NCBI GenBank assembly: GCA_963804165.1
Contig: CAWDPO010000045.1
Coordinates: 1 to 64,000 of the forward strand
Direction of reading: 5' to 3'
Length of the DNA stretch: 64,000 bases
Origin: an uncultured delta proteobacterium
Lineage (GTDB): Bacteria > Desulfobacterota > Binatia > UBA9968
Shown: positions 1 through 64,000 of the stretch, one piece after another
How the letters are laid out: each line of letters opens with the position of its first letter
How positions within the stretch are numbered: the stretch's first letter is position 1
Program-made: the position numbers and the translations under genes
Notes under the pieces: model-generated
Databases searched by the model: none
What the model was told of the DNA's origin: nothing
What the model saw: only the letters and a program-made list of their open reading frames with translations

Positions 1-243
1 CAGGCAAAGATCTTACCTATACCGACTCGGCTCATGGACGAGTATATCCACGCAATTCAGATAGGGCTTCGAGCGAAGAAGATTGGCTACAAGAAAGAAT
101 TTCTAAGAGAGAGTCTTAAAAGAAGTCAGAGTCCGTGGAAATGAATGTGAGGCTGACATATAAACTGCCGAATAAAATGAGAACTCCTCCATCCAGGGAC
201 GGCAAAAAGCCTCGGAAAGAGGAGTTCTTTACACTGTATCAAA
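1..243 (+). pseudogene. C-terminal remnant of a probable large serine recombinase/integrase (frameshifted, truncated by window edge)
   Basis: Joining frames gives ...KKEFLRE/LKEVRVRGNE/VRLTYKLP..., and the last frame runs on into the antisense tRNA (MVEPMGVEPTASRVRF*). This resembles serine-recombinase C-termini abutting tRNA att sites; the match is by eye only. Confidence 0.4.
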
Positions 244-319
<76 letters not shown>

Positions 320-336
320 GATAACTGAGGTAGATT

Positions 337-1179
337 TCAGAAACTGAGCACCTTATCTTTTAGGTCAGGCTTTTTCAACGCGTAGGCGATCGTGGCGCGA
401 ACGAAACCAACTGTCGCCGATATCGTAACGATCGCCGAGAAACTCGCAGCCGAAACCTTTACGCTCTCGCACCAGTTGAGCCAGACCATCGGTAAGCTGA
501 ATCTCGCCACCCGGCCAGACGGAAGCTTCTGCAGAATCGAGAAAATTTCAGGGCGCAGCACGTAGCGACCGATGATGGCCATCCTGGACGGCGCTTCCTT
601 TGCCGGCGGCTTCTCCACAGTCGCCTCAACTTGGTAGAGTCGCTCCTTCATGACTTTGCCCTTGATGATTCCGTACTGATGGACCTCCATCTCGGGCACT
701 TCCATTAGCGCCACCACCGACTCGTCCGTTTGATCGAAAATTTCCAATAACTGACGGATACAAGGCTTGTCGCTATCGATTAGATCGTCGGCAAGCATTA
801 CTGCAAAAGGTTCGTCGCCGACAAGATCGCGAGCACAGAGCACCGCATGGCCTAGCCCGAGCGGCTTTTTCTGCCGCACCGACACGACCTCGGTCATCTC
901 GGCGATGCGCCTGAGCATCTTGACCAATTCGTGCTGGCCGCGTTCGGCGAGCACCTGCTCCAATTCGGGAGCGTCATCAAAATGGTCTTCGATGCCGTCC
1001 TTGCCGCGGCCCGTGACAAAGATGATCTCTTCGATTCCCGCATCCACCGCTTCCTGCACGACGTATTGGATCGAGGGAACGTCGACGATCGGCAGGAGTT
1101 CTTTCGGTACGGTTTTTGTGGCAGGCAGAAAACGCGTTCCTAAACCGGCCACGGGGATGACTGCTTTTCTTAGCTTCAT
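337..1179 (-). CDS. galU: UTP--glucose-1-phosphate uridylyltransferase (compensating frameshifts near the C-terminus)
   Basis: KAVIPVAGLGTRFLPATK..PKE, VEKP motifs; the conserved GEIQLTD..RYD segment is present in an alternative frame at about 410-510. Confidence 0.93.
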   Translation of the reverse strand: MKLRKAVIPVAGLGTRFLPATKTVPKELLPIVDVPSIQYVVQEAVDAGIEEIIFVTGRGKDGIEDHFDDAPELEQVLAERGQHELVKMLRRIAEMTEVVSVRQKKPLGLGHAVLCARDLVGDEPFAVMLADDLIDSDKPCIRQLLEIFDQTDESVVALMEVPEMEVHQYGIIKGKVMKERLYQVEATVEKPPAKEAPSRMAIIGRYVLRPEIFSILQKLPSGRVARFSLPMVWLNWCESVKVSAASFSAIVTISATVGFVRATIAYALKKPDLKDKVLSF

Positions 1180-1196
1180 GGGGTTTTCCGATCAGG

Positions 1197-1562
1197 TTAA
1201 ACAACCCTCTTCGCTTTTCGCTCGGCGATTTCTTGACTCGACTTACAGCTGATGCAGAGTGTCGTCACCGGGCGAGCTTTGAGCCGTTCGATGCCGATGT
1301 CTTCCCCGCAGCCTTCACATATCCCATACTCGCCCGCCTCCAGACGCTTTAACGCCTCTTGAATTTTAAAAATAAGTTTGCGTTCACGATCGCGGATGCG
1401 CAAGATCGAATTTCGATTAGACTCCATGGATGCCCGATCGGTCGGGTCGGGAAAATTCCCCTCCTCGTCCATGTTCTCTACGGTTTTGCCGGCTTCCATC
1501 CGGAGCTCGGAGATACGTTGATTCAACAGACGACGGAAATATTCAGTTTCTTTTAGATTCAA
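1197..1562 (-). CDS. dksA: RNA polymerase-binding protein DksA
   Basis: DPTDRA coiled-coil tip, C4 zinc finger CEGC...CISC. Confidence 0.93.
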   Translation of the reverse strand: MNLKETEYFRRLLNQRISELRMEAGKTVENMDEEGNFPDPTDRASMESNRNSILRIRDRERKLIFKIQEALKRLEAGEYGICEGCGEDIGIERLKARPVTTLCISCKSSQEIAERKAKRVV

Positions 1563-1676
1563 GGAGCACCCAGTACGATCGCCAAAAAGTATTGCCGGTT
1601 ATTATAGGGAAAAGCTAGCAAACATCAACCGCGAGATTTATTTAATGAAGATCCCGCCGTTCGGTGATTGCTGGCG

Positions 1677-2498
1677 TTATTCGCCGAATGAGACCGGTCG
1701 AGGATGGGCCAGAACGTAAATCTCTGTCGACTTCGGCAACATGCCGCGATTTAGAGTTAGCTGCGACTGGGTAATTCTTTTCACCGGATAATGCTCCTGG
1801 GCAAATGCCGCAAAGAGCTCGGCTTGCCTTGAAATATCGTAGTGCATGGGGATCACGATCGGCGGCTTAACTTGTTCGATCACCTTGAGGATGTCATCGA
1901 AACCTAAATTAGTCATCGCGTCGATCGGAATCATGACGACGTCGACATGCTGCAGCACCTTGATTTGCTCCGGCGTCAACAGATGACCGATGTTTCCCAG
2001 GTGCGCCAGACAAAGGCTACCCATTTCGTACACGAAAATGGAATTGGCGATCGCTCCCCAACTCTGACTCCGCTGGCTCGGGATGTTAACAATGGTGATA
2101 TCCTTGACGCTGGTTCGAATCGGATTCCACGTTTGCTTGAAAGTAATACCGCGCAGAATGACTGGATTGCCCGTCACGGCTCCCGTATTGTTATGCGTGA
2201 AGTGATCGTTGCTCACGGTGACGGCGTCGGCTTGAATTCCCGGGGTTACGTTAAAGTTAGGGTCCGCGACGACTTTGGTTTGACTACCAGATTGGATCAA
2301 AAAACTTGAGTGCCCGTACCAATTGATGAAGTAGGAGCCTAGGGACGGTCCTTTCGCACCATTGCCGCGCGCCTGCACCAGCTGGCGGCCCTGATGAAAC
2401 ATATGGACTAAAGAAGGATTGCAGATCGCTTCGGCGATGCCGCGAAACGGCAGAAACAAAACCGCGCCAATGAGACCCAGAAAGCCACGCCGTTTCAT
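1677..2498 (-). CDS. MBL-fold metallo-hydrolase with Tat-like signal peptide
   Basis: MKRRGFLG N-terminus, WYGHSSF, SNDHFTHN, PMHY motifs; ATGA overlap with upstream stop. Confidence 0.8.
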   Translation of the reverse strand: MKRRGFLGLIGAVLFLPFRGIAEAICNPSLVHMFHQGRQLVQARGNGAKGPSLGSYFINWYGHSSFLIQSGSQTKVVADPNFNVTPGIQADAVTVSNDHFTHNNTGAVTGNPVILRGITFKQTWNPIRTSVKDITIVNIPSQRSQSWGAIANSIFVYEMGSLCLAHLGNIGHLLTPEQIKVLQHVDVVMIPIDAMTNLGFDDILKVIEQVKPPIVIPMHYDISRQAELFAAFAQEHYPVKRITQSQLTLNRGMLPKSTEIYVLAHPRPVSFGE

Positions 2499-3064
2499 TT
2501 TTCCTCCTCGATGATCAAAGCCGTAAAGCAGGAAACCGTGGTATCCGGCCGACGCCAAGCGTCTTTAGGCAATTCTGCTTTTAGGCACGTTTGTCCCAAA
2601 AAGGTTTCCATGTTCCAGCCGTATTCTGCGGCGACCTGCGGCAAGAGCACGCCGCGTTTCCGATCACGCGCGACATGAAGTCCATGTTTGCCTATTTCTA
2701 AGGACAGTGGATTCTCAGTTCGCTCCAAGGGGGATATGACTGAGATGTCGATATGAATTTGATCAAGCTCGTCGGCGCGCACCGGCTTGACTCGTCGATC
2801 ACGCATCGCCGCGGCCTCGGTCATTTCAACGATTACCTCGCGCAAGGCGATCGACGGCGTACAGGTGCCGATACAACCACGAAGCTCATCCTCTTTGAAA
2901 AGAGTCACAAAGGCGCCGTAGTTGATCGCTTCCAAATAGGGATCAGGGCTACTCGCGCTTTTATCCGGACACCGTCCTACGACGAATTCGAGCGTCCGCC
3001 GGGCGATTTCCATCAAGCGCCGCTGCGAGTCGGCTGGAAGGTGGACGTCAACCATGATCGGCAC
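2495..3064 (-). CDS. AMMECR1-domain protein (AmmeMemoRadiSam protein A)
   Basis: GAFVTL..LRGCIG, LLPQVA..W, CLKA motifs. Confidence 0.9.
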   Translation of the reverse strand: MPIMVDVHLPADSQRRLMEIARRTLEFVVGRCPDKSASSPDPYLEAINYGAFVTLFKEDELRGCIGTCTPSIALREVIVEMTEAAAMRDRRVKPVRADELDQIHIDISVISPLERTENPLSLEIGKHGLHVARDRKRGVLLPQVAAEYGWNMETFLGQTCLKAELPKDAWRRPDTTVSCFTALIIEEEK

Positions 3065-3129
3065 CGAATCAAGCCGAAGTCTATCGCCGCGCTGGTGGGA
3101 TTACAAGAATTGTTAAACGCGCAATTCTG

Positions 3130-3522
3130 TCAAACACTGCAATGTTTGCAGGTGCCGTAAAAGGCCAGCTGGTGGGAAGTTACCCTGAACCCCTCATGGG
3201 GCAATTTAGCGGGCTTGATCTCTTTCTGGTTATCGACCAAGACGTCATAGACCCGGTCACAAATCTCACAGAAAAAATGCTGATGTCTTTCCACCAGAGG
3301 ATCGAAATGTTGCGAACGCCCGCGCATCAACACCTGAAGTTTCTGCTCAGCAACCAATTTTTGCAGATTGCGATAGACGGTTCCGAGGCTGATAGTCGGC
3401 AATTTTTTACGTACCCGGTCATAAATTTGGTCCGCAGTCGGATGGGACTTATCTTCCCTCACCGCGTCCCAAACGATTTCAAGCTGTTTCGTCGTTCTTG
3501 GCAGTTTTCGTGCTTTTGCCAT
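3130..3522 (-). CDS. perR: Fur-family repressor, PerR-like
   Basis: HPTA, SLGTVYRNL, HQHFFCEIC, CKHC; downstream of rubrerythrin. Confidence 0.8.
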   Translation of the reverse strand: MAKARKLPRTTKQLEIVWDAVREDKSHPTADQIYDRVRKKLPTISLGTVYRNLQKLVAEQKLQVLMRGRSQHFDPLVERHQHFFCEICDRVYDVLVDNQKEIKPAKLPHEGFRVTSHQLAFYGTCKHCSV

Positions 3523-3524
3523 GG

Positions 3525-4100
3525 TTAGGCCACCAGATCGTCGGCCAAGGATCGTTGCGCGTCCGGAGAAATCGCCGCTCGAGCTTTGTAATTCGGGTGA
3601 TCGATGACTAGCTCCGCCGGTTCGCCACTGCGAAACGCCTCACGGGCTTGGGTCTCAAAAGAAAACCTTACGTATTGTACCGCGCTGATTTTATCTTCTT
3701 TACTGCGCCCCTCTTCGAAACGACATTGAATCGAATGCGCCCCGACTTGGAGATAAACCGACTCGTCGATCCCCAAGAATTTTAGCAGGTCCTCGCGCAG
3801 ATGGGATTGATCTTCGATTTCCAAGAATAGTGTCGCGCTCAGCTCGCTGGGATTTGGAATAAGCTCATTGTACACCGCGATTTCTTCGCGGATCTTGTCG
3901 AGATCGGCGATCTTTTCCGCGCGCAGCATTTCCTGGATCTGAAAGATCACGGTGTCGCGGTTCTCGAAAACAATGGATACTTTATCACCGACCGCGATTC
4001 GGCGCTTTTTCTTTTTTTCGATAATGTCCTCGCGAAATTTCTCGCGAACTTTTTCGTAGGCCGTAAAGCCGAGGATATCATCGAGAGCAACTTTTTTCAT
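3525..4100 (-). CDS. DUF3501 family protein
   Basis: FENRDT..FQIQEMLRAE, YNELIP, SAVQYVRF, DHPNY; rubrerythrin context. Confidence 0.85.
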   Translation of the reverse strand: MKKVALDDILGFTAYEKVREKFREDIIEKKKKRRIAVGDKVSIVFENRDTVIFQIQEMLRAEKIADLDKIREEIAVYNELIPNPSELSATLFLEIEDQSHLREDLLKFLGIDESVYLQVGAHSIQCRFEEGRSKEDKISAVQYVRFSFETQAREAFRSGEPAELVIDHPNYKARAAISPDAQRSLADDLVA

Positions 4101-4209
4101 TTTGCCGTCTGAAACCTCTAAGAGTTTTACCTGATAATGCTACCGCCGCCCGCCAGTACTCGAACTAAGTTTAAGAATAAGACCAGTTCAGTGTCGTGCC
4201 GCGCTCATG

Positions 4210-4260
4210 TCCGAGTTGGCGGACGCGGATGGCTATTTGAACCTTATCCGCCAACTCGGA
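4210..4260. repeat. Perfect 14-bp inverted repeat between rubrerythrin and DUF3501
   Basis: TCCGAGTTGGCGGA (4210-4223) / TCCGCCAACTCGGA (4247-4260). Confidence 0.8.
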
Positions 4261-4281
4261 GTCACCTCAAGCAAACAAAGA

Positions 4282-4707
4282 CTAGCTCCCCAGAGTATCG
4301 AGGCCTTTAGTGAACCTGCCGGCATGCGACTTTTCCGCTTTTGCCAGGGTCTCAAACCATTCGGCCAATTCCGGGAGACCCTCGTCCCGTGCGGTTTTGG
4401 CGAATCCGGGATACATTTCGGTGTATTCATAGGTTTCGCCTTCGACGGCGGACTTTAGATTCTTCGAGGTGGTACCGATGGGCACCCCCGTGCACGGATC
4501 GCCGACCTCTTTTAGAAAATCGAGATGTCCGAAGGCATGACCGGTTTCCGCCTCGGAGGTGTCGCGAAATAGCCCACCCACATCAGGATAGCCTTCAATA
4601 TCAGCGACCCGTGCGAAATACAGGTAACGTCTGTTCGCCTGAGACTCGCCCGCAAAAGCATGCTTCAGGTTGTCGTGACTCTTTGTTCCAGATAAAGTTT
4701 TTGCCAT
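4282..4707 (-). CDS. rbr: Short rubrerythrin (no rubredoxin domain)
   Basis: [35 protein letters not shown] diiron motifs. Confidence 0.92.
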
Positions 4708-4720
4708 AAAACCCCTCTTT

Positions 4721-4748
4721 CTTATTAGTAATAATTACTACTAATAAG
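4721..4748. promoter_or_regulatory. AT-rich dyad, probable PerR/Fur operator of the rbr operon
   Basis: CTTATTAGTA-ATAATTAC-TACTAATAAG palindrome immediately upstream of the rbr RBS; a Fur-family gene lies in the same operon. Confidence 0.7.
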
Positions 4749-4846
4749 ATTTTCGGTACGAGTCAAGTATCGACTCGCTTTTTTTGCCATAGTAGTTCTG
4801 ATACTTCTCTTCATAGCCGACGCCGTGTCATCCATAAGGAATCCTC

Positions 4847-5167
4847 ATGATCTCCATCGATGATTTTCGTAAAGTTGAACTGAAGATTGCCACCGTCAAA
4901 TCAGCGGAACCCCACCCGAACGCCGACAAGCTCATGGTTTTGCAAATTGATCTGGGCTCCGAACAGCGGCAAATTTGCGCTGGGATCAGGAACCATTACA
5001 CGCCGGAAGAACTGGTCGGCAAACAAATCGTCGTCGTTGCCAACCTGGAGACGGCGAAGCTTCGGGGTCTAGAGAGCCAGGGCATGCTTCTGGCGGCATC
5101 CAACGAAGGGCGCGTCATCGTCCTGACGCCGGAGAAGTCAGTGCTCGCTGGCGCAAAGGTGTCGTGA
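4847..5167 (+). CDS. tRNA-binding OB-fold protein (MetRS C-terminal/Trbp111/CsaA-like)
   Basis: ISIDDFRKVEL, HPNADKL, NL..AKLRG.ESQGMLLAA. Confidence 0.9.
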   Translation: MISIDDFRKVELKIATVKSAEPHPNADKLMVLQIDLGSEQRQICAGIRNHYTPEELVGKQIVVVANLETAKLRGLESQGMLLAASNEGRVIVLTPEKSVLAGAKVS

Positions 5168-5200
5168 GACTAGCGCGTGCAGGGGTCACGGAAATTCTAA

Positions 5201-6334
5201 ATGTCGAATAACGTTTGGGGACGGCCGACGGTCTGTTTCATCGATCACGACGCGTTGCGTTGGAATGTGCGTCAGATCCGCGCCAAGGTCGGGGCGAGCA
5301 TTAAGATCCTCTGCATGGTGAAAGCCAACGGTTACGGTCATGGCGCGGCGGCGGTCTCGCAAACGCTCGCCGCCAACGGAGCGGATGCGTTCGGCGTCGC
5401 GACCCTGGAAGAAGCAGTCGAGCTGCGGCGGGCGGGCATTGATGCACCCATCATCGTATTAGCTGGCGCTTTTCTAGATCAGTTCGACGAGTTTGTCGGT
5501 CATGCACTAACGCCGGTGGTTTACGATCTGGCAAGCCTCAGGCAACTCGACGCCGAAGCGCAGCGTCGGCAAAAACCGCTTGGCGTACATTTGAAAATTG
5601 ATACCGGCATGGGACGGCTCGGCGTTCTCGCCGCCGACGCAAAGGAATGGATCGCAGAGCTCAAGAATCTACGTGCACTGAAGTTGGCAGGGGTCTTCTC
5701 GCACTTTTCTCATGCCGAAAGCGTAGAGGGAGACTACACCAGAAAACAACTGGCAAGTTTTAATGACGTTATCGCTCTGCTGCGCGCACAAGGTTTGGCG
5801 CCACCGCTGATCCATTTCGCCAATAGCGCAGCCACGATTACGCTGCCAGCGGCTTATTTCGATATGGTGCGCCCCGGCATCATGCTTTACGGCGTCTATC
5901 CCTCGATTGCGATGGCAAGTCAAATTGTCCTCAAGCCGGTGCTGTCGTGGAAAACTAAAATCTTGCAGCTCAAAAAAACGCCGTCGGGAGCGAGCATCAG
6001 TTACGGTCAGACCTTCGTGACCAAGCGGGAAAGTTTGATCGCGACGCTTCCTGTCGGTTATGCCGACGGATATCCACGCCTACTCTCCAATTGCGGCGCA
6101 GCGCTTGTCGACGGTCAACGCGCACCGATCGCTGGGAGAGTGTGCATGGATTTGACTATGATCGATGTTACCGATATACGAAATGTACAACAGGGGGATG
6201 AGGTTGTTCTCCTCGGTCGTCAAGGCGCCGCGGAAATCTCCGCCGACGAAATGGCCGCCTGGACCAACACAATCTCGTACGAGATTCTCACTTCCGTCAG
6301 CGCTCGCGTGCCCCGCATTCACTACAATACCTAG
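5201..6334 (+). CDS. alr: Alanine racemase
   Basis: VKANGYGHG PLP lysine, KIDTGMGRLG, GYADG, GRVCMD. Confidence 0.96.
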   Translation: MSNNVWGRPTVCFIDHDALRWNVRQIRAKVGASIKILCMVKANGYGHGAAAVSQTLAANGADAFGVATLEEAVELRRAGIDAPIIVLAGAFLDQFDEFVGHALTPVVYDLASLRQLDAEAQRRQKPLGVHLKIDTGMGRLGVLAADAKEWIAELKNLRALKLAGVFSHFSHAESVEGDYTRKQLASFNDVIALLRAQGLAPPLIHFANSAATITLPAAYFDMVRPGIMLYGVYPSIAMASQIVLKPVLSWKTKILQLKKTPSGASISYGQTFVTKRESLIATLPVGYADGYPRLLSNCGAALVDGQRAPIAGRVCMDLTMIDVTDIRNVQQGDEVVLLGRQGAAEISADEMAAWTNTISYEILTSVSARVPRIHYNT

Positions 6335-6348
6335 GAGGATCACCCGCA

Positions 6349-7923
6349 GTGGCCAGGATCGAAAGGGCCCTCATCAGCGTTTCTGAAAAGAAAGGCATCG
6401 TCGAGTTTTCCCGCGCTCTCGCGCAAATGAACGTCGAGCTGGTTTCGACAGGCGGCACGGCCGCGCTTTTACGCGACAACAAAATCCCCGTCAAAGATGT
6501 GTCCGAGCTCACCGGCTTTCCCGAAATGATGGACGGCCGAGTAAAGACTTTGCATCCGAAAATTCACGGCGCCATTCTCGCTTTGCGAGACAATCCTGCG
6601 CACGTCGCCAAAATGAAGGAGCACGGCATTGCGCCCATCGATCTCGTCGTCGTCAATCTGTATCCGTTTGAAGCGACGGTGGCGCGCGGCGCGGCCTTCG
6701 AGGAAGTCGTTGAGAATATCGATATCGGCGGACCGAGTATGGTGCGTGCCGCGGCGAAGAATCATCAACACGTCGGCGTGATCGTCGACCCCGAAGACTA
6801 CCATGCGATCTTGGCGGAATTGAAGGCGAATGATCGCACGCTCTCACCGGCGACGCGCTTTCGACTTTTCTGCAAAGCCTTTCAGCACACCGCTCACTAC
6901 GACGGCGCGATTTCAAATTACTTCTCGTCGCTCGACGAAACCAAGAAGCCGCAGCGCTGGGGACAGACGGTCGATATTCAGGTGTCGAAGATTCAAGGCA
7001 TGCGCTACGGCGAAAACCCGCATCAAAGCGCCGCTTTCTATGCTACCCAAGGCGACACGGGTCCGACGATCGCGGGCGCCAAACAGTTCCAAGGGAAAGA
7101 GCTTTCCTTCAATAACATTTTGGACGCCGACGCAGCGTTGAGCACAGTCTTGGAATTCTCCGAGATCGCCACCGTCGCCATCAAGCACAACAATCCTTGC
7201 GGCGTCGCGCTGTCGAAGAAATCGTTGGCGGACGCATTTCGCAAAGCAAAAGCCTGCGACCCGGTTTCGATCTTCGGCGGCGTAATCGCTTTCAACCGGC
7301 CGGTCGACGAAGAGACCGCTCAAGAGCTCAAAGATATTTTTCTGGAAATCGTGATCGCGCCGACCTTCACGCCTGAAGCGAAAGCCGTGCTCTCGTCGGC
7401 GAAGAGGCTGCTCAACATTCGTTTGCTCGAGCTCGATATGAGTCAGCCTCAAGCCGGCGGCTACGATCTGCGCCGCGTGCGTGGCGGCATGTTGATCCAA
7501 GACTGGGATACCGGCAAGATCGACGTCCGCGCATGCAAAGTCGTGACGGAAAGAAAACCCACGGAAGAAGAATACCAGGCCCTCGACTTTGCCTGGCGGG
7601 TTTGCCGTCACGTAAAATCGAACACCATCGTGTTCGCGGCGCCGGATCAAGTCCTCGGTGTCGGTGCCGGTCAGATGAGCCGGATCGATTCGACTAAGAT
7701 CGCCGTCATGCGCGCCGCAACGCACGGATTGGACCTGAAGGGTTCGACTGTCGCCTCCGACGCTTTCTATCCGTTTCGCGATGGATTGGACGAGGCAGCC
7801 AACGCCGGCGCCAAATCGATCATTCAACCCGGTGGTTCGATCAAGGACGACGAAGTCATCGCCGCGGCCAATGAACATGGCATCGCGATGATTTTCACCG
7901 GCATGCGACACTTTAGACATTAG
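6349..7923 (+). CDS. purH: Bifunctional AICAR transformylase/IMP cyclohydrolase
   Basis: [34 protein letters not shown] end. Confidence 0.98.
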
Positions 7924-7972
7924 CCGAGAATCGAGAATGGCGATCCTCTATCTGCCATCTTCAATCTTCGGC
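7924..7972. repeat. Heptamer-periodic imperfect hairpin after the purH stop
   Basis: GAGAATC GAGAATG GCGA... paired with ...GCCATCTTCAATCTTCGG. Confidence 0.5.
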
Positions 7973-7992
7973 GATAATTTTCCCCATCACGA

Positions 7993-9267
7993 ATGAAAGT
8001 CCTGGTCATCGGCAGCGGAGGGCGCGAGCACGCGCTGGTTTGGAAAATCAACCAAAGCCCGCACGTCGCGAAAATCTACTGCGCTCCCGGCAGCGCGGCT
8101 ATCGGCGAACTTGCCGAGCTTGCTGCCATCGCTCCGGAACAAACCGAACAGCTCGCGGACTTCGCAACGAAAGAAAAAATCGATCTTACCGTCGTCGGAC
8201 CGGAACTGCCCCTCACCCTTGGCATTGTCGATCTGTTTGAATCGCGCGGTCTAAGAATTTTTGGCCCAAACAAAATGGCCGCGCAGCTTGAAGGGAGCAA
8301 AGCCTTCGCCAAAGAAATTCTTCAGCAAAACAATATCCCGACCGCCGCGTCCAGTACATTTACCGACCCGATCTCGGCAAAGCAATATATAACGCGACAA
8401 AGAGCGCCTTACGTCATCAAAGCAGACGGTCTCGCCGGCGGCAAAGGCGTGATTATTTGTCAGAGTCGCAGCGAAGCGGAGACCGCCGTCGATGAGATTC
8501 TCATGCGCAAGGCATTTGGCGAAGCGGGCGATAAACTTGTCATCGAAGAGTTTTTGGCAGGAGAAGAAGCCTCGTTCATGGTCTTGACCGACGGTGAGCA
8601 TGTTTTGCCGCTCGCGTCGTCGCAGGATCACAAGCGCGTGTTCGACGGCGACCAAGGTCCCAACACCGGCGGCATGGGCGCCTACTCACCCGCGCCCGTG
8701 GTGACACCGGAGCTAAACGAACGAATTCTGCGTGAAATCCTCGCGCCGCTTCTCGCTGCGCTCAAGAAACGAAATATTCGTTACCGCGGCGTGATTTATG
8801 TCGGCCTGATGATTACCGAAGATGGTCCGAAGGTTTTGGAATTCAACGCGCGCTTCGGCGACCCCGAGTGTCAGCCGATCATGATGCGGCTGAAAAGCGA
8901 TCTAGTGCCGTTGCTGGAAGCGACCATCGATGGCAAATTAAACGAAATATCCCCACAATGGCACGACGCGCCCGCTGTTTGTGTCGTGCTGACCGCCAAC
9001 GGCTATCCCGGCGCCTATGACAAAGGCAAAGAGATTCGTGGCCTCGATAAGTTAGAGAATTGGAGCAATGGTTTCGTCTTTCACGCCGGCACGATCAAAC
9101 AGAGTAATCGTTGGCTGACGTCAGGCGGTCGTGTGCTCGGCGTGACGGCTCGCGGCGAAAGTATTGCGGCGGCCGTCAAGGAAGTTTATCGCGGCGTCGG
9201 TGAAATTGCCTGGGACGGCATGCACTATCGCAAGGACATCGCGCAAAGGGCCTTAAGGAAAGTCTAG
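7993..9267 (+). CDS. purD: Phosphoribosylamine--glycine ligase
   Basis: GSGGREHAL, KADGLAGGKGV, GPNTGGMGAY, EFNARFGDPE. Confidence 0.98.
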   Translation: MKVLVIGSGGREHALVWKINQSPHVAKIYCAPGSAAIGELAELAAIAPEQTEQLADFATKEKIDLTVVGPELPLTLGIVDLFESRGLRIFGPNKMAAQLEGSKAFAKEILQQNNIPTAASSTFTDPISAKQYITRQRAPYVIKADGLAGGKGVIICQSRSEAETAVDEILMRKAFGEAGDKLVIEEFLAGEEASFMVLTDGEHVLPLASSQDHKRVFDGDQGPNTGGMGAYSPAPVVTPELNERILREILAPLLAALKKRNIRYRGVIYVGLMITEDGPKVLEFNARFGDPECQPIMMRLKSDLVPLLEATIDGKLNEISPQWHDAPAVCVVLTANGYPGAYDKGKEIRGLDKLENWSNGFVFHAGTIKQSNRWLTSGGRVLGVTARGESIAAAVKEVYRGVGEIAWDGMHYRKDIAQRALRKV

Positions 9268-9320
9268 CGTCTAGAGTTTGGAGTTTTAAACCCAAAACTC
9301 TAAACCTTAGACCCTCGACT
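9261..9320. repeat. Heptamer-periodic inverted repeat overlapping the purD stop
   Basis: AGTCTAGCGTCTAGAGTTTGGAGTTTT versus the reverse complement of 9294-9320, AGTCGAGGGTCTAAGGTTTAGAGTTTT (22/27). Confidence 0.65.
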
Positions 9321-9343
9321 GATTAACTTCGGAGGAATCTAAC

Positions 9344-9859
9344 GTGGCAGACAAAAAAGCCAGAGTCGGCATCTTAATGGGTAGCGATTCCGATCTCGAG
9401 GTGATGCGCGAAGTGGAAAAGCGGCTCGATTCCTTCGGCATTGCCTATGAGACCCGCATCATGTCGGCGCATCGGACACCTGCAAAAGCAGCCGAATACG
9501 CCGCAACCGCAGAACAGCGGGGCTTGGAAGTGATCATCTGCGGCGCCGGCGCCGCGGCGCACTTGGCCGGCGCGATTGCCGCGAACACAACTCTGCCGGT
9601 TATCGGCATTCCGATCGATTCCTCGAGCCTCAAGGGCCTCGACGCTCTGCTGGCCACGGTGCAGATGCCCGCCGGCATTCCCGTGGCCACGATGGCGATC
9701 GGCAAAGCCGGCGCGGCCAATGCCGGCATCCTCGCGGCGCAAATCATCGCGCGTAAGGATGCCGAGATCGCCGCCAAACTAGCACACGCAAAAAAGGAGA
9801 TGGCCGTCGGTGTCGAGGAGCGCGACCGAAAGCTCCAGAGTGAAAGAAGCAAGAGCTGA
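9344..9859 (+). CDS. purE: N5-CAIR mutase
   Basis: MGSDSD, SAHRTP, AAHLAG, VQMPAGIPVAT. Confidence 0.97.
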   Translation: MADKKARVGILMGSDSDLEVMREVEKRLDSFGIAYETRIMSAHRTPAKAAEYAATAEQRGLEVIICGAGAAAHLAGAIAANTTLPVIGIPIDSSSLKGLDALLATVQMPAGIPVATMAIGKAGAANAGILAAQIIARKDAEIAAKLAHAKKEMAVGVEERDRKLQSERSKS

Positions 9860-10463
9860 AACGATTTCAGTCGCCGTTGCCGCTCTTAGGCGCGGTGACG
9901 TCATCGCTTTTCCTACCGAGACGCTCTACGGTTTGGGTGCCGACGCGCTCAACACCGCTGCGGTCAACAAGGTCTTCCAACTCAAAGGCCGCGATTTCGC
10001 CAACCCGATTCCCGTGCTTGTCACCGACCGAGACATGCTCGGCACTCTAGTTGGTGAAGTTCCACCACTTGCACAACGACTCATCGACGACTTCTGGCCC
10101 GGTCCGCTCACCTTGATTTTGCCGGCGAAAAAAGGCGTTCCCGAGCCGCTTTTGAATTCGTCAGGCGGAGTCGGTGTGCGCATTTCGAGCCAATCGATCG
10201 CTACCGAACTGACCAAAGCGCTCGGGCATCCGATTACCGCGACCAGCGCAAATCCTTCAGGAAGAACGCCGGCTAGAACCGTTGAAGAGGCGAAAAAATA
10301 TTTTGTCCGTGAGATAGACGTCTTCGTCGATGGCGGCGAGCTTACTTCGAAAACCGGCTCCACGGTCGCCGAGGTCGTCGGCGATACGATCAGAGTCGTT
10401 CGCGAAGGCGAGATCAGCAGAGCCGAACTCGAACAAGCTGTGGGGAAAGGCAAGGTCCTATGA
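9840..10463 (+). CDS. tsaC: L-threonylcarbamoyladenylate synthase (TsaC/Sua5 family)
   Basis: FPTETLYGLG, KGR, WPGPLT, TSANPSG; likely GTG start. Confidence 0.92.
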   Translation: MKEARAETISVAVAALRRGDVIAFPTETLYGLGADALNTAAVNKVFQLKGRDFANPIPVLVTDRDMLGTLVGEVPPLAQRLIDDFWPGPLTLILPAKKGVPEPLLNSSGGVGVRISSQSIATELTKALGHPITATSANPSGRTPARTVEEAKKYFVREIDVFVDGGELTSKTGSTVAEVVGDTIRVVREGEISRAELEQAVGKGKVL

Positions 10464-10681
10464 TGAACAAATACCGATCAGTTCTCCTCGCGCTCGCCGC
10501 CGCATGGCTTCCGTTCTATGGCTGCGAGTCAAAATCGGATACCGTGACCAAAGGCAGGGAGGCGGTTAAAGAAGTCGTGACGCAGCCGTTCAACACGTTG
10601 GAGGCCGCAAAGGACTCGCTCAAGCAGAGCGAAGAGAAAAGCAAAGCCGCTCTCGAAGAAGCCGACAAAGAAGCGAAATGA
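10460..10681 (+). CDS. Small putative lipoprotein
   Basis: Signal peptide ending FYGC, ATGA overlap with tsaC. Confidence 0.65.
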   Translation: MMNKYRSVLLALAAAWLPFYGCESKSDTVTKGREAVKEVVTQPFNTLEAAKDSLKQSEEKSKAALEEADKEAK

Positions 10682-10712
10682 TCGGTCAGTGACCGGATCG
10701 CCGCTTTGTGCC

Positions 10713-11252
10713 TCATGAACGGCGCGTCGACTTTTTAATCCGCTCGATTTCTTTGCCGTCCTCGCCGTCGTAGTAATCGACGTTTTTATCCTTAACGTAG
10801 AGCGCGCGGAAACCCACTTGGGGTCCCACCGCGGCCGTACCATAGGCACCGACTTTATTGGAGTCGGGATATTCGCAAAGATCCGGAAAGTCCATCGTAC
10901 TGACTACTAAATAACGTAACTCGCCGGCGCCGGTATTGATGAGCTGATGAGGATACTCGCCGCCCGCCGGACAAGCGACGACCGTTTCTGCGTTAACGGA
11001 GATTTCGTCTTTGCCGAATCGTAAAATGCCCTCGCCATCGATGATGTAAATCATCTCTTCGTTGCCGCTGTGCGTGTGATAGGGGAACGCCGCCTTGCCC
11101 GGCGGAACGTAAAAGAAACTATATCCCAATTTTTGCGCGCCGAGATGCATGCCCACGCGTTGGCGCCTGCCGCCGAAGGGTGAACTCGCCGGCGCGTTGA
11201 TCTTGTCGACCGGAACTTCGGAAAGATTAATGATGTGTCTATGCCTAGCCAT
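10713..11252 (-). CDS. Cupin-domain protein
   Basis: PYHTHSGNEEMIYI..GEG, HQLINTG. Confidence 0.88.
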   Translation of the reverse strand: MARHRHIINLSEVPVDKINAPASSPFGGRRQRVGMHLGAQKLGYSFFYVPPGKAAFPYHTHSGNEEMIYIIDGEGILRFGKDEISVNAETVVACPAGGEYPHQLINTGAGELRYLVVSTMDFPDLCEYPDSNKVGAYGTAAVGPQVGFRALYVKDKNVDYYDGEDGKEIERIKKSTRRS

Positions 11253-11311
11253 AGCTCCTCCTGAGCCGTAATAGGTGTGAATGCTAGAATTGTGTGCTAT
11301 CAAAATGAATT

Positions 11312-12289
11312 ATGTTGGTGCTTTCAGAACAACAGGTTCAAAGCCTCATCGATATCGACGAATTGATCGTAGCCTTGGAACAAGCCCACGTCCAGTACTC
11401 CACGGGACACGCTGTGATGCCGGTGCGCTTGGTCGTGCCGTTGCCGCAAATTCGAGGCCGCATCACCAGCATGCCGGGCTTTTTGACCCAAGATAATGCG
11501 CTCGGCATGAAAGTCGTCACCTATTTTCAAGACAATCCCAAAAATCATTTGCCGGCAATCCTGGCCACGATTATGCTCTTCAACACCGAGACAGGAAAAA
11601 TGATTGCCGCGATGGACGGCAGCTATATCACAGCGATTCGCACCGCCTGCGCGTCGGCGATGGCGACGAAAGCGCTGGCGGATACGCAAACCGCGGTGCT
11701 GGGAATTTTGGGTGCCGGCGTTCAGGCGCGAGCGCATATCCAAGCACTCATGCGTGTGAGAAACATTGCCAAGATCAAGATTTATAGTCCGTCCGGCACC
11801 AGTGCCGCCACCGTCAAAAAAGAAATGGAGCCCGAAGTCGAGGCGGCAATTGACGTCGCCAGGAGCGCGGAGGAAACCGTGCGTGATGCCGATCTCCTGG
11901 TCACCGTCACTCCAGCCAAGGAGCCCATCGTGAAACCCGAATGGCTCAAAGCCGGTATGCATATAAACGCGGTGGGTTCGCACCGTCCCGATTTGCGCGA
12001 AATTGACGGCGCTACTCTGACGCGCGCCAAAATTGTCGTCGACTCTCGCGATGCAATCATGGCTGAATGCGGCGATATCCTGCTCGCGCTGAAGGAAAAA
12101 AGCATTCCTGAGAATGCTATCCATGCGGAGATCGGTGAAGTCCTCGCGGGAGCTAAAGTCGGAAGAGAAAGCGCTGACGAAATTACGCTCTACAAGTCGG
12201 TCGGCATCGCGATCCAGGACGTCGCTGCGGCCAACCTCGTCTACCGCAAAGCGCTGGAGCAACGAATCGGCACTAACGTTGACGTCTGA
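11312..12289 (+). CDS. Ornithine cyclodeaminase/mu-crystallin family protein
   Basis: TAIRTA, GAGVQA, NAVGS, YKSVGIAIQD. Confidence 0.92.
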   Translation: MLVLSEQQVQSLIDIDELIVALEQAHVQYSTGHAVMPVRLVVPLPQIRGRITSMPGFLTQDNALGMKVVTYFQDNPKNHLPAILATIMLFNTETGKMIAAMDGSYITAIRTACASAMATKALADTQTAVLGILGAGVQARAHIQALMRVRNIAKIKIYSPSGTSAATVKKEMEPEVEAAIDVARSAEETVRDADLLVTVTPAKEPIVKPEWLKAGMHINAVGSHRPDLREIDGATLTRAKIVVDSRDAIMAECGDILLALKEKSIPENAIHAEIGEVLAGAKVGRESADEITLYKSVGIAIQDVAAANLVYRKALEQRIGTNVDV

Positions 12290-12357
12290 AATTCGCACCG
12301 GAGCTATTGGCCGATGCGAGATTTACTAGAACCGGCGAACCGGAAACTGAAAGAGCT

Positions 12358-14160
12358 ATGACCTGGGATCTCACAAGTTACTTTCCGACATTCGACGGCC
12401 CCGAGTTGCATCAATTCAAAGAAGCGATCCGCAACGACGTGGCAGCGTTGAAGCAGGATGCTTCCACGTTGGCTGTTTTGAGCGATGAATCGGCTTCAGC
12501 CTGGGAGAATATTTTACTGCGCAATGAGGATTTGATGCGACGCATGTCGCATTTGAATTCGTATGTCAGCTGTCTCGCTTCCGCCGACGCTTACAACGAA
12601 GCTTATCGTAAGGAAGAAGCGGATCTCATCCGCACCCGCGCGGAGCTGGCCAAGGTTCGCATCGAGCTAATGCGCGCGTTCAAAGAGATTCGACAGGAGG
12701 CATTCAGCGACCTATTAGACAACCCCTCGCTGGATGACGCCCAGAACTACTTAAACCGCCTGCGCGAAGAAGCCAGCCGAGCCATGTCCAGTGACAAAGA
12801 AGCGCTTGCCACTGATCTCGGTATCGACGGCATCCAAGCCTGGGGCCAAATCTATGACACGGTCTCATCAAAGCTCGTATTCGACATGGTTTTCCCCGAC
12901 GGTTCTCGCAAAAAGTTACCGATGTCCCAACGCCGCTCGTTGTTGGACAATCCTGATCGCCGCGTGCGCAAGGCTGCCTTCGACGGGGGCAATGCTGCAT
13001 GGCAGACGATCGAAGACACAGCGGCGAGCGCGCTCAACGCCATCGCCGGAACTCGGTTAACTTTGAATCGCTATCGCCGTGTCGATCACTTCCTCGATAT
13101 CGCGTTGTTCCAAGCGGCGATCACGCGCAAGACGTTGGATGCCATGCTTGAGGCTTTAATGGCAAATCTGGAGATCCCGCGGCGTATTCTGCGCTTCAAG
13201 GCCAAACTGATGCAACGGCAGACCGTCAGTTGGTACGATCTCGGCGCGCCGCTCGATTTGCCCAATCCTGAGAAGCTCTCCTGGGAAAATGCCAGGGCGA
13301 TGGTCGGCTCATCCTTCACGCGCGCGTATCCCGCGCTCGGCGATTTTTTTCAGCGCCACGTGATCGCCAAGAACTGGGTAGACTGGGAACCTCGCGCGGG
13401 AAAAAGGCCGGGAGGTTTTTGCACCAGCTCGATGGTCAACAAGGAATCGCGAATCTTCATGACTTACAACGATTCGTTGGGCGACGTGCTCACGCTGGCT
13501 CACGAAGCCGGCCATGCATATCACGGTTTTCTAATGCGCGACGTGCGCCCTTTCGCGCGCGGCTATCCGATGACTTTGGCTGAGACGGCCTCGACCTTCG
13601 GAGAACAAGTGCTAATGAACGGTTTTCTCGAGGACCCGACTGTGACAGATCGGCAGAAAGCCCTGATTCTCGACGTCGAAGTCGGCCACGGCGCCATCTA
13701 TCTTTTAGACATCCCCGTGCGCTATGAGTTTGAAAGGACCTTTTACGAGGAGAGATCAAAAAACCCCGTGAGCGTCTCGCGCCTCAAGCAACTGATGGTC
13801 GACACCCAACGGCGTGTGCTCGGCGACGTCCTGGAATCCGGCGGCGAAGATCCCTACTTTTGGGCCTCGAAGCTGCATTTTTACATTACCGGCATCACTT
13901 TTTATAACTTTCCTTACACCTTCGGCTACCTTCTAAGCCGCGGACTTTTCGGCATGTTCAAGAAAGAAAGCGCGAGTTTTTTGCCAAAGTACGAGGCGTT
14001 TCTCCGCCTCGCCGGCAGCGATACGGCTGAAAATGTCGTTAAGCGAACTATCGGTGTGGACATCGAGAAGGCGGATTTCTGGGTTGAGGCGATGCAAAGC
14101 TTGGAAGAACCGCTGAATCGTTTGCAGGCTCTCACGCCGAAAGTTCTGCCAATTCGTTAA
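12358..14160 (+). CDS. pepF: M3B oligoendopeptidase F
   Basis: HEAGH zinc motif, AETAS, KRPGGFC, FYNFPY. Confidence 0.9.
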   Translation: MTWDLTSYFPTFDGPELHQFKEAIRNDVAALKQDASTLAVLSDESASAWENILLRNEDLMRRMSHLNSYVSCLASADAYNEAYRKEEADLIRTRAELAKVRIELMRAFKEIRQEAFSDLLDNPSLDDAQNYLNRLREEASRAMSSDKEALATDLGIDGIQAWGQIYDTVSSKLVFDMVFPDGSRKKLPMSQRRSLLDNPDRRVRKAAFDGGNAAWQTIEDTAASALNAIAGTRLTLNRYRRVDHFLDIALFQAAITRKTLDAMLEALMANLEIPRRILRFKAKLMQRQTVSWYDLGAPLDLPNPEKLSWENARAMVGSSFTRAYPALGDFFQRHVIAKNWVDWEPRAGKRPGGFCTSSMVNKESRIFMTYNDSLGDVLTLAHEAGHAYHGFLMRDVRPFARGYPMTLAETASTFGEQVLMNGFLEDPTVTDRQKALILDVEVGHGAIYLLDIPVRYEFERTFYEERSKNPVSVSRLKQLMVDTQRRVLGDVLESGGEDPYFWASKLHFYITGITFYNFPYTFGYLLSRGLFGMFKKESASFLPKYEAFLRLAGSDTAENVVKRTIGVDIEKADFWVEAMQSLEEPLNRLQALTPKVLPIR

Positions 14161-14196
14161 GGGAAGAATTTCCGGTTGTTAACTAAAAACTGGAAA

Positions 14197-15459
14197 CTAG
14201 AAACTAGTCCTATCCATCCCGTCCAGCAGCGCAGTGCGCAACAGATCGACGGCGTTGAGTGTCATGCGCGAGCGGTCATACGCGCCGCGCCCCGCGCTGG
14301 TGCTCTCGCGCCGGATAAAATGTTTGCCGTCAGTCAGCGAGACATAAGTCTGGCCCCGCGCTAAATTCTGCACCTTGCTATCCGGATCAGCGATGGCGTG
14401 TAGCGCTAAGCCAAAATCGCAGCCTGCTTGCGCGCGCGCCGCCGCCGCCAGCTCATCGGTGAGAGCGATCGGGTCATTCAGCACCGCGTCGATTTTCTTT
14501 TCATCGCCCGCGAACTTCAACAGCGCGCGCATAGCCGCTTCGCTGTTGCAGATAAACCCGGCGCCGAAATGTTCCATGCTCGCCGACTGAAGGCGCTCGG
14601 CCAACTGGCCGCAAGTCAAGTCTTCGCACGCCGCCACGGTCTTATTTTGCTCGCGCAAGAGCCGACCGACCACATGCTCCATCGCCTCATCGTCAGCCGC
14701 GAAAATGGCATTGCCCATCAAACTCCGCACCTCCGCTTCCACAGGCGCGATCATTTTCATCGCCTCGTCACGATTGGCGGCCTTGGCGGCGATGCGGACG
14801 TCGACTTGACCGGGCAGCGCCAAAACGCCCACGGTGGGATTGCTCGAGTTGGCGATCAAGTGGCCGACTTTGTCGTCCACCGCGCTCTCGCCGATACCGA
14901 CGATTTTCAGCACGCGGTAATGAATGACCTCAGCCAAGTTGAATTTGTGGCGCAAATAAGGTTCGACCTCGTTCTCGAACAGCCATTTCATCTCCACCGG
15001 CACGCCGGGGAGAGAATAAATGACGCCGCGCGGATCTTCGACGATGAAGCAAGGCGCGGTGCCGTTTGGATTCCTTACGGGAATCGCGCCCGCCGGCATG
15101 TAGGATTGCCTGATATTGTTCGGCGTCATGGTCCGCCCGCGGCGGCGAAAATGCTCCTCGACCTGTTCCAGCATCTCGGCATTCTGGATGAGTTCCCTGC
15201 CGCTCACCTCAGCGACGATCTCGCGAGTCAAGTCGTCTTGCGTCGGACCCAATCCGCCACTGGTAATGACAACGTCCGCGCGCTCCAATGCGCGCGCGAT
15301 GACTTCCTTCATCCTCCCTGGGTTGTCGCCGACCACGGACTTGAAATAGAGATTCACACCCAGCGCCGTAAGGCGCTGTGCCATCCAGGCGGAATTGGTG
15401 TCGACGATCTGACCCAAAAGCAGTTCCGATCCGATCGCCACGATTTCTGCGTTCGCCAT
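14197..15459 (-). CDS. cinA: CinA-family protein (MoCF-like domain plus divergent PncC-like domain)
   Basis: IGSELLLGQIVDTNS, GGLGPTQDDLT, GTAP, LPGVP. Confidence 0.9.
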   Translation of the reverse strand: MANAEIVAIGSELLLGQIVDTNSAWMAQRLTALGVNLYFKSVVGDNPGRMKEVIARALERADVVITSGGLGPTQDDLTREIVAEVSGRELIQNAEMLEQVEEHFRRRGRTMTPNNIRQSYMPAGAIPVRNPNGTAPCFIVEDPRGVIYSLPGVPVEMKWLFENEVEPYLRHKFNLAEVIHYRVLKIVGIGESAVDDKVGHLIANSSNPTVGVLALPGQVDVRIAAKAANRDEAMKMIAPVEAEVRSLMGNAIFAADDEAMEHVVGRLLREQNKTVAACEDLTCGQLAERLQSASMEHFGAGFICNSEAAMRALLKFAGDEKKIDAVLNDPIALTDELAAAARAQAGCDFGLALHAIADPDSKVQNLARGQTYVSLTDGKHFIRRESTSAGRGAYDRSRMTLNAVDLLRTALLDGMDRTSF

Positions 15460-15580
15460 AGAACACTTCTCCTTGATCCATAGAAATTTATATCTTAGGC
15501 CAGCCGCCGGAAACAAGGCGAATGTTCTATCCGATTTCGCCGCCCTTGTTCGCTTTCGGCTTCTTTGCCAGAATACAGCG

Positions 15581-16342
15581 ATGATTATTTTGCTATCGAA
15601 CGACGATGGCATACAGTCCGAAGGATTGACGGCTCTCGAAGAAAGCCTGCGCAAGGCTGGTGATGCTAGCGTTGAAATCTACACCGTGGCGCCGGACCGC
15701 GCGCAGAGTTCCATGAGCCACGCCCTGACGCTGCACCGCCCGTTGCGGGTGCATGAGCTCGGTCCGCGCCGACTCGCCGTGGACGGCACGCCCGTGGACT
15801 GCGTGAAGCTTTCGCTCACCGGCCTTTTGCCGGTCAAGCCGGATTTGGTGATTTCGGGTATCAACAAAGGGCCTAATTTAGGCGACGACATCATCTACTC
15901 CGGCACCGTCTCCGCCGCCATCGAAGGCGCGCTGCTTAATATTCCCGCGATCGCGGTATCCCTGGTGACGTTCAAGGATTTTGATTTCCGCGCGGCTGCG
16001 GAGTTCACCGCCACCCTGGTTGAGCGCATCGTCGAGCGCGGCATTCCGCCAAAAACGCTTCTCAACGTGAACGTCCCCGCGATCCCAAAAAACGAAATCA
16101 AAGGCTGGCGCGCGACGCGCATGGGGAAACGCCACTACAGCGAAACCATCGTCGAAAGAATCGATCCGCGCGGCGGTAAATATTATTGGATCGGCGGCGA
16201 CGATCTTGGGTTCGCCGATGACGACGGCACTGACTGCAAAACGGTGCATGAAGGTTATGTTTCCGTGACGCCGTTACAAGTCGACCTCACGGATTACAAA
16301 TTGTTACAGAATACCACCCTGCCGGATTTTCCTTGGCCGTGA
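15581..16342 (+). CDS. surE: 5'/3'-nucleotidase SurE
   Basis: SNDDG, GTPVDC, SGINKGPN, YSGTV. Confidence 0.96.
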   Translation: MIILLSNDDGIQSEGLTALEESLRKAGDASVEIYTVAPDRAQSSMSHALTLHRPLRVHELGPRRLAVDGTPVDCVKLSLTGLLPVKPDLVISGINKGPNLGDDIIYSGTVSAAIEGALLNIPAIAVSLVTFKDFDFRAAAEFTATLVERIVERGIPPKTLLNVNVPAIPKNEIKGWRATRMGKRHYSETIVERIDPRGGKYYWIGGDDLGFADDDGTDCKTVHEGYVSVTPLQVDLTDYKLLQNTTLPDFPWP

Positions 16343-16366
16343 TTCATTTCATAGGCGGCGACTTCG

Positions 16367-16739
<373 letters not shown>

Positions 16740-16824
16740 ATGGGTGGCCGCTTCGGTCAGCTCTCCTTGACATAGGTAATCCTAATGATAAGTGCACTAG
16801 CACTCTAACAATCGAGGGGGAAAA

Positions 16825-17883
16825 ATGACGCAGACGATTTCCGTGGCTGCCGTTTCGATACTTATCGCATTAATTTCGGCATCGCCGCTTTGCGCCCAAT
16901 CCCCCCCCTACTTTCAAGGTAAGACCATCCTGTTGATTCAGGGACGCGAACCCGGCGGCACCGGCGCGTTACGCGTGCAAGCAGCGATCCCGTTTATCAA
17001 GAAGTACCTGCCCGGCGAGCCGGTTATCGTCACTCAGTTTATGCCCGGCGGCGGCGGCAGAAAAGCAACTAATTATATTTATCACAACGCCAAACCGGAT
17101 GGCCTGACCTTCGGCAACGTCGGTTCCGGACTGATTGCAAACGCCATCCTTGGTTCGATTGGCGTCGAGTACGACATCGACAAGTTAATCTACCTCGGCG
17201 CCTCCAATAGTACGGCGCAGTATGTTTTCGGCACCACCGCGAAACTGGGTCTCGATACCTTGGACAAGCTCCGGGCGCGCGCCGGCTTGCGTATTGGTGC
17301 CCAAACTGTGGGGCACGATATTTACATTAACGGCAGGCTATTTTCGTGGCTGCTCGGTCTCAAAGAACCGCGGTTCGTTACCGGCTATTCGGGCCCCGAA
17401 GTCGACTTGGCGATTGCCCGCGGTGAGTTGGATGGCCGCGCCAACATTCCCGATACGATTTTACAGAGGTCGCCGGAACATGTCGAAAAGAAGCTGATCA
17501 ACTACCACGCGATCATCCAGATACCAAAGGAAGATCGCCACCCCTACCCAGCATTTAACAAATTACCCGAATTGGAAAGTTTTACGAAAAGCGACAAAGA
17601 GCGAAAAATCATGACGATGTTCCGAAACTTCCGGTTGGTAGGCTCGCCGTACATTTTGCCGCCGGGCACGCCTGTGGAAATTACCAACCTTTTCCGTGAG
17701 GCTATGCGTAAGACATTCAAAGATCCGGCGTTTCTAAAAGAGTTCAAGAAGCTATCCGCGGACGACGCCACGCCACTACTGCCCGAAGCGCAAGACAAGG
17801 CCATCAAGGATATCTCCCGCGAAGCCGATGTGATTGGGCTTTTCAACAAGATCGCCGGCAGCGAGCCTCTGCCATCTCGCTAA
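16825..17883 (+). CDS. Tripartite tricarboxylate transporter (Bug/TctC-like) substrate-binding protein
   Basis: Signal peptide, PGG, MPGGGG, AKPDGLT, GELDG. Confidence 0.82.
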   Translation: MTQTISVAAVSILIALISASPLCAQSPPYFQGKTILLIQGREPGGTGALRVQAAIPFIKKYLPGEPVIVTQFMPGGGGRKATNYIYHNAKPDGLTFGNVGSGLIANAILGSIGVEYDIDKLIYLGASNSTAQYVFGTTAKLGLDTLDKLRARAGLRIGAQTVGHDIYINGRLFSWLLGLKEPRFVTGYSGPEVDLAIARGELDGRANIPDTILQRSPEHVEKKLINYHAIIQIPKEDRHPYPAFNKLPELESFTKSDKERKIMTMFRNFRLVGSPYILPPGTPVEITNLFREAMRKTFKDPAFLKEFKKLSADDATPLLPEAQDKAIKDISREADVIGLFNKIAGSEPLPSR

Positions 17884-18018
17884 ATGAAGTGGAATCTCTG
17901 CCCGGCAATTGTTGAACTGCGGAAAATAAATAGCCATCGGGCTTGTTATTCTTCAAGTTCTCAACGCGGACGCGACCGTCGGGCTTAGCGGATTTTCACC
18001 CAAAGAGGGCCACACGAC

Positions 18019-18357
18019 ATGATCGACGGCAAACTGATCACCACCGCTTTTGAGCTACCGGGTTACCGGATCGCGGGTAATCTCGGAGTTGTGCGCGGTA
18101 TCATTGTCAGGTCACGCAGCATCATCGGCAATATCGGCGCGAGTTTGCAGACCCTAGTCGGCGGAAACATTTCGATTTATACCGAGCTCTGTGAAAAGGC
18201 ACGCGAAGATGCGCACCGGTTGATGGTCGAACACGCGACGCAGCTCGGCGCCAGCGCGATCATAGGCGTGCGTTACGATGCCAACGAGATTACCGCTGGG
18301 GTGACCGAAGTATTGGCATACGGCACTGCGGTCCATGTCGAAATTCACCGCGGCTGA
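18019..18357 (+). CDS. YbjQ/UPF0145 family protein
   Basis: GG.I..YTEL...RE.A, IIGVRYD, AYGTAV. Confidence 0.9.
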   Translation: MIDGKLITTAFELPGYRIAGNLGVVRGIIVRSRSIIGNIGASLQTLVGGNISIYTELCEKAREDAHRLMVEHATQLGASAIIGVRYDANEITAGVTEVLAYGTAVHVEIHRG

Positions 18358-18473
18358 ATACGATCGTTTTATGTTTCATAAAGCGCGCGTCTACGGGGTC
18401 TAGAGAACGAGAACATAACAGACGATGAGTCTACGACTTTGGAGTTTCGCGCTGATGCGACCAAGCCCGGCGG

Positions 18474-19193
18474 TCACCCCAAGGCGTCGGGCAATCCCTG
18501 CAAAACTATTCCACGATCTGGGACGATGTTAAAAACGTACTGCGCCGGGGCCATTGCGGTACCGCGCATTTTTTCGATCGTCACCGTGCGCACAAAGCGG
18601 CCATTCACGAGCTCCATCTCCAAAACAAACGTCCCCGATACCAGGTATTCTTCGATCCCGCGGACGTTTCTCTCCACTGCGTAGGTAGTCAATAAATTAG
18701 TCGTGTTGGTATTGGCTTGAAGACCGTAGAACAATAAACGTGCCTGGTCGAGAACGCGAGACATCGAATCCCGGCTAAAAAGCAGCGGCCCCACCGGGTC
18801 GATGACCACTCGCGCAGCCCCCATCCGGGTGATGTAGTTGCTGAGGTCGGTAACAACTCGCTGAACGTCGACGTTTCTTCCTTGGCCGTCGGCGACGCGC
18901 GTATTGAAATAGGCTGACGCGTCAAGAATCAAAAATTCCTTGGATTCAATAAAAGGAGCAAGGTCCCAGCCCAGCGAAGCGGCTTGTTCAACGACGTCCG
19001 CAGGCTTCTCATCGATGGCGACATAAAGGCCCTTTTCCTTCTCCATCAGGCCGTTGACCAGGTATTGTAAACCGAAAACCGTCTTGCCGGTTCCCGGTTC
19101 GCCGACAACCAGATAAGTTTTCCCTGCCCTGAGCCCGCCCTCGATCAACATATCGATCTCGGGAACTCCCGTCGGTATTCGTTTGCCTTTCAT
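18474..19193 (-). CDS. Single-domain KaiC/RAD55-like ATPase
   Basis: RIPTGVPEID.LI.GG, Walker A GEPGTGKT, VVID, EKMRGT. Confidence 0.88.
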   Translation of the reverse strand: MKGKRIPTGVPEIDMLIEGGLRAGKTYLVVGEPGTGKTVFGLQYLVNGLMEKEKGLYVAIDEKPADVVEQAASLGWDLAPFIESKEFLILDASAYFNTRVADGQGRNVDVQRVVTDLSNYITRMGAARVVIDPVGPLLFSRDSMSRVLDQARLLFYGLQANTNTTNLLTTYAVERNVRGIEEYLVSGTFVLEMELVNGRFVRTVTIEKMRGTAMAPAQYVFNIVPDRGIVLQGLPDALG

Positions 19194-19387
19194 AGCCGAA
19201 CTTTCGCGCTCAACAACGATAACAATACCAGAGACGGAATGCCAAGAGCGAGCCGATGTATTGAAAAAGTCCGAATCGGACGCGCGGCAAAGCTTCGTGC
19301 TAGCGCGCGCTTCGCGAATCGCAGAGTCGACACAGGAGTTAAAATATGAATCAAGCGCGCGGGCTGTCCGCTACCGCGCCAGCGGGG

Positions 19388-21283
19388 TTACCGCCGGGCT
19401 TTCCAGCGTCCGCTCTTTTCGCGTAATTCGGCGCGCGCCCGCTCGATATCCGCGGACATGCGTGCCTGCATGAGTTTGAGCGGATCCGCGCCTTCAACAA
19501 GTATCTGATCTCTTGGCCCGTCACCTTCACGCGATTCTTGTGGCCCTTGCGAGGCGACATCTAACCGGGGAAGCGACGAGTCCAAACGAACCTCCGGAGC
19601 CGCATCATGCGCACGAAAATCACGCAGCGTTGGCGCCGCCTCTTGAATTCGATTTGCGACAAGAACTCGGGACGGCGCCAATCCGGCTCCGGCTCGCGTC
19701 ATTTGCTGGGTCAAGCTTTGCAGTTGCGCTTTAAGCTCACGCATCTCGGTGTCACGCCGATCGAGATGGGGGATTTGCTGGGCGAGCTGCTCTTGCAGCT
19801 CGCGAATTCTTGCGCTCAACGTTTCCGCCACACCGCGACTCACTGAGTCCCGCGCTTGCACATCGTCTAACTGCGCCCGAAGCGCGGCCAACTCGGCCGC
19901 AAATCCGCCCCGTTCCTGCGCCGCCTGCGCAGTTTCGTTGATCATCAGCGCATGGGTCTGCTGCACCACCGACTCAATTTCCTTGATGCGCTGCGCCAGT
20001 CTTTCCAATTGGGTTTCGAGTTCCCGACGCTGAAGGTCGCCGGCTCGGAAACTTTGTTTTTCTTGCGCCAAATACACCTGAATTTCGTCGATCTTCGTGC
20101 GCACGGTCTCTTCCACGCTCTTAAGTAGCGCTTCCGCTGGCGGTTGGATTTGCTGCTCGCTCAACTCGCTCTTGATCGAATTCAGTTCAACTCCGATACC
20201 CGCAACAGCCCGCTCCACAGCGCCTTCGATATTCGCCATTCGAGCGACCAAGACCTCTATTTCAGCGCTGAAGTCACCGCGGTCAACTTTTATTTCCCCA
20301 ACGCCTCGCAGCTGACTTTGCATCTCATCGCCAAATTCGCGCAATCTGAGAGCGATCTGGTCCGCTACCTCATGCTTCAAGCGCGCTCGCTCGGCATCGA
20401 AATCGAGCGCTGACGCCGTGCCCCCCGCTGTCGACGAGCGCAACGCGGTGAGACCGGCGGTGAGGTCGGCGCAGGACCCGGTGTTCTGTTCGATCTCACG
20501 ACGCAAGTCATCGACTTTTTTTTGCAACGATTCTTTAAGTGTTTCGATTGCCGACTCCGCCGGTTGTTGTTCGTGGAGCCGTTCGAAAACATCCGCTTTG
20601 AACGCCGCGAATTCGCCTCTGATACGGTCCGCCGCAAACTTTTGGCCACGCTCGATGTCGCTTAGCGTCTGAGATTGAATTGCTTGGACAGACAGCTCCG
20701 TTCGCGCAATGCGCTCCGCTAAGGTGCGCAACTCAAGTTTGCAATCCGCGAATTCGCCCAGGGCACGGTCGAGGCCCTCGGGTTTTGCGCTACTTTGATT
20801 TTCCAGCTGTTGTACTCTGACGCCAAGATTCTCGGCGATCTCTGCAAAGCGGGAGGGGTCAGTTTCCACATGCCTCTCACGTTCGCGAGACTGAGATTCT
20901 AACGCCGCCAGCTCGCTCTTGAGCAGGTCGGGCATGCGGGTAAATTGTTCGGCCAAGGACTCGAGCCCGCCCATGCGCTCGAAGATGCTCTGCATCTCCG
21001 TTTTTAGTTGATGTAATTCTCCGATTTGCGCGGTCGAGCTGGCGGCCGCATGCGGCTGGTTTTGAAGATCGTGGATTTGCGCGAGCAAACTCTCCTCTAG
21101 CCGTCTGAATTGCTCAGCCCGCTGCGCTTCATTCGCAGCTAATGCTTGTGCCAGCCCAAAATCCGCGGCCGCTCGCCCAACCAGCCAACCGAACAAAACG
21201 TCTTTGCCGGCCCCAAGGTTGCCGCCTTGAGCGTTGGACGGCTTGTCATTCCCATCATCTGCCACGAGATACGCTCCTCGCAA
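19388..21283 (-). CDS. Long coiled-coil hypothetical protein
   Basis: 631-aa open frame, E/Q/L/A/R-rich heptad composition, no catalytic motif seen. Confidence 0.75.
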   Translation of the reverse strand: MRGAYLVADDGNDKPSNAQGGNLGAGKDVLFGWLVGRAAADFGLAQALAANEAQRAEQFRRLEESLLAQIHDLQNQPHAAASSTAQIGELHQLKTEMQSIFERMGGLESLAEQFTRMPDLLKSELAALESQSRERERHVETDPSRFAEIAENLGVRVQQLENQSSAKPEGLDRALGEFADCKLELRTLAERIARTELSVQAIQSQTLSDIERGQKFAADRIRGEFAAFKADVFERLHEQQPAESAIETLKESLQKKVDDLRREIEQNTGSCADLTAGLTALRSSTAGGTASALDFDAERARLKHEVADQIALRLREFGDEMQSQLRGVGEIKVDRGDFSAEIEVLVARMANIEGAVERAVAGIGVELNSIKSELSEQQIQPPAEALLKSVEETVRTKIDEIQVYLAQEKQSFRAGDLQRRELETQLERLAQRIKEIESVVQQTHALMINETAQAAQERGGFAAELAALRAQLDDVQARDSVSRGVAETLSARIRELQEQLAQQIPHLDRRDTEMRELKAQLQSLTQQMTRAGAGLAPSRVLVANRIQEAAPTLRDFRAHDAAPEVRLDSSLPRLDVASQGPQESREGDGPRDQILVEGADPLKLMQARMSADIERARAELREKSGRWKARR

Positions 21284-21337
21284 ACTGAATGTCGACCATT
21301 ACTCCGCCCTCGATCAGCAATTCACCGGCCCCGTAGA

Positions 21338-21353
21338 AGCCAATTGTGTGCCA
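21338..21353 (-). promoter_or_regulatory. Possible sigma54 -24/-12 promoter for the coiled-coil gene
   Basis: Minus strand TGGCACACAATTGGCT (GG-N10-GC). Confidence 0.4.
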
Positions 21354-22017
21354 TTGGTTTTGAGGAGAAAAACCCAATGAAAACCAAGGAATATGTCAGT
21401 TCTCGTCAAGACCCAAGGCACCGCTTTGGCCGCAAACGGACAATTTTGGGACCGAAAGCTGTCATGAGCGGAAAACTGAGACCAACTAAGCGCTATGCTT
21501 CTCGATGCTACGAAACGCGGCTGCCGGTGGGGCAGCGACAAAGACGTGGCGAAGCCAGCCGAGCTGCGGGATGTTAGCGCCCGCCCATACTCGAGGAAGT
21601 TCGGTATCGTGTTTTGATCAACCTTGCGCCGAACGGAACTATTAGGTCAGAGATCCGGGAAGAATTTTCATGTATGACCGCCTACTTCAGAATGCTATGG
21701 CCGATCGCGTCAATTCCCTGCTAGTGCGGTGAAACCGCAGATTCACCGGTATTGAGTCCTGAATCGCAATCCGCCGCTAGGGTGAGACCCTTGAGGCGTA
21801 CGCGATGGCATCGGCGACGCCAATGCCGCCTGACGATTAAGTGAATTCGACTGCACGAGAATGTCAAGAAAATCGCATCGTCATCTGGGCTCGTCGTAAA
21901 TTTATGTCCACCGATTGCGATGTCGTTGCGCATCCTTGTACAGCTTTGTTCTTCAACGGCAATGTTTGTCCGTGCTTCTCTTTGACGTTTTCCATCTTTT
22001 TCGAAGGCTTACGTTAC

Positions 22018-22033
22018 TGGCAAATATCTTGCT
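22018..22033 (+). promoter_or_regulatory. sigma54 -24/-12 promoter of the chemosensory cluster
   Basis: TGGCAAATATCTTGCT (GG-N10-GC, TTGC) about 100 bp upstream of the first gene. Confidence 0.6.
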
Positions 22034-22130
22034 CACCTCCTTTGACTCCAGGCCACGTCGGCACAACCTCGATCATTGTAGCAGGTCAATGCGCCGAAGG
22101 CCGTGAAGGATACAGAAAGGTAGTCGAACA

Positions 22131-22502
22131 ATGGCGTTCAGAAAAATTCTGTTGGTGGATGATTCCGAAACCATTCTGCAGATGGAACAGATGATTTTGG
22201 CGCCTGATTCCTATGAGCTCATTACGGCTCGGGACGGCGAGGAAGGCGTTGCGAAAGCGCTGGCAACCAAACCGGATCTCATCTTGATGGATGTTGTGAT
22301 GCCCAAAATGAACGGCTTCGAAGCGGTGAAACAGATTCGCAAAAACGAACAAACCCGCGCGGTTCCCATCGTCATGGTGACCAGCAAGGCGGAAGCGGAG
22401 AGCATGGAAACGGGCTATCAAAACGGCTGCAGTGATTACATCGTCAAGCCGATCGATCGCCTCGAGCTAGTGACCAAGATCAGGAACCTGCTGGGCGAAT
22501 AG
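22131..22502 (+). CDS. Single-domain response regulator (PilH/CheY-like)
   Basis: LLVDD, DVVMP phosphoacceptor, VT, KP. Confidence 0.9.
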   Translation: MAFRKILLVDDSETILQMEQMILAPDSYELITARDGEEGVAKALATKPDLILMDVVMPKMNGFEAVKQIRKNEQTRAVPIVMVTSKAEAESMETGYQNGCSDYIVKPIDRLELVTKIRNLLGE

Positions 22503-22518
22503 TTCGCGCGATCAGTCA

Positions 22519-23049
22519 TTGGTCTCATTGCTGACAAAACAAGTGGCAAAACAAAATATGGACTTGGGCGGCGCCACGGCACCCACCATTGGTGGTCTAC
22601 GGACAAATTATTATCTTCACCCGGGCCATATTTTCGTTTCCGCCGAAAGCCACGCTGTGACCACGATTCTTGGCTCTTGTGTTTCCGTGTGTCTTTGGGA
22701 TCCGATCTCGGAAATCGGCGGCATCAATCATTTCCTGCTTCCATTCGATATCAGCGACGGTCAAGCATCCGGGCGATTTGGCAATCTTGCCATGCGTGAG
22801 CTCATCGCCAAGCTTCTTGCAATCGGCGCCGAGCAAGACCAGTTGCAGGCAAAACTTTTTGGCGGCGCGTGCGTCCTGGAGGCGTTTCGCAACCGCGACC
22901 ACCATCTCGGAAGTCAAAACGTTGAGGTTGCACGCGAAATCCTGGCCGCGCTCGACCTGCCGATTATCAGCGAAGACGTCGAAGGCCGAAACGGTCGAAA
23001 GTTGATCTTTCACACGGACACCGGTTCGGCGTGGATCAAGCGCTTATAG
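22519..23049 (+). CDS. cheD: Chemoreceptor glutamine deamidase CheD
   Basis: TILGSCVSV, GGINHFLLP, AKLFGGA. Confidence 0.93.
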   Translation: MVSLLTKQVAKQNMDLGGATAPTIGGLRTNYYLHPGHIFVSAESHAVTTILGSCVSVCLWDPISEIGGINHFLLPFDISDGQASGRFGNLAMRELIAKLLAIGAEQDQLQAKLFGGACVLEAFRNRDHHLGSQNVEVAREILAALDLPIISEDVEGRNGRKLIFHTDTGSAWIKRL

Positions 23050-23058
23050 AAGACGGAT

Positions 23059-24768
23059 ATGGACATCGATTTTGCGGCGATCCTGCGAACCTTCGTGTCC
23101 GAATGTGAAGAGCATCTCGTTCGAATGGAAGAATCCTTGATCGCCCTGGAGACTGATCCCAACGATCAAAAGTCTCTCGAAGCGATATTCCGCGGCGCAC
23201 ACACCATCAAGGGGAACGCCGCGGGCCTAGGATATGTGAAGGTCGGCGAGTTTGCTCACTGCTTCGAAGAGCTACTTCAACATCTGCGCAATAAGCTTGT
23301 GCCGGTCACGAATGCAAGAATCACGCTATTGCTCCGCTCCGTCGACGCGCTTCGGAAAATGATTCCCGAAGCTATCGCCGGTACAGAAGAGCTCCGGCAA
23401 GAGCATCAAGTCTTGTTAAAAGAGTTGACCGACAATCACACTCTGCGGGCAGCGGATGAACCCACTGCGGTGCCGTTAAATACCCATCAACCAAGCGTGC
23501 GCTTCGGACGACGGCGCGAAGACTCCCCGACGCGAATGGAACGCGCGGATACCGTGCGAGTGGACATCCAGAAGCTTGATCACATGCTCAACCTAGCCGG
23601 TGAAATCGCCGTGGCCCACGGCCGGTTGCGTCAAGTGCTGGATACTCGATTTCATCAAATCTCCGAAGCTTCGGAAGCTCAGGCCCAGCTGGAACGGCTT
23701 TCCATGGATCTTCAGGAGCAAATCATGAAAGCGCGCATGGTGCCGCTCGGGCCGATTTTCCGCCAATACATTCGCATGGTCCGCGATATCGCTCAAATGA
23801 ACGGCAAAGTCGCACGACTGGCGATTGTTGGCGATGATGTCGAGATTGATCTAAGCATGGTTGAACAGCTAAAGGATCCGCTCACGCATATGATGCGCAA
23901 TGCCTTGGATCACGGAATTGAAATGCCCGAGACACGCCGCGCCCGCGGGAAAGACGCGTGCGGACTAATCACTCTGAAGGCGCTTCACGACGGCGCGAAC
24001 ATTGTCATTCAAGTCATCGACGACGGTGTCGGTTTGAACCGCGACCGGATCGCAGCGCAGGTGCGATCTTTGGGCCTTGCCGCGGATCCCGAGCAGTTCG
24101 CCGACCAAGAACTTTTCAAATTTATTTTCGAACCCGGGTTTTCGACCGCGGAAAGAATCAGTGATCTGTCGGGACGGGGCGTCGGCATGGACGTGGTACG
24201 GCGCAATATCGAGACCCTGCGCGGAACTCTCGGCGTTGAGAGCCGGCCTGGCGAAGGGACGACGATCACCATGCGTTTGCCATTAACCCTGGCCATCATT
24301 GATGGTTTTGGCGTTGGCATCGGTGAAGAGACCTATGTCCTGCCGCTGCACGCGGTTCTCGAGTGCATCGAATTACCGGAAGAAGAGCGCTGCAATGACA
24401 GAAGTCGAGGCGTGATCAATCTGCGCGGCGAGCCGTTACCGTACATCCGATTGCGCGACTGGTTCGGACTCTCGAACGCTCATCCGGTACGAGAGAATGT
24501 CGTGGTCATCGAAGTCGACGGAGTCAAAGCCGGACTCGCTGTTGATTCGCTTTATGGGGCTCGGCAAACCGTTATCAAACCGCTGGGCAAGCGATTCCAG
24601 GGATTGTCAGCGATTGCTGGCTCAGCCATTCTCGGCAATGGTCGTGTCGCGTTAATCCTGGATGTCCCCGGCTTGGTGCGGGAAGTTATCCGAATACAGG
24701 CACAAGGGCCGCCAGCAGAAAAAGACTCTCAAGGAGACTTCGCGTCGAGCCGGATGGTGACGGTGTAG
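23059..24768 (+). CDS. cheA: Chemotaxis histidine kinase CheA (apparently lacking P2)
   Basis: HTIKG Hpt motif, HMMRNALDHG, GFSTA, GRGVGMDVV, C-terminal CheW-like domain. Confidence 0.96.
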   Translation: MDIDFAAILRTFVSECEEHLVRMEESLIALETDPNDQKSLEAIFRGAHTIKGNAAGLGYVKVGEFAHCFEELLQHLRNKLVPVTNARITLLLRSVDALRKMIPEAIAGTEELRQEHQVLLKELTDNHTLRAADEPTAVPLNTHQPSVRFGRRREDSPTRMERADTVRVDIQKLDHMLNLAGEIAVAHGRLRQVLDTRFHQISEASEAQAQLERLSMDLQEQIMKARMVPLGPIFRQYIRMVRDIAQMNGKVARLAIVGDDVEIDLSMVEQLKDPLTHMMRNALDHGIEMPETRRARGKDACGLITLKALHDGANIVIQVIDDGVGLNRDRIAAQVRSLGLAADPEQFADQELFKFIFEPGFSTAERISDLSGRGVGMDVVRRNIETLRGTLGVESRPGEGTTITMRLPLTLAIIDGFGVGIGEETYVLPLHAVLECIELPEEERCNDRSRGVINLRGEPLPYIRLRDWFGLSNAHPVRENVVVIEVDGVKAGLAVDSLYGARQTVIKPLGKRFQGLSAIAGSAILGNGRVALILDVPGLVREVIRIQAQGPPAEKDSQGDFASSRMVTV

Positions 24769-24793
24769 GCGGCGCGATTGACGGAGAAAATTC

Positions 24794-25321
24794 ATGGATG
24801 CGAAGCAACACTCAAACTCAACTGAAGAGACGCAATACTTGACGTTTCATTTGGCCAGCGAAGAGTATGCCGTCGGAATCCTGCGAGTGAAGGAAATCAT
24901 CCCGTACGGCGCGCTCACAAAAGTTCCGCAAACGCCTCCTGCCATCCGCGGTGTGATCAATCTGCGCGGCAGTGTCGTGCCCGTGGTGGACTTGGCCCTT
25001 AAGTTCGGTCTCAGCGCCAGTTCAGTAACCTCACGAACGTGCATCGTTATCGTCGAGGTAAACTTAGATGGAGAGCAAACCATCATGGGCATCATGGCGG
25101 ATTCCGTCAGCCAGGTGATAGAATTTTCTGCCGACGACATCCTGCCTGCTCCCCCGTTCGGGACTCGCGTAAGCATGAGTTTTCTCAGTGGTATGGGTAA
25201 GGCAGGCAACAAGTTCGTACTCGTTTTGGATATCGACAAGGTGCTTTCCGCCGCGGAATTGGGCAATTTGGCGCCGCAATCAGCGATGGCTACAAGTCCC
25301 GCTGAGATCTCGACCGATTGA
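24794..25321 (+). CDS. cheW: CheW
   Basis: GVINLRG.VVPVVDL, LDIDKVL. Confidence 0.95.
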   Translation: MDAKQHSNSTEETQYLTFHLASEEYAVGILRVKEIIPYGALTKVPQTPPAIRGVINLRGSVVPVVDLALKFGLSASSVTSRTCIVIVEVNLDGEQTIMGIMADSVSQVIEFSADDILPAPPFGTRVSMSFLSGMGKAGNKFVLVLDIDKVLSAAELGNLAPQSAMATSPAEISTD

Positions 25322-25382
25322 GTGAAAGTCTGAAGGCGACAATGCACGAACGGCGTGGCACCAGCCGGACAAGGAGACGAAA

Positions 25383-26642
25383 ATGCTCAGAGCGATGAGA
25401 CACCTCAAGATGAGAGGAAAACTCGCTCTCCTCTGCGGATTCTTTACCGGCGGCTACGCGTTGTTGGGGGTGCTTCTGTACAGGGCACTGTCAGCGCCGG
25501 CAGCGTCCGCGCCTGCCGTTTCTCTAAACCTCACGCTGATCCTCGGCGCTGTGATCGTCGTTACTGGAATTTCATTCGGCATTTATTTGGCTAGGAGCAT
25601 CGCCCATCCGCTCGAAAGATTTGCAGCCAAACTCGAAGATATCAATATTGGGAGCTCCGGACTGATCCACTGGGATGAAGCCAAAGATCGCGGCGACGAG
25701 ATTGGTGACGTAGCGCGCTCATTCAACCGGTTCATTACGACTTTGAGCGAAGTTATCACCCAGGTGCGATCGGTGACCGATACAGTTTCGGAGGCCTCCA
25801 GTCAGGTCTCCTCGTCGGCGCAATTGTTGTCGCACGGGACGAGCGAGCAAGCTGCCTCAGTTGAAGAAACCAGCGCTAGTCTGGAGCAGATGCACGCATC
25901 AATCACACAGAACGCGGAGAACAGCCGACAGATGGAACAAATGGCTCAAAAGGGCGCGACAGACGTCGAGCAAAGCGGCAAAGCCGTCGCCGAGTCTGTT
26001 GACGCCATGAAAACCATCGCCGAGAAAATTTCCATCATCGAGGAGATCGCGTACCAGACCAATTTGTTAGCTCTGAACGCCGCCATTGAAGCGGCCAGGG
26101 CGGGTGATCACGGCAAAGGCTTTGCCGTGGTGGCCACGGAAGTAAGAAAGCTAGCGGAGCGGAGTCAAAATGCAGCTCAAGAGATCAGCAGTGTGGCATC
26201 TTCGAGTGTTAGGGTCGCTGAAAGGGCCGGCCACATGCTCACAGAGTTGGTTCCCGCGATCCGTAAAACGGCGGAGCTAGTTCAAGAAGTCGCCACTGCC
26301 TCCAGAGAACAGTCGGCCGGGGTGGGGCAAGTGAACCGAGCCATGAACCAAGTCGATCAGGTGACTCAGAGAAATGCGGCCGCCGCCGAAGAACTATCGA
26401 GCACGGCGGACGGGATGTCCACTCAAGCCGAACACTTGCAACAGCTCATGAGCGTGTTCCGGGTAGACGGCAAGCCAGCGCGCGACCCGTCTTTGCGGTC
26501 GGCGCCAACCCGCACTGCGATAACCCAGGCCGACTTGAGTCCGCTGAAATCAACGATGCCATCGGCGCGTCCTCGATCGCTCAAGACGGGCAATGGCTTA
26601 GCTGACAAAAGTTACGAGGATCCATATTTCCGGCGATTCTAG
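25383..26642 (+). CDS. Methyl-accepting chemotaxis protein with no periplasmic ligand-binding domain
   Basis: Two closely spaced TM helices, HAMP (DEIG), [18 protein letters not shown]-terminal YFRRF. Confidence 0.93.
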
Positions 26643-26746
26643 CGGATCGAGAAGTCATCGAATAATCAAAGACCCCATTGCCATACGAATCGGCACGCTT
26701 GGCTTTAGCGCCACCTATGACCGCATCCGATCGTTGAACTAGAGGG

Positions 26747-28405
26747 ATGATGATGAAACTGATTCAAAACAGTTTAAGGCTCAAGATCGCCGCCGCGATT
26801 GCCGGCCTTTTGGTTTTGGTAATTGGCGCCGGCATGGGGATCAATATCACGTATTTCACCAGCGAGTATCTTCATTGGCTCGAGGGACGTTCCGAGATAA
26901 TCGCCAAGCCATTAAAGGATCGCGTGAGGGATGTGTTATCCCAAGTCGGTTACAACCCCGCGACCTTCGTCGTGTTAAAAGGCGACGCGGCGCTGTTGTT
27001 AAAAGAGAATCCGGAGCTCTCCCATGTTGCCCTCTATGATACGCAGGGTAGGTTGGTGTTCCATAGCGATCCAGAGCAGGAAAAGAAACAACAAGTGAAT
27101 AGTCAGGTCCAGCAGATGATTCAACGGCGCGATGGGAAAACTGCAACTCTTTATTTCGATGAAAACTATCATGTCCTTCAGCCGGTGATTCACCAAAAGG
27201 GTACGCTTTACGTTGCCATCGGGTCGCGGGGAGCCATTGTCCAAGCCACGCGCTCAAGGATCATCGCCACCTTCCTTCTTTTAGCCGTCATTTCCCTCGC
27301 GGTGGCCGGAGCCGGCTCCTACATCGTCATTCAACGTTGGGTCACTACGCCAATCAACGATCTGACTTCGGTGGCTCAAGCGGTCGCCGCAGGTGACTTG
27401 ACCGGAGCCGTGAATAGCCACAACGATGATGAGATCGGCAAGATGGAAGGGGCTTTTTCGCAAATGATCGTGGGACTGCAAGGTTTGGTGGGACAGGTTA
27501 AATCTGCCGCCGATACGGTCTATTGTGCGGCGAGTCAGGTTTCCGTCTCGGCGCAAGTTTTTTCTCGCGGCACGAGTGAACAAGCCGCCTCGGTTGAAGA
27601 AACCACCACCAGCTTGGAACAGATGAATGCTTCCATTAGGCAGAACGCCGCCAACTCGCGCCAGATGGAACAAATGGCGCTCAACGGCGCCAAGGATGTA
27701 GAAGAATCCGGCAAGGCCGTTACGGAGTCGGCCAATGCCATGAAAACCATCGCAGAAAAAATCTCCATCATCGAGGAGATCGCCTATCAAACCAATCTTC
27801 TCGCTCTCAACGCCGCCATCGAAGCCGCCCGGGCCGGCGAACACGGCAAAGGCTTTGCCGTGGTGGCCACGGAAGTGAGAAAGCTCGCCGAGCGCAGCCA
27901 AATTGCCGCCCAAGAAATCAGCTCTCTCACCTCTTCCAGTGTCCGGGTGGCCGAACGCTCGGGAGAACTCCTAAAAGAGCTAGTCCCGTCGATCAGAAAG
28001 ACCGCGGAACTAGTTCAGGAAGTGGCAACGGCTTCCCGAGAACAGGCGGGGGGAGTCGCCCAGGTGAACAAGGCGATGACTCAGGTCGATCAGGTGACTC
28101 AGAGAAATGCGGCCGCCGCCGAGGAACTTTCCAGCACCGCGGAGGGGATGGCTACTCAAGCCGAACACCTTCAACAGCTGATGAGTGTGTTCCGGATAAA
28201 GACAGCGGATCAAGAGCAATCAGCATCTCAGCGCGGCCAAATGCGCGGACCGGCCCTCACCGAGACGAATGAAACTCAACGCCGGGGCGCAGCCGCGATA
28301 CGTGAGGTAACCCATGGGGTGGAAAACAACGATCCGCGCCAAAGAGTCTTGGCTGCCGAAACCGGAAGTCTGAACGCGGTGGCCCCGCTCCGAAGAGAAT
28401 TATGA
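26747..28405 (+). CDS. Methyl-accepting chemotaxis protein
   Basis: TM-periplasmic domain-TM-HAMP-signalling domain; no C-terminal pentapeptide. Confidence 0.94.
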
Positions 28406-28807
28406 GCCGATCACGATTTTTCAGGTACGCCGATTGAAAAGTTTTCGCCGCTGATAACAATCTCATCGAAACGCTGCAATCAAATGTCATCGCTGGCCTA
28501 ACTTCCACAGGCCCGGCCAGCATTCTCAAGCAAAAAAGATCGTCGATGACGCGACGCCCAGAGACGGCGCCGGACCCATCATTTCGGCCTTGTAATAAAG
28601 TCGCATGGCCGTTTCCTAAAATTATAGTCGAAATAAGCTTTTCGGCGTATTCACTCCACAAGGAATCACCTTTTTTCGGCAAATCGGCAAACAATCGATC
28701 CTTCGACGGGCTGTTCCGGCACAATGGGTAATCAACTTTCTGGCAATACTCTTAGATTACCTGGCTGAGAAATAGCGGCGCGGTGCAATGTACCGATGCT
28801 CGATCCT

Positions 28808-28823
28808 CGGAACGGAACTTGCT
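28808..28823 (+). promoter_or_regulatory. Possible internal sigma54 promoter
   Basis: CGGAACGGAACTTGCT (GG-N10-GC) in the 600-bp gap before the PstS-like gene. Confidence 0.4.
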
Positions 28824-29015
28824 GTTACCAGCGCAGTTGCAGAACGTGATGGGCGACTGAGTGAAAGAGATTCTTCAAAAGGCGTGAAATTCCCCTAACC
28901 TGCCATCACCTTCGTGGGTCACGAGTCGAATCAGCCAATGCCCAGGCTGGTAGATGGGCCGCGGTATTACATAATTGGAAGACTTAGGAAAATTATGAAC
29001 GGAGAAGGGAGTAAG

Positions 29016-29828
29016 ATGAACATGAGGACACAAGTTATCGCAATCTTGATGCTGTTTTTCACCTTCGCCTCCAGTTCAGCACAAGAAAAGATTGTTGTCG
29101 GCGGTTCGGGATCGCTTAACGAAGAGGTTGCCGATCTGGCCAAGGCGTACATGGCGAAAAATTCCGGCGACGCCGTCGAAGTGCGGCCGGAATCTATGAG
29201 TACCGAAGGCGGGCTCGAAGGGGTACGCATGGGGCGCCTCCACATCGGTTTAATTTCCCGTCCTCTGGCACCAAGTGAGAAGGGAAAACTCGTCTATTTT
29301 CCGATCGCACGATCCATGGCCGGGGTCGTGTTCCACAAATCGATTTCGGTGAGCAATCTCACCGAACCTCAGATCTGCGATATTTTCAGCGGCAAGCTCA
29401 AATCGTGGAAAGACGTCGGCGGCAGCGATGCCAAGATCACGGTTTTGACGCGTAAAAAAGACGATAACAATACCGAAACGTTTCGCGAAAAAATGTCGTG
29501 CTTTAGAGACTTGGTCATTACTGCCGACGCCATCCCGTTAGTCCGCGGCAGTGAAGTCTTAGCGGCGCTCGACAAGCGTCCCGGAACAATAGCAATTGCC
29601 AATTTAGGGTCAAGTTTTAGGGACCTGGAACACATCAAAGCTGCGGCCATCAATGGCATTACGCCGACGCCTGAAACGGCGCGGGCCGAGAAATACCGAT
29701 ACTTTAACGAGCGCGGTCTGGTCACTCATGGAGAACCGCAGGGCCTCACGAAGCGATTTATTGATTTCATGGCCACGTCTGAAGGTCGCAAAATTATCGG
29801 CTCGCAGGGCGCGATCCCGGTCCGATAG
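29016..29828 (+). CDS. PstS-like periplasmic substrate-binding protein
   Basis: Signal peptide, VGGSGS, IGLISRPL, IFSGKLKSWKDVGG, FIDF. Confidence 0.82.
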   Translation: MNMRTQVIAILMLFFTFASSSAQEKIVVGGSGSLNEEVADLAKAYMAKNSGDAVEVRPESMSTEGGLEGVRMGRLHIGLISRPLAPSEKGKLVYFPIARSMAGVVFHKSISVSNLTEPQICDIFSGKLKSWKDVGGSDAKITVLTRKKDDNNTETFREKMSCFRDLVITADAIPLVRGSEVLAALDKRPGTIAIANLGSSFRDLEHIKAAAINGITPTPETARAEKYRYFNERGLVTHGEPQGLTKRFIDFMATSEGRKIIGSQGAIPVR

Positions 29829-29848
29829 CAACGTAGGAACGGTAGAAT

Positions 29849-31417
29849 ATGAGGGAGTTCTTTTCAAAAATCGCCGGCGGAAGTTGGAACAACCGACTGA
29901 CCATTCGTTTTAGCGTGGTGATTGGTCTCGCTTTGCTGCTTATGTCCTCCCTGGCCACCTTGGTTAGTGTCCAATTCGAGCACCATTCCTTAGTTAAACG
30001 CCTCGATGATCAGGCGATCCGCTTTGCCGATATCTTCGCCGCAAACGTCGCCACTTCGCTGTTCACTTTCAATCAAGCAAATATTGACGCCGTCGTTGCC
30101 GGTTTTGGCAGCGATCAAACAATTCGATTTCTCGAAGTACGAGATACTTCCGGAAAAGTCATCGCGGTCAAAGGAACGAATCAAAACCCGGACAAAGTTG
30201 TTACCGCAACGCGCGCTGTGAATTACTCGAAGGAGCCGGTCGGAAAGGTATCCGTATCGCTGTCCACCGAATCAGTGGAAGCATCGGTACGCCGGTATTG
30301 GTGGCACTCTATCATTCGAGAAGGACTGGGACTGTTGCTGGTCTCGGTAGTGCTGACCGCTTTAGTGCGTCGTGAGGTATCCCGACCCATTCAACAAGTG
30401 GCGAATGGTTTGCGCGACATCGCGTGTGGCGAAGGCGATCTTACCAAACGGATTGAACACGCCTCCCGGAATGAGATCGGCGCGATGGCGCAGTGGTTCA
30501 ACGAATTTGCCGATAAGCTGTCCCTCATCATTGTTCAGGTCAGGGAGGCCACCAATGCGGTCTCGGCCGCAGCGACGCAGGTATCATCGTCGGCGCAAGA
30601 TTTGTCTCGGGGAACCAGCGAGCAGGCGGCTTCGGTCGAGGAAACAACCGCAAGTCTCGAAGAGATGCACGCCTCGATCACGAAAAACGCGGATAATTCG
30701 CGCCAGATGGAACAAACCGCTCTCAAGGGAGCCCATGACGTAGAGGAGTCCAGCAAGGCTGTTGCCGAGTCGGTAGACGCCATGAAAACCATCGCCGAGA
30801 AAATTTCCATCATCGAGGAAATCGCCTACCAGACCAACCTACTCGCGCTCAATGCAGCGATCGAAGCCGCTCGCGCGGGTGAACACGGCAAAGGCTTTGC
30901 CGTCGTCGCTACCGAAGTCCGGAAGCTTGCCGAGCGGAGTCAAAACGCCGCGCAAGAAATTAACGCCTTGACGGAGTCCAGCGTGCGCGTCGCCGAGCGC
31001 TCCGGTGAACTTTTGAAAGATTTAGTACCCGCCATTCGCAAGACCGCAGAGCTCGTTCAAGACGTCGCCACCGCTTCCAAAGAGCAAGCCGCCGGTGTCG
31101 CGCAGGTCAACCGCGCGATGATCCAGGTGGACCAAGTAACTCAACGGAACGCCTCGGCCGCAGAAGAGCTCTCCAGCACCGCTGAAGAAATGGCCTCCCA
31201 GGCCGATAGTCTTCAGCAACTTATGGCGCTTTTTCGAACCACGACTTCGAACGGTTCACAACAAGCTGCCGCCCCGAAAAGACCCCGGGAAAATGTGCAG
31301 CGTCGCGTGCCCACAGCGAATTTTAGACTCCCGGTACAGAAACGAGCTTCAGAGTTAAAAATGAACGGAACGGCGTATCCACCTTTAAACGAGGATCAGG
31401 AATTCAAGCGCTTTTAG
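29849..31417 (+). CDS. Methyl-accepting chemotaxis protein
   Basis: TM-small periplasmic domain-TM-HAMP-signalling domain, C-terminal EFKRF. Confidence 0.94.
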
Positions 31418-31459
31418 ATGGTCGTCGAGGCAAGAGACTGGGATTGATTCGTTAGGCCC

Positions 31460-32356
31460 ATGAAATCCATGTCCGACCGTGAGTTTAACTTGTATCGTAA
31501 GCTCATTTACAGCAGAGCTGGGATTTGTTTGAGCTCGCCTAAGAAAGCTCTATTGGAAGCGCGGCTCGGCCGCCGATTGCGAGAATTGGGTCTTGAGTCA
31601 TATCTCGCCTACTACCAATACGTCACGGAAGATCCCAGCGAAAGCGAACTTGTCCGGTTGTTGGACCGCGTTTCTACGAATGAGACTCATTTCTTTCGGG
31701 AACCCAGGCAATTTGATTTTCTCGAACAAAAGATCTTACCCAATTGGGTGATGCAGGCTGACCGCGGGCTGCGTCCGCAGCAGGTCCGGGTCTGGAGCGC
31801 CGGTTGCTCGACCGGTGAAGAGCCCTACTCGTTGGCGATGATGTTCTTAGACCATCTTCCACTCGAACGTGGGTGGGAGATAGAGATCATCGGAACCGAC
31901 CTTTCGTCGCGCGCAATCGAGTCGGCGCAAAGAGCCATTTGGCCGATCGCGAAAGCGAAGGAGATACCCGAGAAGTATCTCAAGCGCTTCATGCTTAAGG
32001 GTGTTGGTTCGCAAGCGGCAAGCATGAAAGCCGGGCCGGAAATCCGTGCGATCGTGTGCCTGGAAAATCTCAATTTAAATGACGAACATTATCCCGTCGC
32101 GGGGATCTTCGACCTGATCTTGTGCCGCAACGTGCTCATCTATTTTGACGCAGAGTCGCGGGCACGCGTCATTCGTCGCCTGCAAAATCACCTCGCGCCC
32201 GGCGGTTACTTGTTCGTCGGCCACGCCGAGAGCTTGAACGGTGTCAGCGAACAACTGCGCCATGTCATCCCAACGGTCTATCATCAGGTTGCCGTAGACA
32301 AGCTCTCTCCTGCCGGGTCCGCCGCGCCGTCTTTGGAGACGGGCGCGGTTCGCTAA
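31460..32356 (+). CDS. cheR: Chemotaxis methyltransferase CheR
   Basis: TNETHFFRE, WSAGCSTGEEPYS, CRNVLIYF. Confidence 0.96.
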   Translation: MKSMSDREFNLYRKLIYSRAGICLSSPKKALLEARLGRRLRELGLESYLAYYQYVTEDPSESELVRLLDRVSTNETHFFREPRQFDFLEQKILPNWVMQADRGLRPQQVRVWSAGCSTGEEPYSLAMMFLDHLPLERGWEIEIIGTDLSSRAIESAQRAIWPIAKAKEIPEKYLKRFMLKGVGSQAASMKAGPEIRAIVCLENLNLNDEHYPVAGIFDLILCRNVLIYFDAESRARVIRRLQNHLAPGGYLFVGHAESLNGVSEQLRHVIPTVYHQVAVDKLSPAGSAAPSLETGAVR

Positions 32357-32361
32357 CCCCT

Positions 32362-33462
32362 ATGGATCGCCCCAGCTTGCATGTCCTAGTAGTCGATGAC
32401 TCTGCGGTGGTCCGCGAAGTCATGACGGCTGTGCTTTCCCAAGAAACTGGGATCACCGTGGCAGTAGCAGCGGATCCGTTTATTGCCATGGGAAAGATCA
32501 AGCAGCAGCGACCCGATGTGATTATTCTCGATATCGAGATGCCACGCATGGACGGTCTGACTTTTCTCAAAAAAATTGTCCGGGAAAATCCCATACCCGT
32601 AGTCATTTGTTCCGCGCTCACCGGGCCGGGCACGGCGGTCGGGATTCAAGCACTCGAAGAGGGCGCCGTCGAAGTCGTGACCAAACCGCGCTTAGCTGTA
32701 AAACAGTTTTTGCACGAGTCTGCGGTCATCCTAATCGACGCTGTGCGCGCGGCCGCGGGAACGCGCGTACAGCTACGCCAAATGACTGAACGATCGTCGG
32801 CACAGCGACCCAACGCGGACGCAATATTACCGATACGGGCCCAGTCCGCGGGCAGCAGGAGCGGCGCCGAAACCGTCATCGCCGTCGGTGCTTCGACCGG
32901 CGGGACCGAAGCCTTGCGGGTTATTCTAGAGGCCATGCCCGTGGATACTCCTGGTATAGTGGTTGTTCAACATATGCCCGAGGGCTTCACCAAGGCTTTC
33001 GCGCAACGTTTGAATCAAACCTGTGGGATCGAGGTTAGAGAGGCCGTCAATGGCGACCCGCTGACGGCCGGCTTGGCGCTTATCGCGCCCGGAAATCGCC
33101 ATTCGATCCTAAGCCGTGATAGCACACGGTACGTGGTGGAAGTGAGCGATGGACCGTTGGTGTCGCGCCACCGACCGAGCGTCGATGTGCTGTTTCGTTC
33201 CGTCGCGCACCTCGCGGGGGCCAACGCCATCGGTGTCATATTGACCGGCATGGGCAGCGACGGCGCCGAGGGACTGCTGGAAATGAAAAAAACCGGAGCC
33301 TTGACGATCGCGCAAGACGAATCCTCCTGCGTCGTCTATGGCATGCCGAAGGAAGCCATCGAACGGGGCGCGGTGGACAAGGTCGTAAGCCTGTCGCGAA
33401 TCCCCCATGAGATATTGAGCGCGGGGTTGCAAAAACAATGGAGTCTCGGCGCACACAGATAA
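32362..33462 (+). CDS. cheB: Chemotaxis methylesterase CheB (REC + esterase)
   Basis: GASTGG, VQHMP, HRPSVD, LTGMGSDGA. Confidence 0.96.
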   Translation: MDRPSLHVLVVDDSAVVREVMTAVLSQETGITVAVAADPFIAMGKIKQQRPDVIILDIEMPRMDGLTFLKKIVRENPIPVVICSALTGPGTAVGIQALEEGAVEVVTKPRLAVKQFLHESAVILIDAVRAAAGTRVQLRQMTERSSAQRPNADAILPIRAQSAGSRSGAETVIAVGASTGGTEALRVILEAMPVDTPGIVVVQHMPEGFTKAFAQRLNQTCGIEVREAVNGDPLTAGLALIAPGNRHSILSRDSTRYVVEVSDGPLVSRHRPSVDVLFRSVAHLAGANAIGVILTGMGSDGAEGLLEMKKTGALTIAQDESSCVVYGMPKEAIERGAVDKVVSLSRIPHEILSAGLQKQWSLGAHR

Positions 33463-33540
33463 CGCGGACGGACCCGGATTCGCAGAGATTCGAATCGCTG
33501 ATGGAAATAGATCTTGGATAGGAAAAAGGAGGATATCGTC

Positions 33541-33933
33541 GTGGGCGACAGTAAAAAAGTAAGAGTGTTGGCGGTTGATGACTCGAAGACCATGCTCGCC
33601 ATGATCGCAGCCCAACTAAGGGACAGCAATTTTGAAGTCGTGGCGACTGCTAGCAGCGGCGTGGAAGCCGTGGAAAAATACAAACAATTCAAGCCGCAAC
33701 TCGTTCTACTGGATATCGTCATGCCGGAAGTCACCGGAATCGATACCCTCGTGCAGCTGCTCGAAACCGATACGAGCGCGCGCATCGTCATGGTGAGTTC
33801 GGTCGGGACCGAAGACACGGTAAAGGACTGCTTGCGTAAAGGCGCTAAGAGCTTTTTGCAAAAACCGCTGCAAAAAGAGGGCATGCTGAATATCCTAAAA
33901 AATGTTTGCCAGGACACCGGGGTGGAATTATGA
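33541..33933 (+). CDS. cheY: CheY-like response regulator
   Basis: AVDDS, LDIVMP, VSS, KP; GTG start after AGGAGG. Confidence 0.8.
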   Translation: MGDSKKVRVLAVDDSKTMLAMIAAQLRDSNFEVVATASSGVEAVEKYKQFKPQLVLLDIVMPEVTGIDTLVQLLETDTSARIVMVSSVGTEDTVKDCLRKGAKSFLQKPLQKEGMLNILKNVCQDTGVEL

Positions 33934-34787
33934 GCACGAGATTTTTTGGGCAGTACTTGTTGGAAAAAGGTCGTATCACCTCCCAACAGTTGCTAGAAGC
34001 ATTGGAATGCCAGAAAGATATAACGGCTCCCATCGCCGCCATGGCCCTGGAAAAGGGCTTGATGAGCGCTAACCAGATAAGACAGATACTCGAACAGCAA
34101 AGAAAGAAAAAACAGACCTTCGCCGAACTGGTGCGCGAGATGGGATTCCTCAACCAGACTCAGATCGATGAAATGGTCCGCGACCAGGAGTCGGGTCATC
34201 GGCTACGTTTGGGCGAAGCCCTGGTTTTGAAGGGCTCGGTTACTCCTGAAACGCTCGATAAAGAACTGAAGGAATACCGCAAGGAATCTGAACGGCTTAC
34301 CGCGGAGATCTCAGCGGCCTTCAGCAATCTCGCCCACAAACAAATCGTTAAGACCTTCACCGATTTGATGCTGATGATGTTTACCCAGTTTGGCAAGCAA
34401 GATATCGTCATCGAACGCTGCGAAACCGGCAAAGAAAAAGTTCGACTGTTTCGCTGGGTGATCTCCCAAAAAATAGCCGGATCAGACGTCCAGTTTAATT
34501 GTTTGCTTTCCGTCCCTCCCAAATTGCTGTTGCAGATGGCGTCCACGATGTTGGATGAAAACGTCATGACGCCGAACGAGCTCGCCCTGGACGCCACCAA
34601 AGAGTTCGTCAATATCGCCAATGGCACGGCGTGCGCAAAACTTTCGGAAGACGGCGTAAGCCTGACGATGCTCCCACCCGAAGTTTACGAAACCACGACG
34701 ACGCCCTACCCCTTACAAGCAAAAGATGTCGTTTGCGTTCATCTCGCCGCCCCGGATGCAAAATTAGAAGTCGCATTTGAGTTTTAA
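33930..34787 (+). CDS. MshEN-like repeats fused to a CheX/CheC-like phosphatase domain
   Basis: FGQYLLEKGRIT..QL.EAL..Q and RLGEALVLKG repeats; C-terminal DA.KEFVNI..G (E-x2-N). Confidence 0.75.
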   Translation: MSTRFFGQYLLEKGRITSQQLLEALECQKDITAPIAAMALEKGLMSANQIRQILEQQRKKKQTFAELVREMGFLNQTQIDEMVRDQESGHRLRLGEALVLKGSVTPETLDKELKEYRKESERLTAEISAAFSNLAHKQIVKTFTDLMLMMFTQFGKQDIVIERCETGKEKVRLFRWVISQKIAGSDVQFNCLLSVPPKLLLQMASTMLDENVMTPNELALDATKEFVNIANGTACAKLSEDGVSLTMLPPEVYETTTTPYPLQAKDVVCVHLAAPDAKLEVAFEF

Positions 34788-35146
34788 GCCGATGCAATCG
34801 GAGGGTCCCGGGGGATCTTCCGATTGGCCCTCGAATCTTTGACTCACGCAGCAGCATGCCGGCCATTTTCGAATGGCGCTGATCACCGTGGGAAGACCCC
34901 GATCGCTGGAAATTCATTGAGGTAAGCAACACGACGACGATCTTAGAAATCAATAAGAAATAGCTGGTGGCTGCCGTTCCCCCCGCTGTCGGCGCCGAAT
35001 GGTTAGAATGCATGCAATTCCTCGCCAAGAAAAAATTTGCTTTGCTGGCCGGTTGAATCAGTCTGGTAAGTTCCGGCGGTGGAAAATTAATTACTGCGCA
35101 GCAGGCTGACGCGGTATCAGGGAAATCGAGATCCACTTACTCAGCC

Positions 35147-35222
35147 GTCACCCCCATGTCCTGATCGAGGGTCCAGTCCCAACCTCCTTCCTGGATTCCG
35201 GCTAAAAGCATGCCGGAATAGC
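35147..35222. repeat. Degenerate CGTC-type REP-like palindrome pair
   Basis: CGTCACCCCC...GGGTCCAG / CTGGATTCCGGCTAAAAGCATGCCGGAAT; similar to 40781-40856. Confidence 0.5.
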
Positions 35223-35300
35223 GGACTTCGGTGAGGGATTAAATTCTGCGTGGAATCCAATCCGTGGAAATTGAATTGGCCGGATTAAATACCGGCGGCT

Positions 35301-37382
35301 TTAGGGTAGTTCTTTTGCGAAGGCGGCGTCGCTGCTATTTTTCATCACTTCATAGAGCTGCTCTTGCGAGCGGAGAAAATTGGAGCCTTGGGTCCGCGTT
35401 CTAACGGAGGCTCCATCCGGTTGCACCAGCCACGCTTTTACCGTGTCGACCAACTGAACTTCCAGAATTTCTTTTAGCCTCGCTTGATGCTGAGGATCGA
35501 GAATCGGAAAAGCGATTTCGAGCCGCCGGTCAAAATTCCGCTGCATCCAATCAGCCGATGCCAACAGGAAAACCGGCTCGCCGCCGTTGTGGAAATAAAA
35601 AATCCGGGCGTGCTCGAGATATCGATCGATGATGGAAACCACCCGTATCCGTTCAGAGACTCCTGACAACCCTGGCCGCAAGCTGCACATGCCGCGCACG
35701 AGCAGATCAACTTGCACGCCGGCTTGGCTCGCCAGATAGAGCTCCTCGATCAGAGCGGGATCAATCAGGCTGTTTACCTTAGCGATGATGCGCGCGGCTT
35801 GGCCGGCGCGGGCCTGTTCCGCTTCCTTTCGGATATGCGCGAGGAAATGCTCTCTCAGTGCGATCGGAGCCAACAGCAGATGGTTGAATTTTTGCGGCCG
35901 CGTGTAACCGGTGAGCAGATTGAAAAGCTCGGTAAGATCCTGGCCGAAAGTCTCCCGGCAGGTGAAAAGACCGAGGTCGCTGTAGATACCGGCCGTGCGC
36001 GCGTTGTAATTGCCCGTGGCAAGGTGGCAATAGCGCCGAATGCCGTCGCCTTCTTGGCGCACAACCAGACAAATCTTGCAGTGGGTTTTATATCCCACCA
36101 TGCCGTAGACAACATGGGCGCCGACTTCTTCCAAGGCGCGCGCCCAGGTGATGTTGGCTTCCTCGTCGAAGCGCGCTTGCAGCTCGACTAGAACGGACAC
36201 TTCTTTCCCCGCTTCGGCGGCGCGGGCCAGTGCTTGGGCAATGGGGGACCCGGCGCTGACGCGATAGAGCGTCATCTTGATCGCCAAGACTTTCGGATCC
36301 TTCGCCGCTTCTTCGACGAAGCGCGTGACCGCATCGAAGGACTGATAGGGATGAAACACCAAAACGTCGCCGCTCCGAATCGCGCTCCAGATATCCGGCG
36401 CACGGTCGAAGGCCGGCACTGAAAGAGGCATTCGCGGCCGGTCTTTCAATCGCGGCGCATTTACCGCGGCATAAAGCTGGAACAAGTCGGTGAACGCGGT
36501 AAATCCCGTGCCCGGGTAGAGATCTTCAATAACAAGTTCTAGTTCCTCAACCAACTGAGCGACGATTTCTTTCGGCAACGCTGGATCATATTGAAGTCGC
36601 ACCGCATCACCCATGCGCCGGTCACGAATCCCCTGCTCGATTGTCATAAGCAGATCTTCATCGCGGCGGCGCGTCATGCCGTAATCGGCGTCGCGCGTCA
36701 CCCGGATGGCGTGGCATGACAGAATTTCGAAACCGTGATAGAGCCGCGGCAAGTAATGACGTAGAACATCTTCGAGCAGCATAAAGGCGTGCTGGCCGTC
36801 GCGGGCGGGAAGAGGAATAAAACGCGGAGCAACTTGCGTAGGGATATGGACGATCGAAAGGTCCGTGTGCGGCAAACGCGACGCTCCCGTCGCGCGCAAG
36901 GACACGACCAAACACATAGAGCGATTAGCCAAATATGGAAACGGATGACCGGGATCGATCGCCAGCGGTGTGACGATGGGATACAGAATGCGCTGAAAGT
37001 ACTCCTCTAAAAAACGCTCCTGCTCCGCGCTCATTTCCTCCGGGTGAACCAGGTGTATCCCTTCCTTGGTCAACTGCGGCATGAGCGTGTGCAGGAAACA
37101 AAGATGTTGTTCTTCGGCCAACTCGTGGATTCGTCTGGAAACGGCGGTTAAAGTTTCGCCTGGCGTCAAGCCATCAGGGTCGGCGCTTTGGTCGCCATCC
37201 ACGATCATTCTCTTGAGCCGCGCCACTCGGACCATGAAAAACTCATCCAGGTTCGAGCTGAAGATGGCAAGAAACTTCACCCGCTCCAGCAACGGAACGG
37301 TTTCGTCTTTCGCTTCTTCAAGTACTCGGCGGTTAAATTCGAGCCACGACAACTCACGGTTGATATAGCTATTGGTATCCAT
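35301..37382 (-). CDS. ppk1: Polyphosphate kinase 1
   Basis: NRELSWLEFNRRVL, NLDEFFMVRV, ARFDEEAN, KTHCK, SADWM.RN. Confidence 0.97.
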   Translation of the reverse strand: MDTNSYINRELSWLEFNRRVLEEAKDETVPLLERVKFLAIFSSNLDEFFMVRVARLKRMIVDGDQSADPDGLTPGETLTAVSRRIHELAEEQHLCFLHTLMPQLTKEGIHLVHPEEMSAEQERFLEEYFQRILYPIVTPLAIDPGHPFPYLANRSMCLVVSLRATGASRLPHTDLSIVHIPTQVAPRFIPLPARDGQHAFMLLEDVLRHYLPRLYHGFEILSCHAIRVTRDADYGMTRRRDEDLLMTIEQGIRDRRMGDAVRLQYDPALPKEIVAQLVEELELVIEDLYPGTGFTAFTDLFQLYAAVNAPRLKDRPRMPLSVPAFDRAPDIWSAIRSGDVLVFHPYQSFDAVTRFVEEAAKDPKVLAIKMTLYRVSAGSPIAQALARAAEAGKEVSVLVELQARFDEEANITWARALEEVGAHVVYGMVGYKTHCKICLVVRQEGDGIRRYCHLATGNYNARTAGIYSDLGLFTCRETFGQDLTELFNLLTGYTRPQKFNHLLLAPIALREHFLAHIRKEAEQARAGQAARIIAKVNSLIDPALIEELYLASQAGVQVDLLVRGMCSLRPGLSGVSERIRVVSIIDRYLEHARIFYFHNGGEPVFLLASADWMQRNFDRRLEIAFPILDPQHQARLKEILEVQLVDTVKAWLVQPDGASVRTRTQGSNFLRSQEQLYEVMKNSSDAAFAKELP

Positions 37383-37481
37383 AAGACTGCACGTCCCAAC
37401 CCTGTGCAAAGTTTCACCGCGCCGACCCGTGCGCGCCCCGATCTGCGCGTAGGTCTTTTAGCGCACCCAACAAAGCAAAGT

Positions 37482-37509
37482 GTTACGAAACGATGAACTT
37501 TTCGTTAAC
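37482..37509 (-). promoter_or_regulatory. Possible Pho-box-like 11-bp-spaced direct repeats upstream of ppk1
   Basis: Minus strand GTTAAC-gaaaa-GTTCAT-cgttt-CGTAAC. Confidence 0.35.
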
Positions 37510-37737
37510 TGCCGAGATTACAACCTCAGCGTGTGTTCGCGCTTCTGTAAAGGCTCTCGCTGCCCCATGTTTGAAGGATAATTTGACGCGAGCGGTGCGG
37601 ACATCGGTCTCAATCACCCAGGCGAGATTGCCAGCTGGACCAGCTTACGCAATCAATTGGCGCGGGTGTGAAATCGGCCTGAATATACTTCAGCGGGGAA
37701 AATGCGAGGTTAAACCGGTGGGGATTTTCAACGCGCT

Positions 37738-39357
37738 CTAAACGCCCGCCAGTTTCAGTTTGTTCTTGGCATTCTTGCCGATCTTATTGCGGGGAAACTT
37801 CTCGGCGACATGCTCCAAGAGGTCGATGCCCAAGCTGCGCTCCTGGCCGCCTCGTTCGATAAAACTGAACCCCAGGGCGAATAGATGGTCGGGCGCAAGG
37901 CTCTTGTCCTTCTTGAGCGTGTCGAATACCGGATACGCCGAGTTCCGATAAAGGTCGGTGAGCAGCTCGACGGCGGGATGATTTTTGTGGCTCGTCACCG
38001 TGTGCGCGTGCAGTCTCAGCTGCGCCGAGGCGAGATGAAACTTATTCTCCGGTTTGAATTCCGGGAAATCCTTCAGCGGCGTCAAAAATGCGACCGCTTC
38101 TTTGTATTTTTTCGCTTTGACCAGCTTGGCGCCGTGCTCGGCGAGCCGCCCGTAGGCGAATTCCGCATCGGCTTTTTTCAACACGTGCAGGAAAGCGGTC
38201 TGAATCCGATCATCGTCATCGACCGCTTTTTGCAGCCGCTTCCACAAAGAATCCAGAATTTCCTGGCGCCACTTGCCCTCAAACGCCGGCAACAGCTCAG
38301 CGATGCTCCAGGCTTTACTCGCGTCCTCGCCGGCGATCAGCTCTTTCAGCAATGCGGCGCGCGCTTCGGGAATCTTGCGCAGGGAGCTCGCGGCCACGTC
38401 GCGCCTGCGATAATCCGGATCGCCCAATTGTTCGACCAATGTGCGCACCGTCGCCGGCGTGCCGACGTCGCCCATTTTTCGCAAGGCAAATTTTTGCACG
38501 TCGCTGTGCGGGCTTTGCATCAGTTTGGCGAGCAGCGCGCGCGACTCGTCCGGCAACTCGTGGGCATCGAGCAAATCCAAGGTGAGCCGGGTCACTTCGC
38601 CGAATTCCGTTTCTTCGAGCAACGAGAAAAGCTTTGCGTATTCGTCCTTGCGGATATCCTGATCGCGCAGACAGCGCAGCAGCCCAACTAGCGCATGGGC
38701 ACGCACAGCGGGGTGATGCTCGGAGCCGATGAACTTGAACAGCCAGCGCCGTGCCTGCGGACGGCCGAGCTGCCCAAGCAGGCGCATGACCGATACCACA
38801 GCCGGGCGTTGCTGTTTCTCGTCGAGCCGCGCCGCGAATGCCTCCACATCGTCATAGAGCGAGTCCTGCTCTTTGGCGTCCATTTCACGCACCGCGGGGG
38901 TCATCAGATCGCAGATGATCCGGTTCGCGTCATCCGTGCCGTCAGCGAGCAGTTGCAACAATCCTTTCATCGCCGCTTTGCCTCGCACCGCCGCGAGCAC
39001 GCGCGCGGCATTGACTTGCCAGGGACGCGTTGCTTCCGCGATTTCCTGCAGTAGCGGCTGAACGGCAGACTGTCCGGCGCCAGTCAAAGAGCGGATCGCG
39101 CGCTCTTGCAGCGCTTTGTCCGGATCATTGAGCATCTTGAGCAGCTGTCCGATATTCTTGCTCGACTGTACTTCCTCGAAATAGCGCAGCGCGTAATCTT
39201 TGAGCACCGGATTGGGATTGTCGAGCAGAGTGCCGACCAACTTGACCACCGCCGCGCTGTTGGCCTTAAGCGCGCCGAGGACGAGCACCGCCGCGCAGCG
39301 CTGCTCCATCGTCCCTTTCTCGACCAGAGTCAAAATATCCTGCAGAGTGTCGTCCAT
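37738..39357 (-). CDS. HEAT-repeat protein
   Basis: Repeated L.D....R..A...L..LG helical pairs over 539 aa. Confidence 0.8.
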   Translation of the reverse strand: MDDTLQDILTLVEKGTMEQRCAAVLVLGALKANSAAVVKLVGTLLDNPNPVLKDYALRYFEEVQSSKNIGQLLKMLNDPDKALQERAIRSLTGAGQSAVQPLLQEIAEATRPWQVNAARVLAAVRGKAAMKGLLQLLADGTDDANRIICDLMTPAVREMDAKEQDSLYDDVEAFAARLDEKQQRPAVVSVMRLLGQLGRPQARRWLFKFIGSEHHPAVRAHALVGLLRCLRDQDIRKDEYAKLFSLLEETEFGEVTRLTLDLLDAHELPDESRALLAKLMQSPHSDVQKFALRKMGDVGTPATVRTLVEQLGDPDYRRRDVAASSLRKIPEARAALLKELIAGEDASKAWSIAELLPAFEGKWRQEILDSLWKRLQKAVDDDDRIQTAFLHVLKKADAEFAYGRLAEHGAKLVKAKKYKEAVAFLTPLKDFPEFKPENKFHLASAQLRLHAHTVTSHKNHPAVELLTDLYRNSAYPVFDTLKKDKSLAPDHLFALGFSFIERGGQERSLGIDLLEHVAEKFPRNKIGKNAKNKLKLAGV

Positions 39358-39404
39358 AATTCTTACTCGACTCTTTACTTACCAAGTTGGTCTAGAAACA
39401 CAAG

Positions 39405-39464
39405 GTAGGGGCGGACCCGCGTGTCCGCCCGCTCGGACAGGCGACCACATGGGGTCTGCCCTTA
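39405..39464. repeat. GTAG-type REP-like palindrome pair
   Basis: GTAGGGGCGGACCCGCGTGTCCGCCC ... GGGGTCTGCCCTTAC. Confidence 0.65.
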
Positions 39465-39529
39465 CAATTGTTCCTTGACTCCAATTCGAATTGGCAGTAC
39501 GCGAAGATTTGACCACAACAGGAGGAAAA

Positions 39530-40687
39530 ATGTTTCACACTGATCTTACCCCGTTCGGCGTCGATATGGAGCATCTCGCCAAGGATCGTCTGGCGCGACT
39601 GCAGGCCGTGATGAAGCGTGAAAATCTCGGCGCCCTGTTGCTCACGGATTTTCTGAATATCCGCTACGCCACCAACACGGTCATGATGCTCGGCCTACGC
39701 GCCACGGGAATCCAACGCTTCGCGCTCATTCCAGCCGAAGGAGAGCCGCTGATTTGTCAGCGCGAGCTGGCCCGCAAGAAACATTTTCAGAGCTTGCGCT
39801 TCGACGCCTACATGTTCGCCATGCGCCCGCCGGTAGCCACCGAAGATTTTGTCAACCAGGCGGTGTTGGGCTTGAAACAGCTGGGCGTCGCCGGCGAGCG
39901 CGTCGGCGTGGATTGTTTGAATCTCAACGCAGTGGAGGGATTGAAGGACGCCGAAATTCACCTCGTCGATGGTTGGCCGGCGATCAATCAAGCTCGCGCG
40001 GTGAAGACCGTGGATGAATTGCAGCTGATCCGCTGGACCACTAAAGCCAAGGAAAACGGCTACGATTTCGTGCGCCAGGCGTTGCGCGAGTCCGATCCTC
40101 CGGAAGATAGACTTAGCCGGATCATGCTCGATTATTTGCTGGATCAAGGCTTCGAAGCCGGCAGCGAGTTTATTTCAATCTACGATTCTTCGCTCGCGGA
40201 GTCACGGCCGCACAACGAACCGATGGGCTCCGACCTGGTGGTGAAAGACGGCGACTTGGTGATCTGCGACGCCACCGTCGCCGGTCCCGGCGGGTACTAC
40301 AGCGACTTCGCTCGCACCTTCAGCCACGGCACGCCCACGACCGAAACCAAGCAGCGCTACAAGGAAGCCTATCATTCGCTGCAGGAGGCGTTGAAGTTTG
40401 TCAAGCCAGGCCCATGCACGGAAGCGTTTCGTCATTTCGGCAGAGGCGCGGCGGCAAGACTGCCGGGCTTCGACGGTTTTCATGGCGTCGGCTTGTGCAT
40501 CTACGAATCGCCGTGGCTGCGCGGCGGCGACCCGGAAAAATACATGATCTCGCTCGAAGAAAACATGATCGTGGCTCTGGAAATCAATCACTACCCGGTC
40601 AAGCTCGAACACTTGCTGCGCGTCACCGCCGACGGCGCCGAGATCCTATCGCACTATCCCGTCGATCCGGAATTGGTGGCGGCGTAG
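39530..40687 (+). CDS. M24 (Xaa-Pro peptidase/creatinase-like) family protein
   Basis: RAVKT.DE, YYSDFART, HGVG, ALE, KLEH metal ligands. Confidence 0.85.
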   Translation: MFHTDLTPFGVDMEHLAKDRLARLQAVMKRENLGALLLTDFLNIRYATNTVMMLGLRATGIQRFALIPAEGEPLICQRELARKKHFQSLRFDAYMFAMRPPVATEDFVNQAVLGLKQLGVAGERVGVDCLNLNAVEGLKDAEIHLVDGWPAINQARAVKTVDELQLIRWTTKAKENGYDFVRQALRESDPPEDRLSRIMLDYLLDQGFEAGSEFISIYDSSLAESRPHNEPMGSDLVVKDGDLVICDATVAGPGGYYSDFARTFSHGTPTTETKQRYKEAYHSLQEALKFVKPGPCTEAFRHFGRGAAARLPGFDGFHGVGLCIYESPWLRGGDPEKYMISLEENMIVALEINHYPVKLEHLLRVTADGAEILSHYPVDPELVAA

Positions 40688-40780
40688 GAATCCCGTGACT
40701 ACGAAGTGCTTGATGAGGTTACGAACGCCCACAGAAAATGAAAATGGACGGATTTCCCTCCACATCGTGCTCTCCTCAAC

Positions 40781-40856
40781 CGTCATTCCCGCGCACGCGG
40801 GAATCCAGGTTTGTTCCACCTAATTAGCCTGGATACCGGCGTTCACCGGTATGACG
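40781..40856. repeat. CGTC-type REP-like palindrome pair
   Basis: CGTCATTCCCGCGCACGCGGGAATCCAG ... CTGGATACCGGCGTTCACCGGTATGACG. Confidence 0.7.
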
Positions 40857-41057
40857 GACCCAGGTGGCCTCTTCGTTCTCATCCCCGCACAAGTATTTTC
40901 GAAGGAGAAGTCACAAAGAACCCGAAGCTTAAGCTATTGATATCTGAATTCTTCGTGACCTTTTGTGTGGTTCGTGGCGAGATGTTATTTTTTGTGGAAT
41001 TCGGTCGGTTCGACGGAGCAGCGCTCTTCGACTTGAACGGCTTGAACGTTTTGAACC

Positions 41058-42116
41058 TTATTTTCTCCCAACCTCTCTTAAAACTTTCTGCCACTTCGTC
41101 GCTTCTTTATCGTACTGTTCTGTGGTGAGTCCCGCTTCCGGATACCAGCGTTTGAAGCCAAAGTCTTTTGCCGGACTGCCGAACTGCAAATCCTCTAGGA
41201 TTTTTTGTCCTTCCGGACTCAAGATAAAATCCGCCATCAGCACCGCCGCGTGCGGATGAGGCGCTTGATAGAGAATCGCCGTGGCGCCGGCGTTGGTCGG
41301 TACCGATTCCATCGCCACCCAATTGATCGGCGCGCCCTTGAGCTTCGACTCCATGGCATGATCGCGAAAGATCGACGGCGAGATCGGCACTTCGCCCGCA
41401 ATCGCCATGTCCGCCATCGCCCGCCCGGAAATCGAGTGAAGGCTGATTTCCTGCGCTTTGAGCTTGCGCGCGAATTCTTCGCCTTTGAACTTCAGTATCG
41501 CCCCCATCATGCGCACGCCGGTATCGCTGGTAGTCAACCCCATCTTGCCTTTCAATTGCGGATTCAAGAGACCGTTGAAGTTTTTCGGTAACGCGCTTGC
41601 TGGAATCAAGTTGGGATTGTAGCCGACGCCGATGAAGCTCTCGCGATTGACGCCCCAATAGAAAAGACCGTTACCCGCCTTTTCCCTGGCTTGGGCCGGA
41701 TACTTTAATAGATGCGGCGAAGTGTAAACCGCGAGGAGGCCATCCTCGCGCAGGCTCTTCAGCAGCGGCAGGGTCGTCTCGATGGTATCGACTAAATATT
41801 GCCGCGCCTTCGCCTCCGCTGTGATGCGCGCCATGAGCTCATTGCTCGCCGCCCGATAAACATCGACTTTGACGCCGGGATATTTTTTCTCGAATCCTTG
41901 CGCCAACTCTTTGTAGGAACTCCCGGCGAGAGACGTGTACCAAACCACTTTGCCTTCAGCCTTGGCGCCTGCGACGAGAACGGCCTCACGGTCGGCGCCG
42001 GTGTAAGTCACCAGATCGGCGAGCGTGCTCGGCGCTTTCGCCTGAGCATTGCTCGTTGACAGCATGTTGAAGAGAATGAGGATAACGACAATGAATTGTC
42101 CGAAATGAAAGCTCAT
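41058..42116 (-). CDS. ABC transporter substrate-binding protein (Fe3+/thiamine-like PBP2)
   Basis: Signal peptide, AKAEGKVVWYTS, APHPHAA.L..DF.LS.EGQ. Confidence 0.85.
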   Translation of the reverse strand: MSFHFGQFIVVILILFNMLSTSNAQAKAPSTLADLVTYTGADREAVLVAGAKAEGKVVWYTSLAGSSYKELAQGFEKKYPGVKVDVYRAASNELMARITAEAKARQYLVDTIETTLPLLKSLREDGLLAVYTSPHLLKYPAQAREKAGNGLFYWGVNRESFIGVGYNPNLIPASALPKNFNGLLNPQLKGKMGLTTSDTGVRMMGAILKFKGEEFARKLKAQEISLHSISGRAMADMAIAGEVPISPSIFRDHAMESKLKGAPINWVAMESVPTNAGATAILYQAPHPHAAVLMADFILSPEGQKILEDLQFGSPAKDFGFKRWYPEAGLTTEQYDKEATKWQKVLREVGRK

Positions 42117-42156
42117 GAATCCTTCCTGTCGATTTAAACACTCGCGGCCTGGGTTC

Positions 42157-44394
42157 TTACATTCGTCGCTTTTCTCTCAACGCGCTGTAAATTGTTTCCG
42201 CCTTCACCGGCAGCTCGAACAGACGCACGCCGATCGCGTCGGCGATGGCGTTGGCAATCGCCGCCGGCGGCGCGTTGTTGGCGAACTCGCCAATCGGCTT
42301 GGCGTTGTGCGGGCCGACGCCGCCTGCCGACGCCACCAACACGGTTTTCAATTCGAACAGATCGGCGATTGACGGCAGCTTGTAATCACCGAGATTACTA
42401 TTCGTTACCCGGCCTTGATCGATGACAATCTCTTCCATCAACCCCTGGCCGACGCCCATCACCGCGGCGCCGTCGATCTGGCCTTGGTGCGCCGTCGGGT
42501 TGATAATCGTGCCGACATCATGCGCGGTGACCATGCGATGCAGTTTCACCGCGCCGGTCTCCGGATCGACTTCGACTTCGGCGACTTGAGCGCAGATGTA
42601 AGAAAACTCGTCGGGTGCGCGATAGTCTTCATAGACGGTGACTTGCAGCGGCTCCGTCGCTTGAGCGATGACACGGCGCAGCGCCACTTGTTGCCCGGGA
42701 TCTTGGCGTAGCGAAAACTTGTCGCCGTCGAAGTCAATTTCAACCGCGCGGCATTCCAGCATGCGCGCCGCTTGGTCGAGTAATTTGTCGCGCAGCTGGT
42801 CGCAGGCTTTGACCATGGCGTTGCCCGCAACATAGGTCATGCGGCTGGCGCGCATGCCGCCATCGCGGGGCGCCGTGTCGGTGTCGCCGATGACGACGTG
42901 AACGTGATCGATAGCGGCTTTGATTCGATCGGCGACTAGTTGGCGCAAGATGGTATGCGTGCCCGAGCCTTGATCGATGCTCGGGCTGATAATTAAATAA
43001 CTGCCATCTGCCTCGGCGGTGAGAATCACGCCGGTGTCGCCACCGCTAATATGGCGGCCCGAGAGCGCGATGCCGCGGCCATGATTGCGCTTCTTCGGTT
43101 TTTTCCAATCAGCGGCATCGAGCGCACCTTGCAACACCTCGCGAAAACGCACGTCCTTCAATTCTTGACCGACAGCGTCGGTTTCGCCTTCGCTGAGAAA
43201 ATTCTTTAGGCGAAACTCCGCGGGGTCCATTTTCAACTCCTTGGCGATAATATCGGTGTGGCAATCCACCGCGAACGCCGTGGCCACCGCGCCGGGGCTG
43301 CGATAGTAACCGCCGGGAACCGTGTTGGTGTAAATCTGCATGAACTCAACGTCTGCGTGTTCGATGCGATACTGGCCGCCGGCATAGTGCCAAGTCGCCA
43401 GCGAAGTATTGGATTTGAGCGCGCCGTAGCCGCCACTGGCGTGCAGCGCCCGCATTTTGCGCGCGACGATCGTGCCATCGCGCTTTACGCCGCTTTTGAT
43501 CGTGATCACCGTCGGATGCGCCGGATTGCTCGCCGAGAGTTCCTCGGCATAGCTCATGACGATCTTTACCGGCCGGCCGGTCTTTTGCGCGAGAAAATAA
43601 AGTACCGGGAGATCGACGCCGTCGCCCTTGCCACCGAATTCGCCGCCGACGTTAACGGGATTCATGCGGATGCGCTCCTCGGGAATCGATAAACATTTCG
43701 AAAGTTGGCTGCGCACACCGAAGGGATTCTTAACCGACGCCCAGACTTGAATGCGCCCATCGGCTTCGATGGCGACCGTCGCCGCATGCGGTTCGAGGTA
43801 GCCTTGATGCCGCGCGGGAATGTTAAAAGTATGCTCCAATACCAGATCCGCTTCGTGAAAACCTTTTTCCACGTCGCCCTTTTTCCATGAGAGCCGCGTC
43901 AGACCGTTATGCAGATCGGCGGCGAGAATATTCTTTGGCGCGCCGTCATAATCCGCCACGTTGTCATGAAGCTTCGGCGCCGACGACGCCATCGCTTCGA
44001 GCGGATCGAACACAGCCGCCAGCGCTTCGTAGTCGACGTCGATCAGATGAATCGCTTCTTCCGCGGCGTCGATCGTCTCCGCCGCCACGGCTGCAACCCG
44101 ATCGCCGACGAAACGAACCTTCTCCCAACACAAAACCGGCATGTCGCGAATCTGCTTGCCAATCAGGAAGCCTTTGACTTCCTCTCCGGTGATGATCGCC
44201 TTCACTCCAGGAACTTTTTTCGCCTGGGAGGTATCGATGCGCCGAATGAGCGCATGCGGATGCGGACTGCGCAGGATTTTTGCCCATAGCAAGCCGGCAA
44301 GCTTCACGTCTGCGGCATAAACCGTTTGGCCGCTCACTTTGTCGCTACCTTCAGCACGCGGCACCGCGGTGCCTACTGTTTTTACTTCGTTCAT
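42157..44394 (-). CDS. Xanthine dehydrogenase family molybdopterin-binding subunit
   Basis: GGEFGGK, YRSPG, DQGSG, AHDVG.IINP, KPIGE. Confidence 0.92.
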   Translation of the reverse strand: MNEVKTVGTAVPRAEGSDKVSGQTVYAADVKLAGLLWAKILRSPHPHALIRRIDTSQAKKVPGVKAIITGEEVKGFLIGKQIRDMPVLCWEKVRFVGDRVAAVAAETIDAAEEAIHLIDVDYEALAAVFDPLEAMASSAPKLHDNVADYDGAPKNILAADLHNGLTRLSWKKGDVEKGFHEADLVLEHTFNIPARHQGYLEPHAATVAIEADGRIQVWASVKNPFGVRSQLSKCLSIPEERIRMNPVNVGGEFGGKGDGVDLPVLYFLAQKTGRPVKIVMSYAEELSASNPAHPTVITIKSGVKRDGTIVARKMRALHASGGYGALKSNTSLATWHYAGGQYRIEHADVEFMQIYTNTVPGGYYRSPGAVATAFAVDCHTDIIAKELKMDPAEFRLKNFLSEGETDAVGQELKDVRFREVLQGALDAADWKKPKKRNHGRGIALSGRHISGGDTGVILTAEADGSYLIISPSIDQGSGTHTILRQLVADRIKAAIDHVHVVIGDTDTAPRDGGMRASRMTYVAGNAMVKACDQLRDKLLDQAARMLECRAVEIDFDGDKFSLRQDPGQQVALRRVIAQATEPLQVTVYEDYRAPDEFSYICAQVAEVEVDPETGAVKLHRMVTAHDVGTIINPTAHQGQIDGAAVMGVGQGLMEEIVIDQGRVTNSNLGDYKLPSIADLFELKTVLVASAGGVGPHNAKPIGEFANNAPPAAIANAIADAIGVRLFELPVKAETIYSALREKRRM

Positions 44395-44554
44395 ATCGTT
44401 ACGTCCTTTGTCGTTTGCAAATTTGCAATCTGGCGGGCAAATCAAATTGTGTAAATGTTCGGCTATTAATACGCCGGAGCGCCTAACGTCAAGGCCGGCG
44501 TTGAGCAGGGAATGACTCAAATTGAAACCAGATCCTTCACGGAGTTTATCCTGA

Positions 44555-46153
44555 GAGCCTGTGAAAAAATATCCAAATAACGGCCGCTTCTACACTGGCG
44601 CGAGCCGAGTGCAGGGTTTTAGAAAAATCGTCGTTGCCGGCGGCGCAATTGTCCTCCACCGAGTACAACGCGAGACTGGGAGGCGTGGTGCTCGCAGTGG
44701 TGTTTTGCGTCTGTGCGCTGGTTTTTGCCAAGAGGTGTTACGCCGGTTGGATGAGCGTCACTGCCCGCATCAAGTTGTGCGCGAGGGCGTACCACAACGA
44801 CACCGCTTTGACCTTGTTAAGCCCGCGCACCAAAAACTGGCTAAGCCCGCGGCCGCGCGCAATGGCGTTCACACATTCAGCGGTGGCGGCGCGTTGCTTG
44901 TAAATCTCCTTAGCCGCCTCAGTGCCCATGCGCTGGCGCCACTGGGCAAGCGCCTGGCTGTCATCGGGCAGCGGCACATACGGATCACGGCTGGAGTTTC
45001 TAGGGCGGCGCACTGGAGCATAGACGATAGTGCCCCCTCTGTGGGCATCTTCAATGTCAGCATCGTTGGCAAAACCACCGTCGACCAACCACTCGGCGGG
45101 ACGTTGTTTATAGCGCCGTTGGACTTGCTCGAGCATCGGGGAAAGCTGGCCCCCATCGCTGCCGCAGCTGTTTACTTCGACTCCGACAATGATCTGGCTT
45201 TGGGGAGTGCTCGCCAACTGCACGTTGTAGGCAGGGCGAAAACCGCCGTCCGCCATCTTCATCACTCGCGCCTGAGCATCGGTGCTCGATGCCCTCGGCT
45301 CGCTGCGCTTTCGGTATTGCTCCTCGCTCTCGTTCTCTTTTTTCTCCCCCTTTTTCTTGTTCTTTTGCTTCTCGACCTCAGCCAATTGCTCCAGCGCTTG
45401 GGCCAAGCGCGCTTCACGTTCCTTGCTCGCTCGCTCCCGGGCCGCGCACCGACGCCGGTTGCTAACATGAGGATCGGCATCGATTTCGTCCTTGAGCGCT
45501 TGGACTTGCGCTCGCGCTTGCTTAAGACACAACTCCAATGTCGAGCGGCGGCGAAAAGATCCCGCCCCCGCACTGGCACGCACCCGTATCCCGTCCTGCG
45601 CCACGCACTCCAGCCGCACCAAACCCTTATTGACCAACACCGCGACACTTTCGCTGAGCAGCTCGTCGAGCACATCTACCCGGGCGCAGCGGAAATCCGA
45701 CAACGTGTGGTGGTTCACATTTACCCCACCACAGATCCATCGATACGCGTCGTGCGTCTCGCTCAATCGTTCGATTTCCCGCGCGCTCCCCACTGCATCC
45801 ACCGTCGCGTACAGCCACAGCGCCATCAGAATCTTAGGGTCAATGGCTGCTCGACCCGCCCGACCTTCTACCGAGCCGATCTCGGCATACAGCGCCGACA
45901 AATCCAGTCTCTCCACGAATGCCCACACGTTGCGCACCGCATGCTCCGGCCCTACCGTGGCCTCAAGGTCCACCGGCCGAAGCGCAATCTGATCACGCTG
46001 CGCTGTCAACACCCTCGGCGCTCCACTCGGGGGTGGCCTCTCGGACCGAGCCGCACTACTCTCTGGCATACACGGAAAAATAAAAACTTGTTCATCCATG
46101 AATCGACAATCTCATACGAGCGCTTGCTTGGCGAGTGATTTTTTCACAGGCTC
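44555..46153 (-). mobile_element. IS1182-family insertion sequence (1599 bp)
   Basis: Perfect 16-bp TIRs GAGCCTGTGAAAAAAT (44555-44570) / ATTTTTTCACAGGCTC (46138-46153); TGA duplicated on both flanks. Confidence 0.88.
44738..46099 (-). CDS. IS1182-family DDE transposase
   Basis: DP..L.ALWLYA..GSAREIERL..AYRWICG..HHTLSDFR; QDG, PAYNVQ, VDGGF, R...AECVNA. Confidence 0.9.
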   Translation of the reverse strand: MDEQVFIFPCMPESSAARSERPPPSGAPRVLTAQRDQIALRPVDLEATVGPEHAVRNVWAFVERLDLSALYAEIGSVEGRAGRAAIDPKILMALWLYATVDAVGSAREIERLSETHDAYRWICGGVNVNHHTLSDFRCARVDVLDELLSESVAVLVNKGLVRLECVAQDGIRVRASAGAGSFRRRSTLELCLKQARAQVQALKDEIDADPHVSNRRRCAARERASKEREARLAQALEQLAEVEKQKNKKKGEKKENESEEQYRKRSEPRASSTDAQARVMKMADGGFRPAYNVQLASTPQSQIIVGVEVNSCGSDGGQLSPMLEQVQRRYKQRPAEWLVDGGFANDADIEDAHRGGTIVYAPVRRPRNSSRDPYVPLPDDSQALAQWRQRMGTEAAKEIYKQRAATAECVNAIARGRGLSQFLVRGLNKVKAVSLWYALAHNLMRAVTLIQPA

Positions 46154-46205
46154 TGAGCACAACCGAAGGATTCAGGATGACAACTTCAATTGTCATTCTG
46201 AGCAG

Positions 46206-46381
46206 CAGACTGTATGAGAACTCTCGCGGAGCCCTTCGACGGTGCTCAGGGCGAACGGATAAGTACTCAATTTTTAATGAGACCACGCCGTTCGTGGTGA
46301 GTAGCTTGTCCTGAGCCCTTCGGCTTCGCTCAGGATAAACTCCGTCGAAGGAAACCATGAATGGTGTTTTCACACAGTCTG
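46206..46381. mobile_element. 176-bp MITE with IS1182-like ends
   Basis: TIRs CAGACTGTATGAGAA / TTTTCACACAGTCTG (13/15); GCAG target duplication (46202-46205, 46382-46385). Confidence 0.7.
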
Positions 46382-46503
46382 GCAGAGCGAAGAATCCTTC
46401 CTGCTGCAACTTTGTGAAGCGCCCCGCACTGTCCACTAATATGAGTCACTACCGATTAATTTCGAGTGTCGATCATTCCGTAATCCTCTGCTAAGCTATC
46501 GGT

Positions 46504-46947
46504 ATGAGTTGGCAAGACAACCTTATCGAGACTCCTCAGCAGATTCGCGATTTGATCGAGCACACCAAGCGCATCGCGGTGCTCGGCATCAAAACCGAAG
46601 CGCAAGCCGATCAACCCTCGGTCTATGTGCCGATGTATCTGCAGAAGGCGGGTTTCGAAATTATTCCCGTGCCGGTCTATTACCCGGAGGCCACGGTGAT
46701 TCTCGGTGAAAAAGTCTATCGCAAGTTAATCGATATTCCCGGCGACATCGACATGATCGATGTCTTTCGCCGCTCCCACGATGTCGCCGGTCACGTCGAC
46801 GACGTCCTCGCGAAGAAACCGAATTCAGTTTGGCTCCAATCGGGCATCCGCAACGACGCCGCGGCGGAGCTCTTCGCCAAAGCCGGCATCAAGGTCGTGC
46901 AAGATCGCTGACTGATGGTCGATCACCGGCGGTCCGCCGGTAAATAA
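46504..46947 (+). CDS. CoA-binding protein (YccU-like), candidate selenoprotein with UGA at 46909-46911
   Basis: IAVLG, IPV, DVFRRS, VWLQSG, VVQDR-UGA-LMVDHRRSAGK*; SECIS-like hairpin downstream. The family call is firm; readthrough is inferred. Confidence 0.8.
46925..46941 (+). promoter_or_regulatory. Candidate bacterial SECIS element
   Basis: ACCGGCG-GTC-CGCCGGT stem-loop; the G-starting loop lies about 20 nt after the UGA. Confidence 0.6.
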
Positions 46948-46973
46948 ATTGTAGGAGCGACCGGCCGGTCGCC

Positions 46974-47837
46974 CTACGCAGCCAACCGCTGCGCTTTCAG
47001 TTGCCGCGCGATGAACGCTTTGATCCTTTCATAAGCACGGTCCGTCTGTGGACTCGGCTTGGCAACCCATCGATGCTCGGCGCCTTGGAACACCTCGAAT
47101 TCGCATTCGCCGCCGGCCGCCTTGTAAGTGGCGGCGAAGCGCTCTTGTACTGCAGGCAAAACATTGTCATCCAGTTCGCCCTGCAGGATATACATCGGCG
47201 GTAATGAAACCTTTTCGCCGCGCTCGAGGATCTTCTGTGGATTGCCTTCGTGGATGGTCTCCCAGGGATTAAAATAAGTTTTGCTGTTCTGGATCATCTC
47301 TTGCCACTGCCTCCGTTCCGCTTGCTGGAAGCGAGCGAATGGGTCGCTAACCGGTGAGCGCACCACGAGGTAGGGCAAAGTCGCGTCGACATTGGGCGCC
47401 TCCGGCAAAGCGTGCGCGTTATAGCGCGGATCGTGCGGGCGCATGGCGCATAATTCAATTTCGTGACCGCCGCTCGAGCTGCCCAGTGCGGCGACGGTAG
47501 CCGGATCGCCGTTCCATTCTCGCGCCTTCGCTTTGAGCCAACGAACGCCATAGTTGGCGTCCTGTACCGAAGCCGGATAAGGCGCTTCCGGCGCGCGGGT
47601 CAGGTCGATGGCGACGACTAAAATACCGCTCCGCGCCAGACTTTCATCCATCGGCGCATTGGCGGTGCGGTCTTGATTGTTCCAGGCGCCGCCGTGCAGG
47701 TCCAACAACACCGGAAACGGCCCATCGCCCTGCGGCTGATAGACCAGCGCCATCAGCTGCCGCGCCGGCGCGCGACGAAACTCAGTATCCCAAACCTTGA
47801 TTTCAAATCGGCCCAACGGATCGTATGCAATTGTCAT
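46974..47837 (-). CDS. Alpha/beta hydrolase (HSL-like esterase fold)
   Basis: HGGAW, GSSSGG, D and H of the catalytic triad. Confidence 0.88.
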   Translation of the reverse strand: MTIAYDPLGRFEIKVWDTEFRRAPARQLMALVYQPQGDGPFPVLLDLHGGAWNNQDRTANAPMDESLARSGILVVAIDLTRAPEAPYPASVQDANYGVRWLKAKAREWNGDPATVAALGSSSGGHEIELCAMRPHDPRYNAHALPEAPNVDATLPYLVVRSPVSDPFARFQQAERRQWQEMIQNSKTYFNPWETIHEGNPQKILERGEKVSLPPMYILQGELDDNVLPAVQERFAATYKAAGGECEFEVFQGAEHRWVAKPSPQTDRAYERIKAFIARQLKAQRLAA

Positions 47838-47878
47838 TTTACTTTTCTCCTTTGGTTAAAGAGCTGTAGGCGCTTCGC

Positions 47879-48742
47879 TCACGCCGCCAGGCGCTTCGCT
47901 TTCAATTGCCGCGCGATAAACGCCTTCACCATTTCATGGGCGCGATCGGTTTGCGGACCAGGCCCACGCACCCATAGGTGTTCGCAGCCGGCGAAGACTT
48001 CATATTGACACTCCCCGCCGGCGGCTCGATAGGACGCGGCGAATTTTTCCTGCACTGCCGGACGAACATTGTCGTCGAGCTCGCCTTGCATGATCAGCAG
48101 CGGCACCAACGTCACTTTTTCGCTGCGATCGAGGATCTCCTGCGGGTTGCCGTCGTGGATGGTATCCCAAGGATTGAAGTAGTTCTTGCTGTTTTGCACC
48201 ATCTCGTGGCGGCCTAATTTTTCAGCGTTCAAGTAACGGGCGTAAGGATCGCTCACGGGCGAGCGCGTCGCGACGTAATTGAGCGTCGCATCGAGCTGCG
48301 GAGCTTCCGCGAGTTTATGCACGCAATAATAAGGATCGCTCGGCCGCATGGCGCAGAGCTCGATTTCGTGACCGCCGCTCGAGCTGCCGAGCGCACCGAT
48401 CGTGGCCGGATCGCCGTTCCATTCCGCCGCTTTGTACTTCAGCCATCGGACACCATAGTTGGCGTCTTGCACCGATGCGGGATAGGGCGCCTCTGGCGCG
48501 CGAGTCAAGTCGATCGCCACGACGAGCACACCGCTTCGGGCCAAACTCTCGTCCATCATGGCGTTGGCGCTGCGGTCCTGGTTGTTCCAGGCGCCACCGT
48601 GTAAATCCAACAGCACGGGGAACGGTCCACCGCCTTGCGGTTGATAGACTCGCGCCATCAGCGTCCGCTTGGGCGCGCGGCGAAACTCGACATCCCAAGC
48701 CTTAAAATCGAAACGAGCTAAAGGATTGTATGCAACGGCCAT
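47879..48742 (-). CDS. Alpha/beta hydrolase, tandem paralog
   Basis: Same motifs, highly similar to 46974-47837. Confidence 0.88.
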   Translation of the reverse strand: MAVAYNPLARFDFKAWDVEFRRAPKRTLMARVYQPQGGGPFPVLLDLHGGAWNNQDRSANAMMDESLARSGVLVVAIDLTRAPEAPYPASVQDANYGVRWLKYKAAEWNGDPATIGALGSSSGGHEIELCAMRPSDPYYCVHKLAEAPQLDATLNYVATRSPVSDPYARYLNAEKLGRHEMVQNSKNYFNPWDTIHDGNPQEILDRSEKVTLVPLLIMQGELDDNVRPAVQEKFAASYRAAGGECQYEVFAGCEHLWVRGPGPQTDRAHEMVKAFIARQLKAKRLAA

Positions 48743-48759
48743 CGGGGTATCCTCCTTCA

Positions 48760-49329
48760 TCAATTAGACGTCGGCGTTTCTCCAACTTTCCAGATGTACA
48801 GCGTGCGTGATTCCGCATAATCCGAACCGTCTTCGGGAGGCTTGACGTATTCGATACGGTTGGGCTTCCAATCGTCGATGTCGAAATCATGAGCGATCAC
48901 GCGCGATCCGGGTTTTAATTGCTGCAGCTTCGGACGCAGTGCGTTGTTAAACCATTTGAACATATAGAGCGTCACCACCGTCGCCTCGGAAATATCGACG
49001 GTCAAGCCGTCCTGGGCGCGGAATTCGACTAGAGTGCTGACGCCTTCTTTCACAGCGTTTTCACGCGCCTTGGCAACCAATTCCGCGTTTAAATCGACGC
49101 CGACGCCGCGGATGCCATACTTCTTCGCCGCTTCGATGACGACGCGCCCATCGCCGCTGCCCATGTCATACAAAATATCGCCGTTTTTGATCTCGGCAAC
49201 TTCGAGCATTTTGTGAACGACATGCATCGGCGACGGCACGAAAGGGATAGTGTCCTGCGCGAAAGTCACGCGGCAGAAGGTCGCCATCAGCGCGCTGAGA
49301 AGTAAAACCCTGGTGCAGCCCTTTACCAT
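48760..49329 (-). CDS. Class I SAM-dependent methyltransferase with signal peptide
   Basis: PFVPSP, YDMGSGDGR, LKPGSRVIAHDF. Confidence 0.88.
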   Translation of the reverse strand: MVKGCTRVLLLSALMATFCRVTFAQDTIPFVPSPMHVVHKMLEVAEIKNGDILYDMGSGDGRVVIEAAKKYGIRGVGVDLNAELVAKARENAVKEGVSTLVEFRAQDGLTVDISEATVVTLYMFKWFNNALRPKLQQLKPGSRVIAHDFDIDDWKPNRIEYVKPPEDGSDYAESRTLYIWKVGETPTSN

Positions 49330-49495
49330 GAATTCCCCCGTCGTTAGTTCGATTCGACCAGCCAAGCGACCGAATCTTATCCCTCCCACGGAGGTTGTTG
49401 TCAATGGCAAGGATCGAGATTCGCCGTGAATCTCGTGACAGATTTCGCGCGCTCTGTGCAAATGCGCTTTGGTATGGTAGTAGCAGCCGAGCATC

Positions 49496-50533
49496 ATGTT
49501 GAAAAGAATCTGCCTAAGAGCGCGCGCACTGCGAAGGTTGTTGTCAAGTGGTTGGGTCCTTGCTTTTGCATTGTTCGGCGACATCGCCGTCGCCGCCGGT
49601 CCGGTGTTGATCGCCTACGGCGGCTTCAACGAAACCATGGCGCCGATGTGGGTGGGGGTGGAGAAGGGCCTCTTTAGAAAATACGGCGTCGACGCACGCG
49701 TGCTGCAGACGCGCAGCGGTCAGATCATGATGGCGACCCTGGCAACCGGTGGCGCGTCGTTGGTATGGGCGGCGCCCAGCAGTGCGCTCAATTCGACGGC
49801 AGGCGGCATGAAGGTAGGGTGTTTCGCCGCCGGCAATAACCGGCTGTCGCGCGAGCTGATCGTCCGTAAGGGTATTGAATCTATTGAAGACCTGCGCGGC
49901 AAGTCTTTCGGCGTGCAAAGTATCGGCGGCGGCGGTTGGCTGTCCACCATGGTGTCGCTCGACGCCCTCGGCCTCGACGTCGACAAATACAAGCTTAACA
50001 TGCGAGTGATCGGCGACACCGGCACCCAGACTCAGGCGCTGCTTACCGGCAATATCGATGCCGCGGTTTTGCCATATAGTTACGCGGAGATGGCCAAGCG
50101 CGCCGGCGCCCGATCCTTGGCTGATGTCGGCGCACTGAAAGTCGTCTATCAAGCCACGATCATGTGCTCATTGAAAGATTCCGGTTCCATCACGCTCGAG
50201 ACCCATATCGCTCTGACCAAAGGCTTGATCGAATCCTTGATCTATATTCTCGAGCCCGCCAACAAGCGCGAGGTGGCGGCGATACTCAAAAGAAATCTCC
50301 GCTTGGCCAAAGACGAAGACGGCGAAGCTTCGGCGCGCACGGCACAACTGCAAATGCCCAACATTGAAGTTGGGCTCAACGTCGACTCCTGGAAAACCGT
50401 CCGGCGCCTGGTGGCGCGCATCAATCCCAAAGTTCAAGACGTCGATCTCGATCAGGTGCTTGTCTCATCCGTGATGCAGAACTTGGAAGCCGGCGGATTT
50501 ATGACCGAGATGAGAAAAAGAGTGCCACGATAA
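49496..50533 (+). CDS. ABC transporter substrate-binding protein (NMT1/SsuA-like)
   Basis: Signal peptide, EKGLFRKYG, DLRGK..GV, GNIDAA. Confidence 0.85.
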   Translation: MLKRICLRARALRRLLSSGWVLAFALFGDIAVAAGPVLIAYGGFNETMAPMWVGVEKGLFRKYGVDARVLQTRSGQIMMATLATGGASLVWAAPSSALNSTAGGMKVGCFAAGNNRLSRELIVRKGIESIEDLRGKSFGVQSIGGGGWLSTMVSLDALGLDVDKYKLNMRVIGDTGTQTQALLTGNIDAAVLPYSYAEMAKRAGARSLADVGALKVVYQATIMCSLKDSGSITLETHIALTKGLIESLIYILEPANKREVAAILKRNLRLAKDEDGEASARTAQLQMPNIEVGLNVDSWKTVRRLVARINPKVQDVDLDQVLVSSVMQNLEAGGFMTEMRKRVPR

Positions 50534-50545
50534 GCGGGTAAGTTC

Positions 50546-50678
50546 GCAACACGAAATCCGGAATTCGAAACAATATCGAATGGCAAAAAGACAAAATGTT
50601 CAAACGGGCTCGACTCGGACTTGGGTTTTGAATTTTGGAAATTGTTACGGATTTCGATATTCGGATATCGGATTTTTT
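50546..50678. repeat. 7-8-mer periodic imperfect inverted repeat between genes
   Basis: CGAAATCCGGAATTCGAAACAAT...TTCAAAC / GTTTTGAA...ATTGTTACGGATTTCGATATTCGGATATCGGATTT. Confidence 0.6.
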
Positions 50679-50765
50679 TGACGACATGCGTGGTCCGGAT
50701 GCAGCGCAGCGAAATCTGGAGTTTTTGGCTAACACCTTCAACTACAGCAATAAAGGAGAATAGGC

Positions 50766-52478
50766 ATGCACGGCGGACAGGCGATATTGAAAGCGATCGA
50801 ACGGAGCGGCATCGATTTTATTTTGTCCTCGCCGGGGTCGGAGTGGCCGCCGGTTTGGGAAGCTTTGGCCGACGCCGCGGCGCGCGGCGCGAAAAATCCC
50901 AAATACATCAACTGCCGCCACGAAGCCGTCGCCGTCGCCATGGCAGCGGGCTACGCGAAAGTCACCCATCGACCGCAGGTGGTCATGCTGCACGCCACCG
51001 CCGGACCGCTCAACGCGGCGATGACGTTGCGCGCCGCGCTGCAAGAACGCACACCGATGGTGATCATCAGCGGTGAGATCGCCGCCTACGGCGAAAACAC
51101 CAAAGTCGCGGATCCCGGCGGCCAGTGGCTGCACGACCTCACCGATCTCGGCGGTTCGCCCGACTTGTTGCGCGGTTGCGTCAAGTGGGCCGACCGTGTC
51201 ATGTCAGCAGAACTTTTGGCGTCGACCATCGAGCGCGCCGTGCGCATCGCCATGGAGCCGCCGGCAGGACCGGTGCTCATAGGAATTCCCTTTGAGTGCA
51301 TGATGGAAGAAGTCAATTACATCGAGCACGGCAAAGCCAATGAAGTGGTGCGCGCCCACGAGGTCGGTGACGATGCCATCAATAAGACGTTGAATCTCAT
51401 CGCCGCAGCAAAAAATCCGGTGGTGTTAACCGAACACGTCGGCGGCGATCCGCGCGCGGTCGAGCGGCTGGTCGAACTTTGCGAGTTGTTCGCGATCCCC
51501 GTCATGGAGAGTTACCGTCCGGCGTTTATGAATTTTCCCCGCACCCATCCGCTCTATCTGCATCATGATCCCAAGCTCGTCGACGCGGCGGATTTAGTCC
51601 TGATGGTCGATGCCGTAACGCCTTGGTATCCGGCGAGCAAGACGCCGAAAAACGCCAAGATCGTTGCCATCGCCGACGAGTTTCCCAACTCGCGGTTACC
51701 GTACTGGGGTTATAATGTCGATCTTGCTTTGGTCGCGCCTCCGGCAACGACGCTCGAGAAACTCGTGAAGAAAGCCAAGGCATCCGAACAGGTCGCGGCC
51801 AACCGCTCTGTGTACCAACAACGGCTGGCGCATACGCGCGAGCAGCACGATACCTATTTCGGCAAACTAAAAGAAGAAGCGCAAAAGCACGCTGATGAGA
51901 CGCCGATCGATCCGCGTTGGGCCTGTCACGCGCTCGGCGAGGCAATTCCCGAGAACGCCGTCATCTCCGAGGAGACCACAGTCTATCGCGGCCTGATCCA
52001 GGAAACGATTCCACGCAGTCAAACCCAATCGTATTTCGCGCGGATCACGGGCGGATTGGGCGTGGGTCTAAGTTATGCCCTAGGGGTCAAATTGGCCCTG
52101 CCCGATCGTCCGGTTTTTGCGCTGATCGGCGACGGCGCCTTTCACTACAACGCCGTGCCGTCTTGTCTTGGCGTCGCGGAAGAATACGGTCTGCCGATTC
52201 ACGCGGTGATTTTTAATAATGGCCGCTATCTGTCAATGGAAACCAGCTTGATCAAATATTTTCCCAACGGGGCGGCAAAAAAGACCGGCGTCCATTTCGG
52301 TGCCGAGATCGGTCCCCGACCCGATTACCAATACTACGGCAAAGCCCACGGCGGTTACGGCTACCGCGTCAGCAACCCCGGCGAAATCAAAACCGCGGTC
52401 GAACAAGCGCTCAAGCACGAGGCGGAAGGCAAGCTTACTGTGATCGACGTCGTGCTGAGCGATTTAAATCCAAGATAG
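50766..52478 (+). CDS. Thiamine pyrophosphate-binding protein (benzoylformate decarboxylase/ALS superfamily)
   Basis: PGS, RHE.VAV.MA.GYA, GDGA...FNN TPP motif. Confidence 0.9.
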   Translation: MHGGQAILKAIERSGIDFILSSPGSEWPPVWEALADAAARGAKNPKYINCRHEAVAVAMAAGYAKVTHRPQVVMLHATAGPLNAAMTLRAALQERTPMVIISGEIAAYGENTKVADPGGQWLHDLTDLGGSPDLLRGCVKWADRVMSAELLASTIERAVRIAMEPPAGPVLIGIPFECMMEEVNYIEHGKANEVVRAHEVGDDAINKTLNLIAAAKNPVVLTEHVGGDPRAVERLVELCELFAIPVMESYRPAFMNFPRTHPLYLHHDPKLVDAADLVLMVDAVTPWYPASKTPKNAKIVAIADEFPNSRLPYWGYNVDLALVAPPATTLEKLVKKAKASEQVAANRSVYQQRLAHTREQHDTYFGKLKEEAQKHADETPIDPRWACHALGEAIPENAVISEETTVYRGLIQETIPRSQTQSYFARITGGLGVGLSYALGVKLALPDRPVFALIGDGAFHYNAVPSCLGVAEEYGLPIHAVIFNNGRYLSMETSLIKYFPNGAAKKTGVHFGAEIGPRPDYQYYGKAHGGYGYRVSNPGEIKTAVEQALKHEAEGKLTVIDVVLSDLNPR

Positions 52479-52517
52479 TAATGCCGCGCAGCCTCTGGGC
52501 TGAGTGGGCAACTGAGG

Positions 52518-52880
52518 CTAAGTCTTGAGCCCGCTCATAATGCCGCCCCATAGAGCCAAAATCAGGCCGATTGCGGCCAACGTCACGCCAACTAGCGGCA
52601 CGATCAGGAGTAGGCCTAGACCCAAAATCACCAAGAGTATGCCGGGAGCAAGCGGATTGAAGCGCGATCGGCTCGGCTCGCTCTCGACCCGCCGCGTCTC
52701 TTCGGCAATCGTCGAGACCTCTTCATGTAAAAGCGTCTCCGCCAACTCTTTAAGGCCGGAGCGCTTTTCCGGGTCCGCCGTGCGGATGATGCGACTCAGG
52801 TCGGCAACCAGTTTTTCGACTTGCTCTTCCGTTCTTACGCTGACATTGGGGTCGGAAAATGAGCGACTTGCGTTTGGCAT
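52518..52880 (-). CDS. Small membrane protein (two C-terminal TM helices)
   Basis: Open frame with a hydrophobic C-terminal hairpin. Confidence 0.6.
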   Translation of the reverse strand: MPNASRSFSDPNVSVRTEEQVEKLVADLSRIIRTADPEKRSGLKELAETLLHEEVSTIAEETRRVESEPSRSRFNPLAPGILLVILGLGLLLIVPLVGVTLAAIGLILALWGGIMSGLKT

Positions 52881-53183
52881 ATACGCAGTACAGGCGCAAT
52901 GGACGGGCCAGAATCAATTTTCATTGGAATTCAATGAAATGGGCCGGAGTTGACCGCTCGCGGCCGGTTTCAGTGCAGGAAATTTCCTGGTAGTGAATAG
53001 GGAAAACGAGGACGACTCAAAGAGGCGAGTGGAGAATCTGTGAGTCTATCTCAGTGTACCAGTCGATCAGGACACCTTGAACGGGAACATTTTTCAGACT
53101 TTGTGCGGCCGCGAGACCGCTGAATTGCCGATGATCATCACGACGGGATGAATCGCTTTTTTAAAAACAAGAAGGAAAAGCGG

Positions 53184-53216
53184 GCGTCTCGCGAAGCTGG
53201 ACATGCCGCGAGACGC
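53184..53216 (-). terminator. Probable intrinsic terminator
   Basis: GCGTCTCGCG / CGCGAGACGC stem followed by a T-rich tract on the minus strand. Confidence 0.55.
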
Positions 53217-53278
53217 ACAAATTATTTGTCTGCTCGTTACGAGTAGTGGCGTAGAGTGTCGATCACGCTGCGGCCTCT

Positions 53279-53722
53279 CTAGGACGCTAAACGCAAATCG
53301 ATACTCGAAAATTCGTGCTCAGGACCCGTCGCGTGCGAATCAGCACATTGCGATTTCCCCTGTTTATGATCCAGCAGACCGCGTCGAATATATCCCGGCG
53401 TCAGTCCTAAGATTTCGCATAAGTTCTCGAAGGTAAAAACGCCGTCTTCTTCACCTGAGAAAAACCATTGTTCAGTTTCCTGAAAGATTCTCTTGCCGCG
53501 TCCCTTTTTGACAAAGCAAAAACGCAGATAACAATCTATTGCGTCTCTGAGGACCGCTGCAGCCAGCCGTCGTTCCGCCGTCAACGCCGGGCGATTTCGG
53601 TACACGTCCAAGAATTCGTTCACTACCAAAACGTCGGGCTGACCGAATAGCCGTTGCGCCTGCTCTTGATTAGAAAGACTGCCTTCGTACTCCGAACTGA
53701 ATAGACCGTTCGTCCCCAGCAT
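53279..53722 (-). CDS. Hypothetical protein with an HTH-like C-terminal segment
   Basis: ERRLAAAVLRDAI...EQWF...FTFENLCEILGL.PGYIRRGL; GAGGTG RBS. Confidence 0.75.
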   Translation of the reverse strand: MLGTNGLFSSEYEGSLSNQEQAQRLFGQPDVLVVNEFLDVYRNRPALTAERRLAAAVLRDAIDCYLRFCFVKKGRGKRIFQETEQWFFSGEEDGVFTFENLCEILGLTPGYIRRGLLDHKQGKSQCADSHATGPEHEFSSIDLRLAS

Positions 53723-53802
53723 GATTCACCTCTTCCTCAAATAGATTATCGTCGAACTAACCCCAGCCCGACATGGAGCTGAAAAGGTTTGGCCTGTGTC
53801 CG

Positions 53803-53818
53803 TGCAACTCTCGTACCG
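53803..53818 (-). promoter_or_regulatory. Probable sigma54 -24/-12 promoter
   Basis: Minus strand CGGTACGAGAGTTGCA (GG-N10-GC). Confidence 0.5.
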
Positions 53819-54093
53819 CAATATGGAGTTAATCCCCAGCAAAAAAACCGTTGAAAATACGTGGTTGAAGAATCATTCTTCCGCTAACTGAGTAGGAAAA
53901 ATCCCAAAGTTGTGGGAAAAACCCTTACACAATTCCCGAGGACGCTGACTTGACGCTTGGTGGTTTAACGGGACACGAGGTAGAAAATATGCCGATAGTG
54001 AGCGGCGAGACGACCCGGGAAATCGGCGAACCAGGTTGTCGTCTGTGCGGGATGGTGGCAAACGCCAACCATCGATTCTGCGAGAGATTTAAT

Positions 54094-55089
54094 TTAACGT
54101 AGCCGCGCAAAGAAGCCGCTGTCGTCCAACTTTTTGCAGAGACTCATGTCCGCAATGTCTTCCGGCTTGAGCTCCGCCGCTTTGGGATTAAGCCCGTGCT
54201 GCGCCACCAGCTTTAACACCGAGGCGATTCCCGGGAAGCTTGGACATGGCTTGCGCGGGAAGGATTCAGCGATCGTCTGATAAGCGCGTTCTAAACGATC
54301 GGCGCGATCGATCCGTAAATTGCGCGCGATACTGTCGACGACAATTTTCTTATTCGCAGGATTTTGCACAAAGGCGACGCCTTCGATGACCGCTTTCGAG
54401 AGGTTCTCGACGACTTGCGGATTGCCACGAATATATTTGCGCGATGCGACCAAGCCCGACGATTGAAACGGGACATTTGCTTTGCCCAGATCGAACAGCG
54501 CCGGATAACCCTGTTGCACCACGATCTGCTCGACCTCCGGATTGAAAAATGCGGCGTCGATGCCTCCGGCGAACAAAGCGGACATGCGTTCCGGCGTGCT
54601 GCCCGTGTTCAAAAGCGTGATACGGTCGCGCCGCGGCACCAGGCCCAGATGGTCCAGCCCCACGTAAGTCGCCAGCGCGAGCGAGCCTGACGGCGTACCG
54701 ATACCAACTTTCTTGCCCTTCAAATCTTCGGGATTCTTGATCCCCGGTCGCACGTTCAAAAAGTAGCTTAGCTTTTCCTCCATGCCGAGGAGCATCGTCA
54801 TGTCGCCACCCGCGGTAACCGCGTTGGTGACATGGGTAGCGCCGAGCAAGCCGAACTGAATATCGCCAGCGAGCATCGACTGCATCGCCCGCCCGGCGAT
54901 AATGTAGATCAACTGCGGATCGACGTTGTATTTGCGGAAGATCCCTTGCTCCTTGGCAATCCACAGCGGCATCGCGTTGCCGCCGATGGCGCCGTATGCG
55001 AGCAAGAACTTCGCGGGCGTCTCCGCCGCGTTGCCGGTGCCCGTGAAAACGAAAGAGAAAATAACCGCAGTCAGCCATCGACTCTTCAT
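54094..55089 (-). CDS. ABC transporter substrate-binding protein (NMT1/SsuA-like)
   Basis: Signal peptide, WIAKEQGIFRKY, DLKGKKVGI. Confidence 0.85.
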   Translation of the reverse strand: MKSRWLTAVIFSFVFTGTGNAAETPAKFLLAYGAIGGNAMPLWIAKEQGIFRKYNVDPQLIYIIAGRAMQSMLAGDIQFGLLGATHVTNAVTAGGDMTMLLGMEEKLSYFLNVRPGIKNPEDLKGKKVGIGTPSGSLALATYVGLDHLGLVPRRDRITLLNTGSTPERMSALFAGGIDAAFFNPEVEQIVVQQGYPALFDLGKANVPFQSSGLVASRKYIRGNPQVVENLSKAVIEGVAFVQNPANKKIVVDSIARNLRIDRADRLERAYQTIAESFPRKPCPSFPGIASVLKLVAQHGLNPKAAELKPEDIADMSLCKKLDDSGFFARLR

Positions 55090-55166
55090 GGGCAATTCGC
55101 CTTGGCTTTTAGACGGCTTGAACTTTTTGAACGATTTGAACGGCTTGAACAAATTCCGTTCTACGC

Positions 55167-55865
55167 TCAGCTCTTCGCCCGCCTGCCTTGACCGAAAAGG
55201 ATTTTTTTCGCCTCTTCGGTCATCCCGCGGGCATCGGGATTGACCTGGCGCGCCAAAGCATAGGCGCGCTCGACCGCGGGGCGTTTTTGAATGGTTTCAA
55301 ACCAGCGCTTGAGATTGGGAAAATCATTGAGATCCTGGCCTTGCCGTTCGTGCAGCACGATCCACGGATAACAGGCCATGTCGGCGATTGAGTAATCGCC
55401 GGCGACGAAGGCTCGGTCTGCCAGCCGATCGTCGAGCACGCCGTAGAGCCGCTCGGTTTCTTTCGTGTAGCGTTCGATCGCGTAGGTGATTTTCTCGGCG
55501 CTATAATTTCTGAAGTGATGATTCTGTCCGAGCATTGGGCCAAGCCCGCCCATTTGCCAGAACAGCCACTGCATCACTTCCGCGCGCCCGCGCGCGTCGC
55601 TCGGCAAATAGGCGCCTGATTTTGTAGCAAGATATTCGAGGATCGCGCCGGATTCGAAAATGCTGAGCGGCTCGCCTTCGTCCGCCGGCTCATGATCGAC
55701 GATCGCCGGAATCCGATTGTTCGGTGAGATTTTCAGAAACTCAGGATTGAACTGCTCACCCTTGCCGATGTTGACCGGCTTGATTGAATAGAGAAGACCC
55801 GTCTCTTCCAGAAAAATCGTGATCTTGTGTCCGTTTGGCGTGGTCCAGTAATAAACGTCAATCAT
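55167..55865 (-). CDS. Glutathione S-transferase family protein (YfcG-like, Nu class)
   Basis: TPNGHK, SPNNRIPAIVD, FESGAIL, WLFWQMGGLGPM.GQ. Confidence 0.92.
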   Translation of the reverse strand: MIDVYYWTTPNGHKITIFLEETGLLYSIKPVNIGKGEQFNPEFLKISPNNRIPAIVDHEPADEGEPLSIFESGAILEYLATKSGAYLPSDARGRAEVMQWLFWQMGGLGPMLGQNHHFRNYSAEKITYAIERYTKETERLYGVLDDRLADRAFVAGDYSIADMACYPWIVLHERQGQDLNDFPNLKRWFETIQKRPAVERAYALARQVNPDARGMTEEAKKILFGQGRRAKS

Positions 55866-55879
55866 GGGAACCTCCAAGA

Positions 55880-56327
55880 AGGCTTGAGGCGAGAGGCTTG
55901 AGTAAAAATCTAAAATAGCTTCGACACAAGCGTCGCCAGCATTCTGCTGATCTCTTCGATCTCCTTCAAAATAGAATCACTTTCCGTCACTTTAAGATAT
56001 TTTAACCTTACCGCCAACAAAATTTGAGTCTCTAGCTCAAGCAAGGAGCCTCGAGCGATCGACACATGGTGCCTATACTCCCCCGTGGCCTGTCTTCCGT
56101 ATCCTTCTGCAATATTCGACGGTACAGACACCGCCGCTCGTCGCATTTGAGACACCAATCCCCACTGCTCGACAGATGGAAAACTTTTCGTGAGATGGTA
56201 CACGGTCTCAACCAAATCCATACTACGTTGCCAAACCAAAAGATCTTTGTGACTCGCGACCATCCGAATTTCGGGCTCCTCGTTGTTCCTATTCTTTACT
56301 CTTACTCATGCCTCGCGCCTCAAGCCT
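55880..56327. repeat. 26-bp heptamer-periodic inverted repeat enclosing the four-helix-bundle gene
   Basis: AGGCTTGAGGCGAGAGGCTTGAGTAA (55880-55905) versus the reverse complement of 56302-56327, AGGCTTGAGGCGCGAGGCATGAGTAA (24/26). Confidence 0.85.
55910..56263 (-). CDS. Four helix bundle protein (23S rRNA IVP/Avd-like fold)
   Basis: DLLVWQRS, QMRRAAVSVPSNIAEG, ARGSL.ELETQ. Confidence 0.93.
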   Translation of the reverse strand: MVASHKDLLVWQRSMDLVETVYHLTKSFPSVEQWGLVSQMRRAAVSVPSNIAEGYGRQATGEYRHHVSIARGSLLELETQILLAVRLKYLKVTESDSILKEIEEISRMLATLVSKLF

Positions 56328-56332
56328 CACGC

Positions 56333-57340
56333 CTACTTTCCATAAACCCTATCAATAAACCCTTCCTTTTCCAGCTCGCGCACGATGCTGTCGTCGACCA
56401 GACTGTCCACCGTAACCTTGCTCCCGGGCGCTTGCTTCAAGGCGTCGTCGAGCTGAATTTTCATCCCCTCGCGAGTCGTATAAGGAACGCGCTCCAGTAT
56501 CTTGAAAGTCGAATCGTATGAGCTGTCGAGATACGCCTTGTTAGCGCCGCGCAGGTATTTCGCGACTATCTTTTGCGCGCCTTCCTTATTCGTCTTGAAA
56601 TAATGCGAAGCTTCGATCAGCGCCATCATGACTCGTTTCACCACCGAACGATTTTTCGCCAAATAACTCTTGGTCGTCACGGCGCAGATGAATGGCAGCG
56701 GATAGGGCTTTTTCAGATCGGCCATATCCGCGATAACGCGATGCGGCAGCCCGCCGGGAATCAGGTTCACATTTCCCGGCGGCGACGGAAAGCCGGCGAT
56801 GACGCCACGGCTGAAGCCGGCCGCCCGCTCCGAAGCGCCGCCGACCTGCAGGATTTTCACGTCTTCCTGCGGCCGCAGACCCAAGCCTTTGAGCAACTCC
56901 CGAGCAGCGATGTCCGAAACGCTGCCGAAGCGGCTGATGCCGATGGACTTTCCTTTTAAGTCTTCCGGTGATTTGATGCTGTCGAGCACGACCAATTCGT
57001 AGGCCAGGACATTGATCGTGCAACCGACGCTCACCGTATCGGCCCCTCGCACCGCCGCGTTCGCAACACCGCTCCCCGCTGCGTTGCCCACGTGAATATC
57101 TTGCGCGACGATCGCCGTAACGCCGACCGTCGTACTGCCGATGTAGACCAAATCCACATCCAGACCATTCTTTTTATAGAATCCGCCGTCCTGCGCGATG
57201 GTCCAGATTTGATTGAGCGTGTCCGTCGAGCTGTAGGCGATTTTGATCCTGTCCTGCGCTTGCGTGCAAAGGGGCCAGAGGACGAAAAGAAGCAGGACGG
57301 AACAGAGAAATTTTCGATGACACTCGTTTCGACAATTCAT
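56333..57340 (-). CDS. ABC transporter substrate-binding protein (NMT1/SsuA-like)
   Basis: Signal peptide, G.YKKNGLDV, DLKGKSIGISRFGS. Confidence 0.85.
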   Translation of the reverse strand: MNCRNECHRKFLCSVLLLFVLWPLCTQAQDRIKIAYSSTDTLNQIWTIAQDGGFYKKNGLDVDLVYIGSTTVGVTAIVAQDIHVGNAAGSGVANAAVRGADTVSVGCTINVLAYELVVLDSIKSPEDLKGKSIGISRFGSVSDIAARELLKGLGLRPQEDVKILQVGGASERAAGFSRGVIAGFPSPPGNVNLIPGGLPHRVIADMADLKKPYPLPFICAVTTKSYLAKNRSVVKRVMMALIEASHYFKTNKEGAQKIVAKYLRGANKAYLDSSYDSTFKILERVPYTTREGMKIQLDDALKQAPGSKVTVDSLVDDSIVRELEKEGFIDRVYGK

Positions 57341-57412
57341 AATCCCCCCAGCGTTTAACAGCCTTTCCGAGGGCGCAACATGCTGCGCCCGTACAACCCT
57401 ATTGCCTGTTGC

Positions 57413-59659
57413 CTACTGCCTATTCTCGCGCAGCGCTGCATAAACCTTCTCCGCTGTCACTGGAACGTCGAATAGCCGCACGCCGCACGCGTCATGAACC
57501 GCGTTGGCGATCGCCGCGGGCGGAGTCACGTTGGCATGCTCGCCAATGCCTTTCGCCTCGTAGGGCCCGGGGCCGTTCTTGCCGCCTTTTACCAGCACGG
57601 TCTTGAACTTTGGAATATCGAGGATGTTCGGAATCTTGTATTCGCCGAGATTGGTCGTGGTGATTTTGCCCTGATCGTCGATCAGCTCTTCCATCAAGCT
57701 CGAACCGATCGCCATGATCGCCTCGCCGTCGATCTGTCCCTGATGGCCCAGCGGATTGATGATCGTGCCGACGTCATGGGCGCTGACGAATTTATTCAGC
57801 TTCACTCTCCCTGTCTCGGGATCGACCTCGACCTCCGCCACTTGGGCGATGAAGGAAGTCGACGACCCTTTGCGCGGCACTTCGGTTTCAACGCTGACGG
57901 CCACCGGCGCGTTCGTCGAATTCACCACCTCACTCAACGTCAACAACTTGCGTTTGCTCCCCTTGCTGGAAAACTTGCCTGACTCGTAAACCACTTGATC
58001 TTCTGCGCAGCCGAGCAGAGTCGCCGCTTGGCCATTGAGTTTTTTGCGCAGCTCAGCCGAAGCTTGAAACGCCGCGGCGCTGTTGATGTTGGTCGAGCGG
58101 CTGCCGCCAAAACCGACGTCGACGCTATAAGAAACATCCGCGGTGTTGCCGATGCGGCAACGCACCTGTTCATAAGGCACCTGCATTTCCGCCGCGACCG
58201 TTTGGCAAAGAATTGTTTGCAAGCCCGTTCCCTGATCGCCGGCGACGGTGAACACGGTCAAGCTGCCGTCGAGCTCAGCGGTTAGGTTGACCCAAACTTT
58301 GCCGGCACCGGTGCCGCGCTCATACATCGCCACGCCGCGGCCGACGTTGGCCCGCTTGGGCGATTTCCAGCCCGCCGCATCGAGGGCGGCTTTTAATGTT
58401 TCTTTCGCCTTCACGCCTGTCCAAGATCTACCCAGCGCGTTTTCTTCGCCTTCACCGACGAGATTCATCATACGAAATTTCGCCGGGTCCATTTTTAATT
58501 CCTTGGCGATCAGATCCATATGCGACTCGGAGGCGAACACCGCTTGGATCGCACCCGGCGCGCGCCAGAAACCGCAGGGCACTGTGTTGGTGTACACCTG
58601 CAGCGCCTCCATATAACTGTTGTCGATTTTGTACGGCGTCGCCGATCCGGCGCCACCGATGCTGGCGCGGCCCGGCTTCATGCCGGCGTAGGCGCCGGTG
58701 CCATGGATCGCCTGTAGATAGCGCGCGGTCATCCGGCCATCGCGCTTTACGCCGGTCTTCACCTTGACCACCGTGTAGTGATCCGGGTTCATCGCGGTCA
58801 ATTCTTCGGTGTGAGTTAGAACGATTTTCACCGGCCGCTTGGCTTGCTTGGCGAGGAAATAGCAAATCGGTAATTCACCCGCGCCGCTCTTGCCGCCGAA
58901 GTCGGCGCCGACGTGGACCGCCTGAAGGCGAATCTGGCTCACCGGAATGCCGGCCGCCTTGGCGAATTGGCCGCGCGTACCAAACGGACCTTTGGTCGAG
59001 GCCCAGGCATTGACCTTGCCGTCGTCCTCGATCTTGACGAGAAACGACTGCGGCTCGAGGTAGCCTTGATGATGGATCGGCATGCGGAAAGTGTGTTCCA
59101 AAACTAGGTCGGCTTCAGAAAAGCCTTTTTCGATATCGCCTTTGCCGAAAGTCAGTTTGTTCAATACGTTGCCGCCGGCGGGGGCCATGATATCCGCGGG
59201 CGCGCCGTCGTAACCCGGTGCGTTGTCATGCAAGATCGGCGCACCAGGGTTCATCGCTTCGAGCACGTCGAAGACCGCCGGCAGCTGTTCATATTCGACG
59301 TCGATTAGATTGACCGCTTCCTCCGCTGCGTCGCGGCTTTCTGCGGCAACCGCCGCGACTTTGTCGCCGACGTAGCGCACTTTGTCCCAGCACATAACTG
59401 GAATATCGCGAATGCTCTTGCCTTGATAATGTTCCGGCTCATCTTTGCCGGTGACGATCGCCTTCACGCCCTCAACCTTCCACGCCCTGGAAGTATCGAT
59501 ATTTTTGATACGCGCATGGGGATACGGACTGCGCAGAATTTTTCCCCACAACGCGTCCGCAAAATGCACGTCCGCGCCATAAATCGCCTGTCCGCTGACT
59601 TTGTCCGCGCCCTCGACCCGCCCCACGTTGGCGCCGATGATCGGTGATGTCTTCGCCAT
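57413..59659 (-). CDS. Xanthine dehydrogenase family molybdopterin-binding subunit
   Basis: GADFGGK, WRAPG, DQGTG, GGSRS, AKGIGE. Confidence 0.92.
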   Translation of the reverse strand: MAKTSPIIGANVGRVEGADKVSGQAIYGADVHFADALWGKILRSPYPHARIKNIDTSRAWKVEGVKAIVTGKDEPEHYQGKSIRDIPVMCWDKVRYVGDKVAAVAAESRDAAEEAVNLIDVEYEQLPAVFDVLEAMNPGAPILHDNAPGYDGAPADIMAPAGGNVLNKLTFGKGDIEKGFSEADLVLEHTFRMPIHHQGYLEPQSFLVKIEDDGKVNAWASTKGPFGTRGQFAKAAGIPVSQIRLQAVHVGADFGGKSGAGELPICYFLAKQAKRPVKIVLTHTEELTAMNPDHYTVVKVKTGVKRDGRMTARYLQAIHGTGAYAGMKPGRASIGGAGSATPYKIDNSYMEALQVYTNTVPCGFWRAPGAIQAVFASESHMDLIAKELKMDPAKFRMMNLVGEGEENALGRSWTGVKAKETLKAALDAAGWKSPKRANVGRGVAMYERGTGAGKVWVNLTAELDGSLTVFTVAGDQGTGLQTILCQTVAAEMQVPYEQVRCRIGNTADVSYSVDVGFGGSRSTNINSAAAFQASAELRKKLNGQAATLLGCAEDQVVYESGKFSSKGSKRKLLTLSEVVNSTNAPVAVSVETEVPRKGSSTSFIAQVAEVEVDPETGRVKLNKFVSAHDVGTIINPLGHQGQIDGEAIMAIGSSLMEELIDDQGKITTTNLGEYKIPNILDIPKFKTVLVKGGKNGPGPYEAKGIGEHANVTPPAAIANAVHDACGVRLFDVPVTAEKVYAALRENRQ

Positions 59660-59771
59660 GCAAGATTCTCCTTTGTCTGATTCTATATTAGGCTATTCTG
59701 AGGACCTTCCAATTGTTCAAACCGTTCAATTCGTCTCCGTAAGTTCCAACGATTTGAACTGAACGCAGCGG

Positions 59772-60398
59772 TTGAACGGAGCAAAGCGATTGAACGTTTT
59801 GAACACCAACGTGCACTCACTTCACTGCCGCGCCTGCAAAGAGCGCGTGCGCGAACTGCTGACGGTCATTTACGGCAAATGCCGCGTCAATCGCTCATTT
59901 CCCTGGCCGGCACAGCCCGAGGCATACGCGAATGCACCCGTCGGGGATCAATTGAAACAAATCCGCACCGCCTTGGGTGATTTCCGCGGCCATCGCGACT
60001 TTATCAAAAGCGCTCAGGTTCCGCCTTGCGATTACGTCGTGTCAGACCCGCCTTTTATCTTAGAATTCGATGAGAGCCAACACTTTACCCGCCCGAGAGC
60101 AATTACGCTGGCGCTCTACACGGATGATTTGCAGCTCGGTTTTTCAACATCCCGATGGCGAGAGCTCTGCTGCGAGATCAACGCCGTGGATGATCAGCCC
60201 TTCGACCGCGACGAGCGGCGTGCCTGGTACGATACTCTGCGCGATCTGGTTCCCGCTATCTATGGGCTTGGGCCGACGGTACGGTTGTACGCCGGCGAAT
60301 ACCCCTGGTGCTCACTCAAGGCCGACTCCAACCACGACCGTGGCGTGTTCCTCGATATGCTCTGCGGCCGGATGCCTGGCGGAAAATCGCTGAAATAG
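59772..60398 (+). CDS. Hypothetical protein, possible PD-(D/E)xK/Vsr-like nuclease fold (start uncertain)
   Basis: HCRAC, CDY....FILEFDESQHF, RRAWYD.LRD. Confidence 0.55.
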   Translation: MNGAKRLNVLNTNVHSLHCRACKERVRELLTVIYGKCRVNRSFPWPAQPEAYANAPVGDQLKQIRTALGDFRGHRDFIKSAQVPPCDYVVSDPPFILEFDESQHFTRPRAITLALYTDDLQLGFSTSRWRELCCEINAVDDQPFDRDERRAWYDTLRDLVPAIYGLGPTVRLYAGEYPWCSLKADSNHDRGVFLDMLCGRMPGGKSLK

Positions 60399-60545
60399 CA
60401 ATTAGCTGCCCGTCGGCGAAGACTTTTGCCGGCCCGTTCGTATCAACCATTGAACGGGAGTTTATCTGGCCTTATCTTCGGAGCCCGCTAGTTGTATGAT
60501 TAATTTTGTAAGTCGCGCCCTCATCAATTCGTGTTATTCAACTCT

Positions 60546-61101
60546 ATGGCGACAGCCTGGCCGGACAAAGACGACCACGAACTGCTCGAGTTCATCCAGG
60601 CGGGCAACGGCCAAGCGTTTGCCGTCCTTGTTGAGCGCCACACCGAGCGCTTTTACCGCCTCGCCTATCGATATCTCCAAAGCAAGGAAGCGGCCGAAGA
60701 TGCGATCCAGGATGCGTTTCTTAAACTGTGGGAAAATCCGGCGCTTTGGCAACCGGAGCGGAACAGCAAATTTACCACCTGGTTTTACCGCGTCGTGGTG
60801 AATCTTTGTCTCGACATGCGCAAAAAGAAGGCCCCGGTGGCCCTCGACGACGAGATGCCATTGATCGATGATCGTGAACCGGTGGAAGAACTGGTAATGC
60901 AAGACTCAGGAACAAAAGTTATTGGAAAGAGAAATCGTCGCCCTCCCTGAGCGCCAGCAAACCGCGTTGAATCTCTGTTTCGACGAAGGTTTAAGCAATC
61001 AGGAAGCGGCCGAAATTATGGGGGTAAATCTCAAAGCGCTGCAGTCGCTGATCATGCGGGCCAAGACGACACTGAAAGAACGAATGAAAGCCTTTTTATG
61101 A
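60546..61101 (+). CDS. ECF sigma-70 factor, interrupted by a +1 frameshift near 60900
   Basis: Region 2 AEDAIQDAFLKLW..FTTWFYRV..NLCLD; region 4 LPERQQTAL..GLSNQEAAEIMG in the next frame. Confidence 0.85.
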
Positions 61102-61108
61102 GGTCGTT

Positions 61109-61423
61109 ATGAACGAAAATCGTGATGAAAAGCTCGACAACTTGCTGAGCTCGCGCCGAGTCGAGTCTGTCAGTCCCGACTTGGCCCAGCGAATCATTTT
61201 ACAAGCGCGGCAGCTGCCGCAAAACAAGTCGTTTTCGCCGTGGCAGTGGCTGCGCGAGCTATGCGTTGAATTTCACTTGCCCAAGCCCGCCTACGTCCTT
61301 GCGACTGCGCTCATTTTCGGGCTGGTGATCGGCTTTAGCACGCCGCCGGACTCGACTTCGAATGCCAACGACGACTCTGCGAGCGCGCAAAGCGTTTTCG
61401 CCGCGGATGAGGACCTGTTATGA
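61109..61423 (+). CDS. Putative anti-sigma membrane protein
   Basis: Directly follows the ECF gene; one TM helix. Confidence 0.7.
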   Translation: MNENRDEKLDNLLSSRRVESVSPDLAQRIILQARQLPQNKSFSPWQWLRELCVEFHLPKPAYVLATALIFGLVIGFSTPPDSTSNANDDSASAQSVFAADEDLL

Positions 61424-61860
61424 CCAAAACCGTCAAATTGGCGTTTCTCGCGTCGCTGGTTTTAAATATCATTTTGCTCGGTGTGATTTTGGGACACGTA
61501 CCGCGCAGCTTGGAGGGCAGACCTTCGCGCCAAGCCCGCATGGAACAGGCGCTGCAGGACTTGCCCGACTCCGTGGAGGCCAGATTTCGTGAAAAGTTTC
61601 AGCAAATTCGCGCCGCCGGCGAGCCCCAGCGCCAGCAGATGGACAGTGCCCGTGCTGAGGCGCTGCGGTTATTAAGTGCCGAGCCCTTCGATGAAGCAGC
61701 CTACGACCGGCAAGTCAGCAATATTGACCGCTTGCGCGAGGAAATGTTCAAGCGCATGGGCCAAGTTGTCAAACAAACCGCCAAGGAACTCTCTCCCGAA
61801 GAACGGCGCCTGTTCGCCGACGTGCTGCGTCGACCGCCGCCTCCTCCTCGCGGCAAGTAG
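61420..61860 (+). CDS. Periplasmic heavy-metal-sensor (Spy/CpxP/CnrX-like) protein
   Basis: SLVLN signal anchor, AEPFDEAA, LSPEERR. Confidence 0.8.
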   Translation: MTKTVKLAFLASLVLNIILLGVILGHVPRSLEGRPSRQARMEQALQDLPDSVEARFREKFQQIRAAGEPQRQQMDSARAEALRLLSAEPFDEAAYDRQVSNIDRLREEMFKRMGQVVKQTAKELSPEERRLFADVLRRPPPPPRGK

Positions 61861-61907
61861 CGGAATTTCCGCTCCCCTGCACCGAAAGCAAATTTCTTTA
61901 AATTGCC

Positions 61908-61936
61908 AAGCGCCGGTAATTCCGGCGCTTTTTTTT
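61908..61936 (+). terminator. Intrinsic terminator
   Basis: AAGCGCCGG-taatt-CCGGCGCTT followed by a T run. Confidence 0.75.
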
Positions 61937-62011
61937 CTATCTTGGCAGCGAAGACTGGCGCCGGCTAGTTCGTATTATGAATTGATACCGTTGCGGAAGG
62001 GGTTACCGGAT

Positions 62012-63232
62012 ATGAAAATGACATGGCACCTAAACTCGATTAAAGCCCAGCACAAAAAGCTGGTTGGGTTTGTCGCTTTCGCAGCGATCGCCGCCGGCGG
62101 CTGGTACTGGTACAGCGCCGCCGCACAAGCGCCGAGGCGTGATGTCCTGGTGCCGATCACGGTGACTCGCGGCACCGTCGAAGCCTTGGTGACCGCCCAG
62201 GGTAAGCTCGAAGCCAAGCAGTACGTCGATGTCGGCACTCAAGTTTCCGGCCAGCTCAAAGCGATTCACGTCGACATCGGCGATACCGTGACCAAGGGTC
62301 AGTTGCTCGCCGAGATCGACCCGCGCGTCTACCAGGCCCAGGTGGAAGCCGGTGAAGCGAAGCTGAACAGCTTGCGCGCCCAGTTAAATCAGCAGAAAGC
62401 CGAGGCGGTGCTGGCCGAGCAAAATCTCCAGCGCAACCAAAACCTGATCGCGGTCAACGCCGTGAGCAAGCAGGCGCTGCAGGAAACAGAATCGCAGGCC
62501 GCAGTCGCCAAAGCGCAAGTCGATTCGATCATCGCGCAGATCCAGGAAACCGAATCCAATCTCAAAGCCAGCCGCACCAATCTTGGCTTCACCAAAATCT
62601 ATGCGCCCGTCGCCGGCACGGTCACGACCTTGCCGACCAAGGAAGGCCAGACACTGAATGCCAATCAGACCACGCCGACGATCATGCAGGTGGCCAATTT
62701 GGATCTGATGACTGTGCGCGCGCAGGTAGCCGAAGCGGATGTCAGCAGCCTTAAAGAAAATATGCCGGCCTATTTCACCACGCTCGGCAAAAGCGATCAG
62801 CGCTGGACCGGCAAAGTACGCCAAGTGCTGCCTTCGCCGCAGATCGTCAACGACGTGGTGCTCTACGACGTCCTGATCGACGTGAAGAACGAAGGCCGCC
62901 AACTCATGACGGGTATGACGACACAGGTTTTTTTCATCCTCGGCAAAGCCGACAACGCGCTTGTGATCCCGGCGGAGCTGCTGACCCGGCGCGTCGCCAA
63001 GGAAGACACCGACAAAGGTAAAGCCTACCGTGTTGCAGTCGTCACCGAAGCCGGCCGCGAACAGCGTGTGATCCACGTCGGCTTGCAGACCCGCACCCAG
63101 GCCGAAGTCGTTGACGGACTGCAGGAAGGCGAACGAGTAGCGGCGACCCGGCCCGCGCCTGCAACCACTCAGGCCAGCAACCCGCAGCGCGGAGGCAACG
63201 CGCCACGCTTGAATCGAGGGCCTCAGCTATGA
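62012..63232 (+). CDS. macA: MacA-like efflux periplasmic adaptor
   Basis: [37 protein letters not shown]. Confidence 0.88.
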
Positions 63233-64000
63233 ACGCGACCATTCTAGAACTCAGTGAAATCCATAAACACTATACCAACGGTGACACCACGGTACGCGCC
63301 CTCGACGGCGTGTCGCTAAAGATCCGCCGGGGTGAATTTGTCGCGATCATGGGGCAGTCAGGTTCCGGCAAGTCGACCTTGATGAATATTCTCGGCTGTC
63401 TCGACCGCCCCACTACGGGCAGTTATAAGGTGCTCGGCCGCGAAGCGGCGAATCTCGAACCCGACGAACTGGCGTCGCTGCGGCGCGAAACCTTCGGCTT
63501 CGTCTTTCAGAAATATAACTTATTGGCCACCGCCACGGCCGGCGAGAACGTGCAGATTCCCTCGGTGTACGCCGGCCTGCCCAAGCACAAGCGCGCCGAG
63601 CGCGCCGAGCGCCTGCTCGCGCGCCTCGGCCTCGGCGACCGCACCGCGCATCGCCCCTCGGAACTTTCCGGCGGCCAGCAACAGCGCGTCGCCATTGCCC
63701 GCGCCCTGGTGAATGACCCGCCGGTGATTCTCGCCGACGAACCCACCGGCGCCTTGGACAGCAAGAGCGGCGACGAAGTCCTCGCTTTGCTCAAACAACT
63801 TCACACCGAAGGGCGCACGATCATTCTAATCACCCACGCCGAAAACGTCGCGCAGAATGCCGGCCGCATCGTGCGCATCCAGGACGGCCGAATTCTTGAA
63901 GATACCGGAAGCTTCACCGACGAAGCGACGGAAAGTGTCGCGGCAAACAATCGTAGTTTCGAAAGCGCCGTCGGCTTGATGGCGAGCGCGCAGGAAGCGC
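63229..64000 (+). CDS. macB: MacB-like ABC ATPase/permease (runs off the window)
   Basis: GQSGSGKST Walker [24 protein letters not shown]. Confidence 0.9.

What the first reader, a model, noticed from the sequence alone, without database searches (positions are those of the whole stretch)
46504..46947. Candidate selenoprotein: YccU-like CoA-binding protein with UGA at the conserved Cys and a SECIS-like hairpin
Seen: the ORF track stops at TGA 46909-46911 after VVQDR, but the same frame continues LMVDHRRSAGK to TAA 46945-46947. A stem ACCGGCG/CGCCGGT (46925-46941) with a G-starting loop lies about 20 nt after the UGA. Known (from memory): YccU-family proteins end in a V-x-D-R-C-x-x-x-E-H/I-like motif, so the UGA falls on the conserved Cys, and the spacing and loop G fit the general bacterial SECIS model. 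Inference: the UGA is decoded as selenocysteine, implying a redox or nucleophilic role for this residue in a family of largely unknown function. I do not recall this family among the classic bacterial selenoproteins, but I could not search.
Basis: partly seen in the sequence, partly recalled or inferred. Interest (0 to 1): 0.85.

Follow-up and report, generated by a model that had tools for sequence, protein, structure and literature searches.

The report
Selenocysteine form of a CoA-binding protein
A small CoA-binding protein gene that looks cut short by a stop codon almost certainly reads that codon as selenocysteine in place of the family's one invariant cysteine, which marks that residue as chemically active in a widespread protein family of unknown function.

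Summary
ORF 46504-46911 stops at TGA, and the frame runs on for 11 codons to TAA 46945-46947. The 147-residue product is a complete single-domain CoA-binding protein (Pfam PF13380; Thermus TT1466 / Pyrococcus PH1109 fold). The TGA sits on the family's invariant Cys.

- **Conservation:** the same TGA is found in 26 of 62 orthologues read in this bacterial class. They form two separate lineages, and Cys codons fill the column everywhere else.
- **Downstream constraint:** the 10 codons after the TGA are constrained at synonymous sites. A hairpin with a G-first loop follows the TGA in 23 of 24 Sec forms, against 1 of 206 Cys forms. It resembles the SECIS of this genome's own fdhA.
- **Machinery:** the genome has selA, selB, selD and tRNA-Sec.
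- **Natural control:** the one genus member with Cys is the genome where no Sec machinery was found.

The family is absent from a 2026 catalogue of 119 prokaryotic selenoprotein families, so this is probably an uncatalogued one. The likely chemistry is a selenenyl-sulfide with the thiol of bound CoA. This is inferred from the reported CoA modification of what appears, at motif level, to be the same Cys in B. subtilis YneT.

The parts
46504..46947 (+). Full coding sequence of the selenoprotein: 147 codons plus the TAA stop. It is a single-domain CoA-binding protein (PF13380).
   Evidence: Translation. Pfam PF13380 scores 110 bits against a cut-off of 22.8 and covers residues 22-141, across the TGA. 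PDB 1iuk aligns residues 11-143 at E 1e-26. The AlphaFold model has pLDDT 97.6, with TM 0.85/0.92 to 1iuk.
46909..46911 (+). In-frame TGA read as selenocysteine (residue 136), on the family's invariant Cys column.
   Evidence: It aligns to the Cys of DRCLMVEHKR in 1iuk. C136 is invariant in 38 homologues. TGA is at this column in 26 of 62 orthologues read, and TGC or TGT in the other 36.
46912..46924 (+). Spacer between the UGA and the hairpin (codons L137 M138 V139 D140 and the start of H141).
   Evidence: CTG (L137) and GTC (V139) are the only codons used in all 14 genus orthologues. Only D140 varies, GAT or GAC.
46925..46941 (+). SECIS-like hairpin: stem ACCGGC(G)/(C)GCCGGT with apical loop GGTCC (or GTC). 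It lies inside codons H141-G146.
   Evidence: Fold. CAC CGG CGG is codon-invariant in 14 of 14 orthologues. A perfect stem of 6 bp or more with a G-first loop occurs in 23 of 24 Sec forms against 1 of 206 Cys forms. The shape and distance match the genome's own fdhA SECIS, a 6-bp stem with loop GGUCU starting 15 nt from the U of UGA.
46945..46947 (+). True stop codon, TAA.
   Evidence: Orthologues end 10-12 codons after the UGA with TAA, TAG or TGA.

Best explanation
Bases 46504-46947 encode one 147-residue protein of the single-domain CoA-binding family (PF13380; relatives include YccU/YneT, Thermus TT1466 and Pyrococcus PH1109). UGA 46909-46911 is decoded as selenocysteine.

**Recoding (inferred from the standard bacterial mechanism).** The hairpin at 46925-46941, 13 nt downstream and inside the last codons, acts as the bacterial SECIS. 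SelB carrying Sec-tRNA(Sec) binds its G-containing apical loop and delivers Sec to the UGA in the A site. The ribosome then finishes the last 11 codons, which build the C-terminal helix.

**Position of the residue.** Sec replaces the one Cys that is invariant in the family. It sits at the N-terminal cap of the last helix.

**Proposed chemistry (inferred, about 0.45).** The protein binds CoA in its Rossmann-like pocket. Residue 136 exchanges with the CoA thiol, forming and resolving a Se-S (in relatives S-S) bond. On this view the family handles oxidised CoA species or protein-CoA mixed disulfides, and Sec makes the exchange faster.

**Origin.** Sec forms arose, or were kept, in two lineages of one bacterial class, each with its own hairpin sequence.

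The confidence given (0.88) is for the selenocysteine recoding.
For: **1. The column.** The UGA aligns with the Cys of solved homologues. That Cys is one of 8 invariant columns among 38 homologues of 36-84% identity.

**2. Sec/Cys alternation.**
- In a draw of 400 genomes of the class, 62 had an orthologue at E<=1e-30.
- I read the column in 62 loci pooled. Results: genus g1, 19 TGA and 1 TGC; g268, 2 TGA; g3, 5 TGA and 14 Cys; 11 other genera, 21 Cys.
- In a phylum draw, 0 of 128 matching genomes had a TGA inside.
- In the protein collection, 97 of the 120 best hits end exactly at ...VQDR, and 22 run through with Cys or a longer end.

**3. The tail is translated.** LMV[DE]HR is kept in both Sec and Cys forms. 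It forms helix 137-145 at high confidence.

**4. RNA-level constraint.**
- Among 14 gapless genus orthologues (73-90% nt identity), 75 positions have an invariant degenerate amino acid. A single codon is used at 4 of 68 positions before the UGA and 5 of 7 after it (Fisher one-sided p = 1.4e-4).
- Without the unpublished genome G005 the counts are 5 of 70 against 5 of 7 (p = 2.4e-4).
- Mean third-position identity is 0.55 in codons 1-135 and 0.87 in codons 137-146.

**5. The hairpin goes with the UGA.** 23 of 24 Sec forms against 11 of 206 Cys forms have a perfect stem of 6 bp or more at 12-21 nt. With a G-first loop the counts are 23 of 24 against 1 of 206.

**6. A second hairpin.** The g3 Sec forms carry a different hairpin (GGUCGCC-GGC-GGCGACC) at nearly the same place. 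Their tail residues are changed relative to their Cys sisters: HRSPAAT against HRSLA.

**7. Machinery in the genome.**
- selA, selB and selD are adjacent on contig 16.
- tRNA-Sec scores 76 bits, and ARAGORN calls it SeC with anticodon tca.
- selD and fdhA carry the canonical Sec motifs.
- selA is present in 24 of 25 Sec-form genomes.

**8. Natural control.** G741 is the only g1 genome with Cys. It keeps the stem but has lost the loop G. No selA, no selD above cut-off and no tRNA-Sec above the gathering score were found in it; it is 92% complete.

**9. Chemistry.** B. subtilis YneT is reported to be CoA-modified in spores at Cys126 in the peptide TVIMDLC126IK (PMC8127865, passages read). This fits the V-x-x-D-x-C column. 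Homologue P0033 shows the same VVQDLC variant.
Against: - No experiment shows selenium in this protein.
- Hairpin stability alone does not separate Sec from GC-rich Cys forms. Mean MFE is -12.4 kcal/mol for Sec (n=21, including three duplicate rows L082-L084, GC 0.56) against -12.3 for Cys forms with GC>=0.60 (n=20). All 100 Cys forms together give -7.25.
- A few Cys forms of the same class have a stem at the same place (L113/L206, L193, L169). Part of the hairpin could therefore follow from GC-rich codons for HRR..G.
- The Sec forms amount to about two evolutionary events, so the counts overstate independence.
- No Rfam family matched, and bSECISearch could not be run.
- No redox partner lies beside the gene. 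The neighbours are a convergent alpha/beta hydrolase in 3 of 4 loci examined and variable genes upstream.
- The equivalence of YneT Cys126 and residue 136 rests on a motif, not on an alignment made here.
- The position of the Cys relative to the CoA thiol in solved structures could not be checked.
Confidence: 0.88

Rival explanations
1. The UGA is a real stop. The lineage makes a 135-residue protein lacking the Cys and the last helix, and the downstream frame is an untranslated remnant.
For: Gene callers store 97 of the 120 best hits as products that end at ...VQDR. TGA is an ordinary stop in this genus: it ends the same gene in G018, G019, G021 and G022.
Against: The remnant would have to keep LMVDHRR and its reading frame in 21 species at 73-90% nt identity, and again in a second lineage. 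Synonymous-site conservation after the UGA is the opposite of what a decaying tail would show. The lost part is a confident helix and holds the family's invariant residue. The one genome without Sec machinery has Cys.
Confidence: 0.04
2. The UGA is read through by a near-cognate tRNA (Trp or Cys) or by some other non-Sec route, and the hairpin merely slows the ribosome.
For: Nothing here measures which residue is inserted. Stem-loops after stop codons can stimulate read-through in general (recalled).
Against: The codon is always TGA and never TAG or TAA, and it sits on a Cys column. It occurs only in genomes with selA: 24 of 25, the exception being a 670-contig assembly. The hairpin shares stem length, distance and a GGU-type loop with the genome's own fdhA SECIS.
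Confidence: 0.03
3. Sequencing or assembly error, or a recent pseudogene in this one genome.
For: The genome is a draft: 46 contigs, 81% complete, 5% contamination. Two orthologues are damaged, G018 by a frameshift and G019 by an extra TAA.
Against: The same TGA occurs in 25 other genomes and in about 96 further protein clusters from metagenomes. Contigs of three other runs cover the site, and no difference is listed there among the 40 shown.
Confidence: 0.01
4. Sec is inserted, but residue 136 is not a CoA-thiol exchange site. It might serve as an acyl acceptor (a seleno-ester taken from acyl-CoA), as a persulfide or selenium carrier, or as a metal ligand.
For: No partner gene or assay constrains the chemistry. 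The fold is shared with the CoA-binding domains of acyl-CoA synthetases that handle acyl groups. Only a single Cys/Sec is invariant, with no CxxC-type partner.
Against: The apparently equivalent Cys of YneT was found carrying CoA as a mixed disulfide in vivo. Most Sec/Cys pairs catalogued so far are redox sites (review PMC13188914, section 7 read).
Confidence: 0.3

Closest known systems
Bacterial selenoprotein genes with an in-ORF SECIS, for example the fdhA and selD of this same genome
   Same: An in-frame UGA sits on a Cys column and is followed by a short G+C-rich hairpin. The stem starts 13-15 nt after the codon, and the apical loop begins with GG(U). The genes depend on selA, selB, selC and selD.
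   Different: The UGA lies only 11 codons from the true stop, so the SECIS fills almost the whole remaining ORF. The protein family is not one of the 119 listed in the 2026 catalogue.
Single-domain CoA-binding proteins (PF13380): Thermus TT1466 (1iuk/1iul), Pyrococcus PH1109 (2d59/2d5a), Klebsiella 2duw, E. coli YccU and B. subtilis YneT
   Same: Same domain, same fold (TM 0.85-0.92), same length, and the same C-terminal motif VVQDR-C/U-LMVEHRR.
   Different: Sec stands in place of the invariant Cys. All solved and named members have Cys.
Sec-containing CoA-disulfide reductase-like FAD oxidoreductase (TIGR03385 row of the catalogue)
   Same: It is a catalogued selenoprotein family named as a CoA-disulfide reductase, so it presumably acts on CoA disulfides.
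   Different: It has an unrelated fold and is a flavoenzyme. In this genome the best TIGR03385 match is below cut-off and has no TGA.

Membership tests
Bacterial Sec-UGA recoding (selenoprotein gene) | In-frame UGA aligned with Cys in homologues | tested here: met
   26 TGA against 36 TGC/TGT at one column, and Cys is invariant in 38 diverse homologues.
Bacterial Sec-UGA recoding (selenoprotein gene) | Coding sequence conserved downstream of the UGA | tested here: met
   LMV[DE]HR is kept in all forms; these residues form helix 137-145.
Bacterial Sec-UGA recoding (selenoprotein gene) | SECIS stem-loop shortly after the UGA with G in the apical loop | tested here: met
   bSECISearch was not available, so the test is by fold, codon invariance, association with TGA, and likeness to the genome's own fdhA element.
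Bacterial Sec-UGA recoding (selenoprotein gene) | selA, selB, selD and tRNA-Sec in the genome | tested here: met
   All score over the curated cut-offs. ARAGORN calls the tRNA SeC with anticodon tca.
Bacterial Sec-UGA recoding (selenoprotein gene) | Selenium actually incorporated | not testable with these tools
   Needs 75Se labelling or mass spectrometry.
CoA_binding_2 (PF13380), YccU/YneT-like single-domain proteins | Profile match above the Pfam gathering score | tested here: met
   110.1 bits against 22.8, covering profile positions 1-115 of 116.
CoA_binding_2 (PF13380), YccU/YneT-like single-domain proteins | Rossmann-like fold of the solved members | tested here: met
   pLDDT 97.6; 1iuk TMq 0.85 and TMt 0.92, rmsd 1.5.
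CoA_binding_2 (PF13380), YccU/YneT-like single-domain proteins | Binds CoA | not testable with these tools
   Inferred from family membership only.
Catalogued prokaryotic selenoprotein families (Table 1 of PMC13188914, 119 families) | The family or its domain accession is listed | tested here: not met
   no PF13380 and no CoA-binding protein row. NCBIfam release 20 has no specific model; the only hit is E 0.0024.

The most novel reading that the evidence does not exclude
This is a selenoprotein family not yet catalogued. Its Sec/Cys pair would identify the invariant Cys of the whole YccU/YneT/TT1466 family as a redox-active residue aimed at the thiol of bound CoA. That would make these proteins 'CoA-redoxins', which form and resolve CoA mixed disulfides (the protein CoAlation cycle, or CoA persulfide/disulfide handling). 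In addition, Sec would have been acquired twice within one bacterial class, each time by reshaping the last codons of the gene into a new SECIS. The one genome that lost the Sec machinery would then have reverted to Cys while keeping a relic stem.
Probability: 0.35. Interest if true: 0.75.

Novelty: new member of a known kind. Interest (0 to 1): 0.6.

Why it matters
Sec/Cys pairs are one of the few sequence-only indicators that a cysteine is catalytically or redox active. Single-domain CoA-binding proteins are widespread: 3631 clusters at 50% identity match at E<=0.001, and the family was found in 11 of 14 control genomes. Several have been solved by structural genomics, yet the PDB entries give no function beyond CoA binding.

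A selenocysteine at their one invariant Cys points experiments at that residue. It also ties in with the report that the apparently equivalent Cys of B. subtilis YneT carries CoA in spores.

On the practical side, gene callers truncate these genes. 97 of the 120 closest database entries end at the UGA, so the active residue and the last helix are missing from the stored protein sequences.

The locus also offers a compact natural series for studying how a SECIS evolves inside the last codons of a gene. The series has four states: a Sec form, a Cys form with a relic stem in a genome without Sec machinery, Cys forms without a stem, and a second Sec lineage with a different stem.

Tried and rejected
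- **A more distant Sec lineage.** Representative P0251 (133 aa, 46% identity) ends at ...VVMNR, just before the Cys column. I fetched 80 related metagenome loci. Every locus that could be read at the column had TGC or TGT, and one relative reads H-C there. P0251 is therefore probably a truncated call. No third Sec lineage was found.
- **Hairpin energy as a discriminator.** Rejected, because GC-rich Cys forms fold as well.
- **Rfam.** No relevant match at E<=10 in 46050-47050.
- **Terminator reading of the hairpin.** The consensus scan does not call it, and no T run follows.
- **Reads.** Only Logan contigs were available, and no run holds more than 0.32 of the sampled words. When laid, contigs of X2, X3 and the RNA run X15 cover 46906-46924. 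None of the 40 listed differences is at 46909-46911, but 7 rows were not shown. X15 record 6 spans 46848-46940 with 5 other letters, so it comes from a relative. This is no proof of transcription in this organism.
- **Link to Cys123-alpha of succinyl-CoA synthetase** (recalled as lying by the CoA thiol). hhalign of the family alignment against this genome's SucD gave no usable alignment (probability 0.2), so this was not tested.
- **Neighbourhood.** No conserved redox partner was found.
- **Second CoA_binding_2 protein.** The one on contig 43 (320 aa, with a long C-terminal extension) lacks the Cys.
- **Public names for the truncated forms.** The look-up was uninformative.
- **Earlier notes of this scan.** Nothing was found by words or by sequence.
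- **Papers not held.** Haft & Tolstoy 2025 and Deng et al. 2026 are not in the library. The PH1109/TT1466 search found nothing useful.

Full report
**What is in the sequence**

The ORF starting at ATG 46504 stops at TGA 46909-46911 after ...AGIKVVQDR. The same frame continues LMVDHRRSAGK to TAA 46945-46947. The inverted repeat ACCGGCG/CGCCGGT occupies 46925-46941 with loop GTC; it can also be drawn as a 6-bp stem with loop GGTCC. It starts 13 nt after the TGA. Folded alone, the 42 nt from the UGA give -14.4 kcal/mol, z = -1.92, and 10 of 200 shuffles do as well. The hairpin is real but not remarkable on its own.

**What the protein is**

- Read through, the 147-residue product matches Pfam CoA_binding_2 (PF13380) at 110 bits against a cut-off of 22.8. 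The match covers residues 22-141 and so crosses the TGA.
- Against solved structures the best match is Thermus TT1466 (1iuk, E 1e-26). There, query DR-[TGA]-LMVDHRR aligns with DRCLMVEHKR. Pyrococcus PH1109 and the Klebsiella protein 2duw also put a Cys there.
- An AlphaFold model built on 38 homologues has mean pLDDT 97.6. Residue 136 follows strand 130-132 and caps the last helix, 137-145. Foldseek gives TM 0.85/0.92 to 1iuk.
- In the alignment of 38 homologues (36-84% identity), C136 is one of only 8 invariant columns, and the consensus reads VVQDRCLxVEHRRL.
- This genome has no other stand-alone member. The other eight PF13380 matches lie in open frames of 229-1008 codons, and the 320-residue one on contig 43 lacks the Cys.

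**Sec machinery**

- The genome is a draft of 7.5 Mb in 46 contigs, 81% complete. The window is contig 45.
- selA (610 bits), selB (357 bits) and selD (385 bits, itself with one in-frame TGA) sit side by side on contig 16.
- A tRNA-Sec scores 76 bits. ARAGORN calls it tRNA-SeC with anticodon tca.
- selD reads ...AAG-U-AAK, and fdhA (contig 35) reads ...ARI-U-HSSS.
I did not test it here.

**Distribution of the TGA**

- *Relatives.* A six-frame search of 40 relatives found orthologues of 76-84% identity with one TGA inside in 15 genomes of the same genus. One of these is split by a frameshift (G018) and one also has a TAA (G019). In a second family (genus g3), 2 of 6 orthologues had a TGA. Translation shows the TGA always falls at the same column.
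- *Phylum.* In a draw of 400 genomes, 128 had a match at E<=1e-20. None had a TGA inside, and one had a TAG.
- *Class.* In a draw of 400 genomes, 62 had a match at E<=1e-30.
- *Pooled reading.* I read the column in 62 loci from these calls and. The results were g1 19 TGA and 1 TGC; g268 2 TGA; g3 5 TGA and 14 Cys; 11 other genera 21 Cys.
- *Not read.* G633 and the four g284 matches of 47-54% identity, all listed with no stop inside. The TGA counted in G464 is its ordinary stop.
- *Species collection.* In the 185,579-species collection, 77 of the 80 best loci had TGC or TGT. They were mostly titled Pyrinomonadaceae or Acidobacteriota. The 3 with TGA are identical, over the 48 nt compared, to G011, G012 and G023. 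The closest contigs are titled Candidatus Binatia or delta-proteobacterium MAGs.
- *Protein collection.* In the 5.8-billion protein collection, 97 of the 120 best hits, including the window's own product, end at ...VQDR. A further 22 run through the column (20 shown with Cys, 2 with a longer end) and 1 is a fragment.
- *Unpublished genomes.* G005 (a Sec form) and G747 and G790 (Cys forms) are among these rows. No conclusion depends on them.

**Is the tail translated, and is the RNA constrained?**

LMV[DE]HR is kept in both Sec and Cys forms.

The 14 unbroken genus orthologues align without gaps over 146 codons and share 73-90% nucleotide identity. They have 75 positions where a degenerate amino acid is invariant.
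- Only 9 of these positions use one codon in all 14. Four are among the 68 positions before the UGA. Five are among the 7 after it: L137 CTG, V139 GTC, H141 CAC, R142 CGG and R143 CGG (Fisher one-sided p = 1.4e-4).
- Other invariant Arg positions use 3-4 codons.
- Without G005 the figures are 5 of 70 against 5 of 7 (p = 2.4e-4).
- Mean third-position identity is 0.55 for codons 1-135 and 0.87 for codons 137-146.

The comparison is made within the same set of sequences, so relatedness is controlled.

**The hairpin and the UGA go together**

I defined the element as a perfect Watson-Crick stem of 6 bp or more, a loop of 3-6 nt, and a start 12-21 nt from the first base of the codon.
- 23 of 24 Sec forms have it, all with a G-first loop. 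The exception (G008) has one G-U pair. Two Sec rows were dropped: G788, whose locus is too short, and the frameshifted G018.
- Among Cys forms, 11 of 206 have such a stem: 3 of 36 in the class, 5 of 77 in the species collection, 2 of 18 in the phylum and 1 of 75 among P0251 relatives. Two loci are counted in two sets. Only 1 of 206 has a G-first loop.
- Against this reading, stability alone does not discriminate, since Cys forms with GC>=0.60 fold as well as Sec forms. A few Cys forms of the same class also carry a stem at the same place.
- The genome's own fdhA has, 15 nt from the U of its UGA, a 6-bp stem with loop GGUCU. The candidate has a 5- to 7-bp stem starting at 16-17 nt, with loop GGUCC here and GGUUC in most of the genus. 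I recall that a G, U-containing apical loop at about this distance is what E. coli SelB needs; that recollection comes from no call.

**Two lineages and a natural control**

- The five g3 Sec forms carry a different hairpin, GGUCGCC-GGC-GGCGACC, 19 nt from the U. Their tail reads HRSPAAT, where their Cys sisters read HRSLA.... The RNA structure was therefore bought with amino-acid changes.
- On a maximum-likelihood tree of 61 rows (quick search; the Sec/Cys column masked as X and only seven tail residues kept; G018 left out), the Sec label needs at least 3 changes, 2 of them forced by starred branches. The g3 Sec clade lies inside a 99%-supported g3 group that otherwise has Cys. One row, G743, is a partial with a long branch.
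- selA was found in 24 of 25 Sec-form genomes. The miss is G009, with 670 contigs, where selD lies at a contig end. It was also found in 32 of 36 Cys-form genomes.
- G741 is the single g1 genome with Cys. It keeps the stem ACCGGCG/CGCCGGT, but its loop has become CUU. In that genome (92% complete, 90 contigs) I found no selA, no selD above cut-off (best 62 bits) and no tRNA-Sec above the gathering score (46.2 against 47). The control genome G015 has all three.
- Absence in an incomplete genome is not proof, but the pattern is what loss of the Sec trait followed by a TGA-to-TGC change would leave.

**How it most likely works**

- *Shown:* the anatomy, the conservation, the RNA-level constraint and the machinery.
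- *Inferred from the established bacterial mechanism:* SelB with Sec-tRNA(Sec) binds the hairpin and decodes the UGA. Translation then ends at TAA 11 codons later.
- *Inferred more loosely (about 0.45):* residue 136 exchanges with the thiol of CoA bound in the Rossmann-like pocket.

The basis for the last point is a mass-spectrometry report that B. subtilis YneT (135 aa) carries CoA on Cys126 in the peptide TVIMDLC126IK in spores (PMC8127865, passages read). That peptide fits the V-x-x-D-x-C column, and homologue P0033 shows VVQDLC. I did not align YneT itself. A thiol or selenol at the N-terminus of a helix is typical of reactive redox residues; this is general knowledge and was not tested here.

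The neighbourhood gives no further help. A convergent alpha/beta hydrolase lies downstream in the window, G014 and G008. A solute-binding protein lies there in G004. The upstream genes vary, and the window itself has a DDE transposase there.

**Is it known?**

- The 2026 review that calls itself the most comprehensive inventory lists 119 prokaryotic selenoprotein families with domain accessions. I read Table 1 in full. It has no PF13380 and no CoA-binding protein row. The only CoA-related rows are a CoA-disulfide-reductase-like flavoprotein, HgcA and a DsbA-like/crotonase form (PMC13188914).
- Full-text searches for CoA-binding together with selenocysteine or selenoprotein returned only unrelated papers.
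- The main texts of deep-Sep, BSepDB, the GOS study, the Olavius symbiont study and Peng et al. 2016 do not mention it (term searches).
- NCBIfam release 20 has no specific model.
- Not seen: the supplements of all these papers, Haft & Tolstoy 2025, Deng et al. 2026, and the BSepDB database itself. Any of these could already hold the family.

**Verdict**

This is very probably a genuine selenoprotein (0.88) belonging to a family that the literature I could read does not list. The recoding mechanism is the ordinary bacterial one, so I file it as a new member of a known kind. Its value lies in pointing at the function of a widespread uncharacterised family and in correcting truncated annotations.

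Noticed in passing
window 44738-46099 (-): A 453-aa DDE transposase (PF13751 plus DUF772) lies directly upstream of the selenoprotein gene. Orthologous loci in G014 and G004 have an amidohydrolase there, and G008 has a molybdopterin-binding dehydrogenase subunit, so the upstream synteny is broken in this genome.
   Followed up: partly
window 46974-47837 (-) and 47879-48763 (-): Two tandem paralogous alpha/beta hydrolases (BD-FAE / Abhydrolase_3) lie convergent to the selenoprotein gene. One such hydrolase is also downstream in G014 and G008.
   Followed up: partly
window 46957-46972: A perfect 16-nt palindrome, GCGACCGGCCGGTCGC, lies between the two convergent genes and occurs once in the window. 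Near-copies follow the stop codon of the orthologues in G005, G006, G015 and G018. It may be a bidirectional terminator or a REP-like element.
   Followed up: partly
G741 (locus L169), same genus: This is the only genus member with Cys at the column. It keeps the SECIS stem but has lost the loop G. No selA, selD or tRNA-Sec was found in it (92% complete). It looks like a case of Sec-trait loss with a relic SECIS.
   Followed up: yes
G018 (L042/L046) and G019 (L035): The orthologues in these two genomes are damaged: a frameshift near codon 90 in G018 and an extra TAA near the start in G019. These are either pseudogenes or assembly errors.
   Followed up: no
own genome, contig 16: 139949-144339 (-): selA, selB and selD lie head to tail on one strand, and selD is itself a selenoprotein (G-U-AAK). 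fdhA on contig 35 is also a Sec form.
   Followed up: yes
own genome, contig 43: 23579-24903 (-): The best match to CoA-disulfide reductase (TIGR03385) is split over two overlapping frames (135 + 303 bits, both below the 579-bit cut-off). This suggests a frameshift or an assembly error in a pyridine-nucleotide disulfide oxidoreductase.
   Followed up: no
own genome, contig 43 (L051 967-1929, -): A 320-aa protein combines a CoA_binding_2 domain with a long C-terminal extension and lacks the invariant Cys of the single-domain family.
   Followed up: no
loci L208-L287 (metagenome relatives of P0251): A large soil branch of the family has the motif VVMNR-C-PKIE and a long conserved C-terminal extension (...GELxWSGVNxxI...) after the Cys. 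All members read carry Cys.
   Followed up: no
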